A stretch of DNA of 64,000 nucleotides from a bacterium (GTDB lineage: Bacteria; UBA8248), in assembly GCA_965203325.1 (NCBI GenBank), contig OZ241875.1:736001-800000 (forward strand), in the 5' to 3' direction. The notes under the pieces are model-generated. The model was not told the origin of the DNA. It saw nothing but the letters and a program-made list of their open reading frames with translations, and made no database searches. The position numbers and the translations under genes are program-made. This document shows, piece by piece, positions 1 through 64,000 of the stretch (position 1 is its first letter; every line of letters starts with the position of its first letter).

Positions 1-224
1 CTTCCATCGAGCGGGGCCAGGCTTGCGGGGAGATTTCCCCCGAAGTCGATCCGGAGCAGACGGCGAAGTCTCTGCTCGGTCTGCTTCTCGGCCTCAGGGT
101 GCTGGCGTGCGTTTCTCCCGATGAGAGCTTTCCGGAATCCGTCGTGGGGCAGGCCGAGGCCCTGTTGCCTTCGCCTGCCCGGGATTCGGAAAAGCGTTCC
201 TCAACAAACCCGTCAGCGCCGTAA
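1..224 (+). CDS. TetR/AcrR-family regulator, C-terminal part (5' truncated by window edge)
   Basis: Manual translation from nt 3: SIERGQACGEISPEVDPEQTAKSLLGLLLGLRVLA, a typical TetR C-terminal pattern; TAA at 222-224. Confidence 0.7.
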   Translation, partial: SIERGQACGEISPEVDPEQTAKSLLGLLLGLRVLACVSPDESFPESVVGQAEALLPSPARDSEKRSSTNPSAP

Positions 225-433
225 CGAAGGATGGGGCCCGGGACAGGCCCCTTCGATACGCGGCTTCGACGCTGCTCGGGCCGAGGCGGAGCGGTCCTCT
301 CCGGGTTCCGCCCGCGAATCCACCGGTCGTCATGAAGGCCGTGTCCTGGTTTTTCCCGCCGTCTTGCGGCGCGGGGCCTTGCGCCGATGCGGACGTTGCC
401 GGCCCGGTTCTTCCCGACCCCGGAACCGGCGAA

Positions 434-727
434 TCAATGGAAATTCACCCCGGCCCCGTTCACCGCATCCCTGAAGTTTTGTCCCGCCTTGAACCTCACG
501 ACCCTGCGGGCGCTGATGGGCGCTTCCAGGCCCGTCTTCGGGTTGCGCCCCATCCGGGCGTTCTTCTCCCTCACACTGAAGGAGCCGAAGCGCCTCAACG
601 TGACGGACTCGCCCCTCGCGAGGGATTCCCTGACGGCGTCGATGATGGCATCGACGGCTTCTTCGGCCTTGATCTTGCCGAGGCCCGTGTCGCCGGACAC
701 GAGGCTGATGATGTCGATCTTCCGCAA
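434..727 (-). CDS. HU/IHF-family DNA-binding protein
   Basis: FGSFSVREKNARMGRNPKTG signature; probable TTG start at 727 after a GGAGGAG RBS. Confidence 0.93.
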   Translation of the reverse strand: MRKIDIISLVSGDTGLGKIKAEEAVDAIIDAVRESLARGESVTLRRFGSFSVREKNARMGRNPKTGLEAPISARRVVRFKAGQNFRDAVNGAGVNFH

Positions 728-876
728 AGGACTCCTCCCGCGCACCTTCCGGGTGAAAATATGAGATGAACGATTCGGATAATCCGTTGGATGGAATGAA
801 ATTTATGGGCATTATATACAATAGTGCCGAAACTTTATTTCAAGGTTTTTCTATATAATTAAATCAATCGATTTTA

Positions 877-1326
877 CTATGGCAATTCCTTCTCTTCTTC
901 TTCCTGTTGTTTTTGTTTCTTTGCGGTTTGTTCCGCTTCCACTTTTGCGCGTGAACGTTCTTCTCTAATCGTTTCGGTAAGTTCGTAACACTCTTTCCTG
1001 ATAGCGGTTTTTTCTATTGCTTCAACCTCTCCCCGTAACCTCGCCAATTCCGGAGACCTGTCTGTTCCACTAACAAAGAAAAGCGCCGGCCAAAACAGAA
1101 TCAAGCCGACTGCCATTGCACCAGTACTTTGTTCCGATTCGGCCCTTTGGAATTTTGTTACCTCAATGGCCCTGTAGTTTACTCTTCTATATTCTTCAAG
1201 TAGTTGAGAACATTTCAAGGACCGGTATTGCAAGGGAGATACATAAGCAGCCGAAATACCATCGGGGGAAGGAACACAACCGAATGTCAGGAATGCAGAA
1301 AGGATCAAGCTCATTACTTTTTTCAT
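877..1326 (-). CDS. Hypothetical lipoprotein (AT-rich gene)
   Basis: Signal peptide with lipobox LTFG-C, internal hydrophobic segment GLILFWPALFF, charged tail. Confidence 0.8.
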   Translation of the reverse strand: MKKVMSLILSAFLTFGCVPSPDGISAAYVSPLQYRSLKCSQLLEEYRRVNYRAIEVTKFQRAESEQSTGAMAVGLILFWPALFFVSGTDRSPELARLRGEVEAIEKTAIRKECYELTETIREERSRAKVEAEQTAKKQKQQEEEEKELP

Positions 1327-1553
1327 TGCAATTCCTTATTTAAACCCCAAAAAGATTTTTGGACACATAGGCGGTTGTGGCCTGGGTAGTCTGTTGCTTG
1401 ATTTTTTCCAGAAAGGTTTTGCAGGATGAGAATAATATTTATTTTGAAATATTTGTCAAATATTATGGAAACGAAATAGTTTCAGGCACTCCCGAATTTA
1501 TCACCGGCTCCGGGCGCGGGCAAACACCTGGCCGGCGCGCGCCTGCTGTGACC

Positions 1554-2729
1554 CTACAGCATGTCTTCGGCGATGCTCTCGGCGACCCGCTCGGCCGCCT
1601 CCTGCGCCGAGTCGCGCGCGAGGTGCGCGTAGCGCGCCGTCGTCTCCATCTTGCTGTGGCCCAGGAGCTTCCCGATCACGGGCAGCGCCTCGCCGAGCGC
1701 AAGCGCCCGCGAGGCCCAGGAGTGGCGCAGGTCATGGAGGCGCACGCCTTCGAGACCCGCGCGCTCCCTTATCGTTCGCCAGGCCTCGTCGATGTTCCTC
1801 AAGGGCGTCCCGGGCTTCCTGCCCGGTATGACCCAGGGGCCGTCGTGGGCGCCGAGGAGACCCGCGAGGAGCTCGACCGCCTGGGGCGGCAGCGGGACCG
1901 CCCGCGCGCCCGTCTTGGAATCGGGCAGCCTGAGCTCTCCCGCTTCGAGCGCCACGTCCTCCCGGCGCAGCCCGAGCACCTCGCTCCTGCGGCACCCGGT
2001 AAGCGCGAGAAGGCGGATCGCCGCCACAGTGGAAGCGGAGGCGCCGCTCCGGGCCTCCGCCTCATCAAGCGCTTCTCCCAGGCGGGTGAACTCCGAATCC
2101 GTCAGGAACCGCTCGCGCCTGCGCTCGGGGTATTTCACGAGAGCCTTGCAGGGGTTTGATAATCCCTCGGGGACCATTCCCCAGCCCGCGGCCAGGCGGT
2201 ACATCGAGGAGAGGATGCGGAGCGCCGTGTTCGCCACCGCTGGCGTCTCGTAGAGGCTCTCGTGGAACTCCGCCACCTGCGCGCGCGAGAGCGCAGCGAT
2301 CGGCAGCTTGCCCAGGGCGGGCAGGACGTGGCGGTCGATCACCGAGCGATAGAGCGCGGCGGTGCCCGGCTTGCACCGCACCGAGACGTATTCGGAGAGG
2401 TAGCGCGCGCAAAGTTCGGCCACCGTGGGGCCTCCCGCCGGCTTCATCGGTTCGGGCACCGCCTCCTCGCCCGCCTTGACCCTCGCGATGATGTGGGCGG
2501 CGCGCTTTCTGGCCTCATCGGCGTTGATCACCCCGTGGCGGCCCACGGCCACGCGTTTGGGACCCTCGGGCCCCCGCGCCTGGGCGACGTAGACCTTGCT
2601 CCCGGTGGGATAGACCCTCACGCCGAAACCCGTGAGCTCCCCGTCCCAGAAGACGGTGTCCTTCTCGACTGTGAGTTTCCCGACCGCGCGGTTCGACAGC
2701 GTTTTGATTTTGGGCTGCGTCATCTTCAC
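1554..2729 (-). CDS. Tyrosine recombinase/integrase with N-terminal arm-binding domain (copy 2)
   Basis: WDGELTGFGVRV arm domain; catalytic LTGCRRSE, SKTG, HDLRH, LGH, TARYAHL. Confidence 0.95.
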   Translation of the reverse strand: MKMTQPKIKTLSNRAVGKLTVEKDTVFWDGELTGFGVRVYPTGSKVYVAQARGPEGPKRVAVGRHGVINADEARKRAAHIIARVKAGEEAVPEPMKPAGGPTVAELCARYLSEYVSVRCKPGTAALYRSVIDRHVLPALGKLPIAALSRAQVAEFHESLYETPAVANTALRILSSMYRLAAGWGMVPEGLSNPCKALVKYPERRRERFLTDSEFTRLGEALDEAEARSGASASTVAAIRLLALTGCRRSEVLGLRREDVALEAGELRLPDSKTGARAVPLPPQAVELLAGLLGAHDGPWVIPGRKPGTPLRNIDEAWRTIRERAGLEGVRLHDLRHSWASRALALGEALPVIGKLLGHSKMETTARYAHLARDSAQEAAERVAESIAEDML

Positions 2730-2730
2730 T

Positions 2731-3906
2731 CTACCTCCCTCGGCTCGTGACGTGGGCGCCGATGCTCCCGCCCACCCGCACCGCCGCCTCCCTCTCGGCC
2801 TCGCGCATCAGGTGCGCGTAGCGCGCGCTCGTCGCCACGCTCGTGTGCCCGAGGAGTTTCCCGATCGTGTAGAGGCTCTCGCCCAGCGCCAGCGCCCTCG
2901 ACGCATAGGAATGCCTGAGGTCATGGATGCGGACATCATGAAGCCCCGCCCGCGCCCGGACGGACCGCCAGTAGTATTGCAGGCCCGTGAGGCGCCTCCC
3001 CGGCCTTTGGCCCGCGATCACCCAGGGAACCTCCGGCTGATGGGGAACCCCGTCCAGCACCCTGAGCACGGGCTTCGTCAGGGGCACCATCCGGGGACCC
3101 GCCTTGGCGTCCTGAAGCCTCAAATCCCCCGCCGTGCGGTCCACGTCGTCCCAGCGCAAGTTCAGTATCTCGCCCCTGCGGCATCCGGTAAGTACGAGCA
3201 GCCGGATGGCCGCTATAGCGGGCGGCCATATCCCGCCCTCCGCCTCGGTTTGCCTGAGCGCAAGGCCCAGCCTCCGGTATTCCTCAGGCGTCAGGAACCG
3301 CTCGCGCGCCTGCGTCCTGTAGCGGCGCACGGCGAGGCAGGGGTTCCGCCCGGGCGGTACCAGCTCCCACGCTTCGGCAAGTACGAACATGCGCGAGAGC
3401 AGATGGACCGCCTGGTTCGCCAGGACCGGCGTATCGCGAAGGCCGTGATGGAGCGCCGTGACTTCCGCCCCGCCGATCTCGTCCATGCCCATCCCGCCCA
3501 GGACCGGCAGGATGTGTTTGTCGAGCACGGTGCGGTACGCGGCAATCGTGGCGGGCTTCAGGTGTTTCTCCACGTGGGTGCGCATGAAGCGTTCGGCGAG
3601 TACCGCCACGGTGGTCTCCGCCTCGGGCGCCGCGGCGCTGAAATCCTCGCCGCGCTTGATGCGGTCGATAATGAGGGCGGCCTGTTTCCTGGCCTCATCG
3701 ACGGGCAGCTCCCCGTGACGGCCGAGCGTCACGCGCTTCGGCCCCCAGGGTCCCCGGGACTGCACCACCCAGGTCTTCCTGCCCGTGGCGTGGACGCGCA
3801 CCCCGAAGCCCGCCAGCTCCCGGTCCCAGAAGATCGCGTCCTTCCCGTCGGCCTCGAGCGCGTCGACGGTGCGCTTGGTGAGTTTCAGATCGCTTCGCTT
3901 CGGCAT
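2731..3906 (-). CDS. Tyrosine recombinase/integrase with N-terminal arm-binding domain (copy 1)
   Basis: WDRELAGFGVRV; LTGCRRGE, AKAG, HDLRH, LGH, SARYAHL; ATG at 3906 after GGAGG. Confidence 0.95.
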   Translation of the reverse strand: MPKRSDLKLTKRTVDALEADGKDAIFWDRELAGFGVRVHATGRKTWVVQSRGPWGPKRVTLGRHGELPVDEARKQAALIIDRIKRGEDFSAAAPEAETTVAVLAERFMRTHVEKHLKPATIAAYRTVLDKHILPVLGGMGMDEIGGAEVTALHHGLRDTPVLANQAVHLLSRMFVLAEAWELVPPGRNPCLAVRRYRTQARERFLTPEEYRRLGLALRQTEAEGGIWPPAIAAIRLLVLTGCRRGEILNLRWDDVDRTAGDLRLQDAKAGPRMVPLTKPVLRVLDGVPHQPEVPWVIAGQRPGRRLTGLQYYWRSVRARAGLHDVRIHDLRHSYASRALALGESLYTIGKLLGHTSVATSARYAHLMREAEREAAVRVGGSIGAHVTSRGR

Positions 3907-4454
3907 CCCGCCTCCTGAATCTGTAATCAAATCGCATACGTGCGGCATCAAACTGGGGGGTATTCAAGCATATGTATGACGAAAATGCAAGGGGTAGCTG
4001 GGTACGGAATAACAGAAATATGGTATTATAAACAATCGGTTATCGTAGACATACGTAGTCAATCATACTATCGCGCCGACACCGGGTTCATGACAATGAT
4101 TAATCGTATTTTACGGGAAATTGGATTATTTCCATTTCTCCACCTGCTCCCGCGTCCATGAGCGCCGCGGCCCGGGCCGGGTGAAGACCGCGGGGCGACG
4201 CCTCCGCCCTCGCCCGGAACAGGGCCCTGGCGAACGGCATCACGCGGTGAAGAACGCGGACAGACGCCCTTATCCTCTCTCGAATGCCCGGTTCCATGAG
4301 AAAACCTCCTCTCGCCTCCGCCTCGGCCCGCAAGCGGGAGAGCTTTCCCCCGCGCGGCGCGCACGATACACCGCTTCGGGGTTCGGGGGAGGACCGCAAA
4401 TGCGCGCAAATGCGCGAACGCCCGGCCCGCTCGTCCTCCCCCAGCCTTGAAAAC

Positions 4455-4607
4455 CAACCCCCCCCTACCCCCCCTTGTCAGGGGGGCAAGAAAAAGCAAA
4501 ACCCCCTCAACCCTGCGAAGGCGCATCGCCTTTTTATACCCCCCTGACAAGGGGGGGTAGGGGGGGTTGCCTTTATCCCCTGACAAAGAGGACTTTTCAA
4601 CAACCCC
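4455..4607. repeat. Long palindromic repeat (CCCCCTACCCCCCCTTGTCAGGGGGG arms) plus one MITE-like end
   Basis: ~30-bp inverted arms across 4455-4569; similar reverse-orientation copies at ~7170-7281 and ~22308-22409; ends in CTTTTCAACAACCCC. Confidence 0.85.
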
Positions 4608-4726
4608 TCATCAGGGGCGCTTTCAGCGCTCCCCTGCGGCGGGGGGTTTTTCGTCCGCCTTTTTGCCCTTTCATCCCGGATTCGTTAAGCTGGATGTTCA
4701 CTATCCATCATTGAGGAGAGAATCCG

Positions 4727-6319
4727 ATGGCGCAATTCGACGGAATCGTGATCGGTGCGGGGCATAACGGCCTGGTGTGCGCGGCGTATCTCGCCCGGGC
4801 GGGGCTGAAAGTCGCCGTTCTGGATTGTGAACCCGAAATCGGCGGCGGCTCGAGCACCCAAGAATTCCTGCTGCCCGGCTACCAATCCAACATGCACGCG
4901 AATTTCTTCATCGGTCTGGACGATTTTCCAATCGTCAAGGACCTGGAACTCGACAAACACGGGTTCAAGTGGCTTACGCCCGACGTGCAGCACGCCGCAC
5001 TGTATCGCGACGGCACGGCGGTTCTGCTTCACCGCGACGCTGAGAAAAGCGCGGCGTCCATCTCAAGATTCTCTCAAAAAGACGCGGAATCTTACGTCTA
5101 CCTCCACCGGCGATTCGCCGTGGAACACGCCCCGCTCCTGCGCAGTTTCCTGTTTCACCCACCGCTACCACCGGAGGAAATCGTCTCCCGGATGGACAGC
5201 GATGCGGGACGCGAGATTCTGAGCTTTGCGAAAATGTCGATTTTCGAGGCCATCGAATCGAATTTCGAGCATCCCAAAATGCGGGCCTTGTTCTTCTTGT
5301 TCTCTCACGCCATTACGGTCGAGAACGCGCCGGGCACGGGTATCTTCCTCCCGAGCCTGTTTTCCACCCACACGACGCTCGGCCTCCCGGTGGGGGGCGC
5401 CATCCAACTGCCTCTGGCGCTCGAGCGCATCGTCATCAACAACGGAGGCGTCGTCCTGAGAAACAGCCACGTGCGTGAGGTGATTCGGGAAAACGGTCGC
5501 GCGACGGGCGTGATGCTCGAAGGCGGCGAGAAGATGATGGCGACGCAATTCGTCGCATCGAGCCTCAATGCGCCGGCTTCCATCAAAATGGCGGGAGAGG
5601 ACGCGTTTCCCGATGAGGTCAACGAGAAGGTGCGGAACTGGGACTGGGGTTTCCACTCCCTGAGTACGCTGCATCTCGCACTCGCCGAACCCCCGCGATA
5701 TGCCGCGGAGGATTTCGACCCGGACGTGGGCCAGGCGTACAACATCATCTTCGGCGCCGATTCCGGCGAGGAGATGGCCGAAAACACCGAAGAACGCAGA
5801 AACGGCCTCATCCCGTCGCGCCCGATGGGCAACGGCTCATGCAACAGCCAGCACGACCCCTCCTATGCGCCAGACGACGGCCACGTCGCCTTCTGGTGGC
5901 CCGGCGCGCCCTATGAACTCAAGGACGGCGGCCCCCGGAAGTGGGATGAAGTAAAAGAGGAATACACAGAACGCCTCGTGGACGTGTGGCGGGGCTACGC
6001 TCCGAACCTCACGCCGGACAACGTCCGCGCGGCGAAGCTCTACACCCCGCTCGACGTGGAGCGCGGGAACAAGAACATGATACGCGGCGGCGTGCGCATG
6101 GGGGCGTACATTCCCGAGCAACTGGGGGTCAACAGGCCCCATCCCCTGCTCTCCGGCATGCGGACGCCTCTGGAGGGCTTCTATCTGTGCAGTTCGAGCT
6201 GCCAGGGAGGCGGTCTGAACGGGGCGCCCGGCTATAACGCGGCCGGCGTGATCGCTGAGGATTTGGGCGTCGAGAAATGGTGGGAGCCGCTTCCTGCGCC
6301 CGCGGCGCCCGCCGGCTAA
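4727..6319 (+). CDS. Phytoene dehydrogenase-like FAD-dependent oxidoreductase
   Basis: IGAGHNGLVCAAYLARAG dinucleotide-binding motif; C-terminal RTPLEGFYLCSSSCQGGG.NGAPGYNAA. Confidence 0.9.
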   Translation: MAQFDGIVIGAGHNGLVCAAYLARAGLKVAVLDCEPEIGGGSSTQEFLLPGYQSNMHANFFIGLDDFPIVKDLELDKHGFKWLTPDVQHAALYRDGTAVLLHRDAEKSAASISRFSQKDAESYVYLHRRFAVEHAPLLRSFLFHPPLPPEEIVSRMDSDAGREILSFAKMSIFEAIESNFEHPKMRALFFLFSHAITVENAPGTGIFLPSLFSTHTTLGLPVGGAIQLPLALERIVINNGGVVLRNSHVREVIRENGRATGVMLEGGEKMMATQFVASSLNAPASIKMAGEDAFPDEVNEKVRNWDWGFHSLSTLHLALAEPPRYAAEDFDPDVGQAYNIIFGADSGEEMAENTEERRNGLIPSRPMGNGSCNSQHDPSYAPDDGHVAFWWPGAPYELKDGGPRKWDEVKEEYTERLVDVWRGYAPNLTPDNVRAAKLYTPLDVERGNKNMIRGGVRMGAYIPEQLGVNRPHPLLSGMRTPLEGFYLCSSSCQGGGLNGAPGYNAAGVIAEDLGVEKWWEPLPAPAAPAG

Positions 6320-6717
6320 GTCTCCGCGCCGGGGATCATCACCACCGCCTCGATTTCCACGATGTCGTCCTGGTTCAGCCTGCTCACCTCCACGATGGTG
6401 CGCGTGGGCAGGTTCGGCCCGAAGTATTCCTCATACAGCCGGTTGATGACCGGGCGGTCGGCATCCATATCCCTCACGTAGACGACGGTGGATAAGAAGG
6501 TGGCGAGCGACCCGCCGCCCGCCTCCGCAATGGCTTTCAGGTTCTCGAAAGTTCTTCTGGCGCGCGCCTCGATGGTTCGCTCGACGAGTTCCCCCGAATC
6601 GGGGTCGATGCCGCGCTGGCCGGCGATGAACAACAGGTTCCCCACGCGGCGCGCCTGGACGAAGGGCCCGGTGGGCGACGGCGCCTGGTCTGTCTGGATG
6701 GTTTGAGGCGACTCCAA
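6316..6717 (-). CDS. RidA/YjgF family protein
   Basis: APSPTGPFVQA, LFIAGQ, PTRTIVEV, VEIEAV; probable TTG start at 6717. Confidence 0.9.
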   Translation of the reverse strand: MESPQTIQTDQAPSPTGPFVQARRVGNLLFIAGQRGIDPDSGELVERTIEARARRTFENLKAIAEAGGGSLATFLSTVVYVRDMDADRPVINRLYEEYFGPNLPTRTIVEVSRLNQDDIVEIEAVVMIPGAET

Positions 6718-6785
6718 GGCGTCCCCCCGGTTGGACAGCAGGGAAAAGGCTGCCCGAGCGGATTTCCTGCCGCGCGGCGCCGCTA

Positions 6786-7007
6786 TTATTTCTTGCCTTT
6801 CGGCAACTCCGCCGGAAAAGCGATTTTGAGCCATTGCTGCGTCAGAATGGTCGCGGCGTTCTCGTCTTTTCCGGGAATGAACGCGATGGGTTCCTTGGGC
6901 TGAACGCCCTCCTGATCGAGCATATAGACGTCCACGCCGAACCCGTACAGGTCATGATCGCGGGTTTCGAGGTTGTATTTCACCCCATTGTTCGTCAGTT
7001 GATTCAT
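6786..7007 (-). CDS. Small hypothetical protein (73 aa)
   Basis: ATG with AAGGA RBS, natural amino-acid composition, fills an intergenic gap. Confidence 0.7.
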   Translation of the reverse strand: MNQLTNNGVKYNLETRDHDLYGFGVDVYMLDQEGVQPKEPIAFIPGKDENAATILTQQWLKIAFPAELPKGKK

Positions 7008-7129
7008 CCGGGATTATCCTTTCAAGCTCACTGGCGAAAACTCGACGATGAAAATTTCAACTCCCGCTATCATAGCCGATGGCTTGAGCCCCCGTAAAGT
7101 TTGGAGGCGGCCTCAAACGCATCTGTTCT

Positions 7130-7378
7130 CGGGGCTGTTGAAAAAGTCCTCCTCCTCAAGGGATAAAGGCAACCCCCTACCCCCCCTTGTCAGGGGGGTA
7201 TAAAAAGGCGATGCGTCCCCGCCGGGCTGAGAAGGTTTTGATTTTTCTTGCCCCCCTGACAAGGGGGGGTAGGGGGGGTTGCTTTTGTAGGGACAGGTCG
7301 CGACCTGTCCCTACGGGTCCTTCTAACCGGTTGGTTCTGTTCGCCAAATCACGGAATCAGGCCTTTTCAACAACCCCG
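7130..7378. mobile_element. MITE-like non-autonomous element
   Basis: Terminal inverted repeats CGGGGCTGTTGAAAAAG / CTTTTCAACAACCCCG flanked by direct repeat TTCT (7126-7129, 7379-7382). Confidence 0.75.
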
Positions 7379-7419
7379 TTCTTGACCCCATATGGGGCCT
7401 ATGATAAACGCAAAACCCT

Positions 7420-7494
7420 GGGCCGTTAGCTCAGTGGCAGAGCGCTGCCTTCACACGGCAGAAGTCACTGGTTCAAATCCAGTACGGCCCACCA
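7420..7494 (+). tRNA. tRNA-Val(CAC)
   Basis: GGGCCGT/ACGGCCC acceptor stem, anticodon arm CTGCC-TTCACAC-GGCAG, GGTTCAAATCC T-arm, encoded CCA. Confidence 0.97.
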
Positions 7495-7533
7495 TTTTAA
7501 TTTCGCTCGGCGTTCAACGGAAAACGACGGTTC

Positions 7534-8586
7534 CTAAATCTCGATCCCTTCCAGAAGTTCTGTCATCTGTATCTTTCTTCCCTCTTCCGCCGAGCGGCAC
7601 GAACCCTCGACCTGCGCCAGGGCATGGACGGCCTCCCGTGGACCGGTTTCGGGCGCATCGCCCGTGCGCGCGCAATCGGCGAACTCCTCCACCTCGTCGA
7701 TTATCATGTCCACCATTTCGGGCACGGGCACGTCCGTCCAGCCGGCCTCGCCCGCCTTTTGAATCGCTAATGTCGTCTCATCGTTCGTCCGGTGCGCCAG
7801 GGTGATGTTTTCGCGAATCATCTCGAGAGAGACCACCGCCTGTGTGCCGTGCAGCCTGAGCGTGAACACGCCGGGCGTCACGAAACTCGTCATCAGGGTG
7901 GAGACGGGGCCGCCTTCGTGCTCGGTGATCGTCATCGTCACGTCGTCGATCTCCGCAGGAGTGGCCAGCTTTTTGTGAATTCCCGTCACGCAAACGGGAT
8001 CGCCCAGCAGGTAGTTCAGTGTGTCGCAGTGGTGAATCCCCATCTGCATGAGGGGACCGCCCGGACACTCGTCCCTGAAATAACGCCACCTGTCGGGAGT
8101 GAAAAACTGACCCATGTGATTCGAAAAAACAGCTTCCGCCCAAAGCGGCCTGCCGATGGTGCCGTCTTCTATCAGCGCACGGATTTTCCGGTGCCCCGCC
8201 GCGCGCCGGTAGCAATGCCCCACCGCCAGGGTCTTGCCGGACGCCCGCCAGGCTGCCAGCACTTCGGGCGTTTCGGCCAGGACGTTCGTTATCGGTTTTT
8301 CCACCCAGACGTGCTTGCCCGCCTTGAGCGCGGCGATGATCTGGGCTGCATGCGCCTTGTTCGGCGTGGTGAGGAGAATCCCCTCCACGTCTGGATTCTC
8401 CAGTATCGCCTCATAGCTGGGCGTCGCTTCGCATCCATGCTCCTCAGCGAAAGAGGTGCGCTTTTCTTCGTTGCGCGTGTAGCAGGCGACGAGGTCTATC
8501 TTCTCGCTTCTGCGGAGGGCGTCTCCTATCGGCGTCGCCCACCACCCGAGTCCCACGAGGGCCGCTCTGAAATTTTCCTGTGACAT
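7534..8586 (-). CDS. Gfo/Idh/MocA family oxidoreductase
   Basis: VGLGWW, AGKHVWVEKP, GGPLMQMGIHHCD. Confidence 0.93.
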   Translation of the reverse strand: MSQENFRAALVGLGWWATPIGDALRRSEKIDLVACYTRNEEKRTSFAEEHGCEATPSYEAILENPDVEGILLTTPNKAHAAQIIAALKAGKHVWVEKPITNVLAETPEVLAAWRASGKTLAVGHCYRRAAGHRKIRALIEDGTIGRPLWAEAVFSNHMGQFFTPDRWRYFRDECPGGPLMQMGIHHCDTLNYLLGDPVCVTGIHKKLATPAEIDDVTMTITEHEGGPVSTLMTSFVTPGVFTLRLHGTQAVVSLEMIRENITLAHRTNDETTLAIQKAGEAGWTDVPVPEMVDMIIDEVEEFADCARTGDAPETGPREAVHALAQVEGSCRSAEEGRKIQMTELLEGIEI

Positions 8587-8650
8587 ATAAACTCCCCGTT
8601 ATGAAGTATCTGGCTTCTCCGAAATATGGCTCCTTTTAGGATGAGTATCC

Positions 8651-11224
8651 TCACATCAAACTCAACGGGTCTACGTCCACCGCCAGACGAACGGAGGAAA
8701 AAGCCGCTTCTCCGTCAAATTCCGCCCTCAGCGAATTGACCGCCTCGCCCAGGCGCTTCGCCCCTCTGGCCTTCAGGATCATGTGATACCGCCATACGCC
8801 GCGAATCCTCACGAATGGCGCCGGCGCGGGACCCAAGTATTCGACCCCTCCAGGATCGGCGGCGCGCCCGGCGGCGGCAGCGCCATGCCTACGCAAGTAT
8901 GACGCCATCCATTCACCGGCTTTCGCGGCGAGGTGCTTGTTCTTGGACTCGAAACGCAGCCTGGCCAGACGTCGATAGGGCGGGTAACCCAACTGCTCCC
9001 GCGCCAGAGCTTCTCTCTTATAGAAACCGGCGTAATCATGCGTCCGCGCGCACTCAACGGCGAAATGATCCGGCCTGAACGTCTGGATGATGACTTCGCC
9101 GGGCAAATCGGCGCGGCCCGCCCTGCCCGCCACCTGGGTTAATAGCTGAAAAGTGCGTTCGCTCGCCCTGAAATCCGGCAGATGAAGCCCGACATCGGCC
9201 ACCACGACGCCCACGAGCGTCAGATTCGGGAAATCATGGCCTTTCGCCACCATTTGCGTCCCGATGAGGATGTCGATTTCCCCGCTTCGCATGGCGCCGA
9301 ATATGCTCTCGTATGCGCCTGCCCGGCGGGCCGTGTCGCGATCCAGACGCTGGACGCGCGCCTCCGGGAAGCGCGCTTTCACGGCCTGCTCGACGCGCTC
9401 GGTTCCAACGCCGAAGTAACCCACCTGATCACTGCGGCAGGAGGTGCACCTGCTGGGCGGATGCGCGCTGTAATCGCACCAGTGGCACTGCACCCTGCCC
9501 CCGCCTTCACGGTGAAACGTCAGCGGGATGGAGCAGTGAGGACACTCGAGTGCCTCCCCGCAATCGCGGCACAGGATCACCGAAGAGAACCCGCGGCGGT
9601 TCAGGAACAACAGCGTCTGCTCGCCTCGCTCCAGACGCTCGCCGATGGCGGTAGCCAATTCGCGCGTGAGAAGCTCGGGCGTCCTGGGGTCGGAGCCGGC
9701 CTCTTTTCTCAAATCCACCAGGCGCACCTGAGGCAACGTCCCCCCCGTGGGCCGATGCGACAGCGAGCGCAGACGGTAGCGGCCGCTTCTGGCGCTCGTA
9801 TAGCTTTCAATCGACGGCGTCGCCGAACCCAGCACGACGGGAACCCCCAGATTCCTGGCGCGCACGATGCCCGTATCCCGCGCGTTGTAGCGAGGGGATT
9901 CCTCCTGCTTGTAGGAGCCGTCGTGCTCCTCATCCACCGCGATCATCCCGAGTTTCGGAACCGGGGCGAAGACGGCGGACCTCGTGCCCACGACGATGGG
10001 CGCATCCCCGTTCTTGATGCGCCGCCATTCCGACAGGCGCTTTTTCTCCGAATAGGCGCTGTGCAGACAGGCCACCAAACCGTCAAAACGCTCCTGAAAG
10101 CGCCCCAGGAGTTGGGGAGTCAGGCCGATTTCCGGCACCAGAATCAACGCGCCCAATCCGTTTGCGAGGGCTTCTTGCGCAAGCCGGATGTAGACTTCCG
10201 TCTTCCCGCTTCCGGTGACGCCGTGTAGAAGCGTGACCGAAAAATTCTTTTTCTCGATATCCTCCTTCACCAGTTCGAACGATTCTTTCTGCTCATCGGT
10301 AAGGCCCATAGCGGGTGCATCGGCCCTTGGACTCGGCTCGCTCGCATCCTCCGCATCGGGGAGGAGGTCTTCCTCGACTTCGACCCACCCCTTTCTCTCC
10401 AGCGCCGCGCAAGCGGCGCGCGCGCCCTTCGAGAGGATTTCCAGTTCCCCCAGCCGCACCCGTCCATTTTCCGCTTCATTCAAAAGACGCAGGACTTCCG
10501 CCTGCCGCTTCGCGCGTTTTGCCAGAGACTCCAGCTCACTTTCGAGGGGCATCTTGAGAAGGCGCGCGTACTTTGCCATTTTAGGCGAAGAGCCGCCTAC
10601 GGAATCGACGATTTTCTCCACGAAGCCCGCATTGAGAAGACGCATGAGTTCCGGGCGCGTCCCGCGCCCGAACGAGGCCGCAAGAGAACCGATGGTTCTC
10701 GGGCCCTTGCGGAGCGCCACCAGTATGCGCGCCTTGTGACTCCGCTCACCCTCTGAGGGTTTGAGGCCGGGCAAACCAAGGCCGCCTTCTTCGAATGCCG
10801 CCTCCACCCGCCCTGTCTCACTCAGGCGGTAACGCTCTACAGTTTTCTTCTCCCTGTGGGACGGCAACGCGAATTTGAGCGCCTCCCCCCAACCGCAGCA
10901 ATAGTACTCCGCCACCCATCTGGTGAGTTCCAGAAGCTCCGGCGTGAGCAACGGCTCATCGTCAAGAATCTCCAGAACGGACTTTATGGACCCGGGCTCG
11001 AATCCGGGGGGCGGGCTTTCGCCCGGCGGCTGAACGACGTATCCCGTCACCTTCCGCCTGCCCAGCGGCACCAGCACGCGCAGTCCGGGCGTCAATTTCT
11101 CCGCGAACTCATGACCCGCCCGGTAGGTGAGCGGTCCGATCTGGGGGACGCTGAGCGCAACTTCGACATACCGGCTTCCCGGTTCATGCGCTCGCGCGGC
11201 CTCTTTTTTGATGGTGTATTTCAC
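8651..11224 (-). CDS. priA: Primosomal protein N' (replication restart helicase)
   Basis: GVTGSGKTEVY, DEEHD, LNRRG, four CxxC, GTQMVAKGHDFP, QVAGRAGR, VDVDP end. Confidence 0.98.
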   Translation of the reverse strand: MKYTIKKEAARAHEPGSRYVEVALSVPQIGPLTYRAGHEFAEKLTPGLRVLVPLGRRKVTGYVVQPPGESPPPGFEPGSIKSVLEILDDEPLLTPELLELTRWVAEYYCCGWGEALKFALPSHREKKTVERYRLSETGRVEAAFEEGGLGLPGLKPSEGERSHKARILVALRKGPRTIGSLAASFGRGTRPELMRLLNAGFVEKIVDSVGGSSPKMAKYARLLKMPLESELESLAKRAKRQAEVLRLLNEAENGRVRLGELEILSKGARAACAALERKGWVEVEEDLLPDAEDASEPSPRADAPAMGLTDEQKESFELVKEDIEKKNFSVTLLHGVTGSGKTEVYIRLAQEALANGLGALILVPEIGLTPQLLGRFQERFDGLVACLHSAYSEKKRLSEWRRIKNGDAPIVVGTRSAVFAPVPKLGMIAVDEEHDGSYKQEESPRYNARDTGIVRARNLGVPVVLGSATPSIESYTSARSGRYRLRSLSHRPTGGTLPQVRLVDLRKEAGSDPRTPELLTRELATAIGERLERGEQTLLFLNRRGFSSVILCRDCGEALECPHCSIPLTFHREGGGRVQCHWCDYSAHPPSRCTSCRSDQVGYFGVGTERVEQAVKARFPEARVQRLDRDTARRAGAYESIFGAMRSGEIDILIGTQMVAKGHDFPNLTLVGVVVADVGLHLPDFRASERTFQLLTQVAGRAGRADLPGEVIIQTFRPDHFAVECARTHDYAGFYKREALAREQLGYPPYRRLARLRFESKNKHLAAKAGEWMASYLRRHGAAAAGRAADPGGVEYLGPAPAPFVRIRGVWRYHMILKARGAKRLGEAVNSLRAEFDGEAAFSSVRLAVDVDPLSLM

Positions 11225-12189
11225 GGAAGAGGCGTCCCGCCGCCGAGGATGATATCGAGATGCTCGCTGGTGAGGTTACGCCCGCTCAGGATTCCGGCGA
11301 CTCGCTTGCCCTTCAGGTCCATCTTCATGGCGGCAGCCGTCGGGGCGGCGCCCGCGCCCTCGGCGATGACGTGCACGTCTGAGGCGAGCAGGCGGATGGC
11401 GTCGCACATCTCCTCCTCACTCACGGTAACGATTTCATCCACGTGTCGCCTGATCATCGAAAACGTCAGTTCGAAAGGTACCCGTGTGGCGAGTCCGTCC
11501 GCGAATGTGTCCGCTGAGGGCTGAGCCAGCATTTTTCCTTCGTAAAAGCTCTTGAAGAACGCCGGAGCGTTTTCCGCCTGGACCCCCACCACGTGGACTT
11601 TGGGATTGACCTGTTTGGCGACGAGGCCTGCCCCGGAAACCCCGCTTCCCCCGCCGAGGGGCACGATGACGACTTCGATATCCGGCTCGGCTTCCATGAT
11701 TTCGAGCGTCTGGGTCGCCACGCCCGCTATCAGATGCGGCTCGTTGGCCGAGTGAACGTAGCGCATGCCGCGCTCTTCGCACTGCTCCTCGCACCACACC
11801 CTGGCGTCGTCGAAATCCTCCCCCGCGAACGCGACTTCCGCCCCCAGCCTCTCGATGGCCGAGATTTTATCCGCGTTCGCCCCGTTCGGGGCCGCGATCA
11901 ACGCATTGACCCCGAAAATCCGCGCGGCGTAGGCGATGGACTGGCCATGGTTGCCGGTCGAGGCCGTGATGAGGCCCGCCTGCTTCTCCTCCGGGCCGAG
12001 CCTGGAGACGAGATTCACGCCGCCGCGCACCTTGAACGCGCCGATGGGCTGCATGGACTCGAATTTCAGGAAATACCGGCACCCGATGCGTTCGGAGAGC
12101 ACGGGAATTTCGTGAAAGGGCGTAGGCTGCAAGTAGGCGGCGACCCGTTTTTGCGCCTCCAGGACATCATCAAACGTGGGCTCGCGCAT
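11221..12189 (-). CDS. PLP-dependent threonine/serine dehydratase family protein
   Basis: QPIGAFKVRG (PLP Lys), ASTGNHGQ, PLGGG, ADGLA, SGRN. Confidence 0.92.
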   Translation of the reverse strand: MREPTFDDVLEAQKRVAAYLQPTPFHEIPVLSERIGCRYFLKFESMQPIGAFKVRGGVNLVSRLGPEEKQAGLITASTGNHGQSIAYAARIFGVNALIAAPNGANADKISAIERLGAEVAFAGEDFDDARVWCEEQCEERGMRYVHSANEPHLIAGVATQTLEIMEAEPDIEVVIVPLGGGSGVSGAGLVAKQVNPKVHVVGVQAENAPAFFKSFYEGKMLAQPSADTFADGLATRVPFELTFSMIRRHVDEIVTVSEEEMCDAIRLLASDVHVIAEGAGAAPTAAAMKMDLKGKRVAGILSGRNLTSEHLDIILGGGTPLP

Positions 12190-12440
12190 GGTTCCTCCAC
12201 AGGTGGGCGTATCAAGACTTCTTATATCAAAATTTCCGTCTCGGAGAGTCCCCGTAAGATAAGCAACCTGTGGTTTTCGCTATCCGCCTGAAAACCTGCG
12301 TATTAGGCCTTTCTTACGCGGCGCGGAAGAATACGGCGCCCGCCTGAATCTCGCTCAAAGAGGCAGAAGTTGACCCTCTTCTTCGCGCAACCTAGAATGC
12401 CCTTCCCATACAAGTCATCACACCGCCGTGGAGGTTGAGC

Positions 12441-12770
12441 ATGAAGAGCGCCCTGGAAATTGCGATGGAGAAAACTTCCGCCATCGGCGAGCAAGCGCGC
12501 CAGGAGCTGGAAAAACTCAGTCCCGAGCAAAGGGACAAGATTGAGGAAATCAAAAAGGTTTACGAGGGAAAAATCGCCGAAAAAGACGTTCTCCATCAAC
12601 AGGAATTGATGAAAATGACGGGCGGCGCTCCCATCGAAGCCGTCGAGGCGCAACTCGAACCCGAAGCCAGAGAAGCATTGGGCGCATTCCGCCAGAAATT
12701 CAGGAGCGAGCGCGAGGCGCTTGAATCGGAACGCGACGAGAAGATAGAAGCCGTCAAGAATGAGGGTTAA
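12441..12770 (+). CDS. Hypothetical coiled-coil protein
   Basis: GGAGG RBS; MKSALEIAMEK start; charged helical composition; 6 bp upstream of next gene. Confidence 0.8.
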   Translation: MKSALEIAMEKTSAIGEQARQELEKLSPEQRDKIEEIKKVYEGKIAEKDVLHQQELMKMTGGAPIEAVEAQLEPEAREALGAFRQKFRSEREALESERDEKIEAVKNEG

Positions 12771-12776
12771 ACGCAC

Positions 12777-13748
12777 ATGAGCCGCGTTGCGATTGTCCGT
12801 TGCGAAGACTACGACAAAGAGCGCGTGAGCGACGCCGTCGCCGAGGCTCTTGAAGCACTGGGCGGCGCGGCGCAATTCGCCTCTGAAACCGATGAGATAC
12901 TGCTCAAACCCAACATCTTGAAAGGTGCGCCGCCTGAGAGCGCGCTGACGACGCATCCCGAAATACTCCGGGCGGTGGCGGAGCAACTCCAGAATTCGGC
13001 GGCGCCGCCAGAAAAGTTATCCATGGGCGACAGTCCCGCGTGGGGGAGTCTCGCCAGTTGCGCCGAGCAAGCCGGTCTGTCGAAAGTATGCGAGGAACTC
13101 GGGCTCCCCCTCGTCTCCTTCCGGAAAGGGGTGAAGGTTCCCAATCCCGACGGCGTCGTTTATGCGCACCTCACCATGGCGAAAGAGGCCATGGACCCGG
13201 ACGGAATCATCAACCTGCCCAAGCTCAAGACGCATTGCCAGCTTTACATGACGGGCGCGGTCAAGAACCTCTTCGGCTGCGTGGCGGGCAAAAGAAAGGC
13301 GTGGTGGCATTTCAAGGCCGGAACTTTCGAGGATTATTTCCCGCTCATGCTCGTCGAAACGGCGCGGCTGCTCAAGACGAGGCTCTCCGTTCTGGACGCC
13401 GTCTGCGCGATGGAAGGACAGGGGCCCGCACAGGGAACCCCCCGCCGGGTGGGCCTCATCATCGCGAGCGCCGACCCGGTGGCGCTCGACCGCGTCGCCT
13501 GTGAGGTCACGGGACTGGCTCCCGAGAGGTTGAGAACCCTGGAAGCCGCCCGCCTGACGGGCTTCGGCGAGACGGAACTGGACAAGATCGAGGTGGCGGG
13601 ACTATCTCTTCAGGAGGCGAAGCTGTCCAAACCCCTGGTCGAACCGAGGATGATACCGATAGGCTTCAGCATTCCGCGCGTCGTCAAGAGCACGCTGAAG
13701 CAACAGTGGCTCACGCGCGTGCGCGAACCCCTCCGGAAAGTCTCCTGA
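12777..13748 (+). CDS. DUF362 domain protein
   Basis: ILLKPNIL, TTHPE, INLPKLKTH, GAVKNLFG, MEGQGP, DPVALD. Confidence 0.92.
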   Translation: MSRVAIVRCEDYDKERVSDAVAEALEALGGAAQFASETDEILLKPNILKGAPPESALTTHPEILRAVAEQLQNSAAPPEKLSMGDSPAWGSLASCAEQAGLSKVCEELGLPLVSFRKGVKVPNPDGVVYAHLTMAKEAMDPDGIINLPKLKTHCQLYMTGAVKNLFGCVAGKRKAWWHFKAGTFEDYFPLMLVETARLLKTRLSVLDAVCAMEGQGPAQGTPRRVGLIIASADPVALDRVACEVTGLAPERLRTLEAARLTGFGETELDKIEVAGLSLQEAKLSKPLVEPRMIPIGFSIPRVVKSTLKQQWLTRVREPLRKVS

Positions 13749-13761
13749 ATCTCAGCAGGGA

Positions 13762-14535
13762 TTAGATATTCGATCGGCTTTGCGAGCCGTCCACGTTCCA
13801 GCAGGCCCCGTGCACGAGGCTCGCTCTCGGGCTCACCATGAAGACGGCCACGGCTGACAGCTCCTCGGGGCGGCCGAACCGGCCCAGCGGCATTTCCGCG
13901 TCGATGAAACCCTTGAGGCCGTCGGGCGCCTCGTCTATCCGCCGCTCCCACACTCCGCCCGGGAAGAGAATGCTGCCCGGCGCAATCGAGTTCACGCGAA
14001 TGTTGTCTTGCGCCGTCTGCTGGGCGAGTCCCTTGGAGAAGCTGATGAGCGCCGCCTTGGAGGCGTTGTAGGTCATCGCGCCCTTAGATTCGCGCCCGTA
14101 GATGGAGGCGACGTTCAGGATGGAGCCGCCGCCTCTTTTTTTCATCTCAGGGATCACGAGGCGCGAGAGCGTCACCGCGTGATAGAGGTTGAAACCGAAC
14201 CCTTCGCGCCACTCCTCGTCCGTGATGTCGAGAAACACCTTGGGATTGCTGCCGCCCACGTTGTTCACGAGAATGTCGACGCCGCCGAACGCGTCGAGCG
14301 TCTTCTGGAGAAAAGCTTGGGGCACGCCCTCCTGGGTCACGTCGCCCGCCAAACCCGCCGCGCGCCCGCCGCCCAGCGCGTTCAACTCATCGACCGCCTG
14401 GTTCAGGCGCTCCTCGCCCCGCGCGCTGATCGCCACGTGGCAACCCTCTCCCACCAGATCTTTCGCGATGTGGAAGCCGAGCCCCCGGCTGCCGCCCGAG
14501 ATCATCGCCACCTTGTCGGTGAGCATCAAATCCAT
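13762..14535 (-). CDS. SDR family oxidoreductase
   Basis: Start MDLMLTDK at 14535; SGGSRGLG, LVNNVG, YNASK, NSIAPG. Confidence 0.93.
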   Translation of the reverse strand: MDLMLTDKVAMISGGSRGLGFHIAKDLVGEGCHVAISARGEERLNQAVDELNALGGGRAAGLAGDVTQEGVPQAFLQKTLDAFGGVDILVNNVGGSNPKVFLDITDEEWREGFGFNLYHAVTLSRLVIPEMKKRGGGSILNVASIYGRESKGAMTYNASKAALISFSKGLAQQTAQDNIRVNSIAPGSILFPGGVWERRIDEAPDGLKGFIDAEMPLGRFGRPEELSAVAVFMVSPRASLVHGACWNVDGSQSRSNI

Positions 14536-14579
14536 CGTTTTCCTCCCAAAACTCGGAGAATGAGGGCCTCGCGACGCCC

Positions 14580-15764
14580 TTACGCAGGCTCGTCCAGCGT
14601 CTGGGCGGCGCGCAGCAGCGTCATCGAGTCCGTCCCGTCGCCGTGCAGGAAGGTGAGGAGGTCGCGCATCATCTTCTCCGTCGGCGTCTCCTTCATGATG
14701 CCGATGCCGCCGAGAATGTCCGTGGCGAAGGCTATCGTCTTGAGCGCCACCTGATCGCTGAACACCTTTCCGTACCGCGTGAAGCGCGTGTTGTAGCTCT
14801 CGTCGTTCTCCACGCCCCAGCAGATGCGCCACATGAACTGCTCGGCCACCTCGATGTTCATCAGCATCTCGGCGAGCATGTGCTGAATCGTCTGGTGCTC
14901 GATGATGGGCTTGCCGCCCTGGATGCGCTCTTTCGCGTGCTGGAGGCAGAAGTCGTAGATGCCGCGCGCGATGCCCGTGTTGCACGCCGGAAGCTCCGCG
15001 CTGCCCCGGAACACCGTGGCGAACGTCTGAAAGCCCTTGTCGACCTCGCCCAGGATGTCGTCCTTGTGGACGCGCACGTTGTCGTAGTAGCTCTCGGCGT
15101 TGGGATACAGCCTGTAGCCGAGCTTGTCGTGCACGTTGCCGTAGGTGACGCCCTCCTGGTCTCCGTGCACGAGAAAGCAGGTGGTTCCCTGATGAAGCGG
15201 AACATCGGGGTCCGTTCTCGCGAAGACCAGCAGAATCTTCGCCCAATTCGTGAGCGACGTGAATCGTTTCGCTCCGTTGAGCACGAAATAATCGCCGTCC
15301 CGGACCGCCGAGGTCTTGAGGCCCAGCGCGGGGTCGCTCTGCCGGTAGATGTTGTCCGAGCCGTAATCCGGCTCGGTTATCACGAACGAGCCGACGCAAT
15401 CGTGGTCTTCCACGAACATCTTGCCCCACTTTTCAAGCACCGCTTCCGAACCGCATTTGAAGATCGCGTTCGACACCTTCCAGCACTGGCTCAGGCACTT
15501 GATGACGCCGATCTCGATTTGCGCGCCCGTCCAGAGGCAAAGGGCCTTGGTCGTCGTGTCGGCCCCGATGCCGCCGTGTTCCTCGGGAACCGCCATGGTC
15601 CGCAGACCGAGATGCGACGCCTTGTTGAGCAGCTCACCCGGATAGCAATCCTTGGGGTCGGGCCGCCTGTCCATCTCCGCAGCGACGGGCGCGACCTCGC
15701 GCTCCATGAAATCCCGGGTCAGGTCGGCCAGCGCCAGTTGTTCATCCGTAAATGGATATTGCAT
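14580..15764 (-). CDS. Acyl-CoA dehydrogenase family protein
   Basis: ITEPDYGSD, LNGAKRFTS, KLGYR, ERIQGGKPI, ILGGIG. Confidence 0.93.
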   Translation of the reverse strand: MQYPFTDEQLALADLTRDFMEREVAPVAAEMDRRPDPKDCYPGELLNKASHLGLRTMAVPEEHGGIGADTTTKALCLWTGAQIEIGVIKCLSQCWKVSNAIFKCGSEAVLEKWGKMFVEDHDCVGSFVITEPDYGSDNIYRQSDPALGLKTSAVRDGDYFVLNGAKRFTSLTNWAKILLVFARTDPDVPLHQGTTCFLVHGDQEGVTYGNVHDKLGYRLYPNAESYYDNVRVHKDDILGEVDKGFQTFATVFRGSAELPACNTGIARGIYDFCLQHAKERIQGGKPIIEHQTIQHMLAEMLMNIEVAEQFMWRICWGVENDESYNTRFTRYGKVFSDQVALKTIAFATDILGGIGIMKETPTEKMMRDLLTFLHGDGTDSMTLLRAAQTLDEPA

Positions 15765-15873
15765 GACTCCTCCAGATTCTCGAGAAGAATTCTTGTCAAA
15801 AGTAAGTGTGTATCCCTTGGTTATCCTCTCGCGTCCAAGGTGTCAACTTCAAACCGCAATGGCTCTCACTTCC

Positions 15874-17541
15874 TCAGGTGCTTACATGGTGCGCCGCCGC
15901 CTCATGCAACTCACCGGATATGGGAACTTTATCGTGCGCAGGCGTTCCATCAGCCCCCAGCGACACGTGGATATTCGCCAGCCAGTTCTCATCGTCGCGC
16001 TCGGGGAAATCCGACCTCGTATGCGCCCCCCGGCTTTCGGCGCGCATGAGCATCGCGCCCAGCATCGCCTCCGCCGTCAGGCACATGAGCCTCGCCTGCG
16101 CGTGGCGCGAGACGAGCGAACCTGCGGGCGTCAGCGCTTTTATGCTTTCTCGTTGAGCGGCGATTCTCTCCAGTCCATCCTGCAGCGCCTCCGAAGTCCG
16201 CTCGATGCCGCCCGCGGAGAACATGGCGTCTCGGATATTTTCTTCAATTTCATCGAGTTGATTTTCACTCGTTTGCTCTGCGCCTCGCGCATCCCTTTCA
16301 TTCTTCTCGGGCGGCCCGCCCTCTCCTTCCACATGAGCAGCCGCCCGGCCCGCCCGGTCGCCCATGACGGCGCACACGGTGAGTCCCCCGCTCGCCAGGC
16401 GGTTCGCCCCGTGCAGGCCGCCGCCGTTCTCACCGGCGGCGAAGAGGCCTTCCACGTCCGTCCGCCCGTTCGCGTCGATGATGACGCCGCCCATGCACGA
16501 GTGTGCGGCGGGAGCGATTTCTATCGGTTCTTTTCGCACGTCGAGACCCGCCGCCTCGAAATCATCGAGTATCTCGCCCATCACGTCTCTCAGCCCTTCA
16601 TAGGACACCTTGGTCAAATCGAGATACAGGCCGCCGTTTTCGCCTCCGCGTCCCTCGACGATTTCGCGGTGCATCGCGCGGGAGAGAACGTCGCGCTTGG
16701 CGTGTTCCATGTCATCCGGCGCATAGCGGGTCATGAACCGCTCGTCCAGGCTGTTCCGCAACCGTACTTCAGGGAAGGAAAGCGCCATGCCGCCCGAGTT
16801 CCTGCCCCTGAGCTGCGGCGGATGGGCCATCGCCGTCGGCGTGAACTGCACGAACTCCATGTCCCGCAACCGTGCTCCCGCATCGAGCGCCGCCCCGTAG
16901 CCGACGCCGGCGACGCCCGGCGCGTTCGTGGTGATGGGGTACATCCCCCCCAAACCGCCCATCGCGAGAACCGTGGCGCGAGCGTGCACCCGAAGCAGGC
17001 TTGAGTCCTCCTCACCCTGAAAATCAGCTCCCACGACCCTGCCACTGCCGTCACGCAGCATTCCAATGAAAGAGAGACCCTCCAGGACGCGCGCGCCACT
17101 CTGCGCGAGCCGGGCACCGAGAATCATCATCATCCGGGGGCCGCCGCCCGGCACGCGTGCTCCCCGGGGGTAGGTGTGGCCGGGTAGTTTCGTGGGCGTC
17201 ATCCGGCCGTTTTTCTCCAAAAAGGGAACCACGTAATCACGCAGGCGCTCTATCGCCGCGCCCGACTCGGCTGCGACCGTACGCACCAGCGCGGGGTCGG
17301 ACATGAACCATCCGCTGCGGAAATTATCCGCCACCATGGTTTCCACGGAATCTTCCGGCGGGGAGAAGCCCTCCAATACCGTTGCGAAAACGCCGCCCGC
17401 GCGCGCGGAATTGCCCGTCAGGCCGGCCTCGCCCTTCATGGCGATGCAGACGTCCGCCCCCTCTTCTCGCGCGGCAAGCGCGGCCAGGGTTCCGGCCAGC
17501 CCTCCGCCGACGACCAACACGTCCGTTCGTATCTCTTCCAC
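15874..17541 (-). CDS. FAD-binding protein of the L-aspartate oxidase/succinate dehydrogenase flavoprotein family
   Basis: VVGGGLAG, MEFVQFTPT, AHSCMGG, GLHGANRLAS, RAESRGAH; GTG start at 17541 after GGAGG. Confidence 0.88.
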   Translation of the reverse strand: MEEIRTDVLVVGGGLAGTLAALAAREEGADVCIAMKGEAGLTGNSARAGGVFATVLEGFSPPEDSVETMVADNFRSGWFMSDPALVRTVAAESGAAIERLRDYVVPFLEKNGRMTPTKLPGHTYPRGARVPGGGPRMMMILGARLAQSGARVLEGLSFIGMLRDGSGRVVGADFQGEEDSSLLRVHARATVLAMGGLGGMYPITTNAPGVAGVGYGAALDAGARLRDMEFVQFTPTAMAHPPQLRGRNSGGMALSFPEVRLRNSLDERFMTRYAPDDMEHAKRDVLSRAMHREIVEGRGGENGGLYLDLTKVSYEGLRDVMGEILDDFEAAGLDVRKEPIEIAPAAHSCMGGVIIDANGRTDVEGLFAAGENGGGLHGANRLASGGLTVCAVMGDRAGRAAAHVEGEGGPPEKNERDARGAEQTSENQLDEIEENIRDAMFSAGGIERTSEALQDGLERIAAQRESIKALTPAGSLVSRHAQARLMCLTAEAMLGAMLMRAESRGAHTRSDFPERDDENWLANIHVSLGADGTPAHDKVPISGELHEAAAHHVST

Positions 17542-17555
17542 GATTCCTCCGTACA

Positions 17556-18245
17556 TCAAGCAGCGGGATAAGGGAGCGGGTCGCACTCCCCGATTTCCTC
17601 GAACCCTTTCCGCCTCAGGATGCAGGCGTCGCACAACCCGCAGGGCCGCCCGTCATCCAGTGGATCGTAACAGGTATGGGTGAGAGAAAAATCCACTCCC
17701 AGTTCCAGACCCTTTCGCGCAATGTCGGACTTTCGCATCGCGCTGAGTGGCGTATGGATATCGAGAGGCGCGCCTCCGACACCCGATTTCGTCGCCAGAC
17801 GCGCCATTTGCGCGTAAGCGTTTATGTATTCCGGGCGGCAGTCGGGGTACCCCGAATAGTCGAGCGCGTTCACCCCGATGAAGATATCGCTCGCGCCTTT
17901 CACCTCGGCCAGGGCGAGCGCATAGCTCAGAAAAATCGTGTTCCGCGCGGGTACATACGTTACCGGTATGCCCTCCCCGATATCATCACGCTCCTTGGGC
18001 ACTTCGATGTCGTCCGTGAGCGCGCTTCCGCCGATGGGACGCATGTCGATGGACAAGACGGTGTGGCCGGACGCGCCGATTTGCTTCGCCACTTTTCGGG
18101 CGGCGTCCAGTTCGCAGCGGTGCCTCTGCCCATAGTCGAAACTGAGCGCCTCACAGGCGAATCCCTTTCCCTTCGCGATGGCCAGTACGACGGCGGAATC
18201 CATGCCGCCGCTCAAAAGGACGACCGCCACACTTTTCCCGTCCAT
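17556..18245 (-). CDS. queC: 7-cyano-7-deazaguanine synthase
   Basis: [42 protein letters not shown]. Confidence 0.97.
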
Positions 18246-18365
18246 GCGCGAATTCCCGTCAATGAGCCGAGCGGATGAGCCGTTCTGCGAAAAACCGCAT
18301 AATAGGGTATTCTAGCGGTTCGGCAAAGGCGAAAGGCGTATTTCCCACAGCAGGAGGAGCGGACA

Positions 18366-19166
18366 ATGCCGGTGGCGACGGTGAACGGCGTAAACCTCAC
18401 ATACATCATGAAAGGGAGCGGCGCCCCCCTGGTCGCGATGCACGGATTCGTCAATTCCATATACACCTGGGAGCCGGTGATGGATGCGCTTTCTGCGCGC
18501 TTTCAGGCCTTTGCATACGACCACCGGGGCCACGGGGGGTCGAGCAAGCGCCTGGGCCCATTTGGTATCGAAACCCTGGCCGAGGACCTGCTCGCGCTCT
18601 TGAACTTCTGGGGACTCGACAGGGTCCACCTCATGGGGCACAGCATGGGCGGGCGGACCGCCCTGTTATTCGCTCTCGAACACCCCGAGAGGGTCGACAG
18701 CCTGATGCTCGTCGCCTCATCCGCCGCTGCGCCGGCAGGGGAAATGAAGCAGCGATTCGAGTCTTTGCGAAAGCTGGCGCTCGATGAGGGAATCGAGGCG
18801 GCCCTGGCAAGCGAGGGGATGCGGGCGACGCTGCCCCGGGACTACATCGACGGAGCGAGCGCGGATGAATTCAAGAAGCGCTTTCTCAAGAACACCCCTG
18901 AGGATTACGCCGCGGCGGTGGACGCCATCCTCAATACGCCCGATATGAGGGATCGCCTGGGAGAAATCCACGTCCCCACCTGGGTCTGCGTGGGCGAGGG
19001 AGACGCCGGGGCGATGGCGTATGGGGAGATGTTCGAAGAGCGAATCCCGGATTGCGTGAAAACGATTATCCCCGCCTGCGGGCATTTCCCGATGCAGGAT
19101 GCGCCCGGGGCCTTTTGCGCCGCGTTCGATGACTTCGTCGAGGCGGCGGTTGATTCGGACTCATAA
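18366..19166 (+). CDS. Alpha/beta fold hydrolase
   Basis: HGF, DHRGHG, GHSMGG nucleophile elbow, C-terminal GH. Confidence 0.92.
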   Translation: MPVATVNGVNLTYIMKGSGAPLVAMHGFVNSIYTWEPVMDALSARFQAFAYDHRGHGGSSKRLGPFGIETLAEDLLALLNFWGLDRVHLMGHSMGGRTALLFALEHPERVDSLMLVASSAAAPAGEMKQRFESLRKLALDEGIEAALASEGMRATLPRDYIDGASADEFKKRFLKNTPEDYAAAVDAILNTPDMRDRLGEIHVPTWVCVGEGDAGAMAYGEMFEERIPDCVKTIIPACGHFPMQDAPGAFCAAFDDFVEAAVDSDS

Positions 19167-19177
19167 GGAGAACCTCC

Positions 19178-19579
19178 ATGACGCATGACGAGGCGCTGGC
19201 CTTCCTGAGCGAACAGCACTACGGCGTCCTGAGCACCCTGCTCCAAGACGGCAGATCGCACCCCACGCCCATCGTTTTCGATTACGCAGACGGCGTCGCC
19301 GAGATTTCCATGACGTGGAACCGCGTGAAGGCCAGGAATCTCAAGCGCGATCCGAGGGCGACGCTTTGCGTGATGCCGCAGGAGAGCTTCTATCCCTATC
19401 TCTGCGCGGAGGGCGAGGCCGAACTCGTCGAAGACCCCGACGGCACGAAAAACCTGGACCTCTACCGCCGCATCACCGGAAAGGACCCCGACGACCTCGA
19501 CGAATACCTGCAAGCGATGAAGAACGAGAAGCGCCTCGTGGCGAGGCTGCGCGTCACGCGGATGTATCCGCTTGGGTGA
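19178..19579 (+). CDS. PPOX-class (split beta-barrel) flavin/F420-dependent oxidoreductase
   Basis: GVLSTLLQDGRSH, VKARNLKRDPRATL. Confidence 0.88.
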   Translation: MTHDEALAFLSEQHYGVLSTLLQDGRSHPTPIVFDYADGVAEISMTWNRVKARNLKRDPRATLCVMPQESFYPYLCAEGEAELVEDPDGTKNLDLYRRITGKDPDDLDEYLQAMKNEKRLVARLRVTRMYPLG

Positions 19580-19602
19580 GTGAAGCAAACGGAGAGAAGT
19601 GG

Positions 19603-20565
19603 ATGAGACACTCGCGACCAAACACACAGGCTTCATTCCGTGTTATGGCGCGCTCAGCGATGGTTCTCGTTGTTTTATCCACGCTCGCGTTGTCAGGTTG
19701 TCAAGTCCGTGAGGCTCCGAAAAAACTTCGCGTCGAGCAAAATTTCGTACTCAAGAAAGCACCAAGCAAGACGATCCCCACCATCCTCCCTGAAGATCTT
19801 AAGCTGACCAGAAGAAAATTAGTTGTTTCGATCGATGGTGAGAGGCACGAACTCGAAGCTTTAATCTTCACACCTCCCGGTCCAGGGCCGTTTCCGCTCG
19901 CGGTTATCTCACACGGGAACTCGCGCAACCAGAGGCGAGTCAAACTCACCAGGTACTTGGGAATCGCGGAGGATTTTGCGGAGCGTGGCTACAAGGCGGT
20001 CGTCTTTGCGCGACGTGGCGCCGCATCCTCCACGGGCGGCTATGTGGACAACATGTGGGGCTGTCAGCACCTAACAGCCGGGCGAACCTCGGCGGAGGAC
20101 TACACCGCCGTTATCAAGGCGCTCACAAATCGGCCGGATATCGATGGCTCCATCGTGGTCGCCGCCGGACAATCAGGAGGAGGGTTTGCGGTACTGGCGC
20201 TCGCTTCGCGGCCACCCCCCGGACTCGTCGGAGTCGTCAATTTCGCGGGCGGACGCGGTGGGAACCGCTATGACAATTTCTACAATTGCAATGAGTTCGG
20301 CCTCATCGATGCTTTTGCCGAGTTCGGCAGGACGGCCCGTATTCCGGCGCTTTGGCTCTATTCCACGACCGACCATTTCTTCTGGCCCGAGCTGGTCAAG
20401 CAGGGTTTTGACGCCTATGCCGGAGGCGGAGCGCCGGTGCGCCTGGAATGGTTCGGGCCGCTCTTGTACGCAGAGGACGGGCACAGGCTATACAGAGGTG
20501 ACGGGCAATATCTGTGGGGTCCACGCATTGGCGCTTTCCTGAAAGACATTGGCGCGCCGAACTAG
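19603..20565 (+). CDS. Dienelactone hydrolase-like alpha/beta hydrolase, probable lipoprotein
   Basis: LSGC lipobox, GPFPLAVISHG, GQSGGG, NFAGG, EDGH; start uncertain. Confidence 0.82.
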   Translation: MRHSRPNTQASFRVMARSAMVLVVLSTLALSGCQVREAPKKLRVEQNFVLKKAPSKTIPTILPEDLKLTRRKLVVSIDGERHELEALIFTPPGPGPFPLAVISHGNSRNQRRVKLTRYLGIAEDFAERGYKAVVFARRGAASSTGGYVDNMWGCQHLTAGRTSAEDYTAVIKALTNRPDIDGSIVVAAGQSGGGFAVLALASRPPPGLVGVVNFAGGRGGNRYDNFYNCNEFGLIDAFAEFGRTARIPALWLYSTTDHFFWPELVKQGFDAYAGGGAPVRLEWFGPLLYAEDGHRLYRGDGQYLWGPRIGAFLKDIGAPN

Positions 20566-20672
20566 AAGTCCGGTACTGGAGGTTAAACGTCACGCGGATT
20601 TATCCGGTTGGATGAGATGAACCTTGCTCGTGCTATAATTCGGCTCGAACCCATCACACAAGGAGAACTTTC

Positions 20673-20987
20673 ATGGCCGTTACCGCAGTTGTCCGCTTCC
20701 CGTTTCCCGAAGTTAAAACCGAGGAGGAGTTGATCGCGTCTTTCGAGAGTTCCTCGGCTCTCTACCGCGACGTGCCCGGCCTCTTGCGCAAATACTATCT
20801 GATGTCCGAAGACCGGAGGTCCGGGGGCGGGGTCTATATCTTCGAATCCCGCGCCGACGCCGAGCGGGTCCACGACGAGGTGTGGCGCGCCAGGCTGCGC
20901 GAGCGCATGGGGGTCGAGCCCGACGTCCAATACTTCGACTCGCCCGTCATCGTCGACAACGAAGCCAGGGCCGCTTCCACGGCATAA
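20673..20987 (+). CDS. YdhR-like putative monooxygenase (copy 1)
   Basis: VPGLLRKYYL, GGGVYIFESR. Confidence 0.88.
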   Translation: MAVTAVVRFPFPEVKTEEELIASFESSSALYRDVPGLLRKYYLMSEDRRSGGGVYIFESRADAERVHDEVWRARLRERMGVEPDVQYFDSPVIVDNEARAASTA

Positions 20988-20998
20988 GGAGATTGTAC

Positions 20999-21316
20999 AT
21001 GGCCGTCACCGCAATCGTTCGCTTCACGCTTCCCGAGGGAAAGACCCACGAGGATATGGCCGCGGCCTTCGAGCACTCGGCCCCTCTCTACCGCGACGTG
21101 CCGGGTCTGGTGCGCAAATACTATCTGGTGTCGGACGACGTGCGCACCGGAGGCGGGGTCTATCTGTTCGAGTCGCGCGAAGACGCCGAGCGGCTCTATG
21201 ACGACGCCTGGCGCGCCGGTATTCGCGAGCGCCTCGGCGTAGAGCCTGAGATCGAATACTTCACCTCGCCCGTCATTGTCGATAACGAAGCAGGGGCCAT
21301 CTCCACGGCGTCCTGA
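20999..21316 (+). CDS. YdhR-like putative monooxygenase (copy 2)
   Basis: AAGGAG RBS, ATG at 20999; VPGLVRKYYL, GGGVYLFESR; close paralog of the preceding gene. Confidence 0.88.
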   Translation: MAVTAIVRFTLPEGKTHEDMAAAFEHSAPLYRDVPGLVRKYYLVSDDVRTGGGVYLFESREDAERLYDDAWRAGIRERLGVEPEIEYFTSPVIVDNEAGAISTAS

Positions 21317-21423
21317 CCGCCCGGCGATTCGCGCTCCCCTTCGAAGGCGTCAGCCAAGCGAGTGGGAGCATCCGTCCTTCGCGTTCCGCCTGACGGAATG
21401 ACCGTACAAAGCCGGGAGGCTGT

Positions 21424-22050
21424 ATGCTCGGGGCCAATGCGCTGACCCTCTTCCTCGTCTTCCTGGTGTTCGCCGTGGGCGGGAGAATCGCGCTTCACTA
21501 CCTGGCCACCGGAGATCTCGGCATCCGCACGGTGAAGCGAACCGCTCCGAGAATCGCCACCTACACGAGCATCCTTATGCTCGCGTCATTCGCAGCTACG
21601 TTCCTTCTCTCCTTGCTCGACGCCACCGGGGAGATTCATCCGCAAATCGATCCCGGCGAGGCGGGGAGATCACTCGGCGCGGCCACCTCGCTTGCCGGAA
21701 TCACGATCATGGTCATTGCGCAATACCAGATGGGAACCGCGTGGAGGTTCGGTGTCGACCAGGCCGAGAAAACCGATTTGGTGACGGGTGGCCTCTACGC
21801 CCTCGTCAGGAACCCGATCTACAGCGGCGTGTTCCTGTTCTGCATCGGCATGCTGGTGTTGTTCCCGCACATATACATGCTGATTTACCTCGCCACGGCC
21901 TGGATGGGCATCGAGTTGCAGGTGCGTCACGTCGAGGAGCCGCATCTTCGGAACCTGCACGGCGCAGTTTATCAGGAATACGTCAACCAGACCGGCCGAT
22001 ATCTCCCGAGTCTCACTCACAAATCCGGGCGATCGGGGCCTGTTGAATAA
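21424..22050 (+). CDS. Isoprenylcysteine carboxylmethyltransferase (ICMT/PEMT) family membrane protein
   Basis: LVTGGLYALVRNPIY, EEPHL, Y..Y...TGRY; multiple TM segments. Confidence 0.9.
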   Translation: MLGANALTLFLVFLVFAVGGRIALHYLATGDLGIRTVKRTAPRIATYTSILMLASFAATFLLSLLDATGEIHPQIDPGEAGRSLGAATSLAGITIMVIAQYQMGTAWRFGVDQAEKTDLVTGGLYALVRNPIYSGVFLFCIGMLVLFPHIYMLIYLATAWMGIELQVRHVEEPHLRNLHGAVYQEYVNQTGRYLPSLTHKSGRSGPVE

Positions 22051-22497
22051 CCCGAAATCCGGCCCTTGGGGAGGGTGTGGTTTTGTTCGCCATTCCGGCG
22101 GTGGTCTCCCTCAAGCAAGCGGAGAGGAAAATCCCTCCCCTCTTGAGGGGCTGTTGAAAAAGCCTGAGAGAGGAAATTTGTTTGTGTGTAGGGGTCGCAT
22201 ACATGCGACCCTGATTTTTCGCCGCCCTGCGACGGGCCGCATGTATGCGGCCCCCACAAAACCATGATTCCCTCCGCCCCCCCTCCTCAAAGGGGTTTTT
22301 CAATAGGCCCTTGTCGGAGGGGGGTATAAAAAGGCGATACGCCCCCGCCGGGTTGAGGGACTTTGCTTTTTCTTGCCCCCCTGACAAGGGGGGGGTAGGG
22401 GGGGGTTGCTTTCAAAGAGGGAGGTCGGGGGTTCGCGCGAAATCGGCCTTCCCTCTAAAGGCAATGTCCCCCGACGGGGACTTTTTCAACAGCCTCG
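22035..22497. mobile_element. Nested MITE-like/REP composite
   Basis: Two left ends (GGCCTGTTGAA ~22037; GGGGCTGTTGAAAAAG 22147) and two right ends (TTTTCAATAGGCCC ~22310; CTTTTTCAACAGCC ~22494); internal GTAGGGG palindrome and TTGTC/GACAA repeat. Confidence 0.7.
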
Positions 22498-22509
22498 ATA
22501 AATACCGAT

Positions 22510-23337
22510 TCAGCCTACGAGCGCCTCCAAGCGCGCGCAGATTTCGGGGGAAAGCGCGCCGCCGCCAGAGGCCGCCGCGTTCTCGCTCATGCGGCCCGCC
22601 CTGCCGGTGGCGGGAATGACGCTGGAGACCCTCTCGTCGGCGAGAAGGTATTTCAGGAGCGCCTGCCCCGGCGTCCCGTCATGATGCGCTTTCAGTTCCG
22701 ACATCCGGGCGATGGAGCCTTCCGGCCCGAGCAGACCGCTCTTCAAGTGACTGAAAGGCCGCATGACGATTACGCCCAGGGCCATCTCCTGCGCCAGGGG
22801 CAGAACCTCCTCCCGGCACTGCACCTCGCCCAGATAATAGGGAATCTGGATCGCGTCGTACGCGCCCGTCCTCATGGCTTCGATGAGTTCGGGAAAATTC
22901 TCCGGCCGCCTGTCCGTGATTCCCAGATGGCGGATTCTGCCCTCTTTCTGAAACGCCTGAATCACGGGCGTCACTTCGCGCCAGCCCGCCATGTTGTGAA
23001 TCTGCAGGAGGTCTATCACGTCCGTACGCAGCCGTCTGAAGGAGCGTTCGATGCTAGCTCGCGCGGCGGAAGCGCTCGACTCCCACACCTTGGTCGCCAG
23101 GACGATCTTCTCCCGGCTCCCGGCCAGCGCCTCTCCCAGCACCCGCTCGGATTCCCCGTAAATAGGCGCGGTATCGAAGAAATTGATCCCGCAATCCAGG
23201 CATTCCCGGACGATCTCGGCGCACCGGGCGGGTTCGCTGCTCGCCATGTGCATGAAATTATGCGAAGTGCCGAGGCCGATCTCGCTTACTTCAAGCCCCG
23301 TCCTGCCCAGAATACGGTAGTTCATGTCTCTCCTCAT
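22510..23337 (-). CDS. Aldo/keto reductase
   Basis: LGRTGLEVSEIGLG, FFDTAPIYG, LATK, IDLLQIH. Confidence 0.93.
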   Translation of the reverse strand: MRRDMNYRILGRTGLEVSEIGLGTSHNFMHMASSEPARCAEIVRECLDCGINFFDTAPIYGESERVLGEALAGSREKIVLATKVWESSASAARASIERSFRRLRTDVIDLLQIHNMAGWREVTPVIQAFQKEGRIRHLGITDRRPENFPELIEAMRTGAYDAIQIPYYLGEVQCREEVLPLAQEMALGVIVMRPFSHLKSGLLGPEGSIARMSELKAHHDGTPGQALLKYLLADERVSSVIPATGRAGRMSENAAASGGGALSPEICARLEALVG

Positions 23338-23400
23338 CGATGTATTTTCAAGCCATCTACCTATGGCAACGCATACGACAGATGCCTCGAAACGAATGTT

Positions 23401-24687
23401 TCATTTCCGCGTTGCTCCCCACAAGCAACTCACCGGCAATGCATATCGACGTTCGCCGAAACCCAGCTTCTCTTCACCGAAATAGAAAACGATCGAGGTC
23501 ACTTTCCGGGTCTTTCCCGGACCTTCGCTGGCAAACCATTCCAAATGCCTGAAATCTTGACGGCTCACCGAGGAGGACGCTTTTACCTCAATGGCCGCCA
23601 CATCGTTTGCGCTCTCCGCAAGAATATCGATCTCCCGCCCCCGTTGGTCGCGCCAGTGATAGAAACGAAAACCGTTATTCTGGTAAGGCGCGGAACGCAA
23701 GAGTTCAGAAACAACAAAGCTCTCGAGCAATCCACCAAGTGCCTTGGGGTCGGCATCGGGATCGAATGATCGCGGCGTCAAGTTTCGTAGCGCCGCTGCT
23801 ATCCCTGTATCGGCGAAATGATGCTTTGCGTTCTTAATCTCGCGGCGGGCTTCTCCAGATGTCCAAGCACCCAGTTTGATGACCAGCGAAAGCCGTATCA
23901 GCACGTCAAGGTACTGTTCGATGGTATTCCGTTGCACACCGATAAGTTTGCAAAGCAACGAGATGTTGAGTTCGGAACCTGTACGAATGGCCAATTGATC
24001 AAGCAAACGCCGCAGGGCGTCACTTTTTCGGATACGGACGATATCGGAAACATCGCGATCCACCACCGTATCAACGTAATCGCGATAGACCTTCTGCCGC
24101 CTCCTGTTATCGAGATCCCGGATCCCGGGAAACCCTCCTCTCAGGGCGAGATCGATATAGTCCGCCCTCGCTGCAGTTTCCGGCGCCGGCAGATCGTTCA
24201 AGTTCGGCGATTTGGAGATCGCCCAATCAAGTATCTTCGACGGGCCACGCGACATCGTTTCGGCCACGGTCATCGGCCACAACTTCAGCGTCAACATGCG
24301 GCCGGCAAGCGAGTCGGCCACATGCAGCGTTGTGAAAATGTTAGAGGAGCCCGTGAGAACAAACTGCCCCTTTTGATTCCCGAGATCGACAATCCTCTTG
24401 ATCGCCAGCGACAGCTTCCCGGAGCGTTGAGCTTCGTCGATTACCAGCGGCCCATCTTTCAGTTCACCGACGAGCCGCTGCAACTGCCCCCATGGGTCGT
24501 CTTCGATTGCTTCCAACAACGCATCATCGTCGAGCGTGATGAATCTTCCATTCTGGAGAATGTCCCGAACGAACGTCGTTTTGCCCACCTGACGAGCCCC
24601 CACGATGTTGATCACACGTGAATAGCTCAGCGCGTCCAGCAATTCGGCGCTCAGGTGGCGTGGCAGGATCATTCTGTCCTCATTCAT
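23401..24687 (-). CDS. AAA+ ATPase (AAA_14) with C-terminal DUF4143 / PD-(D/E)XK-like domain
   Basis: GARQVGKTT, IDEAQ, LTGSS, GGFP, D.G, EIDIL...AIEVK. Confidence 0.92.
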   Translation of the reverse strand: MNEDRMILPRHLSAELLDALSYSRVINIVGARQVGKTTFVRDILQNGRFITLDDDALLEAIEDDPWGQLQRLVGELKDGPLVIDEAQRSGKLSLAIKRIVDLGNQKGQFVLTGSSNIFTTLHVADSLAGRMLTLKLWPMTVAETMSRGPSKILDWAISKSPNLNDLPAPETAARADYIDLALRGGFPGIRDLDNRRRQKVYRDYVDTVVDRDVSDIVRIRKSDALRRLLDQLAIRTGSELNISLLCKLIGVQRNTIEQYLDVLIRLSLVIKLGAWTSGEARREIKNAKHHFADTGIAAALRNLTPRSFDPDADPKALGGLLESFVVSELLRSAPYQNNGFRFYHWRDQRGREIDILAESANDVAAIEVKASSSVSRQDFRHLEWFASEGPGKTRKVTSIVFYFGEEKLGFGERRYALPVSCLWGATRK

Positions 24688-24705
24688 TTAACGCATCTAC
24701 GAAAC

Positions 24706-24825
24706 TGGTGAAATTGTCAATACAAATATGGTGAAATTTATATTACACATATGGTGAGATTGTCAATATAAATGTGGTGAAAGTGATATTATAAACACGG
24801 TGAAAGTGTTAATAGACTGCCGGTC
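24706..24825. repeat. Tandem array with 23-bp period and YGGTGAAA core
   Basis: Units start at 24706, 24729, 24752, 24775, 24798, with a degenerate sixth at 24821. Confidence 0.9.
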
Positions 24826-24948
24826 AATTTAGCAATTCGGCACACCGTCATGGATGTGCCGCGCCTATTCCCTATTCATCCGAGTGGACCAACCCTCTTG
24901 GGATAGCGCTAGAACTTACTTCGGACGAGGATTCAGGCGAGCTCCCCC

Positions 24949-25632
24949 TCACCCCGCCGCTCTCGATAAAATCTCGCGGTAACCCGCGTAGACCGCCTCC
25001 CCGTAGGCGGGCGGGGCGTGCACTTCGGTGAGCTTGCCGTCCTCAATCGTCTTATCCGAAGCGTAGGGATTGAATACGGCCTCCCCGCTCGGGAAGATGA
25101 GGGTGGGGCTCGTCATCGGCATGCTCTCTTCGTCCCTCAGGCGCATGGCCTCTCTGTAGTCGTCCATCACGCCCGCTTCGTATGCGCCCGCCTCCAGGTC
25201 CGCGCCCACTTTCGAGGCGTCGAGACCCGTTTCTTCCGCCATCTCGCACAAAACCGCGTCCTCATCCACGCGGCGTCCATCATAGAAAAAGCCGCGCCTG
25301 ATCCTGAGGTCGTAGACGCGCGCTTTTTCCGGGTCCTGCGCGTATGCGCTCGCGTAGGCCTGATAGGCGCGCAGCGTGGTTCTCAGGTATTCCTCGTGCG
25401 GCCAGCTTCTGCACGGCGAGAGCGGCTCCTGAACGGCGATGAGGGGCCATTCCTGGTCCACGATGTGGCGCGGCGCAGGGCGGTCGTTGATGATTTCCAG
25501 CGGGAACGCGCGCCACTTGAGATGCAGCCTGCCTTCGAACTCGGACATCACCTTGTCCAGCCGCGCCGCGGCCATATACGCCCAGGGTCAGTGGTATTCG
25601 TGAAAAATCTCGACAACCGCCGCATCCGCCAT
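24949..25632 (-). CDS. DsbA/FrnE-like thioredoxin-fold protein, predicted selenoprotein (UPW)
   Basis: ATG 25632 with GAGGG RBS gives MADAAVVEIFHEYH-TGA-PWAYMAAARL; TGA at 25590-25588 sits at the CPW Cys position; SPTL cis-Pro motif downstream. Confidence 0.85.
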
Positions 25633-25814
25633 CTCATACCCTCACAGATAAGAGAAAATATCTCAAGATGAAATCAGGGAGAGGCGCGTCCTCTCCCCTC
25701 CCCGATGATTTACACCCTCGTCTTCATAAAGGGCAAGCCGCTGTTTCCCCGCGAGCGCTTCATGCGCTCGATAAAAGCTGTGGTATCATGCCGAAAATCA
25801 AGGAGCCGCACGGA

Positions 25815-26231
25815 ATGAACCCTGAGGATCAGACAATTGCTTCATTGCTCGCCGAAGCCGAGACTATCGCCGTGGTCGGCCTCTCGGAGGATCCCTCGCG
25901 CACGAGCCACCGGATCGCCACGTATATGCAGGAGGCGGGTTACCGGGTCATTCCGATAAACCCCAGAATCGAATCCGCCCTCGGGGAGAAGGCATATTCA
26001 AGCCTGAATGAAGTCATCGAGCGCGTCGACATCGTAAACGTCTTCCGGCGTTCTGAGGAGATACCCGCCCTGGTGGATGAGGCGATAGAGAAGCGTCCGC
26101 GCGCGTTCTGGATGCAAAAAGGCATCTCGAATCCGGCCTCTGCGCGCCGCCTGGAGGCTGCGGGCATCACGGCGATCCAGGACCTCTGCATCAAGACCGC
26201 CCACCGGGAACTCGCCCAAACCCCTCGATGA
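25815..26231 (+). CDS. CoA-binding protein (YccU-like)
   Basis: IAVVGLS, GYRVIPINP, DIVNVFRRSE, WMQKGI. Confidence 0.93.
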   Translation: MNPEDQTIASLLAEAETIAVVGLSEDPSRTSHRIATYMQEAGYRVIPINPRIESALGEKAYSSLNEVIERVDIVNVFRRSEEIPALVDEAIEKRPRAFWMQKGISNPASARRLEAAGITAIQDLCIKTAHRELAQTPR

Positions 26232-26292
26232 GAATGGTACGCTGCGAATCTCGCAAAAAGTTCATCGCTATCTGCTCCTCGGCGCAGGCGCT

Positions 26293-27075
26293 TTGTTGGT
26301 CGTGGGAATGTTCGGGCTTTTAGAGAATTTCCTGCTCTATCATCCCTACCGGGAAATCGAGGTGACGCCCGGAAACTACGGCGTCGTTTACGAGAACGTC
26401 TCCTTCAGCGCAGAGGACGACGTGCGCCTGCACGGCTGGTACGTCGCGCCGAAAGACCCGGGCGGCCCGGTCCTCCTGTGGGCGCACGGCAACGCGGGCA
26501 ACCTCTCCCACCGCGCGGAGAACATCGCGCTCATCCAAAAAGAACTCGGTGCCGGCGTCTTCATCTTCGACTACCGGGGTTACGGGAAAAGCGAGGGCAA
26601 ACCGGGCGAGGAGGGCCTCTACGCCGACGGCAGGGCCGCGTACGCCTGGCTCGCCGAGCGCGTGCCGCCCGAGCGCATCTTCCTGTTCGGGCGCTCCCTG
26701 GGCGGGGCCGTGGTGGTGAAGCTCGCCGTGGAAGGAAAGAAAGCGCGCGGCCTGATTCTGGAGAGCCCCTTCGAGAACACCCTCGCCATGGGAAAGAAGA
26801 TGTTCCCCTTCCTGCCGGTGGGCTGGATCATCTCCTCCAAATTCGACAGCGCGGCCATGATCCCCGAAGTGAAGACCCCCCTGTTCGTCCTGCACGGGGA
26901 TAAGGACGGAATCGTCCCCTTCGCGCAGGGGAGGCGGCTCTACGAGGCGGCGGGTTCGCCGCACAAGCGGTTTTTCACCATCAAGGGAGCGGGCCACAAC
27001 GACACGTATTACACGGGGGGTGCGCCCTACTGGGCGGCGTGGCGGGATTTTCTAACCAACCCCGAGTCAAGGTGA
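26293..27075 (+). CDS. Alpha/beta hydrolase (ABHD13/17-like)
   Basis: HGNAGN, DYRGYG, GRSLGG, HGDKD, GHND; start uncertain. Confidence 0.92.
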   Translation: MLVVGMFGLLENFLLYHPYREIEVTPGNYGVVYENVSFSAEDDVRLHGWYVAPKDPGGPVLLWAHGNAGNLSHRAENIALIQKELGAGVFIFDYRGYGKSEGKPGEEGLYADGRAAYAWLAERVPPERIFLFGRSLGGAVVVKLAVEGKKARGLILESPFENTLAMGKKMFPFLPVGWIISSKFDSAAMIPEVKTPLFVLHGDKDGIVPFAQGRRLYEAAGSPHKRFFTIKGAGHNDTYYTGGAPYWAAWRDFLTNPESR

Positions 27076-27873
27076 ATCGGGGGTCGGGTTCGTCTTCCTG
27101 GCTTTGCGCCTCGCCCGGAACTCCTGCAGCAGCCTTTCATGGTGCACGCTCGTGAAGAAACTCTCGACGAACGAATCCACCGGATGGTTGATGAGGTTCT
27201 CCGGCGTGTCGACCTGGACGATTACGCCGTCGCGCATCACGGCGATCCTGTCGGCGATCTGAAACGCATCCGTTAAATCGTGCGTCACGAGCAGGCTGAT
27301 CGCCCCGATCTCGTCGTGCACTCTTCTCAGTTCTTTTCGGACCTCGAGCCTCGCGACCGGATCGATGTTCGCCAGGGGCTCATCGAGAAGAAAAACCTGC
27401 GGGGGGATGGCGATGGCGCGGCCGATGGCGACTTTTTGCTGCTGGCCCGCACTCAGGCTGTCCGGGCGGCGGCGGGACCACTTTTTGCTGATCCCCAGAC
27501 GCCGCATCACGTCCTGGGCGCGCTCGTTCAGGATGCCCGGCAGCCAGCGGCGGATTTTGAGCGCGAAACCCAGGTTCGAGTATTTCTTCTCGTCGAAAAC
27601 CCTCATGTGCGGCCAGAGGGCGTAGCTCTGGAAAACGAGCTGCACCCCGCGCCTTCCGGGCGGAATGCCGTTCAGCCGCACGCCGTCCAAATAAATGTGG
27701 CCGCCGTCCTCATCCTCCACGCCGGCGATGATGCGCAAAAGCGTCGATTTGCCGCAGCCCGTAGGACCGACGAGCACCATGAACTCCCGGTCTTCGAGCG
27801 CCAGGGAGAGATTGTCGATCGCGCAAACGTCGTCGAAATCTTTCTTGAGTCCCGTAATCGTCAGACGGCTCAT
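27067..27873 (-). CDS. ABC transporter ATP-binding protein (MalK-like)
   Basis: GPTGCGKS, FQSYALWPHM, LSAGQQQK, LLDEP, VTHD. Confidence 0.93.
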   Translation of the reverse strand: MSRLTITGLKKDFDDVCAIDNLSLALEDREFMVLVGPTGCGKSTLLRIIAGVEDEDGGHIYLDGVRLNGIPPGRRGVQLVFQSYALWPHMRVFDEKKYSNLGFALKIRRWLPGILNERAQDVMRRLGISKKWSRRRPDSLSAGQQQKVAIGRAIAIPPQVFLLDEPLANIDPVARLEVRKELRRVHDEIGAISLLVTHDLTDAFQIADRIAVMRDGVIVQVDTPENLINHPVDSFVESFFTSVHHERLLQEFRARRKARKTNPTPDSP

Positions 27874-27890
27874 CGTTCTCTCCGGCTCAT

Positions 27891-28235
27891 TCAGCCCTCA
27901 GGCGCCAGCTCGTTCAGCTTCTCGACGCCCGGCGTGAAGATCTCCTCGAGAACGAGCGGCCCATCGCCCGCGTTGCGCGTGGAGTGCTCCTGGTTCGGCG
28001 GAAAAACCACGACGCCGCCCGGCCCGAGGACCACTTCCTTCCCGCCGCACGCGAACTTCGCCGTGCCTTCGAGCACGATCGTCATCTGCTCGTTGGGGTG
28101 TGAATGGGGGTTGTACATGTCCACGCCGGCGCGAATCGTCTGGCGAAGCACGGTCAGGCGCTCGCCCGCCACCACGCGCTGAATCCTCTCCCCGGTGTCG
28201 TGCGCTTCCATTTCCTCGAAATTGTAATATTTCAC
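27891..28235 (-). CDS. Cupin domain protein
   Basis: HSHPNEQ...PNQEH cupin motifs; probable GTG start at 28235. Confidence 0.88.
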   Translation of the reverse strand: MKYYNFEEMEAHDTGERIQRVVAGERLTVLRQTIRAGVDMYNPHSHPNEQMTIVLEGTAKFACGGKEVVLGPGGVVVFPPNQEHSTRNAGDGPLVLEEIFTPGVEKLNELAPEG

Positions 28236-28382
28236 GTTCTTCTCCACCTGGAATGGATAAACTGTATGGAAACTTGGACTGCAGGGCAGCATCAGCAGCC
28301 GATTCATCGTATAGAAGTATTTGCATCCGCTCAAACCTTCTCCTAAAGTGTTCACAAGCCGTCTTATTCCTAGGAGACCACC

Positions 28383-28907
28383 ATGAAGCGAACCCTCATC
28401 TGCATCATCGCCATCGCCGTTCTCGCCGTGTTCTGGACGTTCTACCAGGCAGGCGCATCTGGACTCGGACCCGGCGCGCAAGCACCCGAACTCAAGGGCG
28501 GGCCCTGGATTGGCGGCGAGCCCGTAAAGCTCGCCGATCTGCGCGGCAAGGTCGTTCTCCTCGACATGTGGACGTTCGCCTGAATCAATTGCGTGCGGGA
28601 GATCCCCACGCTGCGCTCGTGGCACGAGCGCTATGAAGACAAGGGGCTGGTCGTCATCGGAAACCATGCGCCCGAATTCAATTTTGACCGGAAAAAAGAA
28701 AACATCGAAGAGGCCATGGCCAAGCTCGGCATCAAATACCGCGTCGTGATGGATAACGACTTCACCAACTGGGACGCCTTTCAGAATCGCTTCTGGCCGA
28801 CGAAATACCTGATCGACAAGAAGGGCGTCGTGCGCTTCAAGACGATCGGCGAGGGCAATCACGAGCGCACCGAAGCGATGATCATGAAGCTGCTCGCCGA
28901 AAAATGA
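28383..28907 (+). CDS. Membrane-anchored TlpA/DipZ-like redoxin, predicted selenoprotein (UxxC)
   Basis: Two ORF-track fragments join in frame: LRGKVVLLDMWTFA-TGA-INC-VREIP...HAPEF...WPTKYLIDKKG; TGA at 28581-28583. Confidence 0.9.
28591..28611 (+). promoter_or_regulatory. Candidate bacterial SECIS hairpin
   Basis: GCGTG-c-GGG-AGAT-CCC-CACGC begins at the 8th nt after the in-frame TGA. Confidence 0.6.
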
Positions 28908-29893
28908 TGGAAACGGAAGAAACGTCGCAACCGGAGAACGCGCCCGCCTATCCCTACTCGTCTCTCTTAAGGCTCACCCACTGGCTGAACGTGCCGCTCC
29001 TGCTCCTGATGATGGCGAGCGGGTTTCAGATATGGTGGGCGTACCCCGCTTTCGGCCCGGACAGGCCCAACCCCGAAGCGATCTACGAGGCGCTGCGGGG
29101 CACGGAAACCCGGGCCGACCCGCGCGCCATCAACCTGGGCGCCGACTACAGGGTTTTCGTCCAGGGCCTCACGAAAACCTTCGGCATCGGCGAGTGGCTC
29201 GCGGGCGCGCTGCGCTGGCACTTCGCCCTCATGTGGCCCTACACCATCAACGGGCTGATCTTCCTGCTCCTGCTCCTCCTGACGGAAGAAGGGAGGCACT
29301 ACCGCATCACGCGGGCGGATTTCTCCGGCGCAAAAGAAATGCTGCTTCATCCCATCAGAACCTTTCACCATCCCCCCGGCGAGGGGAAATTCAATCCGAT
29401 TCAAAAAATCACATACAACGTCGTCATACTGGCCGGTGTGCTCTCCGTCCTGACGGGCCTCGCCATCCTGAAACCCGTACAACTCGGTTGGCTCACCTGG
29501 CTTTTCGGGGGTTATCAGCCGAGCCGGTTCCTGCATTTTCTGGTGATGCTGTTTCTGGTCGTCTTCATGATCGGCCATTTCCTGATGGTGATATCCCACG
29601 GATGGCGGCGCGGACTCGCGCCCATGATCGTCGGGATCAAGGCGGAGCGAGACGCCTTTCGGGCCAGGCAAAGGCAATTCGCCAGAAATCTCGGGCGCGT
29701 CGCCGAGGAGGCGGCGATCCTGGTGCTCGTCTTCTGGCTCGGGAGCCTCGTTGCGGATATGATGAACGCTGTTTTGGGCGGTGAGGCCTCAGGCGTGTGG
29801 TTCGGCGCGCCGGGGTATCTCCTTATCCGCTTGGGTCTCATGCGCGGACGGCGCATTGGAGATTTTTGGCGCAAGGCGAGAGCGGGAAGCTGA
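28904..29893 (+). CDS. Cytochrome b/b6-domain membrane protein (Ni/Fe-hydrogenase cyt b type) with C-terminal extension
   Basis: RLTHWLN, WHF, KFNPIQK, RFLHF, GHFLMV heme His pattern. Confidence 0.9.
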   Translation: MMETEETSQPENAPAYPYSSLLRLTHWLNVPLLLLMMASGFQIWWAYPAFGPDRPNPEAIYEALRGTETRADPRAINLGADYRVFVQGLTKTFGIGEWLAGALRWHFALMWPYTINGLIFLLLLLLTEEGRHYRITRADFSGAKEMLLHPIRTFHHPPGEGKFNPIQKITYNVVILAGVLSVLTGLAILKPVQLGWLTWLFGGYQPSRFLHFLVMLFLVVFMIGHFLMVISHGWRRGLAPMIVGIKAERDAFRARQRQFARNLGRVAEEAAILVLVFWLGSLVADMMNAVLGGEASGVWFGAPGYLLIRLGLMRGRRIGDFWRKARAGS

Positions 29894-29896
29894 GAG

Positions 29897-30181
29897 ATGA
29901 GCACGGAAGAACAAACCGAATTCGTTCTGCCGACCCAACTGGCAAGGCGCAGACTATTCGCCGGCAAGCTGGTATTGGGCGTCGTCTGCATCAACGCCGC
30001 GCTGGCTTTGGTCGCCGCATTTCTCCTGAGCGGGCCGGTGGCCTGGATAACGCGATTTGAGTTCGGGTTTCTGACGTGGGCCTGCATTTTGTATCCCACC
30101 TCCCTCGTCCTGGCCGTCCCCATCATCGCGCCCGTCGTCATCAAGGTGTTGAAGCCGCCGCCCGAGTCCTCCGGAGAGTGA
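29897..30181 (+). CDS. Small membrane protein
   Basis: Two hydrophobic segments; tightly packed in the operon. Confidence 0.7.
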   Translation: MSTEEQTEFVLPTQLARRRLFAGKLVLGVVCINAALALVAAFLLSGPVAWITRFEFGFLTWACILYPTSLVLAVPIIAPVVIKVLKPPPESSGE

Positions 30182-30183
30182 AG

Positions 30184-30993
30184 ATGAAAAGAGGCGAAAA
30201 GCGAAACGTCTCCGGCGGAGATAGACTGGGGGCGTCGCGGCGCGGATTCATGAAGATGCTCGTAGCCTGCGCCTCCGCCTTCATGGCCGGGTGCTCGCGC
30301 CTGAACGAAGAACCCGGCGTGCAGGCCGTGCTGAGCTGGTTCGATCGGCTGAACCACAAGGTGGGCCTCATTACGGACAGCAACCACCGCCTCGCGCGCA
30401 CCTACCCCCGAAGCGCCGTCCAGCCCGATCAGATGCGGCCCAACGGCTCGGTGGTCACGCCGAACTCCCGGATCATCAAGACCCCTCCCGAGGAGTGGCG
30501 GCTCGTCGTGGGCGAAGCCCATCTCAGAAACGGGCAGATGATGAAGCGGCACTGGGTGCAAGAATACACGCTCGCGCAGCTTCGCGAGATGCCGGTACTG
30601 GAGCAGACGGTGGAGCACATCTGCGTCGAGGGCTGGAGCGCGATATGCCACTGGCGGGGGGTGCATCTCGCTCGCTTCATCGAAATGCACAAGCTCAGGC
30701 CCGAGAGCCGCTACGTGTTCTTCCTGTGCGACGACATGCTCGCCACCGCGAACGGGCACGAGCGCTACAGCGTGACGTTCGATCTCAAGCAGGCGATGCA
30801 CCCGCAGAACGTCCTCGCGTATGAGTACAACGGCGAGACGCTGCCCCTGGAGCACGGCGCACCGCTGCGTCTCGCCTCACCCACGAACGTGGGCTGGAAG
30901 AGCGCGAAATTCCTGCGCTACGTCTTTTTCACGAACGAGGACCTGGGCGGGTTCTGGGAGAAGCAGGGCTACCCGCGCTATTACGGCTTCTGA
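30184..30993 (+). CDS. Molybdopterin-dependent oxidoreductase (sulfite oxidase/MsrP family), Tat-exported
   Basis: SRRGFMK Tat motif; HICVEGWS, EHGAPLRL, GWKSAK, GGFWE. Confidence 0.92.
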   Translation: MKRGEKRNVSGGDRLGASRRGFMKMLVACASAFMAGCSRLNEEPGVQAVLSWFDRLNHKVGLITDSNHRLARTYPRSAVQPDQMRPNGSVVTPNSRIIKTPPEEWRLVVGEAHLRNGQMMKRHWVQEYTLAQLREMPVLEQTVEHICVEGWSAICHWRGVHLARFIEMHKLRPESRYVFFLCDDMLATANGHERYSVTFDLKQAMHPQNVLAYEYNGETLPLEHGAPLRLASPTNVGWKSAKFLRYVFFTNEDLGGFWEKQGYPRYYGF

Positions 30994-31124
30994 CCGCTCA
31001 GGCAGCCTCGACAAGCTGCGCCCCCATCAATCCAACTAGGTATTCAATGTAAAACCATGCCTTGCCCGGAAGACAGGCATTCTGCAGAAACTTCGAAAAC
31101 CAGCTTGCCCCCGATTTTAACCCC

Positions 31125-31152
31125 TTGACACCGGTCTAACGTTAGATAGAAT
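31125..31152 (+). promoter_or_regulatory. Sigma70-like promoter with palindromic operator in the spacer
   Basis: TTGACA (31125)-16 bp-TAGAAT (31147); TCTAACGTTAGA palindrome 31135-31146. Confidence 0.65.
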
Positions 31153-31283
31153 GAATCAGGAAAATTAGAATCAATCTTATCCAGAGAAATCATGACGCAG
31201 GAGGTTATGGGGGCTCCTTATCAACGAGGGAGATGGATGCCCCTGATTTGAGATTCGTCCAACTCGAAAGGAGGGAACTGCTG

Positions 31284-32345
31284 ATGACGATCAGGAAACT
31301 TACGACGATCGGGTTTATGATCTGTGCGCTGAGCTTCACGATGGTGGCGTCGGGAGTCGGTGAAGCGGACGCCGCAAAGCGCATACGCTGGAAAATGGCG
31401 AGTTGGTTCCCGAGCAAATTGACCCAGCTCGGCTCGATGGGCAAAGAAATGGTCGACCGTCTGGAGCGGGTTTCGGGCGGCAACATCAAAATCAGGTTCT
31501 TCGAGCCCAACGCGCTGATCCCGGCCAAGGAGTGCTTCGACGCCGTTGCGAAGGGCTCGGTGGATGCGTGCTGGTCGACGCCCGGCTACTGGTACGGCAA
31601 GGAGCCGGCGCTCGCCATGTTCGCCGCCGTTCCCTTCGGCCCCCGAGCAGGCGAATATATGGGCTGGATTTTCTACGGCGGCGGCATAGAGCTCTGGGAT
31701 GCGATCTACAAGAAGCATGGCCTGAAATCGCTACCCTGCGGCGTGATCGCGCCCGAAGCGTCGGGCTGGTTCCGCAAGGAGATCAAGGGCATCGACGACC
31801 TGAAGGGTTTGAAGATGCGCTTCTTCGGGCTGGGCGCCAAAGTGATGGAGAAGGTGGGCGTATCGACCCAGCTTATTGCGGGCGGCGACATCTTCCCGGC
31901 GCTCGAGCGCGGCTCGATCGACGCGACGGAATACTCTATGCCGGCGATCGACTTGAACCTCGGCTTCTACCAGGTAGCGAAGCACTACTACTTCCCCGGC
32001 TGGCACCAGCAGTCGACGGTTTTCGAATTGCTGCTGAACAGAAAGAAGTGGGACGCGCTCACCGACACCCAGCGGGCGCAGATTGAGGTGTCGTGCGGCG
32101 ACGCGTTCCGCCAGGGGCTCGCCGAGGGCGAGGCCATTCAGGGCAAGGCTTTGGCCGAACTCAAGAAGAAGGGCGTCAACATTCATCGCTGGCCCCAGTC
32201 GATCCTGGACACGCTCGAAAAGAAATGGGCCGAAGTCGCCGCTGCTGACGCCGCGCGCGACGCGACCTTCAAGAAGGTATGGGAATCCTACAGCGCGTTC
32301 CGTAAGGAATACGCGATATGGAAGGATCTCGGATACTTAAGGTAA
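31284..32345 (+). CDS. dctP: TRAP transporter substrate-binding protein (TakP-like)
   Basis: Signal peptide; WKMASWFP, GWFRKEI, DLKGLKMRF, YYFPGWHQ. Confidence 0.93.
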   Translation: MTIRKLTTIGFMICALSFTMVASGVGEADAAKRIRWKMASWFPSKLTQLGSMGKEMVDRLERVSGGNIKIRFFEPNALIPAKECFDAVAKGSVDACWSTPGYWYGKEPALAMFAAVPFGPRAGEYMGWIFYGGGIELWDAIYKKHGLKSLPCGVIAPEASGWFRKEIKGIDDLKGLKMRFFGLGAKVMEKVGVSTQLIAGGDIFPALERGSIDATEYSMPAIDLNLGFYQVAKHYYFPGWHQQSTVFELLLNRKKWDALTDTQRAQIEVSCGDAFRQGLAEGEAIQGKALAELKKKGVNIHRWPQSILDTLEKKWAEVAAADAARDATFKKVWESYSAFRKEYAIWKDLGYLR

Positions 32346-32388
32346 TGCCCATGTGACGGCGCTCAGCCGTCTCGCTTGAAATACCCAC

Positions 32389-32429
32389 AGGCGCCGGAGC
32401 CGTAACGGTCACGGTTCCGGCGCCTTTTT
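32389..32429 (+). terminator. Intrinsic terminator-like hairpin between dctP and dctQ
   Basis: AGGCGCCGGAGCCGT...ACGGTTCCGGCGCCT followed by a T-run. Confidence 0.75.
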
Positions 32430-32454
32430 CGCGTATGTTGCGCCGGAAAGCCTA

Positions 32455-33036
32455 TTGATGCGGCAACTTTTTCGAATACAAGAGTTTCTGGCCCGAATCG
32501 TGACTGCCGTCGGAAAGATCAGCGCCTGGCTCTCGATTCCGCTGATGGTCGTTATCATCTTCGACGTCGTGACCCGGCGCTTCCTGGTGCTGGGCTCGAC
32601 CAAGCTCCAGGAAGGCGAATGGCACCTCCACGCGGTTCTCTTCCTGTTGTGCATCGGTTTCACCTATATCGAGGACGCCCACGTGCGGATCGACCTGCTC
32701 CGCGAACGGCTGAGTACGCGCGCCAAGGATTGGGTCGAGTTAATCGGCTGCATCGTGTTCGTGATCCCCTACTGCCTCATCGTCACCTATTTCGCCGAAG
32801 ACTTCGTCGAGAGGTCCTGGGCCGTCGGCGAGGCCTCAGACTCCGCGACCGGTCTTCCCTATCGATGGGCGATCAAGGCGTTCCTGCCGCTCGGGCTCTT
32901 TGTCCTTCTTCTGTCGGGAATCACCATCCTGCTGCGCAAGATCATCGAGTTGTTCGGCCCGGCGGATCTCCGTCAACTCCTCCCCAAAAAGGAAGAGTCC
33001 GGTACCGAACAGATCGACCGGATCGGGTCGAACTAG
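32455..33036 (+). CDS. dctQ: TRAP transporter small permease
   Basis: QEGEWHL, HVRIDL, GLPYRWAIK; four TM segments. Confidence 0.92.
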   Translation: MMRQLFRIQEFLARIVTAVGKISAWLSIPLMVVIIFDVVTRRFLVLGSTKLQEGEWHLHAVLFLLCIGFTYIEDAHVRIDLLRERLSTRAKDWVELIGCIVFVIPYCLIVTYFAEDFVERSWAVGEASDSATGLPYRWAIKAFLPLGLFVLLLSGITILLRKIIELFGPADLRQLLPKKEESGTEQIDRIGSN

Positions 33037-33048
33037 GAGCGCCTGCGC

Positions 33049-34410
33049 ATGTATATCGAGGATTACCTGCCGGCTTGCATGTTCATCACCCTGGCGATCC
33101 TCCTGTTCTCGGGCTTTCCGGTCGGATTCGTTCTCGGCGGCGTGGGCCTCGCCTTCGGCTTCATCGGCATGTATTTCGAGGTCTTCTCCCAAGTCGAGTT
33201 CTTCAACCTCGTGCTCCGTATCTGGGGTTTCGCCGACAACCTGGTGCTGGTGGCGATACCGATGTTCATCTTCATGGGGACGATGCTGGAGCGCTCCGGC
33301 GTCGCCGCCAATCTCCTCTATTGTCTCCAGGTGGTGCTGAGGCGCACACCGGGCGGGCTCGCGCTCGCGGTCACGGTCATGGGGACCATCCTCGCGGCGA
33401 CGACCGGCATCATCGGCGCTTCGGTGGTGATGATCAGCCTGATGGCGCTGCCGGTCATGGTCGAGCGCGAGTACAACATGGAGCTCGCGACCGGCACCAT
33501 CGCCGCATCGGGCACGCTCGGCATCCTGATACCGCCCAGCATCATGCTGGTCATCATGGCTGATCTGCTCGGGCGCTCGGTGGGGACCCTGTTCGTCGCG
33601 GCCATCTTCCCCGGCTTGATTCTTTCCGGCCTCTACTTCGCCTACATCTTTACGAGGTGCATGGTGAACCCCGCCCTGGCGCCGCGTCTGCCCAAAGAAA
33701 TGGGTCCGCAAACATCGGGTGAACTGCTCCTGCTCTTGCTCAAAGGTCTGGTGCCGGCTGTGTTTTTGATCGTCCTGGTGCTGGGGTCAATCGTCGTCGG
33801 CTGGGCGACGCCTACCGAAGCGGCCGGGGTCGGCGCGGCCGGAGCGACCCTGCTCGCCATCGTCAACCGGCAACTGACCTGGTCCGTACTGAAAGACGTG
33901 GTCGAGCGCACCTCGCTCACCAACGCGATGCTGTTCTTCATTTTCGTCGGAGCGACCGCCTTCTCCTACGTCTTCCGCTCGCTCGGGGGCGACGACTTCA
34001 TCCAGGACGTGATTTACTCGGTGGGGACCAATCCCTGGTGGATCCTGATGATCCTGATGGCGGTGACTTTCATCCTCGGATTCTTCTTCGACTGGATTGA
34101 GATCACCCTCATCGTGCTTCCGGTGTTCGCGCCGATCCTCGCAGGGCTCGATTTCGGCGACCACCTGCCCAAGAGCGAGGTCATCTACTGGTTCTCGATT
34201 CTGATGGCGGTCAACCTGCAGACGTCTTTCCTGACGCCGCCTTTCGGCTTCGCATTGTTCTACATGAAGGGCGTGGCCCCGCCAGAGGTGCGTCTGCAAC
34301 AGATATATCGCGGTATCATTCCCTTCGTGATTCTCCAGCTCATCGGGCTGGGGCTGGTCATCGTCTTCCCCGAAATCGCCATGTGGCTGCCGAGGGTGCT
34401 GCTCGACTAG
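33049..34410 (+). CDS. dctM: TRAP transporter large permease
   Basis: AIPMFIFMG, GTLGILIPPS, ATPTEAA, TSFLTPPFG. Confidence 0.95.
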   Translation: MYIEDYLPACMFITLAILLFSGFPVGFVLGGVGLAFGFIGMYFEVFSQVEFFNLVLRIWGFADNLVLVAIPMFIFMGTMLERSGVAANLLYCLQVVLRRTPGGLALAVTVMGTILAATTGIIGASVVMISLMALPVMVEREYNMELATGTIAASGTLGILIPPSIMLVIMADLLGRSVGTLFVAAIFPGLILSGLYFAYIFTRCMVNPALAPRLPKEMGPQTSGELLLLLLKGLVPAVFLIVLVLGSIVVGWATPTEAAGVGAAGATLLAIVNRQLTWSVLKDVVERTSLTNAMLFFIFVGATAFSYVFRSLGGDDFIQDVIYSVGTNPWWILMILMAVTFILGFFFDWIEITLIVLPVFAPILAGLDFGDHLPKSEVIYWFSILMAVNLQTSFLTPPFGFALFYMKGVAPPEVRLQQIYRGIIPFVILQLIGLGLVIVFPEIAMWLPRVLLD

Positions 34411-34537
34411 CGTATGGCCGCCTCCTCTGCTCCACATCCTGAACGCCTCGCAAATCGAACGATTCACCGGAGAGCCTGGCGTCTCGCCGCATAAACCGCG
34501 ACGGATCATTTTTCTTCCCCTGGGCGGGGGATTTGTT

Positions 34538-34795
34538 TAGACTTGGCTCCTGACTCCCTATCCCCACGGGGTTTCGGAGTCGCACCGCTACAGACAGGGA
34601 AGTTTCCCATGTTCGATGACCCTGTAAGCTCTCCGGATACCGAAACGAAGCGTCTCCTTCGCTTCCCGCTAAAGTTCGTCAACCTCTCCGGCACAACTCA
34701 ATACCACTCTTTCCGAAGCCCTCGGGCTTCCGTTCACCTCGGGTGGATATCGCCGCGACCTGCCGCCATTTCGGAAAAACCAGACGGGGGGTCTA
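34538..34795 (-). ncRNA. Candidate large structured non-coding RNA (weakly raiA-motif-like)
   Basis: Intergenic; ends pair (TAGAC/GTCTA, TGGTT/AGCCA); at least six internal helices; G-U wobbles favour the minus strand. Confidence 0.55.
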
Positions 34796-34798
34796 CCG

Positions 34799-35725
34799 TT
34801 GGACGACAACCATCATAAAATCCTGTTGACCGGCGCGACCGGATACATCGGGGGCCGGTTACGCCGCCGGCTCGAAGCCGAATCGCACGAGCTTCGGTGC
34901 CTCGCGCGCCGCCCCGAAGTCCTCGAACCACATGTCGCGCCGAGGACCGAGGTGGTGCGCGGCGACCTCTTAAAGCCCGCAACGCTCCCCGCGGCCATGC
35001 GCGGTATATCCACCGCCTACTACCTGGTTCATTCGATGGCGTCCGGCGGAGACTTCATCCGAGAAGACCGCGAGGCCGCCAAGGGGTTCGCATACGCGGC
35101 CCGGGCCGCAGGGGTTGAGCGCATCGTCTATCTGGGCGGGCTCGGAAACGAGGATGCGTTGTCCGACCACCTTGCGAGCAGGCAGGAAGTGGGCCGGATT
35201 CTCCGCGAATCCGGCGTGCAGACGATTGAACTGAGGGCCTCGATCATCATCGGCTCCGGAAGTCTCTCGTTCGAGATGATCCGGGCGCTGGTGGAGAGGC
35301 TGCCCGTCATGGTGACGCCTCGCTGGGTTCGCACGCTTGCCCAGCCGATCGCCGTCGAAGACGTCATCGATTACCTTGTCGCCGCTCTCGACGCTCCTCC
35401 GGGGCGAAGCCTCATCCTGGAAATCGGGGGTGCCGACCGCGCCTCCTACGGGGACATCATGGCGGAATACGCCCGCCAGCGGGGGCTGCATAGGCTGATG
35501 ATCGCCGTTCCGGTGCTCACCCCCCGTCTGTCGAGCCTGTGGCTCGCGCTGGTTACTCCCTTATACGCCCGGATCGGGCGCAAACTCGTCGAAAGCCTCC
35601 GCAACGAGACGACCGTGAGCGATACGACGGCTTTCGAGATGTTCGGCATCCGCCCGCGCGGTCTGACCGAAGCGATCCGGCGAGCGCTGGCCGCCGAAGA
35701 ACACGAGTTTGCGGAAAGGCGCTGA
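34799..35725 (+). CDS. NAD(P)-binding atypical SDR (YbjT-like), possibly C-terminally truncated
   Basis: TGATGYIG, AYYLVHSM, HLASRQEVG, RASIIIGSGS, QPIAVEDV; TTG start. Confidence 0.88.
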   Translation: MDDNHHKILLTGATGYIGGRLRRRLEAESHELRCLARRPEVLEPHVAPRTEVVRGDLLKPATLPAAMRGISTAYYLVHSMASGGDFIREDREAAKGFAYAARAAGVERIVYLGGLGNEDALSDHLASRQEVGRILRESGVQTIELRASIIIGSGSLSFEMIRALVERLPVMVTPRWVRTLAQPIAVEDVIDYLVAALDAPPGRSLILEIGGADRASYGDIMAEYARQRGLHRLMIAVPVLTPRLSSLWLALVTPLYARIGRKLVESLRNETTVSDTTAFEMFGIRPRGLTEAIRRALAAEEHEFAERR

Positions 35726-35736
35726 CCCAAGGCGTC

Positions 35737-35766
35737 TTGACAAGCCCGCGCCCGCTTCCCTATAAA
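35737..35766 (+). promoter_or_regulatory. Sigma70-like promoter of tRNA-Asn
   Basis: TTGACA-18 bp-TATAAA, ~65 bp upstream of the tRNA. Confidence 0.6.
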
Positions 35767-35831
35767 CCCCTTACGCTTGGGAGCCGGCGCCGATTCCGGT
35801 AGAATGCCCACTCAAGCGAAACGCCTCTCAC

Positions 35832-35906
35832 TCCGGCGTAGCTCAACGGCAGAGCAATCGGCTGTTAACCGATGGGTTGTAGGTTCGAATCCTACCGCCG
35901 GAGCCA
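35832..35906 (+). tRNA. tRNA-Asn(GTT)
   Basis: TCCGGCG/CGCCGGA acceptor stem, ATCGG-CTGTTAA-CCGAT anticodon arm, GGTTCGAATCC, CCA. Confidence 0.97.
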
Positions 35907-35930
35907 GGATTTTCAGAGATCACCTCACCT

Positions 35931-36281
35931 TCAGGCCTCATCCGCCTTCGAGACGAAATCCGAGAGCGCCTCTTTCACGAGGGCGTTCATGCTCCGGCCG
36001 CGCAAGGCCGCCATACGTGCGAGTTTCTCATGCAGTTCCGCCCCCGGACGCACGTTGAAAGACCCGCTGTATGGCTTGTTCGGCTCGATTCCTTCCGCCT
36101 CGCACGTTTCCAGATAATCGTTCACCGAATCCTGAAACGATTTCTTGAGTTCCCTGGCGGTTTCGGCTTCGTATGTAATCAAATCCTGCACGTGGAGCAC
36201 CTTGCCGTGCAAGGTTTCGCTTTCCTCGTCATATTCAATGGATCCCTGATAATTCTTGTACCTCAAAACCGCTCCGATCAT
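35931..36281 (-). CDS. hicB: HicB family antitoxin
   Basis: YKNYQGSIEY, SVNDYLETC, KPYSGSFNVR...LH, SMNALV. Confidence 0.93.
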   Translation of the reverse strand: MIGAVLRYKNYQGSIEYDEESETLHGKVLHVQDLITYEAETARELKKSFQDSVNDYLETCEAEGIEPNKPYSGSFNVRPGAELHEKLARMAALRGRSMNALVKEALSDFVSKADEA

Positions 36282-36344
36282 CTTTGGCCCCTTTCCATCC
36301 TCGTGAGCAAATCTGATTCCCCGCCATTCCCCTTCAGGTGTATT

Positions 36345-36599
36345 TCACAACAAACCACCTTCCTCCAACTTCTTTCTTACCTCGCGTATGACATATGGCT
36401 TCAACTTTCCTTCGGCATGGGGCTGGTGAAGGAAAATCCGGGGAGCCAACGAATGAATGAACCTTCGCCGTGAGCCACCCATTCTTCCTCCCGTTGACTG
36501 CCGATAACCCAATCCCTCCAATAGCTGAACCAATTCGTTCCATGTAAAATTTTTTGGATTCTTCCTGAATTTATCCAGCAGCTTCTCGTGTTTGCTCAT
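36345..36599 (-). CDS. hicA: HicA family toxin
   Basis: FTWNELVQLL, GGSRRRF, LHQPH, LKPYVI; directly upstream of hicB. Confidence 0.9.
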   Translation of the reverse strand: MSKHEKLLDKFRKNPKNFTWNELVQLLEGLGYRQSTGGRMGGSRRRFIHSLAPRIFLHQPHAEGKLKPYVIREVRKKLEEGGLL

Positions 36600-36638
36600 C
36601 GGTCTCTTGTCTAAATATCACTGGCTCAAACCATTATA

Positions 36639-36702
36639 GCAACTGTCAATTAGTTGCATTATATAGGGCAAACCCCCAGAAATGCAACTATTTTTTCGTT
36701 GC
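36639..36702. promoter_or_regulatory. Two palindromic operators upstream of hicAB
   Basis: GCAACT-N7-AGTTGC (36639-36657) and GCAACT-N7-CGTTGC (36684-36702). Confidence 0.7.
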
Positions 36703-36811
36703 AATAAGAAGTCGGGGTATAGATTATGAAATGATCACGGGCATGGGAGGGAAAAGACTTCCCAAGGAGTGGCATTCTTGATGGCAACTGCCCTTACCCG
36801 GCAATACCCCC

Positions 36812-38161
36812 TCAAACGCCGCTCTTCGCTTTTTCGAGGGCCGCGACGTTCATCGGGTGCGCGTTGCGGCGGCGCTTGTCGACGCGGATGCGCAGGCGCG
36901 CGGCCTCGGCGGGACTCAAACCGGCTTCCCGCAGTTCGCTCCGGCTGAACCCCTTGCCGGGCCGCCAGGCTCTGCGCGCATCTCTCACGAGAGGGAGGAG
37001 CCCATTTTCCGGGAAAGGGGGTTCCGAGGCTTCCTCCGGTTCTTCCAACGGCAAGTCGGCAGCCGCGTCGACGGCCTCCGGCTCGCTCTCCCGAGGCGTT
37101 TCCGGCTCGGAAACCGTCGCCTCCGCCACGCTTTCCTGAGAGGTTTCCGGCTCAGGGGCAGCCGCCTCCACGGCGTTTTCAACTACGTCCGTGACGTCCT
37201 CATGTTCCGAAACGACACCAAGCGTAGCGTCCGGCCCATCTTCATGAGGGACTGCAAGATCGGATGCAGTCTCCTCTACGACCTTCTCCTCGACAACCGA
37301 AACGGCTTCGTCCTGCTCTTCATCCGAATCGGCCGCATCCGGCGAATCAGCCGGTTCCGGCACGGCCAGGGCATCGAAATCATCGCCATATCCTTCAAGC
37401 GGCTCAGGCTCGCGAGATGGCACGGCCTCATCCACCGAACCACCCGGGATCGACGCCGCCGGAGGTTCGTCATCCTCCGCCGCGTCGGCATCGTCAATAA
37501 TACGCACCCCGCTATCTTCAGGAATCTCCGCCGCCACGGGCGCATATCCCCCCACGACGCTTTCGGCTGCGTCGGGGGCTTCCTCAAACTCAAGAGCGGC
37601 ATCGCCGATAGCTTCCGACTCGCTTTCTACAAAAACCTCAGGCTCTGAGTCCGGCGGCTCCCCGGCCTTTTCGGAAACGCGCGCGGCGGTCTCCTCATCC
37701 TCCCGAGGCGAATCGGCCGGTTCCGGCACGGCCAGGGCCTCGAAACCATCGCCATATCCTGCAAGCGGCTCGGACCCGCGAGGCATCCCGGCCTCACCCG
37801 GCGGTTCATCCGAGACCGGCGCCGCCAATGATTCCGGGGCGGGGGCATGGCCGCTTTCTGGCGCGTCCACCACGTTCGCCGGTTCCGCGCCTTGCGGTTC
37901 ATCGGAAGCCAGTAACTCCAACTCGAGACCGTATCCGCTTTCTGGCGCGTCCGTTTCGCCCGCCGCATCCGGGTTCGGCGTTTCACCGGAAGCCAACAAC
38001 TCGAAGTGAGAGCCGTAGCCGCTTTGCTCCGCCTCGTTCTCAGAATACGGAACGCCCGGTTCGATGGCCGTGGGAGGCGGCAAATCAAACCCCTCTTCTT
38101 CCGGCTTTGGAGGTGCAGATTCCTTGCGACGCCCGATGCGGCTCAAAAATTTTTTCTTCAT
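36812..38161 (-). CDS. Acidic low-complexity protein with C-terminal ribosomal protein eL13 (L13e)-like domain
   Basis: C-terminus PLVR...RPGKGFSRSELREAGL...ARLRIRVDKRRRNAHPMNVAAL; N-terminal ~385 aa E/P/A/D-rich with repeats. Confidence 0.8.
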   Translation of the reverse strand: MKKKFLSRIGRRKESAPPKPEEEGFDLPPPTAIEPGVPYSENEAEQSGYGSHFELLASGETPNPDAAGETDAPESGYGLELELLASDEPQGAEPANVVDAPESGHAPAPESLAAPVSDEPPGEAGMPRGSEPLAGYGDGFEALAVPEPADSPREDEETAARVSEKAGEPPDSEPEVFVESESEAIGDAALEFEEAPDAAESVVGGYAPVAAEIPEDSGVRIIDDADAAEDDEPPAASIPGGSVDEAVPSREPEPLEGYGDDFDALAVPEPADSPDAADSDEEQDEAVSVVEEKVVEETASDLAVPHEDGPDATLGVVSEHEDVTDVVENAVEAAAPEPETSQESVAEATVSEPETPRESEPEAVDAAADLPLEEPEEASEPPFPENGLLPLVRDARRAWRPGKGFSRSELREAGLSPAEAARLRIRVDKRRRNAHPMNVAALEKAKSGV

Positions 38162-38257
38162 GATGACACCGCCCTCTTTCGGAAAAACTCACGAGTCCAT
38201 AAACTATCGTCGAGTAAATACAGGGGCGGTAAGAGAGGCAAGAAAACTTACGGGTTA

Positions 38258-38287
38258 AGACTAACGATAACAAAGATTTGGTGTCAA
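38258..38287 (-). promoter_or_regulatory. Sigma70-like promoter of the eL13-domain gene
   Basis: Minus strand TTGACA (38287-38282)-18 bp-TAGTCT (38263-38258). Confidence 0.5.
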
Positions 38288-38387
38288 GCCGCGCAAAAAC
38301 GAGCGCGTTGACGGGTATTCTCAATTATCCAAAACACGCGAAACCGGGAAGGCCGAGTGGGTGTCAATCGTTCAAACCGGATACGGG

Positions 38388-38705
38388 TCACCCGTCCTTT
38401 TGATGGATGGTTTGCAAGTCTCGATCGAGATCTTCGAGGTCATATTGGACCGGCGTTTTTCGGCTGCGCGCATAGTCCATCATCTCCCACAGGGAAACTC
38501 CCGCATCGCGCGCCGCCCGCGCAAGAGTGACCTTTCCATCCCCGTAGAGCCGGAAGTAATGCTCCAGCTTCCACTGCCGGACCGCGTTCGACAGCAGCCT
38601 TCGCAGGGTGGTCGAACGGTCGGACTGCTCCACATTCTCGATGAGTTCCAGTTCGCGAACCAGTTCCAGGGGGAGCCTCGCGCCTACCATGCGCTCTTTT
38701 TTCAT
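38388..38705 (-). CDS. UPF0175 family protein (RHH+HTH, antitoxin-like)
   Basis: VGARLP, DRSTTLRRLL, LYGDGKVTLARAARDAGVSLWEM, YDLEDLDRDL. Confidence 0.85.
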   Translation of the reverse strand: MKKERMVGARLPLELVRELELIENVEQSDRSTTLRRLLSNAVRQWKLEHYFRLYGDGKVTLARAARDAGVSLWEMMDYARSRKTPVQYDLEDLDRDLQTIHQKDG

Positions 38706-38741
38706 ACGATGCAATCCACACAATCCAGGGGTTGTGAGTAA

Positions 38742-40376
38742 TTATTCATCCCAACTATCCACTGATGCCTCATGCTTGATCATTTCCATGACATTGATAC
38801 CAGAAGACATGACCTCGAATCCACTAGATGTGCGACCGCTCTCAAAAATCTGCTGCCAGAAGTCATTATTTTGCTTTCCGCCGAACACCGAAGAGGATAG
38901 ATCCTTGTTGACCCACAGTGGGAGGCGCTTCAAAGCATCAACAAAATTCTCGATATTCTCCCAACAAGTATCCGGGATCGTATATTGAAACAATTTACCT
39001 TCGGGTAGCGGCTTACCTGTAGCGATGAAATAATGCTGAATAATCTGGCTCACGTATCTCAACCAATTGTAAACAATCTCTTCTTTGGCCATTCGGAACG
39101 CGCGGAGGTGAGGCTCCGGGATGTCTTCTCCTTTTTGGATATTGTGTTCAATCCGTCGAGTGCCAAGTGAAGGCTCAAATTGTCCGATGAAAATCTTCTC
39201 GGCAATGACATTCATCAATCGGACTATCTGTTCAATTTCGAGATACCGTGGATTCGCCCCTTCTTCGAGCTTGAAATTAAACGGGGTAGTCAACAAATCA
39301 GCATGGATAAAAAACGAGTAGAAGGTTTTTTCGACTGTACTGTAACTCAGAGGCTTTTGGGTGCCCCGACCACCATAGTCAATATAGTCGCGTAGCTTGT
39401 TGTCGGGATGTCGTGTGATGCTGTTTCGAATCCAATCAATGACATACCTCTTCATTTCCCTGCTTTCGCCTTTGAAATGATTGACGAGATCCCTTTCCGT
39501 GAAACTCTCGTAATCTTCGTCTTTCCCACAATCACTTCGATAACGCTTCATTCTATCTTCCAACAGGGAACTACCGAGACTTCTCTGCACCGATTTGTCG
39601 AATGCGACTTGGCGCAGCGTCGTGCCTGCGTGAGTGTTCGCCGTCAGTAAGATATCGGTATCCGGATCGATGAACACTCGAACCGGTAGGCAACGAGTCC
39701 CCAAAAGTATTTGTGCAGCTGCTTTGTGTTGGCCGTCGAATATCTGAACTTTGGTCAGGTTGCCATTAGAAGTATCGAGCCATCCCAATGCGATATGAAG
39801 TTGTGGCATCTGCTTATGGAATTCCTCCACAATCTTCCTGAGATTCGCCCCAATTGGCCGTGGATTTATGTGGTTATCATGATGCAAGTACTCAATGGGG
39901 AGGTTGATGAATGTATAACGAAACCCTGACAGATCATCTTTATAGATCGGAAATGTAAGAATGTCGTTCTGGCCGAGATCAGAGAACGCCGTTTTCAATT
40001 TCTCTTCGTTAACAGTGACCGAAAGTTCATATTTAGCGCCACCATTCTCGCTAAGGACATCACCGAGGTTGGGAGAACGGTCTTCCGATATCGACTCCGA
40101 TATCCTATCAAAGGAAGCGAGGATCCTCGCTACACGAAGGTCACTGGCTTGTTTCGTCCGATTACACGAATCATGGGTGACGGCGAAGTTGCTCGGATCG
40201 TCTTTTCCGCCGACTTTGGTCGGCTCTACATGGTCGATATCAATATGGTTGCCATGGACATCGGGGTCAATCGCCTTCCCACAGATGAAACAATTGTTAT
40301 TTTGTGTTTTCAGAAGACGATTAATGAGTTCCCGGCGTTCCTCAACCGACAGTCTGTTGAGATAAGGTGATGGCAT
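38742..40376 (-). CDS. HNH endonuclease fused to a ParB/DndB-like (DGQHK) domain
   Basis: CFIC...IDIDHVEP...GGKDDPSNFAVTHDSCNRTK; INPR; IFDGQHKAAA; lower GC than flanks. Confidence 0.85.
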   Translation of the reverse strand: MPSPYLNRLSVEERRELINRLLKTQNNNCFICGKAIDPDVHGNHIDIDHVEPTKVGGKDDPSNFAVTHDSCNRTKQASDLRVARILASFDRISESISEDRSPNLGDVLSENGGAKYELSVTVNEEKLKTAFSDLGQNDILTFPIYKDDLSGFRYTFINLPIEYLHHDNHINPRPIGANLRKIVEEFHKQMPQLHIALGWLDTSNGNLTKVQIFDGQHKAAAQILLGTRCLPVRVFIDPDTDILLTANTHAGTTLRQVAFDKSVQRSLGSSLLEDRMKRYRSDCGKDEDYESFTERDLVNHFKGESREMKRYVIDWIRNSITRHPDNKLRDYIDYGGRGTQKPLSYSTVEKTFYSFFIHADLLTTPFNFKLEEGANPRYLEIEQIVRLMNVIAEKIFIGQFEPSLGTRRIEHNIQKGEDIPEPHLRAFRMAKEEIVYNWLRYVSQIIQHYFIATGKPLPEGKLFQYTIPDTCWENIENFVDALKRLPLWVNKDLSSSVFGGKQNNDFWQQIFESGRTSSGFEVMSSGINVMEMIKHEASVDSWDE

Positions 40377-40454
40377 CGCAGTCCTCCATTAGACCTCGTG
40401 CGAGTGGAACATAATTACGGACCGCAGAAGCTACCTGTCAAGCCCTACAATCCG

Positions 40455-41237
40455 TCAGCCAATGAACTCGGCCTCACCACTTACATCACCCGCCAGTTCC
40501 TCGGCGGTCCGGATGATGAGTTCGATGTCCGCATCCCGCGAGAGCCGGTGGCCGCCGTCCTTGACGAGCATGAGTCTCACGTCATCGCTTTTGAGGACCT
40601 CGGTCAGTTTCAAGGAAACCTCCCAGGAAATCGTTTCATCGAGCATCCCGTGTATAAGGCGAACCGGGCAGTTCAAATCGATCTCACCCCGCAGGAGCAG
40701 GTGCTTATCCCCCTCATCGAGGAGCTTTTTGGTGAAGGGATACGGCTCCCCCCAGATGTTGGGCGCGTGCATGACGTATCCCCGCTCGTCGAGTTCACGC
40801 TCCATCTCTTCGGTGAGCCTGTGCTTCTTGAAGCCATCCGTAAAATCAGGTCCCGACGCCACGCCCACCAGCCCTTTCACGCGTTCGGGCCGGGCCAGGG
40901 CGGTGAGCAGCATCATCCACGCGCCCATGCTGGAACCCACGAGCACTTGGGGTCCCCGGGCGACCTCGTCCAGGATCGCCAGCGCGTCCTCCGCCCACTC
41001 GCCGATGGTTCCCTCCTCGAATTTTCCCGAGGATTCCCCGTGTCCGCCGTAGTCGAAGCGAACGTAGGCGCGCCCCACCTTCCGGCAATGGGCTTCGAGC
41101 GCGCTCGCCTTCGTCCCGCTCATGTCCGAGCGGAAACCGCCCAGGAACATCAGGCCGGGCGATTCGCCCTCCAGACGGAACCAGGCGAGCGAATTCCCGT
41201 TTTCTCTGTGAAGAAAACTCGATCCGGAGTCGGACAT
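40455..41237 (-). CDS. Alpha/beta hydrolase (ABHD10-like)
   Basis: GGFRSDMSGTKA, FDYGGHG, GSSMG, HGMLD, GGHRLS. Confidence 0.93.
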   Translation of the reverse strand: MSDSGSSFLHRENGNSLAWFRLEGESPGLMFLGGFRSDMSGTKASALEAHCRKVGRAYVRFDYGGHGESSGKFEEGTIGEWAEDALAILDEVARGPQVLVGSSMGAWMMLLTALARPERVKGLVGVASGPDFTDGFKKHRLTEEMERELDERGYVMHAPNIWGEPYPFTKKLLDEGDKHLLLRGEIDLNCPVRLIHGMLDETISWEVSLKLTEVLKSDDVRLMLVKDGGHRLSRDADIELIIRTAEELAGDVSGEAEFIG

Positions 41238-41244
41238 TTTCGTT

Positions 41245-41778
41245 TCAGGATGAATTTTTCAGATGGTCGAGCAGCCGGGCGGGGACGCTCCGGATTGCGG
41301 CCTCCGCCGCCTCGTCTATGCAATGCCCATCCTCGTCGAAGACCTTGTGGACGCTTCCGATGGAAGCCTGACCGGGCAGAACCTCTCCGCCGATGTGGGT
41401 GAGAATATGCCTCAGGTGCGCGAGGGCGTTGTCCGCGCTCGGCCCCATCGCCACGCCCAGGATGGCGATGGTCTTGCCCTCGAACGTGGAGGGATAGCCC
41501 AGGTTGTCGATCGCCAGCTTGAGCGTGCTGCTGATGCTGCCGTGATACTCGGGCGTCGCGATGAGGATTCCCGCCGCCCCCGTCACGAGACTTTGCAGCA
41601 TATCGGGGTCTTTCGACTCGCTCGGCTCACCGGGCAGGGGCAGGTCCAGTTCACCCAGATGGATGCGCTTGATCTCGAAATCGCCCTTCCCCAACTCATC
41701 GAGCGCGAGGGCGAGGGCTTTATCGGTATTGTTCTGGGGCCTGCGGCTGCCGCCGAAGACAAGGATGTAGGGAGTCAT
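41245..41778 (-). CDS. NADPH-dependent FMN reductase
   Basis: GSRR, ATPEYHGSISSTLKLAID. Confidence 0.92.
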   Translation of the reverse strand: MTPYILVFGGSRRPQNNTDKALALALDELGKGDFEIKRIHLGELDLPLPGEPSESKDPDMLQSLVTGAAGILIATPEYHGSISSTLKLAIDNLGYPSTFEGKTIAILGVAMGPSADNALAHLRHILTHIGGEVLPGQASIGSVHKVFDEDGHCIDEAAEAAIRSVPARLLDHLKNSS

Positions 41779-41793
41779 TTCCAGTTTTTTCGA

Positions 41794-42927
41794 TTATGCG
41801 GCGACGCCGGCCGGCTCGGGCAGTACGATGGGTTCGGTATCCTTGAGAAGCGGCAGGACCTCCCTGCCGAATATTTCCGCCTCTTCCCTGTGGGGCCATC
41901 CGTTCATGATGAAATGCCGCACGCCCGCTTCGTAATACTCGCGAATCACGCCTGCGACCATATCCGGCGTCCCGACGAACATCGTCCCCGCACCGCCGCG
42001 CACCCTGTTCACGCCCATCCAGATCGTATCGGTGATCCAGAGGCTGTCGCGCGAGCCCATCTCGTTGATGCGCATCTGTCCGGTGGATTCGGTGACGTTC
42101 TTCATGTCGCTCCACGTTCCCGTGTTCGAGATGTCGCTCCCCTCGATGAGCGCCTCGGCGGCGCGCACCGCCTCTTTCCTCGTCTCGCGCACGCAGACCA
42201 AATGGCGGATGCCGTAGCTGAGCGGCCGTTCGCGCTCATACGCCTGGGACTCGCGCCTGCCCTCCTCGATGTCCTTGCCGACGACTTCTGGTTCGGCGGC
42301 GTACATCATGTGCACGTCGCCGTGTTCCCACGCCACGCGCTTGCCGGGGTCTGAGCTACCCGCCAGGAAAATCGGGGGATTGGGCTTCGTCACCCGCTCG
42401 GGGAATATCCCTGCGTTTTCGATCTCGAAGAATTTTCCCTTGTAGTCGAGCGGCCCCTCCGCGTTCCAGAGCTTGCGCACCACGTCCAGGAACTCGCCCG
42501 TGCGCGCGTAGCGATCGTCATGCGGCATGAAATCTCCGTATCTTTTCTGATCCACGGGCGTGCTGCCCGTCACCACGTTAAGCGTGCAGCGCCCGCCGGT
42601 GAGGTAATCGAGGCTGTTCGCCTGCTGCGCCGCGTAGACCGGGCCGGTGATTCCGGGCCGGAAAGCCACCAGGAACTTGATCTTCTTCGTCCGGCTCGAA
42701 ATCGCGCCCGCCGTCGTCCAGGCGTCGATGCAGTGCGTGCCGCACGGCACGAGGATGTTGGCGAAGCCCGCCTCCTCGGCCGACGTCGTGACTTCCGCGA
42801 GATAATCCAGAGTGGCGGGCCGATCGGGCGTCTTCTGGTTCACCTGCGACCCGTCCCCCGCCCTGTGGGAGCAGAGCGCCCAGATGTATTCGGTGGACAT
42901 CTTTCGTCTCCTCGGCGCCTCACTCAC
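41794..42927 (-). CDS. LLM-class flavin-dependent monooxygenase (SsuD-like)
   Basis: AEEAGFANILVP, FLVAFRPG, LNVVTG, HDDRYARTGEF, AGSS, VGTP. Confidence 0.92.
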   Translation of the reverse strand: MSEAPRRRKMSTEYIWALCSHRAGDGSQVNQKTPDRPATLDYLAEVTTSAEEAGFANILVPCGTHCIDAWTTAGAISSRTKKIKFLVAFRPGITGPVYAAQQANSLDYLTGGRCTLNVVTGSTPVDQKRYGDFMPHDDRYARTGEFLDVVRKLWNAEGPLDYKGKFFEIENAGIFPERVTKPNPPIFLAGSSDPGKRVAWEHGDVHMMYAAEPEVVGKDIEEGRRESQAYERERPLSYGIRHLVCVRETRKEAVRAAEALIEGSDISNTGTWSDMKNVTESTGQMRINEMGSRDSLWITDTIWMGVNRVRGGAGTMFVGTPDMVAGVIREYYEAGVRHFIMNGWPHREEAEIFGREVLPLLKDTEPIVLPEPAGVAA

Positions 42928-43030
42928 CCGCGTGGCGCGACTTGGAAGAAGTCCTGAGTTTCACCCGGAACACGTACATCAAGATAAAGCCATCGCCATC
43001 ACGGATCAAGTCCGTAAATCAACGCTGAAG

Positions 43031-43434
43031 CATGGCTGTTGAAAAGTCCCCGCAAGCGGTGGGGGTACGATGGTTTTGTAGTGACAACCCCTCCCCGGGG
43101 TTGCCCCACAGTTCACGAACCGCCCCTGCAGGCGTCATTCCGGCATGTTTTAAGCCGGGATCCATTTTCAAGCAGAATGACGATACGCCGGCTTTTCATC
43201 TCCCCGTCATTGGGGGAAGCAATCAGGAAATAAAAACAAAGGCAAAACAAATGGATTCCGGCTTTCGCCAGAATGACGATCAAAAGCATATTCACCCGTA
43301 GGGGCGGCCCCCTGTGGCCGCCCACATCGTATATGATCATCCCCGTGACTACCCTTCGCAGGGACAGGCACGGGGGCCTGTCCCTACAAACCCTCTACTT
43401 GCAGGGACCTGTGTGGGCTTTTTCAACAACCCCC
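43031..43434. mobile_element. MITE-like non-autonomous element with REP-like cargo
   Basis: TIRs GGCTGTTGAAAAG / CTTTTTCAACAACC; flanking direct repeat GAAG (43027-43030, 43435-43438). Confidence 0.75.
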
Positions 43435-43523
43435 GAAGCGCGAGTAACAGGCGCAAACCGGGTTCGCAACTCAACAGGGCGAATGACCTTTCGTCGGGCC
43501 GGCCGATCAGCGCTTGGACGAAT

Positions 43524-44114
43524 TCAGGGCGCTTTCTCCAAAACGACCATGTAGCGGCGCTCGCGCCTGCGCTCGACGATGACGTTTCGGCGCTCCATCC
43601 CGTGCCCCGGCAGCCGCAGCCACATCGAATACTCGCCCGGGGTGAGATTCGTCACCTCGATCGCCGGGGCCGCCTTGCCGTAATACTGGCTCCCGATAAA
43701 GACCTCCGCGCCCGGCGGGTCGGAGCGGACGACGAGGCGGCCTGCGCCCTCTCTCGTCAACCGCATCTCGATGGACGTCTTCTTCGCGCGCACGTCGACT
43801 TCGAGAACCTGGCCGACGTAGCCGGGAAACTCCGCCCGGATCGAATGACGCCCGTAGTCCACACCCTTGATCTCGACGGGCCTGAGTTTATAGGCCTCCC
43901 CGCGCGGATTTCCGTTGAAGATGACGACGGCGCCCTCGGGCCTGCTCGTCACGACGATCTCGCCCTTGCCGCTGCGCGGAGCTTCAGCGGCTTTTTTCCC
44001 CCGGGCGCACCCCACAGCCGACACCAGGGCGAATAGCATGGACAGAACAACAATGAAACGGATGGGGCGCTTCGGCGGCGAAATGGAAGCAAAGAGTCTC
44101 TTCTTCATGCTCAT
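43524..44114 (-). CDS. PEGA domain (lipo)protein
   Basis: Two repeats VTSRPEGAVV / VRSDPPGAEVF; AVGC lipobox. Confidence 0.88.
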   Translation of the reverse strand: MSMKKRLFASISPPKRPIRFIVVLSMLFALVSAVGCARGKKAAEAPRSGKGEIVVTSRPEGAVVIFNGNPRGEAYKLRPVEIKGVDYGRHSIRAEFPGYVGQVLEVDVRAKKTSIEMRLTREGAGRLVVRSDPPGAEVFIGSQYYGKAAPAIEVTNLTPGEYSMWLRLPGHGMERRNVIVERRRERRYMVVLEKAP

Positions 44115-44287
44115 CCCTCCTGTCTTGCGAGACCTGAGCCTTTTGCATCCCTCTAATGTACCCTGTTTCGGGCGAGAGCAAAAGCCGGGGGAAAAGACGA
44201 CCCCCGCACGCGCTTGCCCATTCCCCTCCCATGAGGAATGATGCGGGTAAATTCCAGAAAATAATCACCAGGGGAGAAGATTCCAAG

Positions 44288-45982
44288 ATGCGGGGACACC
44301 TGAGAGGACTGACGAACTATGGCGACCCAGGCTTCAGCGTTTTCGCGAGAGGCGCCTACGCGCGGGGGTTCGGCCTGACGAAAGAGGACCTGGAAAAACC
44401 CATCGTCGGCATCGCGCAGACCTGGAGCGAACTCAACCCCTGCCACCGCCACCTGCGCGAGATCGCCGAGGCCGTCAAGCGCGGCGTCTGGCAATCGGGC
44501 GGCCTGCCGCTGGAGTTTCCCACCATCTCCCTGGGCGAGATGTACATGAATCCGACTGCCATGTTCTTCCGGAACCTCCTCTCGATGGACACCGAAGAGA
44601 TGATCAAGGGCCAGCCCATGGACGGGGTGGTACTGCTCGGCGGCTGCGACAAGACGCTCCCCGCGCAACTCATGGGCGCGGCCAGCGCCGGGATGCCCGC
44701 CATCTGCGTGACGGCGGGGCCGATGATCGGCGGACGCTTCGAGGACAAGGTGCTGGGCGCGTGCTCGGACTGCCGGGGGACGTGGGCCGAATACCGGGCG
44801 GGCAACTATGACGACGCGCGCCTCGAAGAGGTCCAGGGTTCGCTCTTCCCGTCCACGGGCACCTGCATGGTGATGGGAACGGCGAGCACGATGGCGTCCC
44901 TCACCGAGGCGATGGGCATGATGCTGCCGGGTCTCGCGGCGGTCCCGGCGGTGAACTCGAACCGCATGCGCCTCGCGGAGCAAAGCGGGCGGCGCATCAC
45001 CGGGTTGATCGAAAAAGACATCACGCCCGAGAAAATCATGACGCGCGAGGCGTTCGAGAACGCCATCCGCGTGCTGATGGCCGTGGGCGGATCGACGAAC
45101 GCCGTCGTCCACCTGCCCGCCATCGCCGGACGGCTGGGCATCGACCTCCCGCTATCGGTGTTCGATGACATCTCGCGCACCACGCCCATGATCGGCAACA
45201 TCCGGCCATCGGGGAAGAAATACCTGATGGAGGACTTGGCTGCTGCTGGCGGAATCCCGGTGGTGATGAAGGAACTCGAACCCCTGCTCCATGGGGATTG
45301 CCTCACCGTGACGGGAGAGACCGTGAGCGAGAACCTCTCGAAAATCCAAGGGGCGCAGCCGTGGCAGGACGTCATCTACACGCGGGAGGAACCCATATCC
45401 GAAGAAGGCGGCCTCGTCATCGTCAAGGGCTCGCTCGCACCCGACGGGGCGGTCATCAAGATTTCAGCGGCGGACTCCGATCTGCTGACGCATACGGGTC
45501 CTGCGGTCGTGTTCTCATCCCAGCAGGATTTGATCGAGCGAATCGACGACCCCGACCTCCCCGCCACGGCGGAGAGCATCTTCGTGCTCCAGAACACGGG
45601 TCCCATCGGCGCGCCCGGCTTCCCGGAGGCAGGCTCCCTGCCGCTGCCCAAGAAGCTGCTCGAAGCGGGCGTTCGCGACGTGGTGCGCATTTCGGACGCG
45701 CGCATGAGCGGGACGGCGTCGGGAACCATCGTGCTGCACGTGGCGCCCGAAGCGGCGGCGGGCGGCCCCCTCGCCCTCGTCCGGGACGGCGACATGATCA
45801 CCCTGGACGTCCCGAACCGAAAGCTGGATCTCAACGTCCCCGAAGAAGAACTCCAGCGCCGCCGCGCCACGCTTGAGCCTGTGCCGCCTCACTACGACAG
45901 GGGCTACGGCAGGCTGTTTATCGAAAACGTGCTCCAGGCGCCCGATGGCTGTGACTTCGGTTTCCTGAGAAAGGCGGAATAA
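44288..45982 (+). CDS. IlvD/Edd family dehydratase (probably sugar-acid type)
   Basis: NPCH, GGCDKT, GTCMVMGTASTM, GGSTN, SDARMSGT, HVAPEA. Confidence 0.95.
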   Translation: MRGHLRGLTNYGDPGFSVFARGAYARGFGLTKEDLEKPIVGIAQTWSELNPCHRHLREIAEAVKRGVWQSGGLPLEFPTISLGEMYMNPTAMFFRNLLSMDTEEMIKGQPMDGVVLLGGCDKTLPAQLMGAASAGMPAICVTAGPMIGGRFEDKVLGACSDCRGTWAEYRAGNYDDARLEEVQGSLFPSTGTCMVMGTASTMASLTEAMGMMLPGLAAVPAVNSNRMRLAEQSGRRITGLIEKDITPEKIMTREAFENAIRVLMAVGGSTNAVVHLPAIAGRLGIDLPLSVFDDISRTTPMIGNIRPSGKKYLMEDLAAAGGIPVVMKELEPLLHGDCLTVTGETVSENLSKIQGAQPWQDVIYTREEPISEEGGLVIVKGSLAPDGAVIKISAADSDLLTHTGPAVVFSSQQDLIERIDDPDLPATAESIFVLQNTGPIGAPGFPEAGSLPLPKKLLEAGVRDVVRISDARMSGTASGTIVLHVAPEAAAGGPLALVRDGDMITLDVPNRKLDLNVPEEELQRRRATLEPVPPHYDRGYGRLFIENVLQAPDGCDFGFLRKAE

Positions 45983-45985
45983 GCC

Positions 45986-47032
45986 ATGCGCCGGGTCCGC
46001 GTCGTCGCACGCATGCTGCCCTGCATCCGCGCCCTGCGCGGCAGGCCCTTCGCGCCTGCGATTGAAGAGCGCATGACCCGTGCGATGGATGAGGAGAAAA
46101 TCGAACTCATCATCGAACCCGACGCCGGAAAACGGATGGCGGCGCTTGAGGAGGCGGATTTCTTTCTCTGCGAGAACGACCCGCTGCCTGAGGATTTTTA
46201 TGCGCGCGCAAAAAAGCTGAAACTCATCCAGGCGGGCGGCTATTTCTTCGAGAAACTGCAAATCGAGCGCGCCACGCGGGCGGGCGTGCCCGTGATGACC
46301 TTCCCGATGCCGATCACCGACTCGGTGGCGGACCACACCCTGATGATGCTGTTGGCGCTCAAGAGAAATTTCGAAGGCGCCATGCGCGACGCCCGCGAAG
46401 GTTCGGACAATCCCCCATCCCCCCAAAGGCCGGACGGCAGCGCGTTTAACTGGACGCAGACGCAGGGCATCGCCCCGCTGCGCGGCGCCCGCCTGGGCGT
46501 TCTGGGGATGGGCGACATCGGACGCGGCGTATCCCTGCGCGCCCGCGCGTTCGGGATGGAGATTCTGTATTGGAACAGAACGCCGCTGCCCGAATCCGTG
46601 GACGAGGCGCTGGGCGCGCGGCCAGTGACGCGTGAGGAGTTGTTCCAAAACGCAGACGCGCTTCTGGTCGGCGTCGCCTTGAACGAGGAGACGCGCGGCA
46701 TCATCGGCGAGAAGGAGATTCGCGCGCTGCCCAAAGGGGCATACATCCTGAACATCGGGCGCGGGCCGCTCATCGATCAGGAAGCCATGTATCGCGCGCT
46801 CACAGACGGCCACCTGGGCGGGGCGGGGCTGGACGTCTTCGACCCCGAGCCGTTTCCCCCCGAACACCCGCTGCTGCGTCTGCCGAACGTCATCCCCACG
46901 CCGCACTGCGCGGGCGGGGACGATGAGAACATCATCCGGGAAATCGAGGTTTACTTCGAAAACATCCACCGCGCCCTGAACGGCGAAGCGCCCCTGGGCG
47001 TGGTGAACGGCGCCCCCTGGCGGGGTTTGTAG
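45986..47032 (+). CDS. D-isomer-specific 2-hydroxyacid dehydrogenase
   Basis: GMGDIG, NIGRG, LDVFDPEP, TPHCAG. Confidence 0.93.
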   Translation: MRRVRVVARMLPCIRALRGRPFAPAIEERMTRAMDEEKIELIIEPDAGKRMAALEEADFFLCENDPLPEDFYARAKKLKLIQAGGYFFEKLQIERATRAGVPVMTFPMPITDSVADHTLMMLLALKRNFEGAMRDAREGSDNPPSPQRPDGSAFNWTQTQGIAPLRGARLGVLGMGDIGRGVSLRARAFGMEILYWNRTPLPESVDEALGARPVTREELFQNADALLVGVALNEETRGIIGEKEIRALPKGAYILNIGRGPLIDQEAMYRALTDGHLGGAGLDVFDPEPFPPEHPLLRLPNVIPTPHCAGGDDENIIREIEVYFENIHRALNGEAPLGVVNGAPWRGL

Positions 47033-47035
47033 GCG

Positions 47036-47767
47036 ATGTGCGGACGCTTCACCCTCATCGAACCCATCCCCTGGCTCGCGGAAATTTTAGGCCTTGAAAA
47101 CCCGGAAAGCGTGGGCGAGCTTCCGCCCCGCTACAACGTCTCGCCGGGCACGGAGGTCGTGATCGTCCGCACGAAAGAATCGACTGATACGAACGCGCGC
47201 GAACTCGCCCTCGCCCGCTGGGGCCTGGTGCCCTTCTGGGCGAAGGACCCCGATTTCGGGACCAGAACGATAAACGCACGCTCGGAAACCGCTGCAGAGA
47301 AACCCGCCTTCCGCGCCGCATTCCGCTACAGGCGATGCCTCATCCCCGCGGACGGCTTTTACGAGTGGGCGGGGAGCGGGAGAAAAAAACAGCCTTGGTT
47401 CATTCATCTGGCAGACAGGAAACCCTTCGCTTTCGCGGGTCTTTGGGAGAGTTGGACGGGGGCGGACGGGAGCGTTCTCGAGACCTGCACGATCCTCACG
47501 ACGGGGGCGAACGAGAAACTGGCCGAACTGCACCACCGGATGCCGGTCATCCTGCCCGAGGCATCTTATGCGGACTGGCTGAACCCGCGCGAGAACCGCG
47601 CGAAGGTTCTCCAGCCGTTTCTCAAGCCCTATCCCTCCGACGCCTTTTCGTATTACCCGGTGAGCGAGCGGGTGAACAGCCCGAGAAACGACGATGCGGC
47701 GTGTACCGAAAGACACGAAGAGGAGAAGGAGCCGCCACAGCTTCAGGGCTCGCTCTTCGGGGATTGA
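47036..47767 (+). CDS. SOS response-associated peptidase (SRAP/YedK, abasic-site protecting)
   Basis: MCGRF N-terminus, WGLVP, INARSE, GFYEW, HHRMPVIL. Confidence 0.96.
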   Translation: MCGRFTLIEPIPWLAEILGLENPESVGELPPRYNVSPGTEVVIVRTKESTDTNARELALARWGLVPFWAKDPDFGTRTINARSETAAEKPAFRAAFRYRRCLIPADGFYEWAGSGRKKQPWFIHLADRKPFAFAGLWESWTGADGSVLETCTILTTGANEKLAELHHRMPVILPEASYADWLNPRENRAKVLQPFLKPYPSDAFSYYPVSERVNSPRNDDAACTERHEEEKEPPQLQGSLFGD

Positions 47768-47798
47768 GGCGAGGGAGCGGATGACCCCAGAGATACTT

Positions 47799-48097
47799 AG
47801 AGGACAGGCACGGGGGCCTGTCCCTACACACCCTAACGAGTGACGGACTGTAGGGACACCCCCCCGTGGTTGTCCGTCGTTACGACCTTTTCCTGCGAAG
47901 CAGGGCGGCTTTGCTCGTCATTCCGGCGAAAGCCGGAATGACGGCGGTGGCAAAAATGTCGGAGAGGAAAAGCGAGTTCATCGGATGGCGCTGCGCAGGG
48001 CGCGATGGTTCTGTAGGGACAGGTCGCGACCTGTCCCTACGGTGAACAATTCGATAATTGGGATGCTGTCCCCCCTTGGGACTTTCTCAACAATTCC
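47799..48097. repeat. Cluster of GTAG- and CGTC-type REP-like palindromes
   Basis: GGACAGGC..GCCTGTCCCTAC (47802), CGTCATTCCGGCGAAAGCCGGAATGACG (47916-47943), GTAGGGACAGGTCGCGACCTGTCCCTAC (48013-48040). Confidence 0.85.
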
Positions 48098-48219
48098 GCC
48101 TGCATTTCCTACGAGCCGTTAGACAAAAACTGGGCGGACACATTCGGGCTTCGCTTCCTCAGCGAAGCCCGGAACATCTATGGAAAATCTTTCGTTATCA
48201 ATTACTTACAAAGCGAAGC

Positions 48220-49413
48220 TCACGAAATAGACGAACCCTCGGGTTGTTCTTCTATCGGCGCATCGGTGGTGAGGCGCTTTTTCGCCGTGGGCGCGTAGCC
48301 GCCACCCGCCATCGTGGAGGCGATTTCGAGCACCTCGCTCATGGATTCGGGGATTCCCGAGGGATAGGCATCGTCGGGACACTTGCTGTTCGTCATGAAC
48401 GCGCACGGCTTGCACTCGATGCAGCGGATGACTTCCCCGTCCCGCCCGGCGAGCGCCTTGTTCGCATAGTCCGGATCCGTGAGCAGGGCGCGTCCCACGC
48501 CGACGAAATCGGCACCCCCATCGAGATACGCCTGTATCCGCGCGGGCTCGAAGGCGGCCCCGTTCGCGACCAGGGGAACGTCCACCGCTTTGCGCAGCCT
48601 GTCGAAAGCGGGGTTGTACAAATCCGGCATGACGGGCAGGCCCACGCGCGCGTTTCGCGAGCAATGGAGGATGTCGACCCCCGCCTCCACGAGCGCGGGC
48701 GCAAGGGCCAGCGTGTCCTCCACCGTGAAGCCGTTCTCGAAAGGCTCCAAAAGCCCTAGGCGATAGCTCACCACCATCTCGTCTCCCCCGCCCTCGCGCA
48801 CGGCCTGCGCCACCTCGATCGGAAAGCGCATGCGGTTCTCAAGCGCGCCGCCGTAGCCGTCCGTCCGCTGGTTCGAAGCCGGCGAGAAGAACTGCTGGCA
48901 CAGATACCAGGTCGCCCCGTGAATTTCGAGTATCTTTCCCCCCGCCTCGCGCACCCTGCGCGCCGCGTCGCCATAAGCCTTGACGGCGGTTTTGATATCC
49001 GCCTCGCTCATCTCGCGCGGCACCTCGTCTTCGGTGGGATGCGGGATGGGAGAAGGTCCCACGGGCTCCATCCCCGTGATGGCGCTGAGCGCCGTCCTGC
49101 CCGCGTGATAAATCTGGACGGCGAGCGGCGCGCCGGCGTCTTCCACCGCCTGAATCAGTTCACGAAGCGCGGGGACGTGCGCGTCGTCATGCGTGCTCAA
49201 CTGGTTGGGAAAGCCCTTCCCCTCCTGGTTGACGTAGGTCGCCTCGGTGAAGCAAATCGCTGCGCCCCCTCTGGCGCGGGCTTTATAGTGCGCGTGCGAC
49301 CAGGCGGAGGGCGCGCCGTCTTCTTCTGCGCGCGAGGTCGTCATCGCGGACATGAGGATGCGGTGCTTGATGCGCTGCCCTCGGACTTCGATGGGATCCG
49401 TAAATTTAGCCAT
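48220..49413 (-). CDS. NADH:flavin oxidoreductase (Old Yellow Enzyme family)
   Basis: QIYHAGR, EIHGATWYLCQQFFSP, NQRTDGYGG, GRALLTDP, CIECKPC Fe-S motif. Confidence 0.93.
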   Translation of the reverse strand: MAKFTDPIEVRGQRIKHRILMSAMTTSRAEEDGAPSAWSHAHYKARARGGAAICFTEATYVNQEGKGFPNQLSTHDDAHVPALRELIQAVEDAGAPLAVQIYHAGRTALSAITGMEPVGPSPIPHPTEDEVPREMSEADIKTAVKAYGDAARRVREAGGKILEIHGATWYLCQQFFSPASNQRTDGYGGALENRMRFPIEVAQAVREGGGDEMVVSYRLGLLEPFENGFTVEDTLALAPALVEAGVDILHCSRNARVGLPVMPDLYNPAFDRLRKAVDVPLVANGAAFEPARIQAYLDGGADFVGVGRALLTDPDYANKALAGRDGEVIRCIECKPCAFMTNSKCPDDAYPSGIPESMSEVLEIASTMAGGGYAPTAKKRLTTDAPIEEQPEGSSIS

Positions 49414-49531
49414 GTAGAGAAATCTCCCGAAAATCACCCCCAACAACCACCATCGCGGCGAGCCCGCCGGACCCGCCGCGATGCGATCTGAAAATCAGGA
49501 GGGCGGAAACTGCACCCGCTCCCCGCTCGTT

Positions 49532-50326
49532 TTAGTTTCTCGCCAGAAAATCCTCGATGTCGCGCAAGGATTCCTCAAAGCACTGGATGAGGAAGAAGTG
49601 GCTCGCCTCCTCGTAAATCTTGATCTCACAACCCGGCACGCGGTCGGCTATCTCCTGGGAAGCGCTCGCCGCGCACAGCACGTCCTGCCCGCCCGCGAGC
49701 ACGAGCGTCGGGCACTTCACCTCGTGGAGCCTGTCGAGCGCGTCGTGCGTGAGGCAGGCGTGGGTGGAATTCACATAACCGGGTATGGGCCTGTCCGTGT
49801 TCCCGAGTCCCGCCTCGAACGCGTCGAGCTGTTCCTTGTTCTCGTTGAAATAGTGCGGCGGAAAGAAGAAGAGCGATTGGTGCATCGCGGCCGGTCCGTA
49901 GCCCTGGGCCTTCACCACCTCGTTGATGTTGTAGAGGATCTGGTAGCCGTATCTGTCCAGCTTGCCGAAAGAGGCGGTGATGAGGAGGCTGCGCACGCGG
50001 TCGGGATAGTCGAGCGCCATCATCTGGGCGATGGCTCCCCCCATCGAGCGTCCGATGACGTGCGCGGGCTCGGTGATGCCCACCGCGTCCATCAGGCCGA
50101 TGGTGTCGGCCGCGAAATGGCTCGACGTATAGGGATAATCAGGCGCGGAACTCCTGCCCGCTCCCCGGTTGTCGAAGGCCAGCACGCGGTAGTTCTTCTC
50201 CAGGCTCTCGATTTGCGCCTTCCACGCGCTGCAATCGCCGGCGAGGCCATGGATGAGAACGACGGGAACGCCTTCCCCGTAATCCTCATAGTAAAGCTCT
50301 ACGTCACCCACCTGAACTTTCGGCAT
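49532..50326 (-). CDS. Alpha/beta hydrolase (RutD/PcaD-like)
   Basis: HGLAG, DNRGAGRS, GRSMGG, GQD, SHFF. Confidence 0.92.
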   Translation of the reverse strand: MPKVQVGDVELYYEDYGEGVPVVLIHGLAGDCSAWKAQIESLEKNYRVLAFDNRGAGRSSAPDYPYTSSHFAADTIGLMDAVGITEPAHVIGRSMGGAIAQMMALDYPDRVRSLLITASFGKLDRYGYQILYNINEVVKAQGYGPAAMHQSLFFFPPHYFNENKEQLDAFEAGLGNTDRPIPGYVNSTHACLTHDALDRLHEVKCPTLVLAGGQDVLCAASASQEIADRVPGCEIKIYEEASHFFLIQCFEESLRDIEDFLARN

Positions 50327-50437
50327 CTTGGTAATCCTCTTCTGTGAATAGTCGAAAAGCCGCTCCTAGGCCCCTCGCGCGGCCGCGGCGGCCCGCCTGC
50401 GAAAATCGAATTACGCTCTATTTCGAGCGCGGGGGAA

Positions 50438-51175
50438 TCAGCTCTTTTTCCCCTCGGCGCCCTCGGCGACTTTATCCATGAACTCCTCGTTGTCGAACAC
50501 CCAGCCGAGGCAGCGCATGACGTTCTGCATCCCGAAGACGTGGAGGTCCGGCCCGTACATGCTCTTCACGCAGTCGGAGAGCATCACCACCCGGTAGTCG
50601 TAGTTGAAGGCGGTGAAGGCCGTGTTCAGAACGCACGTGTTCGTGTTGATGCCCATGAGGCAGACGTTCTTCGTGCCGAGTGAGTCGAGGAGCATCTGGA
50701 GGTCCGTTCCCATGAAGCAGTCGAGGCGCTTTTTGTTGTCGATGACGTAGTCGCCTTCTTCCACGAGGGAGGGAATCATCTCGGTCGTCACCTCGCCCAT
50801 GATGTTGTGGTCGTTCACCGTGCTCTTGCGGCCCAGGGTGAGGCGGTTCTTCTCGTCCTGAATGTCGTGGAGCGCCTTCCAGAAGTGGACCCGCATGCCC
50901 TCGCTTCCGAGGCCGGGAATCTTCCGGAAGATGAGCTTCACGTGGACGACGGGAATTCCGTGGCTTCTGGCGAAACCGAGGAGTTCCTCTGCCGCGCTGA
51001 TGACGCTCTCGCAATCCTCGTCACTCGCCGGCATGGTGGCGACTTCGGGGTCCAGGTGCCCCCGGTGCATGTCGATGGTGACGATGGTGGTTTCTTTGGG
51101 ATCGAGCGATATCATTTCCTTCAACTGATCCGTCATCTCGGAGCGATCAAGAATCTCTACTTGTTGTGCGCACAT
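50438..51175 (-). CDS. Cysteine hydrolase (isochorismatase family)
   Basis: TIDM (Asp), KKRLDCF (Lys), GINTNTCV (Cys); start MCAQQ. Confidence 0.92.
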   Translation of the reverse strand: MCAQQVEILDRSEMTDQLKEMISLDPKETTIVTIDMHRGHLDPEVATMPASDEDCESVISAAEELLGFARSHGIPVVHVKLIFRKIPGLGSEGMRVHFWKALHDIQDEKNRLTLGRKSTVNDHNIMGEVTTEMIPSLVEEGDYVIDNKKRLDCFMGTDLQMLLDSLGTKNVCLMGINTNTCVLNTAFTAFNYDYRVVMLSDCVKSMYGPDLHVFGMQNVMRCLGWVFDNEEFMDKVAEGAEGKKS

Positions 51176-51400
51176 GGCTTCACCCCTCTGCATGAGAATA
51201 GATGGACAGGTTCCTATCGAATGCTCATAGCATAGTACATATCGCCGGGATTGAAAACGGGGGGATGGGGCGGACTTTCGGGGCGTGATAGCGTTCAACT
51301 TGGTATCTCTTTTATTCGGTAGTATCATCGCATATCGGATATGGAGCACCGCTCCACCCGTGAAGGCCCTGACTAGATTGGCTACGCAAGGATAAGCGAA

Positions 51401-52540
51401 ATGCTGAAGTTCACGAAGTTGCGCCTGAAAAACTGGAAGAACTTCAAGAGCGTGGAATTCGACCTACAGAATCGCATGTTCCTTGTCGGCCCCAACGCCT
51501 CGGGAAAATCGAATCTCCTGGACGCTTTCCGCTTCCTGCGTGATCTCGCTTTATCAGGCGGCGGCTTCGAAGAGGCCGTAAATCGGCGAGGTGGAATGAA
51601 CGCCATTCGCTGCCTGGCGGCGCGAAAAAAACCGGACGTCGAGATCGGCGTCGAGCTGCAAGAAGTCGAAGGACATCGCTGGAAGTATGAACTCGCCTTC
51701 CACCAGGACAACCGACGCCGACCGTTGGTGCGCAAGGAACGTATTTGGCAAGACGACGAAGCGATCATTGACCGACCAAATGAAGAAGATTGCAAAGACA
51801 CTCAACGCCTGACCCAGACCTACCTGGAGCAGGTGAACGTAAACCAGCCGTTTCGCGAGCTGGTTTCGTTCTTCGCATCCATCCGCTACTTGCACATCGT
51901 GCCGCAAATTCTGCGCGAACCGGACCGAGCACAAGGCAGATCGAATGATCCCTTCGGAGGCGATTTCCTGGAGCAAATCGCCAATACGCGAAAACAAACC
52001 CAAAACGCGCGAATGAAACGAATTCAGAGAGCGCTTCGCGTGGCGGTGCCGCAACTCGAAGAGATTGAATTGGAGCGAGATGAGCGCGGGACACCCCATC
52101 TGCGCGGCAAATACCAGCACTGGCGGCCCCAGGGGGCATGGCAAAACGAGGAGCAATTCTCCGACGGCACTTTGCGCCTTATCGGACTACTCTGGGCGGC
52201 CTTGGAGACGGGTGGGCCATTGCTGCTCGAGGAGCCGGAGTTGTCGCTGCATCCCGAAATCGTGCGCATGCTTCCGCAGATGCTGGCGCGCGTTCAACGC
52301 CGCACAGGAAGACAGATATTCATGAGCACGCATTCGCCGGAGTTGCTGCACGATGAGGGGATCGGCCTCGACGAAACACTTCTATTCCTTCCCAGGAAAG
52401 AGGGCACCGAGGTAGAACCCGCAGCATGTGATGCCGACATTCCACACTTATTGGAAGGCGGGCTCCAACTCAACGATATTGTGCTCCCCAAAACACGGCC
52501 TGAAAACGCTACAGAGTTGTTTATGATCGCGGATGCGTGA
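51401..52540 (+). CDS. ABC-type (AAA_21/AAA_15) ATPase
   Basis: LKNWKNF, GPNASGKSN, FSDGTLR, LLEEPE, STHS. Confidence 0.93.
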   Translation: MLKFTKLRLKNWKNFKSVEFDLQNRMFLVGPNASGKSNLLDAFRFLRDLALSGGGFEEAVNRRGGMNAIRCLAARKKPDVEIGVELQEVEGHRWKYELAFHQDNRRRPLVRKERIWQDDEAIIDRPNEEDCKDTQRLTQTYLEQVNVNQPFRELVSFFASIRYLHIVPQILREPDRAQGRSNDPFGGDFLEQIANTRKQTQNARMKRIQRALRVAVPQLEEIELERDERGTPHLRGKYQHWRPQGAWQNEEQFSDGTLRLIGLLWAALETGGPLLLEEPELSLHPEIVRMLPQMLARVQRRTGRQIFMSTHSPELLHDEGIGLDETLLFLPRKEGTEVEPAACDADIPHLLEGGLQLNDIVLPKTRPENATELFMIADA

Positions 52541-53153
52541 AGCGTTGGCGGCTCCAGTAATCAAAGCCGCGGTTGAAGGAATCGTGGACGAAGCGGTCGT
52601 GAAAAAACTCATCGCTCACATCGGCGGCGCGACGATCAATATATACGGAAGAAAAGGCAAACCTTTCCTACGTACAAAGATCGGCGGCTACAACAACGAT
52701 GCCCGGACACGTCACACACCATGGCTCGTGCTGGCCGATCTCGATAACGAAGCGGACTGCGCGCCTTCTATGCGCGACGGGTGGTTGCCCGACCCCGCAG
52801 ATAATCTTTGCTTCCGGATCGCCGTCCGCGAGGTCGAAACCTGGCTGATGGCGGACGCCGAAACACTCGCCAAACACCTGAGCATATCGCCGAACCGGAT
52901 TTCCAGAACACCCGAAAACATCGAGCATCCAAAAGACGAAATGGTGAATTTGGGACGGCGTTCGCGTCGGAGAGATGTTCGCGAGGACATGGTACCTCGT
53001 GAGAGAAGCGGGCGTCGAGTGGGACCCGCCTACGCATCGCGGCTCATCGAGTACGTCAAGAACAAATGGCGTCCCGATGTCGCGGCTAGTCGTTCGGAAA
53101 GCCTTCGCCGAGCGATCCTTTGCTTGAAGCGACTCATGCAGACTACATCCTGA
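52533..53153 (+). CDS. DUF4276-like (TOPRIM-related) protein
   Basis: VEGIVD, DLD, REVETWLMAD, PK, SESL; overlaps the ATPase stop. Confidence 0.8.
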   Translation: MREALAAPVIKAAVEGIVDEAVVKKLIAHIGGATINIYGRKGKPFLRTKIGGYNNDARTRHTPWLVLADLDNEADCAPSMRDGWLPDPADNLCFRIAVREVETWLMADAETLAKHLSISPNRISRTPENIEHPKDEMVNLGRRSRRRDVREDMVPRERSGRRVGPAYASRLIEYVKNKWRPDVAASRSESLRRAILCLKRLMQTTS

Positions 53154-53192
53154 TTAGGTTTTCCAAGCGGAACAAACCCGGTTTTTCACGAG

Positions 53193-53219
53193 AAAAAGGC
53201 TCCCCGCCGGGGGGAGCCT
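53193..53219 (-). terminator. Intrinsic terminator after sdhB
   Basis: AGGCTCCCC/GGGGAGCCT hairpin with a T-run on the minus strand. Confidence 0.75.
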
Positions 53220-53245
53220 CATTATAACTTACTGAAATGTAAGGC

Positions 53246-53991
53246 TTAATCGCCTCTCACGGTCGCGCGGATGAACTCGCGGTTCATCTTGGCGATGTGG
53301 CTGATGCTGATGTCCTTGGGGCACATGGCCTCGCACTCGGCGTGGTTGGTGCAATTGCCGAAGCCCTCTTCATCCATCTGCGCGACCATGCTGAGCACCC
53401 GCTGCCCCCGCTCGGGCACCCCTTGCGGCAGGTGTGCGAGGTGAGAGACCTTCGCCGCAACGAAGAGCATCGCCGAGCCGTTCGGGCACGACGCCGCGCA
53501 GGCGCCGCAGCCGATGCAGGCGGCCGCGTCCATGGCCGCATCCGCATCGGGCTTGGGGATGGGGACAGCGTTGCCGTCCGGCGCGCCGCCCGTGTTTGCC
53601 GAGATGAACCCGCCCGCCTGGATGATGCGGTCGAACGAGGTGCGATCCACCACCAGGTCCTTCAATACCGGGAAAGCGCTCGCCCGCCAGGGCTCGACCG
53701 TGATGGTGTCGCCGTCGTTGAATTTTCTCATGTGAAGCTGGCAGGTGGTCGTTCCGGAGAATCCCCCGTGCGCTCTTCCGTTGATGACGAGCGAGCACGC
53801 GCCGCAGATTCCCTCGCGGCAATCGTGATCGAAGGCGATGGGTTCCTTGCCCTCCTCGATGAGACGCTCGTTCGTCACGTCGAGCATCTCCAGGAAAGAC
53901 ATGTCCGGGATGATGCCGCTTATCTGGTAGGTCTCAAGCGTTCCCGTAGACTGCCCGTCTTTTTGCCGCCAAACCCTGAGGGTGAGGTCCA

Positions 53992-53992
<1 letters not shown>
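53246..53992 (-). CDS. sdhB: Succinate dehydrogenase/fumarate reductase iron-sulfur subunit
   Basis: [35 protein letters not shown]. Confidence 0.96.
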
Positions 53993-55917
<1,925 letters not shown>

Positions 55918-55941
55918 ACCCTTCTCCTCACCAGGGGAGAA

Positions 55942-56619
55942 CTATTTCAACACACCCGCCAAGACGGCCAGCGGAATCGCCATGAAGCCCGCGGCGACAA
56001 GCACGCCGCTCCAGGGGCCCAGCCGCTTGATCAAAGGGTTGTAAGAGGGATTGTTGATCCCCAGCGACTGGAACAGACTCGTCACGCCGTGGCTCAGGTG
56101 AAGCCCCAGCAGAATCATCGAAACCAGATACACGCCCGATACCGCCGTGTTCCTGAATCCCAGAATCACCATCCTGTAGACGTCGTGGCGGCCCTGCGCG
56201 TCGTGCAACTGGGCGAATTCTGGGTTCGTGGCGAACAGCGTGAAATGAAGCAGATGGTAGGCGGCGAAAGCCAGCACCAGGGCGCCCGTCAGCACGATGG
56301 AGCGGCCCGCATAGGTGACCATCGTGGATTCGGACACGGCGTAGGCCTGCGGCCGGGCCGCCTGATTCATGCGCCAAAGGCGCAGGGCCGAGCCGATGTG
56401 CACCAGGAACACGACAAGAAGCCCTATGCGCGCCACCCACAGGAGAGCGCCGAGATCCTTCAACCCCTTCGCATAGGCGTTCGTCGCCTCGGGACCCGCG
56501 AACATCAGGAGGTTGCCGAGCATGTGGGCGATGATGAACAGGACCAGAAGAATGCCGGTGACGGCCATGGCGACTTTCGCGCCGATGGATGATTGCAGGA
56601 CTTTCGCGAACCTGCCCAT
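55942..56619 (-). CDS. sdhC: Succinate dehydrogenase cytochrome b subunit
   Basis: MAVTG...HMLGN, four TM histidines, HLSHG; heads the sdhAB genes. Confidence 0.93.
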   Translation of the reverse strand: MGRFAKVLQSSIGAKVAMAVTGILLVLFIIAHMLGNLLMFAGPEATNAYAKGLKDLGALLWVARIGLLVVFLVHIGSALRLWRMNQAARPQAYAVSESTMVTYAGRSIVLTGALVLAFAAYHLLHFTLFATNPEFAQLHDAQGRHDVYRMVILGFRNTAVSGVYLVSMILLGLHLSHGVTSLFQSLGINNPSYNPLIKRLGPWSGVLVAAGFMAIPLAVLAGVLK

Positions 56620-56844
56620 CAAATTGCTCCCCCAAAAGCAAAAAATCTCGAAATCGAGAGGGTTGATTCGTCTAATCGGGTGGCAATGTATAGTTTCGGG
56701 GGCGCATGGTCAACCGCATTTCGGGAATTCCTCTTTTTTCACCAGACCCCGTTTCGCACCTTGGCCTATTTGTGATTTTTGCGATATTTTAGACTTGGAA
56801 TCAGCCCGATTACCCAGCAAAACCACCCCGAGAGGGACGCTCAA

Positions 56845-57867
56845 ATGCTGAACGGCGACGTCTTCGTTTTCGACAACGTGGTTCACATGTACGACCTGTC
56901 TGACGAGAACCTCGCCCGCCCGGACAGCGGACTCGATCGCCTCTGGCACCTGCGCATCGGCAAGGGAAGACGCCCCAGGGGCCAGGAGGACGTCTATGCG
57001 GGCGGAGACCCCATCGGCGGGTTCGCCAGGAAATGGACGTGCGATGAGCTCGGCAGGCTGGTTTTCGAGGATTCCGAGACCGACATGGCCATGGCGCAGG
57101 CGGTCGTGCTCTACGACGTCTACAAGGAGGGCTTCTCCCCCGTTCAGGCGCAATACGATTTCGCCTGCGCGAATCCCGAGCGCGTCTTGTTCTGCGGCGG
57201 GGTGGACCCCAAATACCCGAGCGTTCAGGGCGCGCTCGAGGAACTCGAACGCCAGGTGACGGAGATGGGCGCGCGCTCTGTGAAGTTCTACAACGCCCAC
57301 ATCGACGGCAATTCATGGCGGTGCGACGACCCCGAACTCGCCTATCCCATATACGAGAAAGGCCGCGAGCTGGGGCTCAACGTGTTCCAGTACCACAAGG
57401 GCTTTCCGATCACCCGCGCGCGACTGGAGGATTTGACGCCGCTCGACATCCAGCAGGCGGCGATGGATTTTCCCGACCTCACCTTCGCCATTCACCACCT
57501 CGCGCTGCCCTACTTCGAGGAGTGCGTATACATCGCGGCGCGTTTCGAGAACGTCGTGCTCGTCCTGTCGGGCACGATGCACCTGCCCCTCGTCGCGCCC
57601 TGGCAGTTCAAGGAATACATGGGCAGGCTGCTCAGAGACGTAGGCTCCGACCGTATCATCTGGGGTTCGGAAGCGCCCCTGCTGGGCAATCCCCAGCCCA
57701 TGATCGAGTGGTTCTGGGAGATGGAGATCGACGAGGAACTCCAGGAGCGATACGGCTATCCTCCCATCACGGAACAGGACAAGCGCAACATTCTGGGCGA
57801 GAACCAGGCCAGACTCTTCGGAATCGACGTGGCGGCGAAGAAAAAAGAGCTCGGTCTCCTCGCCTGA
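56845..57867 (+). CDS. Amidohydrolase_2 family protein
   Basis: DNVVH, KFY, HKG, DFPDL...HH, WGSE, ILGENQARL. Confidence 0.9.
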   Translation: MLNGDVFVFDNVVHMYDLSDENLARPDSGLDRLWHLRIGKGRRPRGQEDVYAGGDPIGGFARKWTCDELGRLVFEDSETDMAMAQAVVLYDVYKEGFSPVQAQYDFACANPERVLFCGGVDPKYPSVQGALEELERQVTEMGARSVKFYNAHIDGNSWRCDDPELAYPIYEKGRELGLNVFQYHKGFPITRARLEDLTPLDIQQAAMDFPDLTFAIHHLALPYFEECVYIAARFENVVLVLSGTMHLPLVAPWQFKEYMGRLLRDVGSDRIIWGSEAPLLGNPQPMIEWFWEMEIDEELQERYGYPPITEQDKRNILGENQARLFGIDVAAKKKELGLLA

Positions 57868-58008
57868 GGCCACCGCGGGCCAGTCGAGGCTACGCTCTAT
57901 ACCAACGGGGTTTCGGTTTGACCCTCACCGATTTCTGCGCGAGGATGAGACGAACAACTGACAATCATCTCAGACATTTCCAGGCAAATGAAAATTGGAG
58001 GATTTTCC

Positions 58009-59139
58009 ATGCAACCACCCTATGACGGGGAAAAACTCGACCGCCTCATGAGCGAAGCCGGCGTGGACCTCGTTCTGGCCAACTCGCGCGAGAACGTGCG
58101 CTATCTGTGCGGCGGCTATTACTATCACTTTCACGAGAGGTTCACGTCCATGGGGCGCGGCCAGTACATGGCGCTGGCGGGCATCCCGCGCGGCGACGCC
58201 GGAAAATCGTTCCTGATCGGCGGGACCGGCGAGCGCGGCCAAGCGCAGGACCAGAATCTCTGGATACCCGAGCTTATCCCCTCAGGCAGATATCCGGCCG
58301 AAGCCGCCAAAGACGCCGCGCAAGCCATCTCGGAGCGCGGTCTCGGGAGCGGCTCCATCGCCGTGGAGGGCAACTTCCTGCCCGCCATCGCCAAGGATAC
58401 GCTCATGAGCGAACTGCCGAACGCGACGTTCGTGGAAGCGCTCCCGATTCTGGAGGAACTTCGCGCCATCAAGACGCCCGAGGAGATCGATATCTACCGG
58501 CGCATCTCCCAGGCGGACGCAGAGGCCATACGAGACGCTTTCGAGACGGCCAAACCCGGCGCCACCACGAAGGACGTCGCCCACGCCGTGGAACGGGGCA
58601 TGACGGACAGGGGCCTCCACTTCCTGTGGGTCTTCGCCGCTGCGGGACCGGGCATGCTGCGCGCCCCGTCCGGGAAAGTGTGGGAAAAAGGAGAAGTGCT
58701 GCACTTGGACGCGGGCGGCTCGGAATCCGACTACCTGACGGACATCTGCCGGATGGGCGTGCGGGGCGAGCCCACGCCGCTTGCGGACGAACTCTACAAG
58801 GCCTGTCTCGGAACGCAGGATCACGTGCGCGCCGAGATTCGCGCAGGCGCCGTGTGCGGCGACATCTACGAGAAGGGCACGACGTATCTCCAGAACACCG
58901 AGCACGGCGCGTACGGCAACTTCATCATCCACGGCATCGGCATGGTCTCGCACGAGCAGCCCTATTTCGGCCCCGGCGTGGAGAGAGCGCTCGAAGAGGG
59001 CATGGTGGTGTCGATAGAGACCGACATCCGCCATCCCGAGGTGGGCTACGTGAAGGTGGAAGACGCCGTGGCGGTGACGGCGGACGGCTACGAACCCCTG
59101 GGCGACCTGGGGCGCGAGGACTGGGTGGTCGTCGACTGA
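58009..59139 (+). CDS. M24 (Xaa-Pro peptidase/creatinase) family protein, copy 1
   Basis: LRAIKTPEE, D..D, HGIG...HE, IE, KVED metal ligands. Confidence 0.92.
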   Translation: MQPPYDGEKLDRLMSEAGVDLVLANSRENVRYLCGGYYYHFHERFTSMGRGQYMALAGIPRGDAGKSFLIGGTGERGQAQDQNLWIPELIPSGRYPAEAAKDAAQAISERGLGSGSIAVEGNFLPAIAKDTLMSELPNATFVEALPILEELRAIKTPEEIDIYRRISQADAEAIRDAFETAKPGATTKDVAHAVERGMTDRGLHFLWVFAAAGPGMLRAPSGKVWEKGEVLHLDAGGSESDYLTDICRMGVRGEPTPLADELYKACLGTQDHVRAEIRAGAVCGDIYEKGTTYLQNTEHGAYGNFIIHGIGMVSHEQPYFGPGVERALEEGMVVSIETDIRHPEVGYVKVEDAVAVTADGYEPLGDLGREDWVVVD

Positions 59140-60272
59140 TGAAGCCGCTGTACGACGAGCAAAAACTCGCCCGCCTGATGGAAGATGCGGGCGTCGACCT
59201 CTTGCTCGCGCACACGCCCCACAACATCCGCTACCTGACGGGCGGCTACTACTTCCATTTCCGCGAAAGGGTGGCCGCCATCGGGCCGAGCCAATACCTC
59301 CCTTTCGTGGGAATCCCCCGCGACAACCCCGAAAACGCCTTTCAGGTGGCATGGCGCGTCGAGGCGTCGCCGCGAAACGAGGTGGACACCTGGATCCCAG
59401 ACGTCATCTACACGAAGGCGCGGGGCACCGTCGGTGCTGCGGAAACGGCGGCCGAGGCCGTGAGGAAGCGGGGACTGGACGAGGGAACCATCGCGGTCGA
59501 GCGCGCCTTCATGCCCGTGGACGCGATGGAAGCGCTTGCGCGCGAACTCCACGGCGCAAGGTTTGTCGATTCTCTCACTATCCTGGAAGAACTACGCGCC
59601 GTGAAGAGAGAGGATGAACTGGAGATATTCCGGCGCGCGGCGAATGCGGATTCAGAAGCCATCCAGGCTGGCTTTCAGGAGGGAGCGCGCGGCGTAACGA
59701 CCCGGCGGATCGAGCAAAGGGTGGAGGAGGAAATGGTGCGGCGCGGGCTCCATTTCCACTACGCCTTCACCGCGGCGGGACCCGCCATGCGGCGCGAGCC
59801 CTCGGATAAAATCTGGCAGAAAGGGGAAATCCTCCACATCGACGCCGGCGGCTCCGAGGCGGGCTACATGTCCGACATCTGCCGGATGGGGGTGCGGGGC
59901 GAACCCTCCCCTCTCGCCGAAGAGTTGCGCAAGGCGTGCCTCCACGCGGTAGACGCCTGCCGGGACGCCATCCGGGCCGGGGCGAGTTGCGCATCGGTGC
60001 ATGAGCGGGGACACCGGGCGTTCGCGGACACCGGCTTCGCCGACTTAGGCATTTTCGAGGTGCACGGCATCGGCATGGTGCAGCAGGAGTTGCCGCGCTT
60101 CGGCCCCGAGGTGGAGCGCTCGCTCGAGGCGGGCATGGTGGTATCCGTGGAATGCGACATCCGCCACGCGGAAATCGGCCACGTGAAGATTGAAGACGCC
60201 GTCGCCGTCACAGAAGACGGCTGCGAGGGTCTGGGGGATCTGGGCAGGGATTCCTGGGCCTGCATCGACTGA
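59139..60272 (+). CDS. M24 family protein, copy 2
   Basis: ATG overlaps the upstream TGA; MKPLYDEQKL; D..D, HGIG...QE, VE, KIED. Confidence 0.92.
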   Translation: MKPLYDEQKLARLMEDAGVDLLLAHTPHNIRYLTGGYYFHFRERVAAIGPSQYLPFVGIPRDNPENAFQVAWRVEASPRNEVDTWIPDVIYTKARGTVGAAETAAEAVRKRGLDEGTIAVERAFMPVDAMEALARELHGARFVDSLTILEELRAVKREDELEIFRRAANADSEAIQAGFQEGARGVTTRRIEQRVEEEMVRRGLHFHYAFTAAGPAMRREPSDKIWQKGEILHIDAGGSEAGYMSDICRMGVRGEPSPLAEELRKACLHAVDACRDAIRAGASCASVHERGHRAFADTGFADLGIFEVHGIGMVQQELPRFGPEVERSLEAGMVVSVECDIRHAEIGHVKIEDAVAVTEDGCEGLGDLGRDSWACID

Positions 60273-60308
60273 TTATTATCGACTCATAGAAACGGAGGAG
60301 AAATTCAT

Positions 60309-60893
60309 ATGCCGAGACCATCGGGGGGCTTCACGCGGCTCCAACACGCCGCCATCAAGGTGCACGACATCGAGGCGGCCAAGGATTTCTACGTCAACAC
60401 GCTGGGCTTCACCATTTCGGAGATATTCGAGCCGGGCACGGTGGGCGATTTCCCCTTCGGGCTTTGCTTCATGCGGTGCACGGAACTTCACCACGACATG
60501 AACCTCATCTTCTGGCCCGATGGCGAAGGCCCCGCCCCGCCCGAGGAGCGCTCCTTCTTCTCCTTGCAGACGGGCCTGCATCACATCGCGTTCGAGGTGG
60601 AAGACCGCACGCAAATCGAGGAGTGGGCGTCCTATCTGGAAGAAAAAGACGTCGAAATCTTCTGGGGGCCTTCCATCCACAGCCCCACGCATCCCGAGGG
60701 GGATGGCTTCTGGGGCGAGAACCACGCGCTCTACATCGCGGACCCCTCGGGCAACTGCATCGAGATATTCTGCGACATGGCCGTCATGGACCCCTACACG
60801 AACCGGGTGAACGAGGATTGGTTCCGCGACAGACTCTCCCGGGACGGCCACCCGCGCGACGCGGCGGCGCCGCCCGAAGCCTGGAAGCCCTAG
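60309..60893 (+). CDS. VOC (glyoxalase/extradiol dioxygenase) family protein
   Basis: LQHAAIKV, HHD, GLHHIAFEV, DPSGNCIE. Confidence 0.92.
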   Translation: MPRPSGGFTRLQHAAIKVHDIEAAKDFYVNTLGFTISEIFEPGTVGDFPFGLCFMRCTELHHDMNLIFWPDGEGPAPPEERSFFSLQTGLHHIAFEVEDRTQIEEWASYLEEKDVEIFWGPSIHSPTHPEGDGFWGENHALYIADPSGNCIEIFCDMAVMDPYTNRVNEDWFRDRLSRDGHPRDAAAPPEAWKP

Positions 60894-61087
60894 AAACGGG
60901 CGAATCAAGGGCGCGCCGGGAGCGCTTCCCGACGACCGGCATCGGCTCGGGAAACGGCGCGCGTCGATTCGAAATGAAGTCCCAGGGCGCGGTTGCCCGC
61001 CGCGCCTTCGCGACTATGCTATATTCACGGCAAACAAAACCGCGCGCCGCTCCATCCGGTCGGGCGCAACTCATTCGGAGACAAGAC

Positions 61088-62014
61088 ATGAAAGAAGGCA
61101 TGAGGCCCGGAGACCGCCTGCCCTATTCGGCCATCGTCGATCGCAAACCGCTCAAACTGCCCGAAGGCGCACGCCTGGTGCTCTGGCCGGTACTGGCGCT
61201 GGAAGTGTGGGACATCGTCCGGCCCATGGCGCGCATGGTGATTCCCCCGCCCCAGGGGGTGCCGATGCTCCCCGACCATCCCAACTGGAGCTGGCACGAA
61301 TACGGCATGCGGGTCGGCATTTGGCGCATCAAGCGCATGCTCGACGATCTGGGCGTACGCCCGACGGTGACGCTGAACGCCCGCACCTGCCTGGAATATC
61401 CGCAAGTCGCCGGGGCGTGCCTGGAGGCGGGCTGGGAATTCAACGCCCACTCCTACGAGCAGATACCCATGCACAAACTAGACGACGAGCGCGCGACGAT
61501 TGAGGAGTGCATGGACATCATCACGGAATTCTGCGGCAAAAGACCGCGCGGCTGGTTCGGTCCGGGGCTGACCCAGACCTACCAGACGCTGGATCTTCTC
61601 GCCGAGGCCGGGGTCGAATACATCGGCGACTGGGTGCTCGACGACCAGCCGGTGCACGTGAAGACGACGGTCGGCAAGACGGTCGTGGCGCTGCCCTACA
61701 ACTACGAACTCCACGACATCGTGAGCATGGCGATCCAGTACCATGAGTCCCGGGTCTTCCGCGACCGCGCGATTGATTACTTCGAGACCGTCTACGCCGA
61801 GAGCCACGAATCCACCAAGGTGATGTCGATCGCCATGCACCCATATCTCTCGGGCTCGCCGCACCGGATCAAATACGTGCGCGAGACCTTCGAGCATATC
61901 CTGTCGAAACCGGGGGTGGTCTGCTGGGACGGTGAGCAAATACTGGATTGGTTCCTGAAGGAACGCCCGGCGCCGAAACCCCGGAAACGCCGCGCCAGGC
62001 GGAAAAGGGCTTAG
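61088..62014 (+). CDS. Polysaccharide deacetylase-fold hydrolase (PuuE-like)
   Basis: WSWHEYGMRVG.WR, RGWFGPG, DDQP, IAMHPY. Confidence 0.9.
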   Translation: MKEGMRPGDRLPYSAIVDRKPLKLPEGARLVLWPVLALEVWDIVRPMARMVIPPPQGVPMLPDHPNWSWHEYGMRVGIWRIKRMLDDLGVRPTVTLNARTCLEYPQVAGACLEAGWEFNAHSYEQIPMHKLDDERATIEECMDIITEFCGKRPRGWFGPGLTQTYQTLDLLAEAGVEYIGDWVLDDQPVHVKTTVGKTVVALPYNYELHDIVSMAIQYHESRVFRDRAIDYFETVYAESHESTKVMSIAMHPYLSGSPHRIKYVRETFEHILSKPGVVCWDGEQILDWFLKERPAPKPRKRRARRKRA

Positions 62015-62085
62015 CCCGGAACCGGAAAGGATTTGAATTTCCCGGCGTCAGTGGATCACCGAAGAAATAGAACCGGATATCTCAC

Positions 62086-63237
62086 TCAAGCGAACGCGCG
62101 GATTCCGGTTTCAAAGCCTGCGATGATGAGCTTCTGGATCTGGCTGGTTCCCTCGTAGATGGTCGCCACGCGCGCGTCGCGCATGTAGCGCTCCACGGGA
62201 TACTCGTTGCTGTAGCCCATGCCGCCGTGAATCTGAATCGCGTCGTTCGCGCAGCGAAGGGCCGCCTCGGTGCAATAGTATTTGGCGATGGAGGTCTCGC
62301 GCGTGTTCGGCTTGCCCGCATTCTTGAGTTCTCCCGCCCGGTAGAGCAGGAGCCTGCTCGCGTCGATGTCGACCACCATGCGGGCGATCATGTCCTGTAC
62401 GAGCTGGTGCGCGGCGATGGGCTTACCGAACGTGCGGCGCTCCTTCGCGTAGGCAACCGAGGCTTCGAGCGAGCCTTGCGCGATTCCCAGGCAACCCGCG
62501 CCCACCGAATAGCGTCCGTTGTCGAGCGCGCTCATCGCGACCTTGAAGCCATCGCCCACCTCCCCCATCAAGGCGTCATCGGGCACTTCGACGTTCGCCA
62601 GGAAAAGCTCGGCGGTGTTGGAACTCCTGAGTCCCAGCTTCCCGTGCATCGTCCGCGCCTCGAAGCCGGGCAGATCGGTCTCCACCAGAAAGGCCGCCAT
62701 CTTGCGCGGGTTCTCGCGATCGGTCTGCGCGATCACGAGCGCAAGCTGCGCGACCCCTCCGTTGCTGATCCATATCTTCTGCCCGTTCAGATTCCAGCCG
62801 CCCGAGGTCTTTTGCGCAAAAGTCTTCAAGTGCTGCGCGTCGGAGCCCACGTCCGGCTCCGTGAGGCCGAAACACCCTATCCACTCCGCCGAGCAGAGTC
62901 TGGGAAGATATTTCTTCTTCTGCGCCTCGCTCCCCCACTTCAGAATCGTGGTGGCGACGAGAGAGATCTGCACCGACAGGACGGTGCGCACCGAACTGCA
63001 CGCTTTGCTTATCTCCTCGTTCATGATGGCGTAGGAGATATAGTCGAGGCCCGCGCCGCCGTATTCCTCTGGAATCGGGCCGCCGAACATCCCCAACGCG
63101 CCCATTTCGGCGACGATGTCCGCCGGGTAGCGTTCCTTCTCGTCGTTCTCCCGGGCCACGGGGACGATTCGCCGTTGGGCGAACTCCGCCGCCGTTTCCT
63201 TGATCAGCCGCTGGGTCTCGTTGAGTTCAAAGTCCAC
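62086..63237 (-). CDS. Acyl-CoA dehydrogenase
   Basis: FGLTEPDVGSD, KIWISNG, KLGLR, QIHGGMGY, IYEGTSQIQ. Confidence 0.96.
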   Translation of the reverse strand: MDFELNETQRLIKETAAEFAQRRIVPVARENDEKERYPADIVAEMGALGMFGGPIPEEYGGAGLDYISYAIMNEEISKACSSVRTVLSVQISLVATTILKWGSEAQKKKYLPRLCSAEWIGCFGLTEPDVGSDAQHLKTFAQKTSGGWNLNGQKIWISNGGVAQLALVIAQTDRENPRKMAAFLVETDLPGFEARTMHGKLGLRSSNTAELFLANVEVPDDALMGEVGDGFKVAMSALDNGRYSVGAGCLGIAQGSLEASVAYAKERRTFGKPIAAHQLVQDMIARMVVDIDASRLLLYRAGELKNAGKPNTRETSIAKYYCTEAALRCANDAIQIHGGMGYSNEYPVERYMRDARVATIYEGTSQIQKLIIAGFETGIRAFA

Positions 63238-63258
63238 GGTCGTCTCAGGATGGGAGGC

Positions 63259-64000
63259 TTACTCGTAGGTGAAGAAGCCGCGGCCGGACTTTCGGCCCAG
63301 GTGGCCCGCCTTGACCATCTTGCGGAGCAGGAAGTTGGGCCGGTAGCGCGTATCGCCCAGCTCGCGGTAGAGCGTCTCCGTCTTGGCGAGGTGGATGTCG
63401 ACGCCGATCAGGTCGATGAGTTCGAGCGGCCCCATGGGCAGGCCTGCGCCCATCTTCATCGCCTTGTCGATGTCCTCGGCGGAGGCCAGACCGCCCGCAT
63501 AGACTTCCACCGCCTCGTTGAGCATTCCCGCCAGCACGCGGCTGCCGATGCCCGCCGGGCTGTCGAAATTCGCCATCACGGGCGTCTTGCCGAGCCGTTC
63601 GGCCAGGGCGCGGGCGGCTTCGACCGTCTCTTTCGAGGTGCCGAGGCCCGGCATGATCTCCACGAGCTTCATCACCAGCGGCGGGTTGAAGAAGTGGACG
63701 CCCACGACCTTCTCGGGCCTGGAAGTGGCCGCCGCCATCTCGGTGATGGAGAGCGAGGTGGTGTTCGACGCGAAAACAGCGTGCTCGGGCGCCGCTTCAT
63801 CCAGTGCGCCAAGCACCTCTTTCTTGATATCCATGTCCTCGAAAACGGCCTCGACGACAACGTCCGCATCCGCCGCCTTCGCGTAGCCCGTCGCAGGCGT
63901 GATGCGCGAGAAAACGGCGTCTTTTGCCTCGGCAGACATCTTGCCCTGCTCGACGCGCTTCGCCGCGCGCGCCTCAAGCCCCGAAATCGCCTTCGCCACC
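63259..64000 (-). CDS. 3-hydroxyacyl-CoA (3-hydroxybutyryl-CoA) dehydrogenase, 5' truncated
   Basis: VEAVFE, SNTTSLSI, HFFNP, PMGPLELID, GRKSGRGF. Confidence 0.95.
   Translation of the reverse strand, partial: VAKAISGLEARAAKRVEQGKMSAEAKDAVFSRITPATGYAKAADADVVVEAVFEDMDIKKEVLGALDEAAPEHAVFASNTTSLSITEMAAATSRPEKVVGVHFFNPPLVMKLVEIMPGLGTSKETVEAARALAERLGKTPVMANFDSPAGIGSRVLAGMLNEAVEVYAGGLASAEDIDKAMKMGAGLPMGPLELIDLIGVDIHLAKTETLYRELGDTRYRPNFLLRKMVKAGHLGRKSGRGFFTYE

Follow-up and report, generated by a model that had tools for sequence, protein, structure and literature searches.

The gene described here lies in a 64,000-nucleotide window (the whole stretch of DNA that was analysed) of the genome of a sponge-associated Nitrospinota bacterium from a nitrite-oxidiser lineage, the genome being a single contig of 4,392,711 bases. 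It specifies a 449-aa protein consisting of a short basic N-terminal motif, a long polyacidic region and a small basic C-terminal domain related to the ribosomal protein eL13, and it sits in a slot bordered by a tRNA-Asn gene on one side and by a gene for an alpha/beta hydrolase on the other. The features of the locus, in the order of their coordinates, are:

35832..35906, plus strand: tRNA-Asn (gtt), found by ARAGORN and Rfam; one border of the slot, as also in genomes G001, G006 and G019
35931..36599, minus strand: toxin-antitoxin pair HicB (35931-36281; Pfam HicB, 70.1 bits) and HicA (36345-36599; Pfam HicA_toxin, 37.5 bits)
36812..38161, minus strand: whole CDS of the acidic protein with its C-terminal eL13-fold domain, 449 aa plus stop (ORF list and translation)
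36815..37003, minus strand: C-terminal eL13-fold domain, aa 387-449, pI 11.9, net charge +10 (Pfam, AlphaFold2, VIA-align)
37007..38086, minus strand: polyacidic region with predicted intrinsic disorder, aa 26-385, net charge -95 (composition and full-length model)
37341..37460, no strand assigned: direct repeat D1, copy a, 120 nt, 82% identical to copy b at a spacing of 366 nt (repeat search)
37367..37390, minus strand: tail motif copy 4, aa 258-265 (regex scan), inside D1 and 366 nt from copy 3
37707..37826, no strand assigned: direct repeat D1, copy b (repeat search)
37733..37756, minus strand: tail motif copy 3, aa 136-143 (regex scan); Y136 invariant and G137 nearly invariant in family alignment A1
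37910..37933, minus strand: tail motif copy 2, aa 77-84 (regex scan); L83 invariant in A1
37994..38017, minus strand: tail motif copy 1, aa 49-56 (regex scan)
38087..38161, minus strand: basic N-terminal motif, aa 1-25, MKKKFLSRIGRRK..., pI 10.2
38162..38400, minus strand: conserved upstream intergenic region of 239 nt (blastn, 72-98% identity in 13 of 22 related loci)
38388..38723, minus strand: small UPF0175 protein directly upstream (Pfam UPF0175, 38.7 bits; in 10 of 22 loci)
38742..40376, minus strand: HNH-domain gene, 544 aa (Pfam HNH, 28.8 bits), with low GC (0.46) and GC3 (0.51)
40455..41237, minus strand: alpha/beta hydrolase (Pfam Abhydrolase_1; in 16 of 22 loci), which closes the slot on its other side, as also in G001, G006 and G019

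The content of the tRNA-Asn-hydrolase interval differs between genomes. It is empty in G019, carries HicB plus about 2 kb in G001, and in G006 is occupied by a pair of genes for a helicase and its partner protein (locus L043), while in the source genome it holds the acidic-protein gene together with the toxin-antitoxin genes. The acidic-protein gene is syntenic in 16 of the 22 related loci and the flanks are shared, the hydrolase-side neighbours being present in 16/22 and the tRNA-side gene in 12/22; HicB is found in 12/22 (GC3 of 0.69, and of 0.54 for HicA). The HNH gene, which gave weak PADLOC matches to PtuB (E 1.2e-5), was found in none of the 22 related loci and is specific to the slot of the source genome. 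Relative to the tRNA, the acidic-protein gene and the G006 partner gene are on opposite strands, so that simple descent in place is at most a possibility. The neighbours (tRNA-Asn, HicB, HicA, UPF0175, the HNH gene and the hydrolase) bear out the initial annotation in placing the gene outside any ribosomal-protein (r-protein) operon. No r-protein or translation genes are adjacent to it or to the paralogous loci (L022, L032, L033, L035 and L036), whose neighbours, uninformative in themselves, encode transposases, permeases of the ABC-3 and xanthine/uracil types and proteins with no Pfam match.

The gene had also been credited with a sigma70-like promoter of its own, and this could not be confirmed. 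A consensus promoter scan of 36550-38450 gave no promoter-like sites, and inspection by eye found two TTGACA hexamers upstream, neither with an acceptable -10 element at 16-18 nt. In the whole window, Rfam detected two tRNAs and nothing else, the upstream intergenic region matching no Rfam family. Since that region is conserved across most of the related loci, a separate regulatory region is plausible, and its conservation suggests that 38162..38400 is probably the promoter and 5' leader.

The eL13-fold domain and its acidic tail

An eL13-like domain had been read from the last ~62 aa of the 449-aa ORF, as confirmed by its translation, and profile searches support this. The Pfam family Ribosomal_L13e (PF01294; cut-off 24.9 bits) was matched by the whole protein at 34.1 bits (E 3.2e-8, residues 397-435) and by the C-terminal 70 aa alone at 38.4 bits, the profile positions covered (60-98 of 180) being those of the core only. 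The NCBIfam model of archaeal L13e, NF008914, scored the whole protein at 51.6 bits (residues 395-444, model positions 24-73 of 83), which falls short of the equivalog cut-off of 96, so that the protein does not qualify as a full-length ribosomal-protein match; the 70-aa piece scored 56.3 bits, within the range of 48-121 bits given by 51 short archaeal-type proteins. A phmmer search of PDB sequences returned eL13 chains, the best being 9e6q_AH (E 9.2e-8). Matches to PDB IcmE/DotG and, in the search of representatives described below, to P0172 and P0210 (pentapeptide-like repeat proteins) were discarded as low-complexity cross-matches to '..AGFS..EL..'. In a 60-sequence alignment that includes the source domain (A2), the signature residues G25, S27, E30, G35, D49 and R52 are invariant, and R21, G23, F26, A41, R51 and N59 are conserved in at least 90% of sequences.

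The AlphaFold2 model of the domain, built from the 60-sequence alignment (pLDDT 84.1), predicts a beta-hairpin followed by three helices. When compared by VIA-align with 48,161 representative chains, it matched eight eL13 chains at Z 7.1-9.4 and rmsd 1.7-2.5 A, the next unrelated chain reaching Z 2.4. The closest was Pyrobaculum calidifontis eL13 (chain 9e6q_AH; Z 9.4, rmsd 1.7 A, 41% identity over 64 residues), and the other seven were eukaryotic (Z 7.1-8.9). The top 50 Foldseek matches in the PDB were chain L-type entries of ribosome structures, and were eL13 wherever they could be matched to the phmmer list. Profile, signature residues and predicted fold agree in making the C-terminus a genuine homologue of the core of eL13, and the profile, AlphaFold and Foldseek checks proposed with the initial annotation all came out in its favour.

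The long acidic tail that it described is equally evident. Residues 26-385 are composed largely of E (19%), A (16%), P (13%) and D (9%), and in the full-length AlphaFold2 model, which predicts disorder, they are without secondary structure, the mean pLDDT of 10-residue blocks being 36-56. Embedded in the tail is a short motif, Y-G-x-[DEHG]-[LMF]-[ED]-x-[LIV], which a regex scan found in all 97 proteins of the family to which the acidic protein belongs, as a single copy in 26, two copies in 43, three in 17 and four in 11. Complex prediction of the tail motif with the C-terminal domain in cis yielded no answer either way (score 0.00, mark 0.32). A contig of run X4, from a sponge metagenome, goes straight from 37380 to 37747 and so lacks exactly 366 nt, or 122 codons without a change of frame, the same distance as the spacing of D1. 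As part of the favoured model presented below, it is proposed that tail length changes by in-frame recombination between repeats, and this shares, jointly with the rest of that model, about an even chance of being right.

At the N-terminus, 83 of the 97 family members carry the motif [KR][KRNE][KNS][FLI][LF][SNR]R[IM], and A1 shows P28 and P30 to be invariant and R8, R11 and K13 nearly so. No secretion signal was seen in the hydropathy of the first 50 aa: the maximum over 12 residues is 0.14 there and 1.28 over the whole protein, and a hydrophobic N-terminal segment is absent. The protein matched nothing in PADLOC (2023 models, E <= 0.01) or PHROGs, and a search of the ESM Atlas with residues 1-385 gave no usable match. 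No RNA runs are listed among the sequencing runs that contain the stretch.

Distribution, selection and nearest relatives

The 97 family proteins range from 249 to 541 aa. Among 22 genomes of the same genus (sampled sister species), the family scored above the cut-off in 17, some of which carry 2-3 copies, and was not found in the remaining five; it was found in none of 28 Nitrospinota genomes from 14 other genera. Four stand-alone forms of 58-110 aa, all close to the family, are probably fragments. In tblastn searches with the domain, neither phage (50,697) nor plasmid (72,556) records gave a match, and the 74 pattern matches from a scan of IMG/VR with A1 included no gene for a relative. All 13 orthologues analysed have kept an open reading frame, and the C-terminal 62 codons show a median dN/dS of 0.22 (maximum 0.52; 78 pairs), so the domain is under purifying selection. 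Its third-position GC of 0.825 lies within the range of the core neighbours (0.77-0.86).

That the contig might be chimeric at this point had been raised as grounds for rejecting the eL13 reading, and is rejected as unlikely in view of the single 4.39 Mb contig, of synteny in relatives and of contigs of other sequencing runs, which cover the gene at 95-99% likeness. The gene is neither a chimera nor a recent capture. Besides the best-matching runs, near-identical DNA occurs in runs labelled as sponge metagenomes from two studies (P3 and P4), which makes the symbiont setting, suggested earlier as a possibility, a plausible one.

Relatives of the domain were sought by phmmer among 1.84 billion representatives, and the best 150 of 290 matches were used. 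In these 150 of 290, the 16 clusters of the family itself are followed by long proteins that end in the domain, the best of them (P0108, 689 aa) at 59% identity and E 8e-12, and the best short archaeal-type match has E 6.8e-8; the nearest relatives of the domain are thus the extreme C-termini of bacterial proteins of 580-1170 aa and not archaeal L13e. Within the same best 150 of 290, the alignment of 55 of the 61 long proteins with the partner proteins encoded at loci L037-L040, which are helicase operons of four other phyla, extends over more than 200 residues. In all five loci examined, the partner gene ends within a few bases of the start of a gene for a helicase of 1191-1425 aa, or its stop codon overlaps that start. 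The helicase of L037 (the one scanned) has DEAD, Helicase_C and MZB domains and matches PADLOC DruE1 at E 6.5e-160; two of the large partners fell into no PADLOC family (2023 models, DruH included, E <= 0.01). A tryptophan three residues before GKGFS links the two groups further: it is present in 101/101 family domains and in 4/4 locus partners and, in the best 150 of 290 matches, in 41 of 61 long proteins compared with 6 of 61 short ones.

A maximum-likelihood tree, from which P0172, P0210, P0111, P0202, P0113, P0119 and P0232 were omitted on account of incomplete domain coverage, placed the family (SH-aLRT 100) inside clades of long proteins with support of 89 and 98. In an AU test, a tree with all long proteins as one clade excluding the family was not rejected (p-AU 0.495, lnL difference 0.72, 66 columns). 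Phylogeny therefore groups the family with the long bacterial proteins, while its nesting among them is not secure, the alignment allowing both 'sister to' and 'nested in'. The initial annotation had proposed horizontal acquisition of the module, and a direct capture from archaea or eukaryotes is not favoured, given the best matches (bacterial helicase partners), the tree, the distribution of the tryptophan, the synteny within one genus and the core-like GC3.

Partner core and helicase were searched for in 23 genomes. The core was present in G006 and G008 only, and the helicase in these two, with a weak partial match in G009 (35% identity, a 442-aa frame). In the source genome, a partner of 930 aa matched only through its residues 864-926, i.e., the terminal domain, whereas the core of ~480 aa, which 55 of the 61 long proteins (in the best 150 of 290 matches) have in common, was absent; nothing was found with the G006 helicase, and the only MZB match is about 237 kb from the gene. 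Genomes carrying the family have no partner core and, except for the G009 match, no helicase, so the acidic protein must act without them. A shared N-terminus was considered and rejected: the profile of the family motif reached no more than 0.4 bits across the N-termini of 43 partners, compared with 5.3 bits for the best of 2150 shuffles.

Interpretation and rival readings

The reading we favour, with roughly as much confidence as doubt, is that of a lineage-specific, non-ribosomal nucleic-acid-binding module, carried on a polyacidic and repeat-variable tail and evolutionarily linked to a defence-system partner. The protein would be an accessory protein of one Nitrospinota genus found in sponge metagenomes, and its domain would belong to a bacterial branch of the eL13 superfamily that otherwise forms the extreme C-terminus of large partners of DruE-like (MZB-domain, Druantia-type) helicases. 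In the proposed mechanism, the eL13-fold domain would bind structured RNA or single-stranded DNA via its conserved Arg/Lys/Gly signature, and the polyanionic tail would either gate this binding, as an in-cis mimic of nucleic acid, or use its repeated motifs to recruit partners. Its role would probably be an island-borne function in conflict or regulation rather than in the ribosome, the neighbourhood being what suggests the defence or conflict part. DruH, the E. coli partner of DruE, is reported to bind single-stranded DNA (preprint 10.64898/2026.05.12.722862), which makes nucleic-acid binding by a partner's terminal module plausible, by analogy only.

To our knowledge, the eL13 core has no partner other than rRNA, so a role at the ribosome fits the fold equally well. 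The protein could be a ribosome-associated factor whose domain docks on the bacterial 50S subunit at the site equivalent to that of archaeal eL13, with the polyacidic tail hanging from the ribosome. The initial annotation had suggested such a factor or an RNA chaperone. The structural matches consist entirely of eL13 bound to ribosomes, the alignment of the model to the archaeal chain takes in residues 1-71 of that chain (the whole globular core), the signature residues are kept under purifying selection, and the 70-aa piece scores like short archaeal-type proteins on the archaeal model. According to PMC9932298, eL13 joins pre-ribosomes early. We nevertheless consider this factor unlikely, since the closest relatives of the domain (in the best 150 of 290 matches) are partners of DNA helicases, little of the eL13 model is present beyond its core, r-protein and translation neighbours are lacking here and at the paralogous loci, and a slot that varies and is empty in G019, together with the absence of detectable family members from five of 22 sampled species, is unlike what is seen for a core ribosomal protein.

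A wider proposal, which we rate as less likely still, is that bacteria have twice co-opted the eL13 fold as a device for docking on ribosomes or rRNA, the large partners tying a helicase system of the Druantia-like kind to ribosomes or to structured RNA, which would serve as a cue of infection, and the Nitrospinota version placing a repeat-variable polyacidic tail on the 50S subunit. If true, it would add a new kind of ribosome-associated factor in sponge symbionts.

It is quite improbable that the protein is an eL13 mimic directed at the host, delivered into sponge cells and acting through short linear motifs on ribosome biogenesis or trafficking. The near-identical DNA in sponge-metagenome runs of the two studies, the confinement of the family to one genus, the repeated short motifs in a disordered tail (typical of mimicry) and the fold matches to eukaryotic eL13 are all consistent with such a role. 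On the other hand, the first 50 aa have no hydrophobic segment, the tail motifs were matched to no known eukaryotic motif by any tool, and the same domain works inside bacteria, in the helicase operons of four other phyla. The domain also stands closer to the long proteins of bacteria and to L13e of the archaeal type than to its eukaryotic counterpart, its best structural match being archaeal and its best sequence matches bacterial.

Least probable of all is a decaying, functionless remnant of a defence partner gene, left after loss of the core and helicase, which would suit the slot shared with the G006 partner-helicase pair, the highly variable, repeat-rich tail and carriers that lack a helicase (save the G009 match), but which is hard to reconcile with the open frame in 13/13 orthologues, the low dN/dS of the domain, the retention of the N-terminal and tail motifs (83/97 and 97/97), an observed length variant that is in frame, the multiple copies in some genomes and the conserved upstream region.

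Whichever role applies to the acidic protein, its repeat number varies in natural populations, and a conserved, genus-restricted family with such variation qualifies as a possible lineage-specific adaptation, be it to phage conflict, in ribosome biology or in host interaction. The eL13 core fold occurs in bacteria in two non-ribosomal architectures, the acidic family and the large helicase partners, and no published description of either was found in the literature.

Comparison with known systems

In PMC3353972 and PMC9932298, eL13 serves as a marker for the ribosomes of archaea and eukaryotes. Apart from the bacterial proteins described here, the fold is not known outside such ribosomes. eL13 shares with the domain described here the signature R-x-G-x-G-F-S..E-L..A-G.....A...I.V-D-x-R-R......N. 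In eL13 proper, the core lies in the N-terminal part of a small basic protein, whereas here it forms the C-terminus of a 449-aa acidic protein, preceded by 385 unrelated residues, and the gene is bacterial, island-borne and outside any r-protein cluster. Four MAG proteins (P0016, P0017, P0050 and P0064) labelled 'ribosomal protein L13e' by NCBI belong to the same family (74-84% identity in the C-terminal 70 aa). This public label is misleading, as it names the whole protein after a domain of ~60 aa, about 14% of its length, and a ribosomal role is unsupported here.

In HMGB1, bacterial SSB and phage T7 gp2.5, a basic nucleic-acid-binding domain is joined to an acidic disordered tail that competes in cis. 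These proteins are not homologous to the acidic protein, the tail of which is far longer and carries repeated motifs, and they are likened to it by charge layout alone: a small basic domain (+10) and a long polyanionic tail (-95) in one chain.

The closest comparison is with the helicase partners, which at L037-L040 and in G006 (L043) form, together with their helicases, Druantia type III-like two-gene modules, the partner family being unnamed. In the Druantia/YprA preprints, where searched, no description of this family and no mention of L13 was found. The acidic protein differs from them in lacking the ~480-aa core and an Ig-like segment, in its dissimilar N-terminus, and in being encoded on the other strand with no DruE-like helicase adjacent or elsewhere in the genome. 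What they have in common is the same tryptophan-containing, C-terminal eL13-fold domain (51-59% identity), a basic N-terminus that leads into a long stretch of low complexity and, in the case of the G006 pair, the same tRNA-Asn-hydrolase slot. The link to partners of DruE-like helicases opens a way to test what such defence modules bind through their partner proteins, so far unexplored.

An eL13-fold domain on an acidic, repeat-bearing tail

The initial annotation described an eL13-like domain on a long acidic tail, and both parts of that description have held up. The features concerned are as follows:

36812-38161, minus strand, acidic eL13-fold protein of 449 aa (ORF translation)
37341-37460 and 37707-37826, direct repeat D1 in the tail, 82% identical at a spacing of 366 nt, holding tail-motif copies 3 and 4

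The Pfam Ribosomal_L13e profile, proposed earlier as a check, matched the last ~62 residues above its cut-off (34.1 against 24.9 bits; residues 397-435, profile positions 60-98 of 180), and the archaeal L13e model NF008914 scored 51.6 bits, short of its equivalog cut-off of 96. Searched by phmmer against PDB sequences, the protein returned eL13 chains, led by 9e6q_AH (E 9.2e-8); the sole other type of match was the repeat protein IcmE/DotG, in which no stretch passed alone. By composition, residues 26-385 are rich in E (19%), A (16%), P (13%) and D (9%) with a net charge of -95, and they are flanked by a basic N-terminus (residues 1-25, pI 10.2) and a strongly basic C-terminus (residues 386-449, pI 11.9, charge +10).

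Structure prediction, also suggested previously, agreed with the profile. For an AlphaFold2 model of the domain (pLDDT 84.1), the last 70 residues were aligned with 59 relatives, which comprised domains taken from loci and complete short proteins. The model contains a beta-hairpin (12-22) and three helices (28-34, 38-43 and 57-68). The 50 best Foldseek matches in the PDB all came from ribosome structures (E between 1.4e-4 and 1.4e-3; query TM 0.59-0.75). Among 48,161 representative chains, VIA-align gave Z of at least 2 for 13, of which eight were eL13: Pyrobaculum calidifontis 9e6q_AH at the top (Z 9.4, rmsd 1.7 A over 64 residues, 41% identity) and seven eukaryotic chains (Z 7.1-8.9); the other five were unrelated chains (Z 2.1-2.4). 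In a full-length model based on 30 members of the family, secondary structure is absent ahead of residue 390, and the 10-residue mean pLDDT is 36-56 to residue 380, 62 at 381-390 and 85-93 at 391-449. Profile, composition, model and structural matches therefore identify a true eL13-core domain on a tail predicted to be disordered.

The tail varies in length. At least half of the sampled words occur in five DNA sequencing runs, and X6 (study P4) makes a sixth with a share of 0.50; X1 and X2 (P1) may be the source, X3 (P2) has its organism coded B, and X4 and X5 belong to P3. Studies P3 and P4 are labelled sponge metagenome. RNA runs gave no match to the stretch. The gene is covered by contigs from X3, X4 and X6, with a likeness mostly between 95 and 99%. 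From 37380 to 37747, a contig of X4 lacks precisely 366 nt, and others jump back by 366 nt, an in-frame polymorphism of 122 codons within 37341-37826 (runs X3 and X4). Since these jumps match the D1 spacing, the number of repeat units varies in frame in nature.

A genus-restricted family and its closest relatives

The genome is a single contig of 4,392,711 bases in which this gene is the sole copy above the Pfam cut-off. The cut-off was passed in 18 of 41 genomes (its own and relatives), all of the same genus (17 of 22 other species plus its own), and in none of the 18 outside it. A scan of 51 genomes of the phylum likewise gave 17/22 within the genus against 0/28 across 14 other genera, although a missing match in an incomplete genome does not prove absence. 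A word-indexed search retrieved 97 proteins of 249-541 aa that share 71-100% identity with the query over their last 70 residues. NCBI names four of them 'ribosomal protein L13e' (three Nitrospinae/Nitrospinota MAGs and one Rhodospirillaceae MAG), and the record titles of 22 related loci read Nitrospinota, Nitrospinaceae or plain 'bacterium'. Three features are conserved in a 30-member alignment: an N-terminal motif (…KKNFLSRIARRK…EIPPP…), the Y-G-x-D/E-L/F-E-x-L motif, whose copy number varies (Y136 and L83 are invariant), and the C-terminal domain. Across the 97 members there are 1-4 tail-motif copies per protein, and the N-terminal motif occurs in 83. The sister genome G010 has three domain copies (C1:1944403-1944516, 1852703-1852816 and 2098642-2098752), two of which, lying in open frames of only 115 and 149 aa, may be truncated or stand-alone forms.

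To find relatives of the domain, its 70-aa sequence was searched with phmmer against 1.84 billion cluster representatives; 290 proteins reached E <= 1e-3, and 18 reached E <= 1e-10. Among the best 150 of the 290, the top 16 are the Nitrospinota family. Behind them rank long proteins that terminate in the domain, led by P0108 (689 aa, 59%, E 8e-12) and continuing with P0110, P0112, P0115 and P0116; from E 6.8e-8 there are short proteins (55-160 aa) in which it lies close to the N-terminus. The archaeal L13e model recognises all 51 short proteins scanned, at 48-121 bits (above its cut-off in two), and by that model they are archaeal-type. Most long proteins (55/61) align over >200 residues with the large proteins of L037-L040, which, like that of L043, are encoded directly upstream of DruE-like (Druantia-type) helicases:

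L037:3361-10360, partner and helicase
L038:3829-10356, partner and helicase
L039:3457-10363, partner and helicase
L040:3865-10393, partner and helicase
L043:4959-11202, partner and helicase (sister genome G006)

A tryptophan three residues before GKGFS is found in 101/101 family domains, 41/61 long proteins and 4/4 locus partners, and in 6/61 short proteins. In a quick IQ-TREE tree (150 domain rows, 66 columns, 19 of 101 unique family domains, seven incomplete-coverage rows dropped), the family forms one clade (SH-aLRT 100) within long-protein clades with support of 89 and 98, from a short alignment; on that same short alignment, a clade of all long proteins excluding the family is not rejected by the AU test (p-AU 0.495). 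We conclude from these sequence comparisons that the family domain is nearest to the helicase-partner type, either nested in the partner group or sister to it. Five short archaeal-type L13e proteins (P0125, P0141, P0175, P0195 and P0231; 129-165 aa) carry a C-terminal extension matching helix-hairpin-helix regions of topoisomerase I, RadA or DNA polymerase IV models, which would be an L13e-HhH fusion.

The partners (580-1170 aa) have a basic N-terminus, a long low-complexity region, a ~480-aa core, an Ig-like segment and the eL13-fold C-terminus. At all five loci, spanning five phyla, the partner's stop either overlaps the helicase start or is separated from it by a few bases, and the helicases measure 1191-1425 aa; MAG titles for L037-L040 are Thermodesulfobacteriota, Gammaproteobacteria, Rhodothermales and Ca. 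Multivoraceae. At L037, the helicase combines DEAD, Helicase_C and MZB domains, with a PADLOC match to DruE1 (E 6.5e-160); PADLOC gave no family for its partner. One partner matches a PHROG 'virion structural protein' at residues 781-860.

The partner core is absent from the window's genome, where a 930-aa partner query matches through its last 63 residues only, and the sole MZB match lies ~237 kb from the gene. Among 23 same-genus genomes, the core occurs in G006 and G008 only and the helicase in these two, with a weak partial match in the family carrier G009; the other carriers have neither, and the protein therefore acts without the helicase. A profile of the family N-terminal motif found no similarity in 43 partner N-termini (at most 0.4 bits; best of 2150 shuffles, 5.3). 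That the protein descends from a partner gene is a hypothesis. In G008, the core (815-aa frame) and helicase lie at another chromosomal place (G008:C10:440981-447467); because this genome has zero Pfam L13e matches, the C-terminal module of that partner may be a different or a diverged one.

The tRNA-Asn slot and the upstream region

Conservation of the flanks was assessed by searching the 22 Nitrospinota loci with the ORFs of the window (tblastn):

34799-35725, NAD-binding epimerase-like gene adjoining tRNA-Asn (12/22 loci)
35906-40455, variable slot from tRNA-Asn to the alpha/beta hydrolase (compare L043, L044 and L045)
38742-40376, minus strand, 544-aa HNH protein with an N-terminal HNH domain and weak PtuB-like matches
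40455-42927, alpha/beta hydrolase, FMN reductase and luciferase-like genes (16/22 loci)

The slot here holds toxin-antitoxin genes and the acidic gene; HicB occurs within the interval in 12/22 loci and UPF0175 in 10/22. In three sister species without the family it is empty (~190 bp, G019), holds HicB and ~2 kb (G001), or contains a gene for a 660-aa protein that overlaps one for a 1425-aa helicase (G006). Because its content differs between sister species, the interval is a variable island slot. Relative to the tRNA, the gene and the G006 partner lie on opposite strands. At third codon positions, GC is 0.825 in the domain and 0.64 in the tail; core neighbours have 0.77-0.86, and HNH and HicA have 0.51-0.54. 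The HNH gene is missing from all 22 related loci and therefore looks like a recent insertion into the slot; ~460 aa of its product have no family match, and its GC is 0.46 (genome 0.61). Five family loci lie outside the slot (L022, L032, L033, L035 and L036). L022, a second-copy locus, sits between DDE_3 and IS110-type transposase genes (4598-5284; 9564-10697), a hint that insertion sequences mobilise the extra copies.

The sigma70-like promoter once assigned to the gene was not recovered: the scan found zero sites. The 239 nt upstream contain two TTGACA hexamers, and this region is conserved in 13/22 loci. Rfam matches were tRNAs only.

Possible function and comparison with known systems

eL13 is described as an rRNA-binding ribosomal protein that assembles early (PMC9932298), and the basic domain is inferred to bind nucleic acid; the acidic tail could gate this binding in cis, or offer its motifs to partners. 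DruH, the partner of DruE in E. coli, reportedly binds ssDNA (10.64898/2026.05.12.722862), an analogy only, since the partners here are not detectably DruH. We give an even chance to a non-ribosomal role, in which the protein binds nucleic acid, bears an acidic tail and shares evolutionary ties with the helicase partners. A ribosome-docking factor is unlikely. The protein looks cytoplasmic and contains no hydrophobic segment; that it is a host-directed mimic is more doubtful still. Least probable is a remnant without function: dN/dS of the C-terminal 62 codons has a median of 0.22 and a maximum of 0.52 (13 orthologues, 78 pairs), and the gene is real, conserved and selected.

Text search found no published description of bacterial L13e or eL13-like proteins, and passages of preprints on Druantia and YprA contain neither 'L13' nor 'ribosomal' where these were looked for, though their full texts or supplements may mention them. 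Compared with the helicase-partner family, the protein has neither the ~480-aa core nor the helicase, and for this reason is not a member. Compared with eL13 proper, it falls short in equivalog score, full-length match and core-gene context and is not eL13 proper, whereas its domain, by profile, signature and fold, belongs to the eL13 superfamily.
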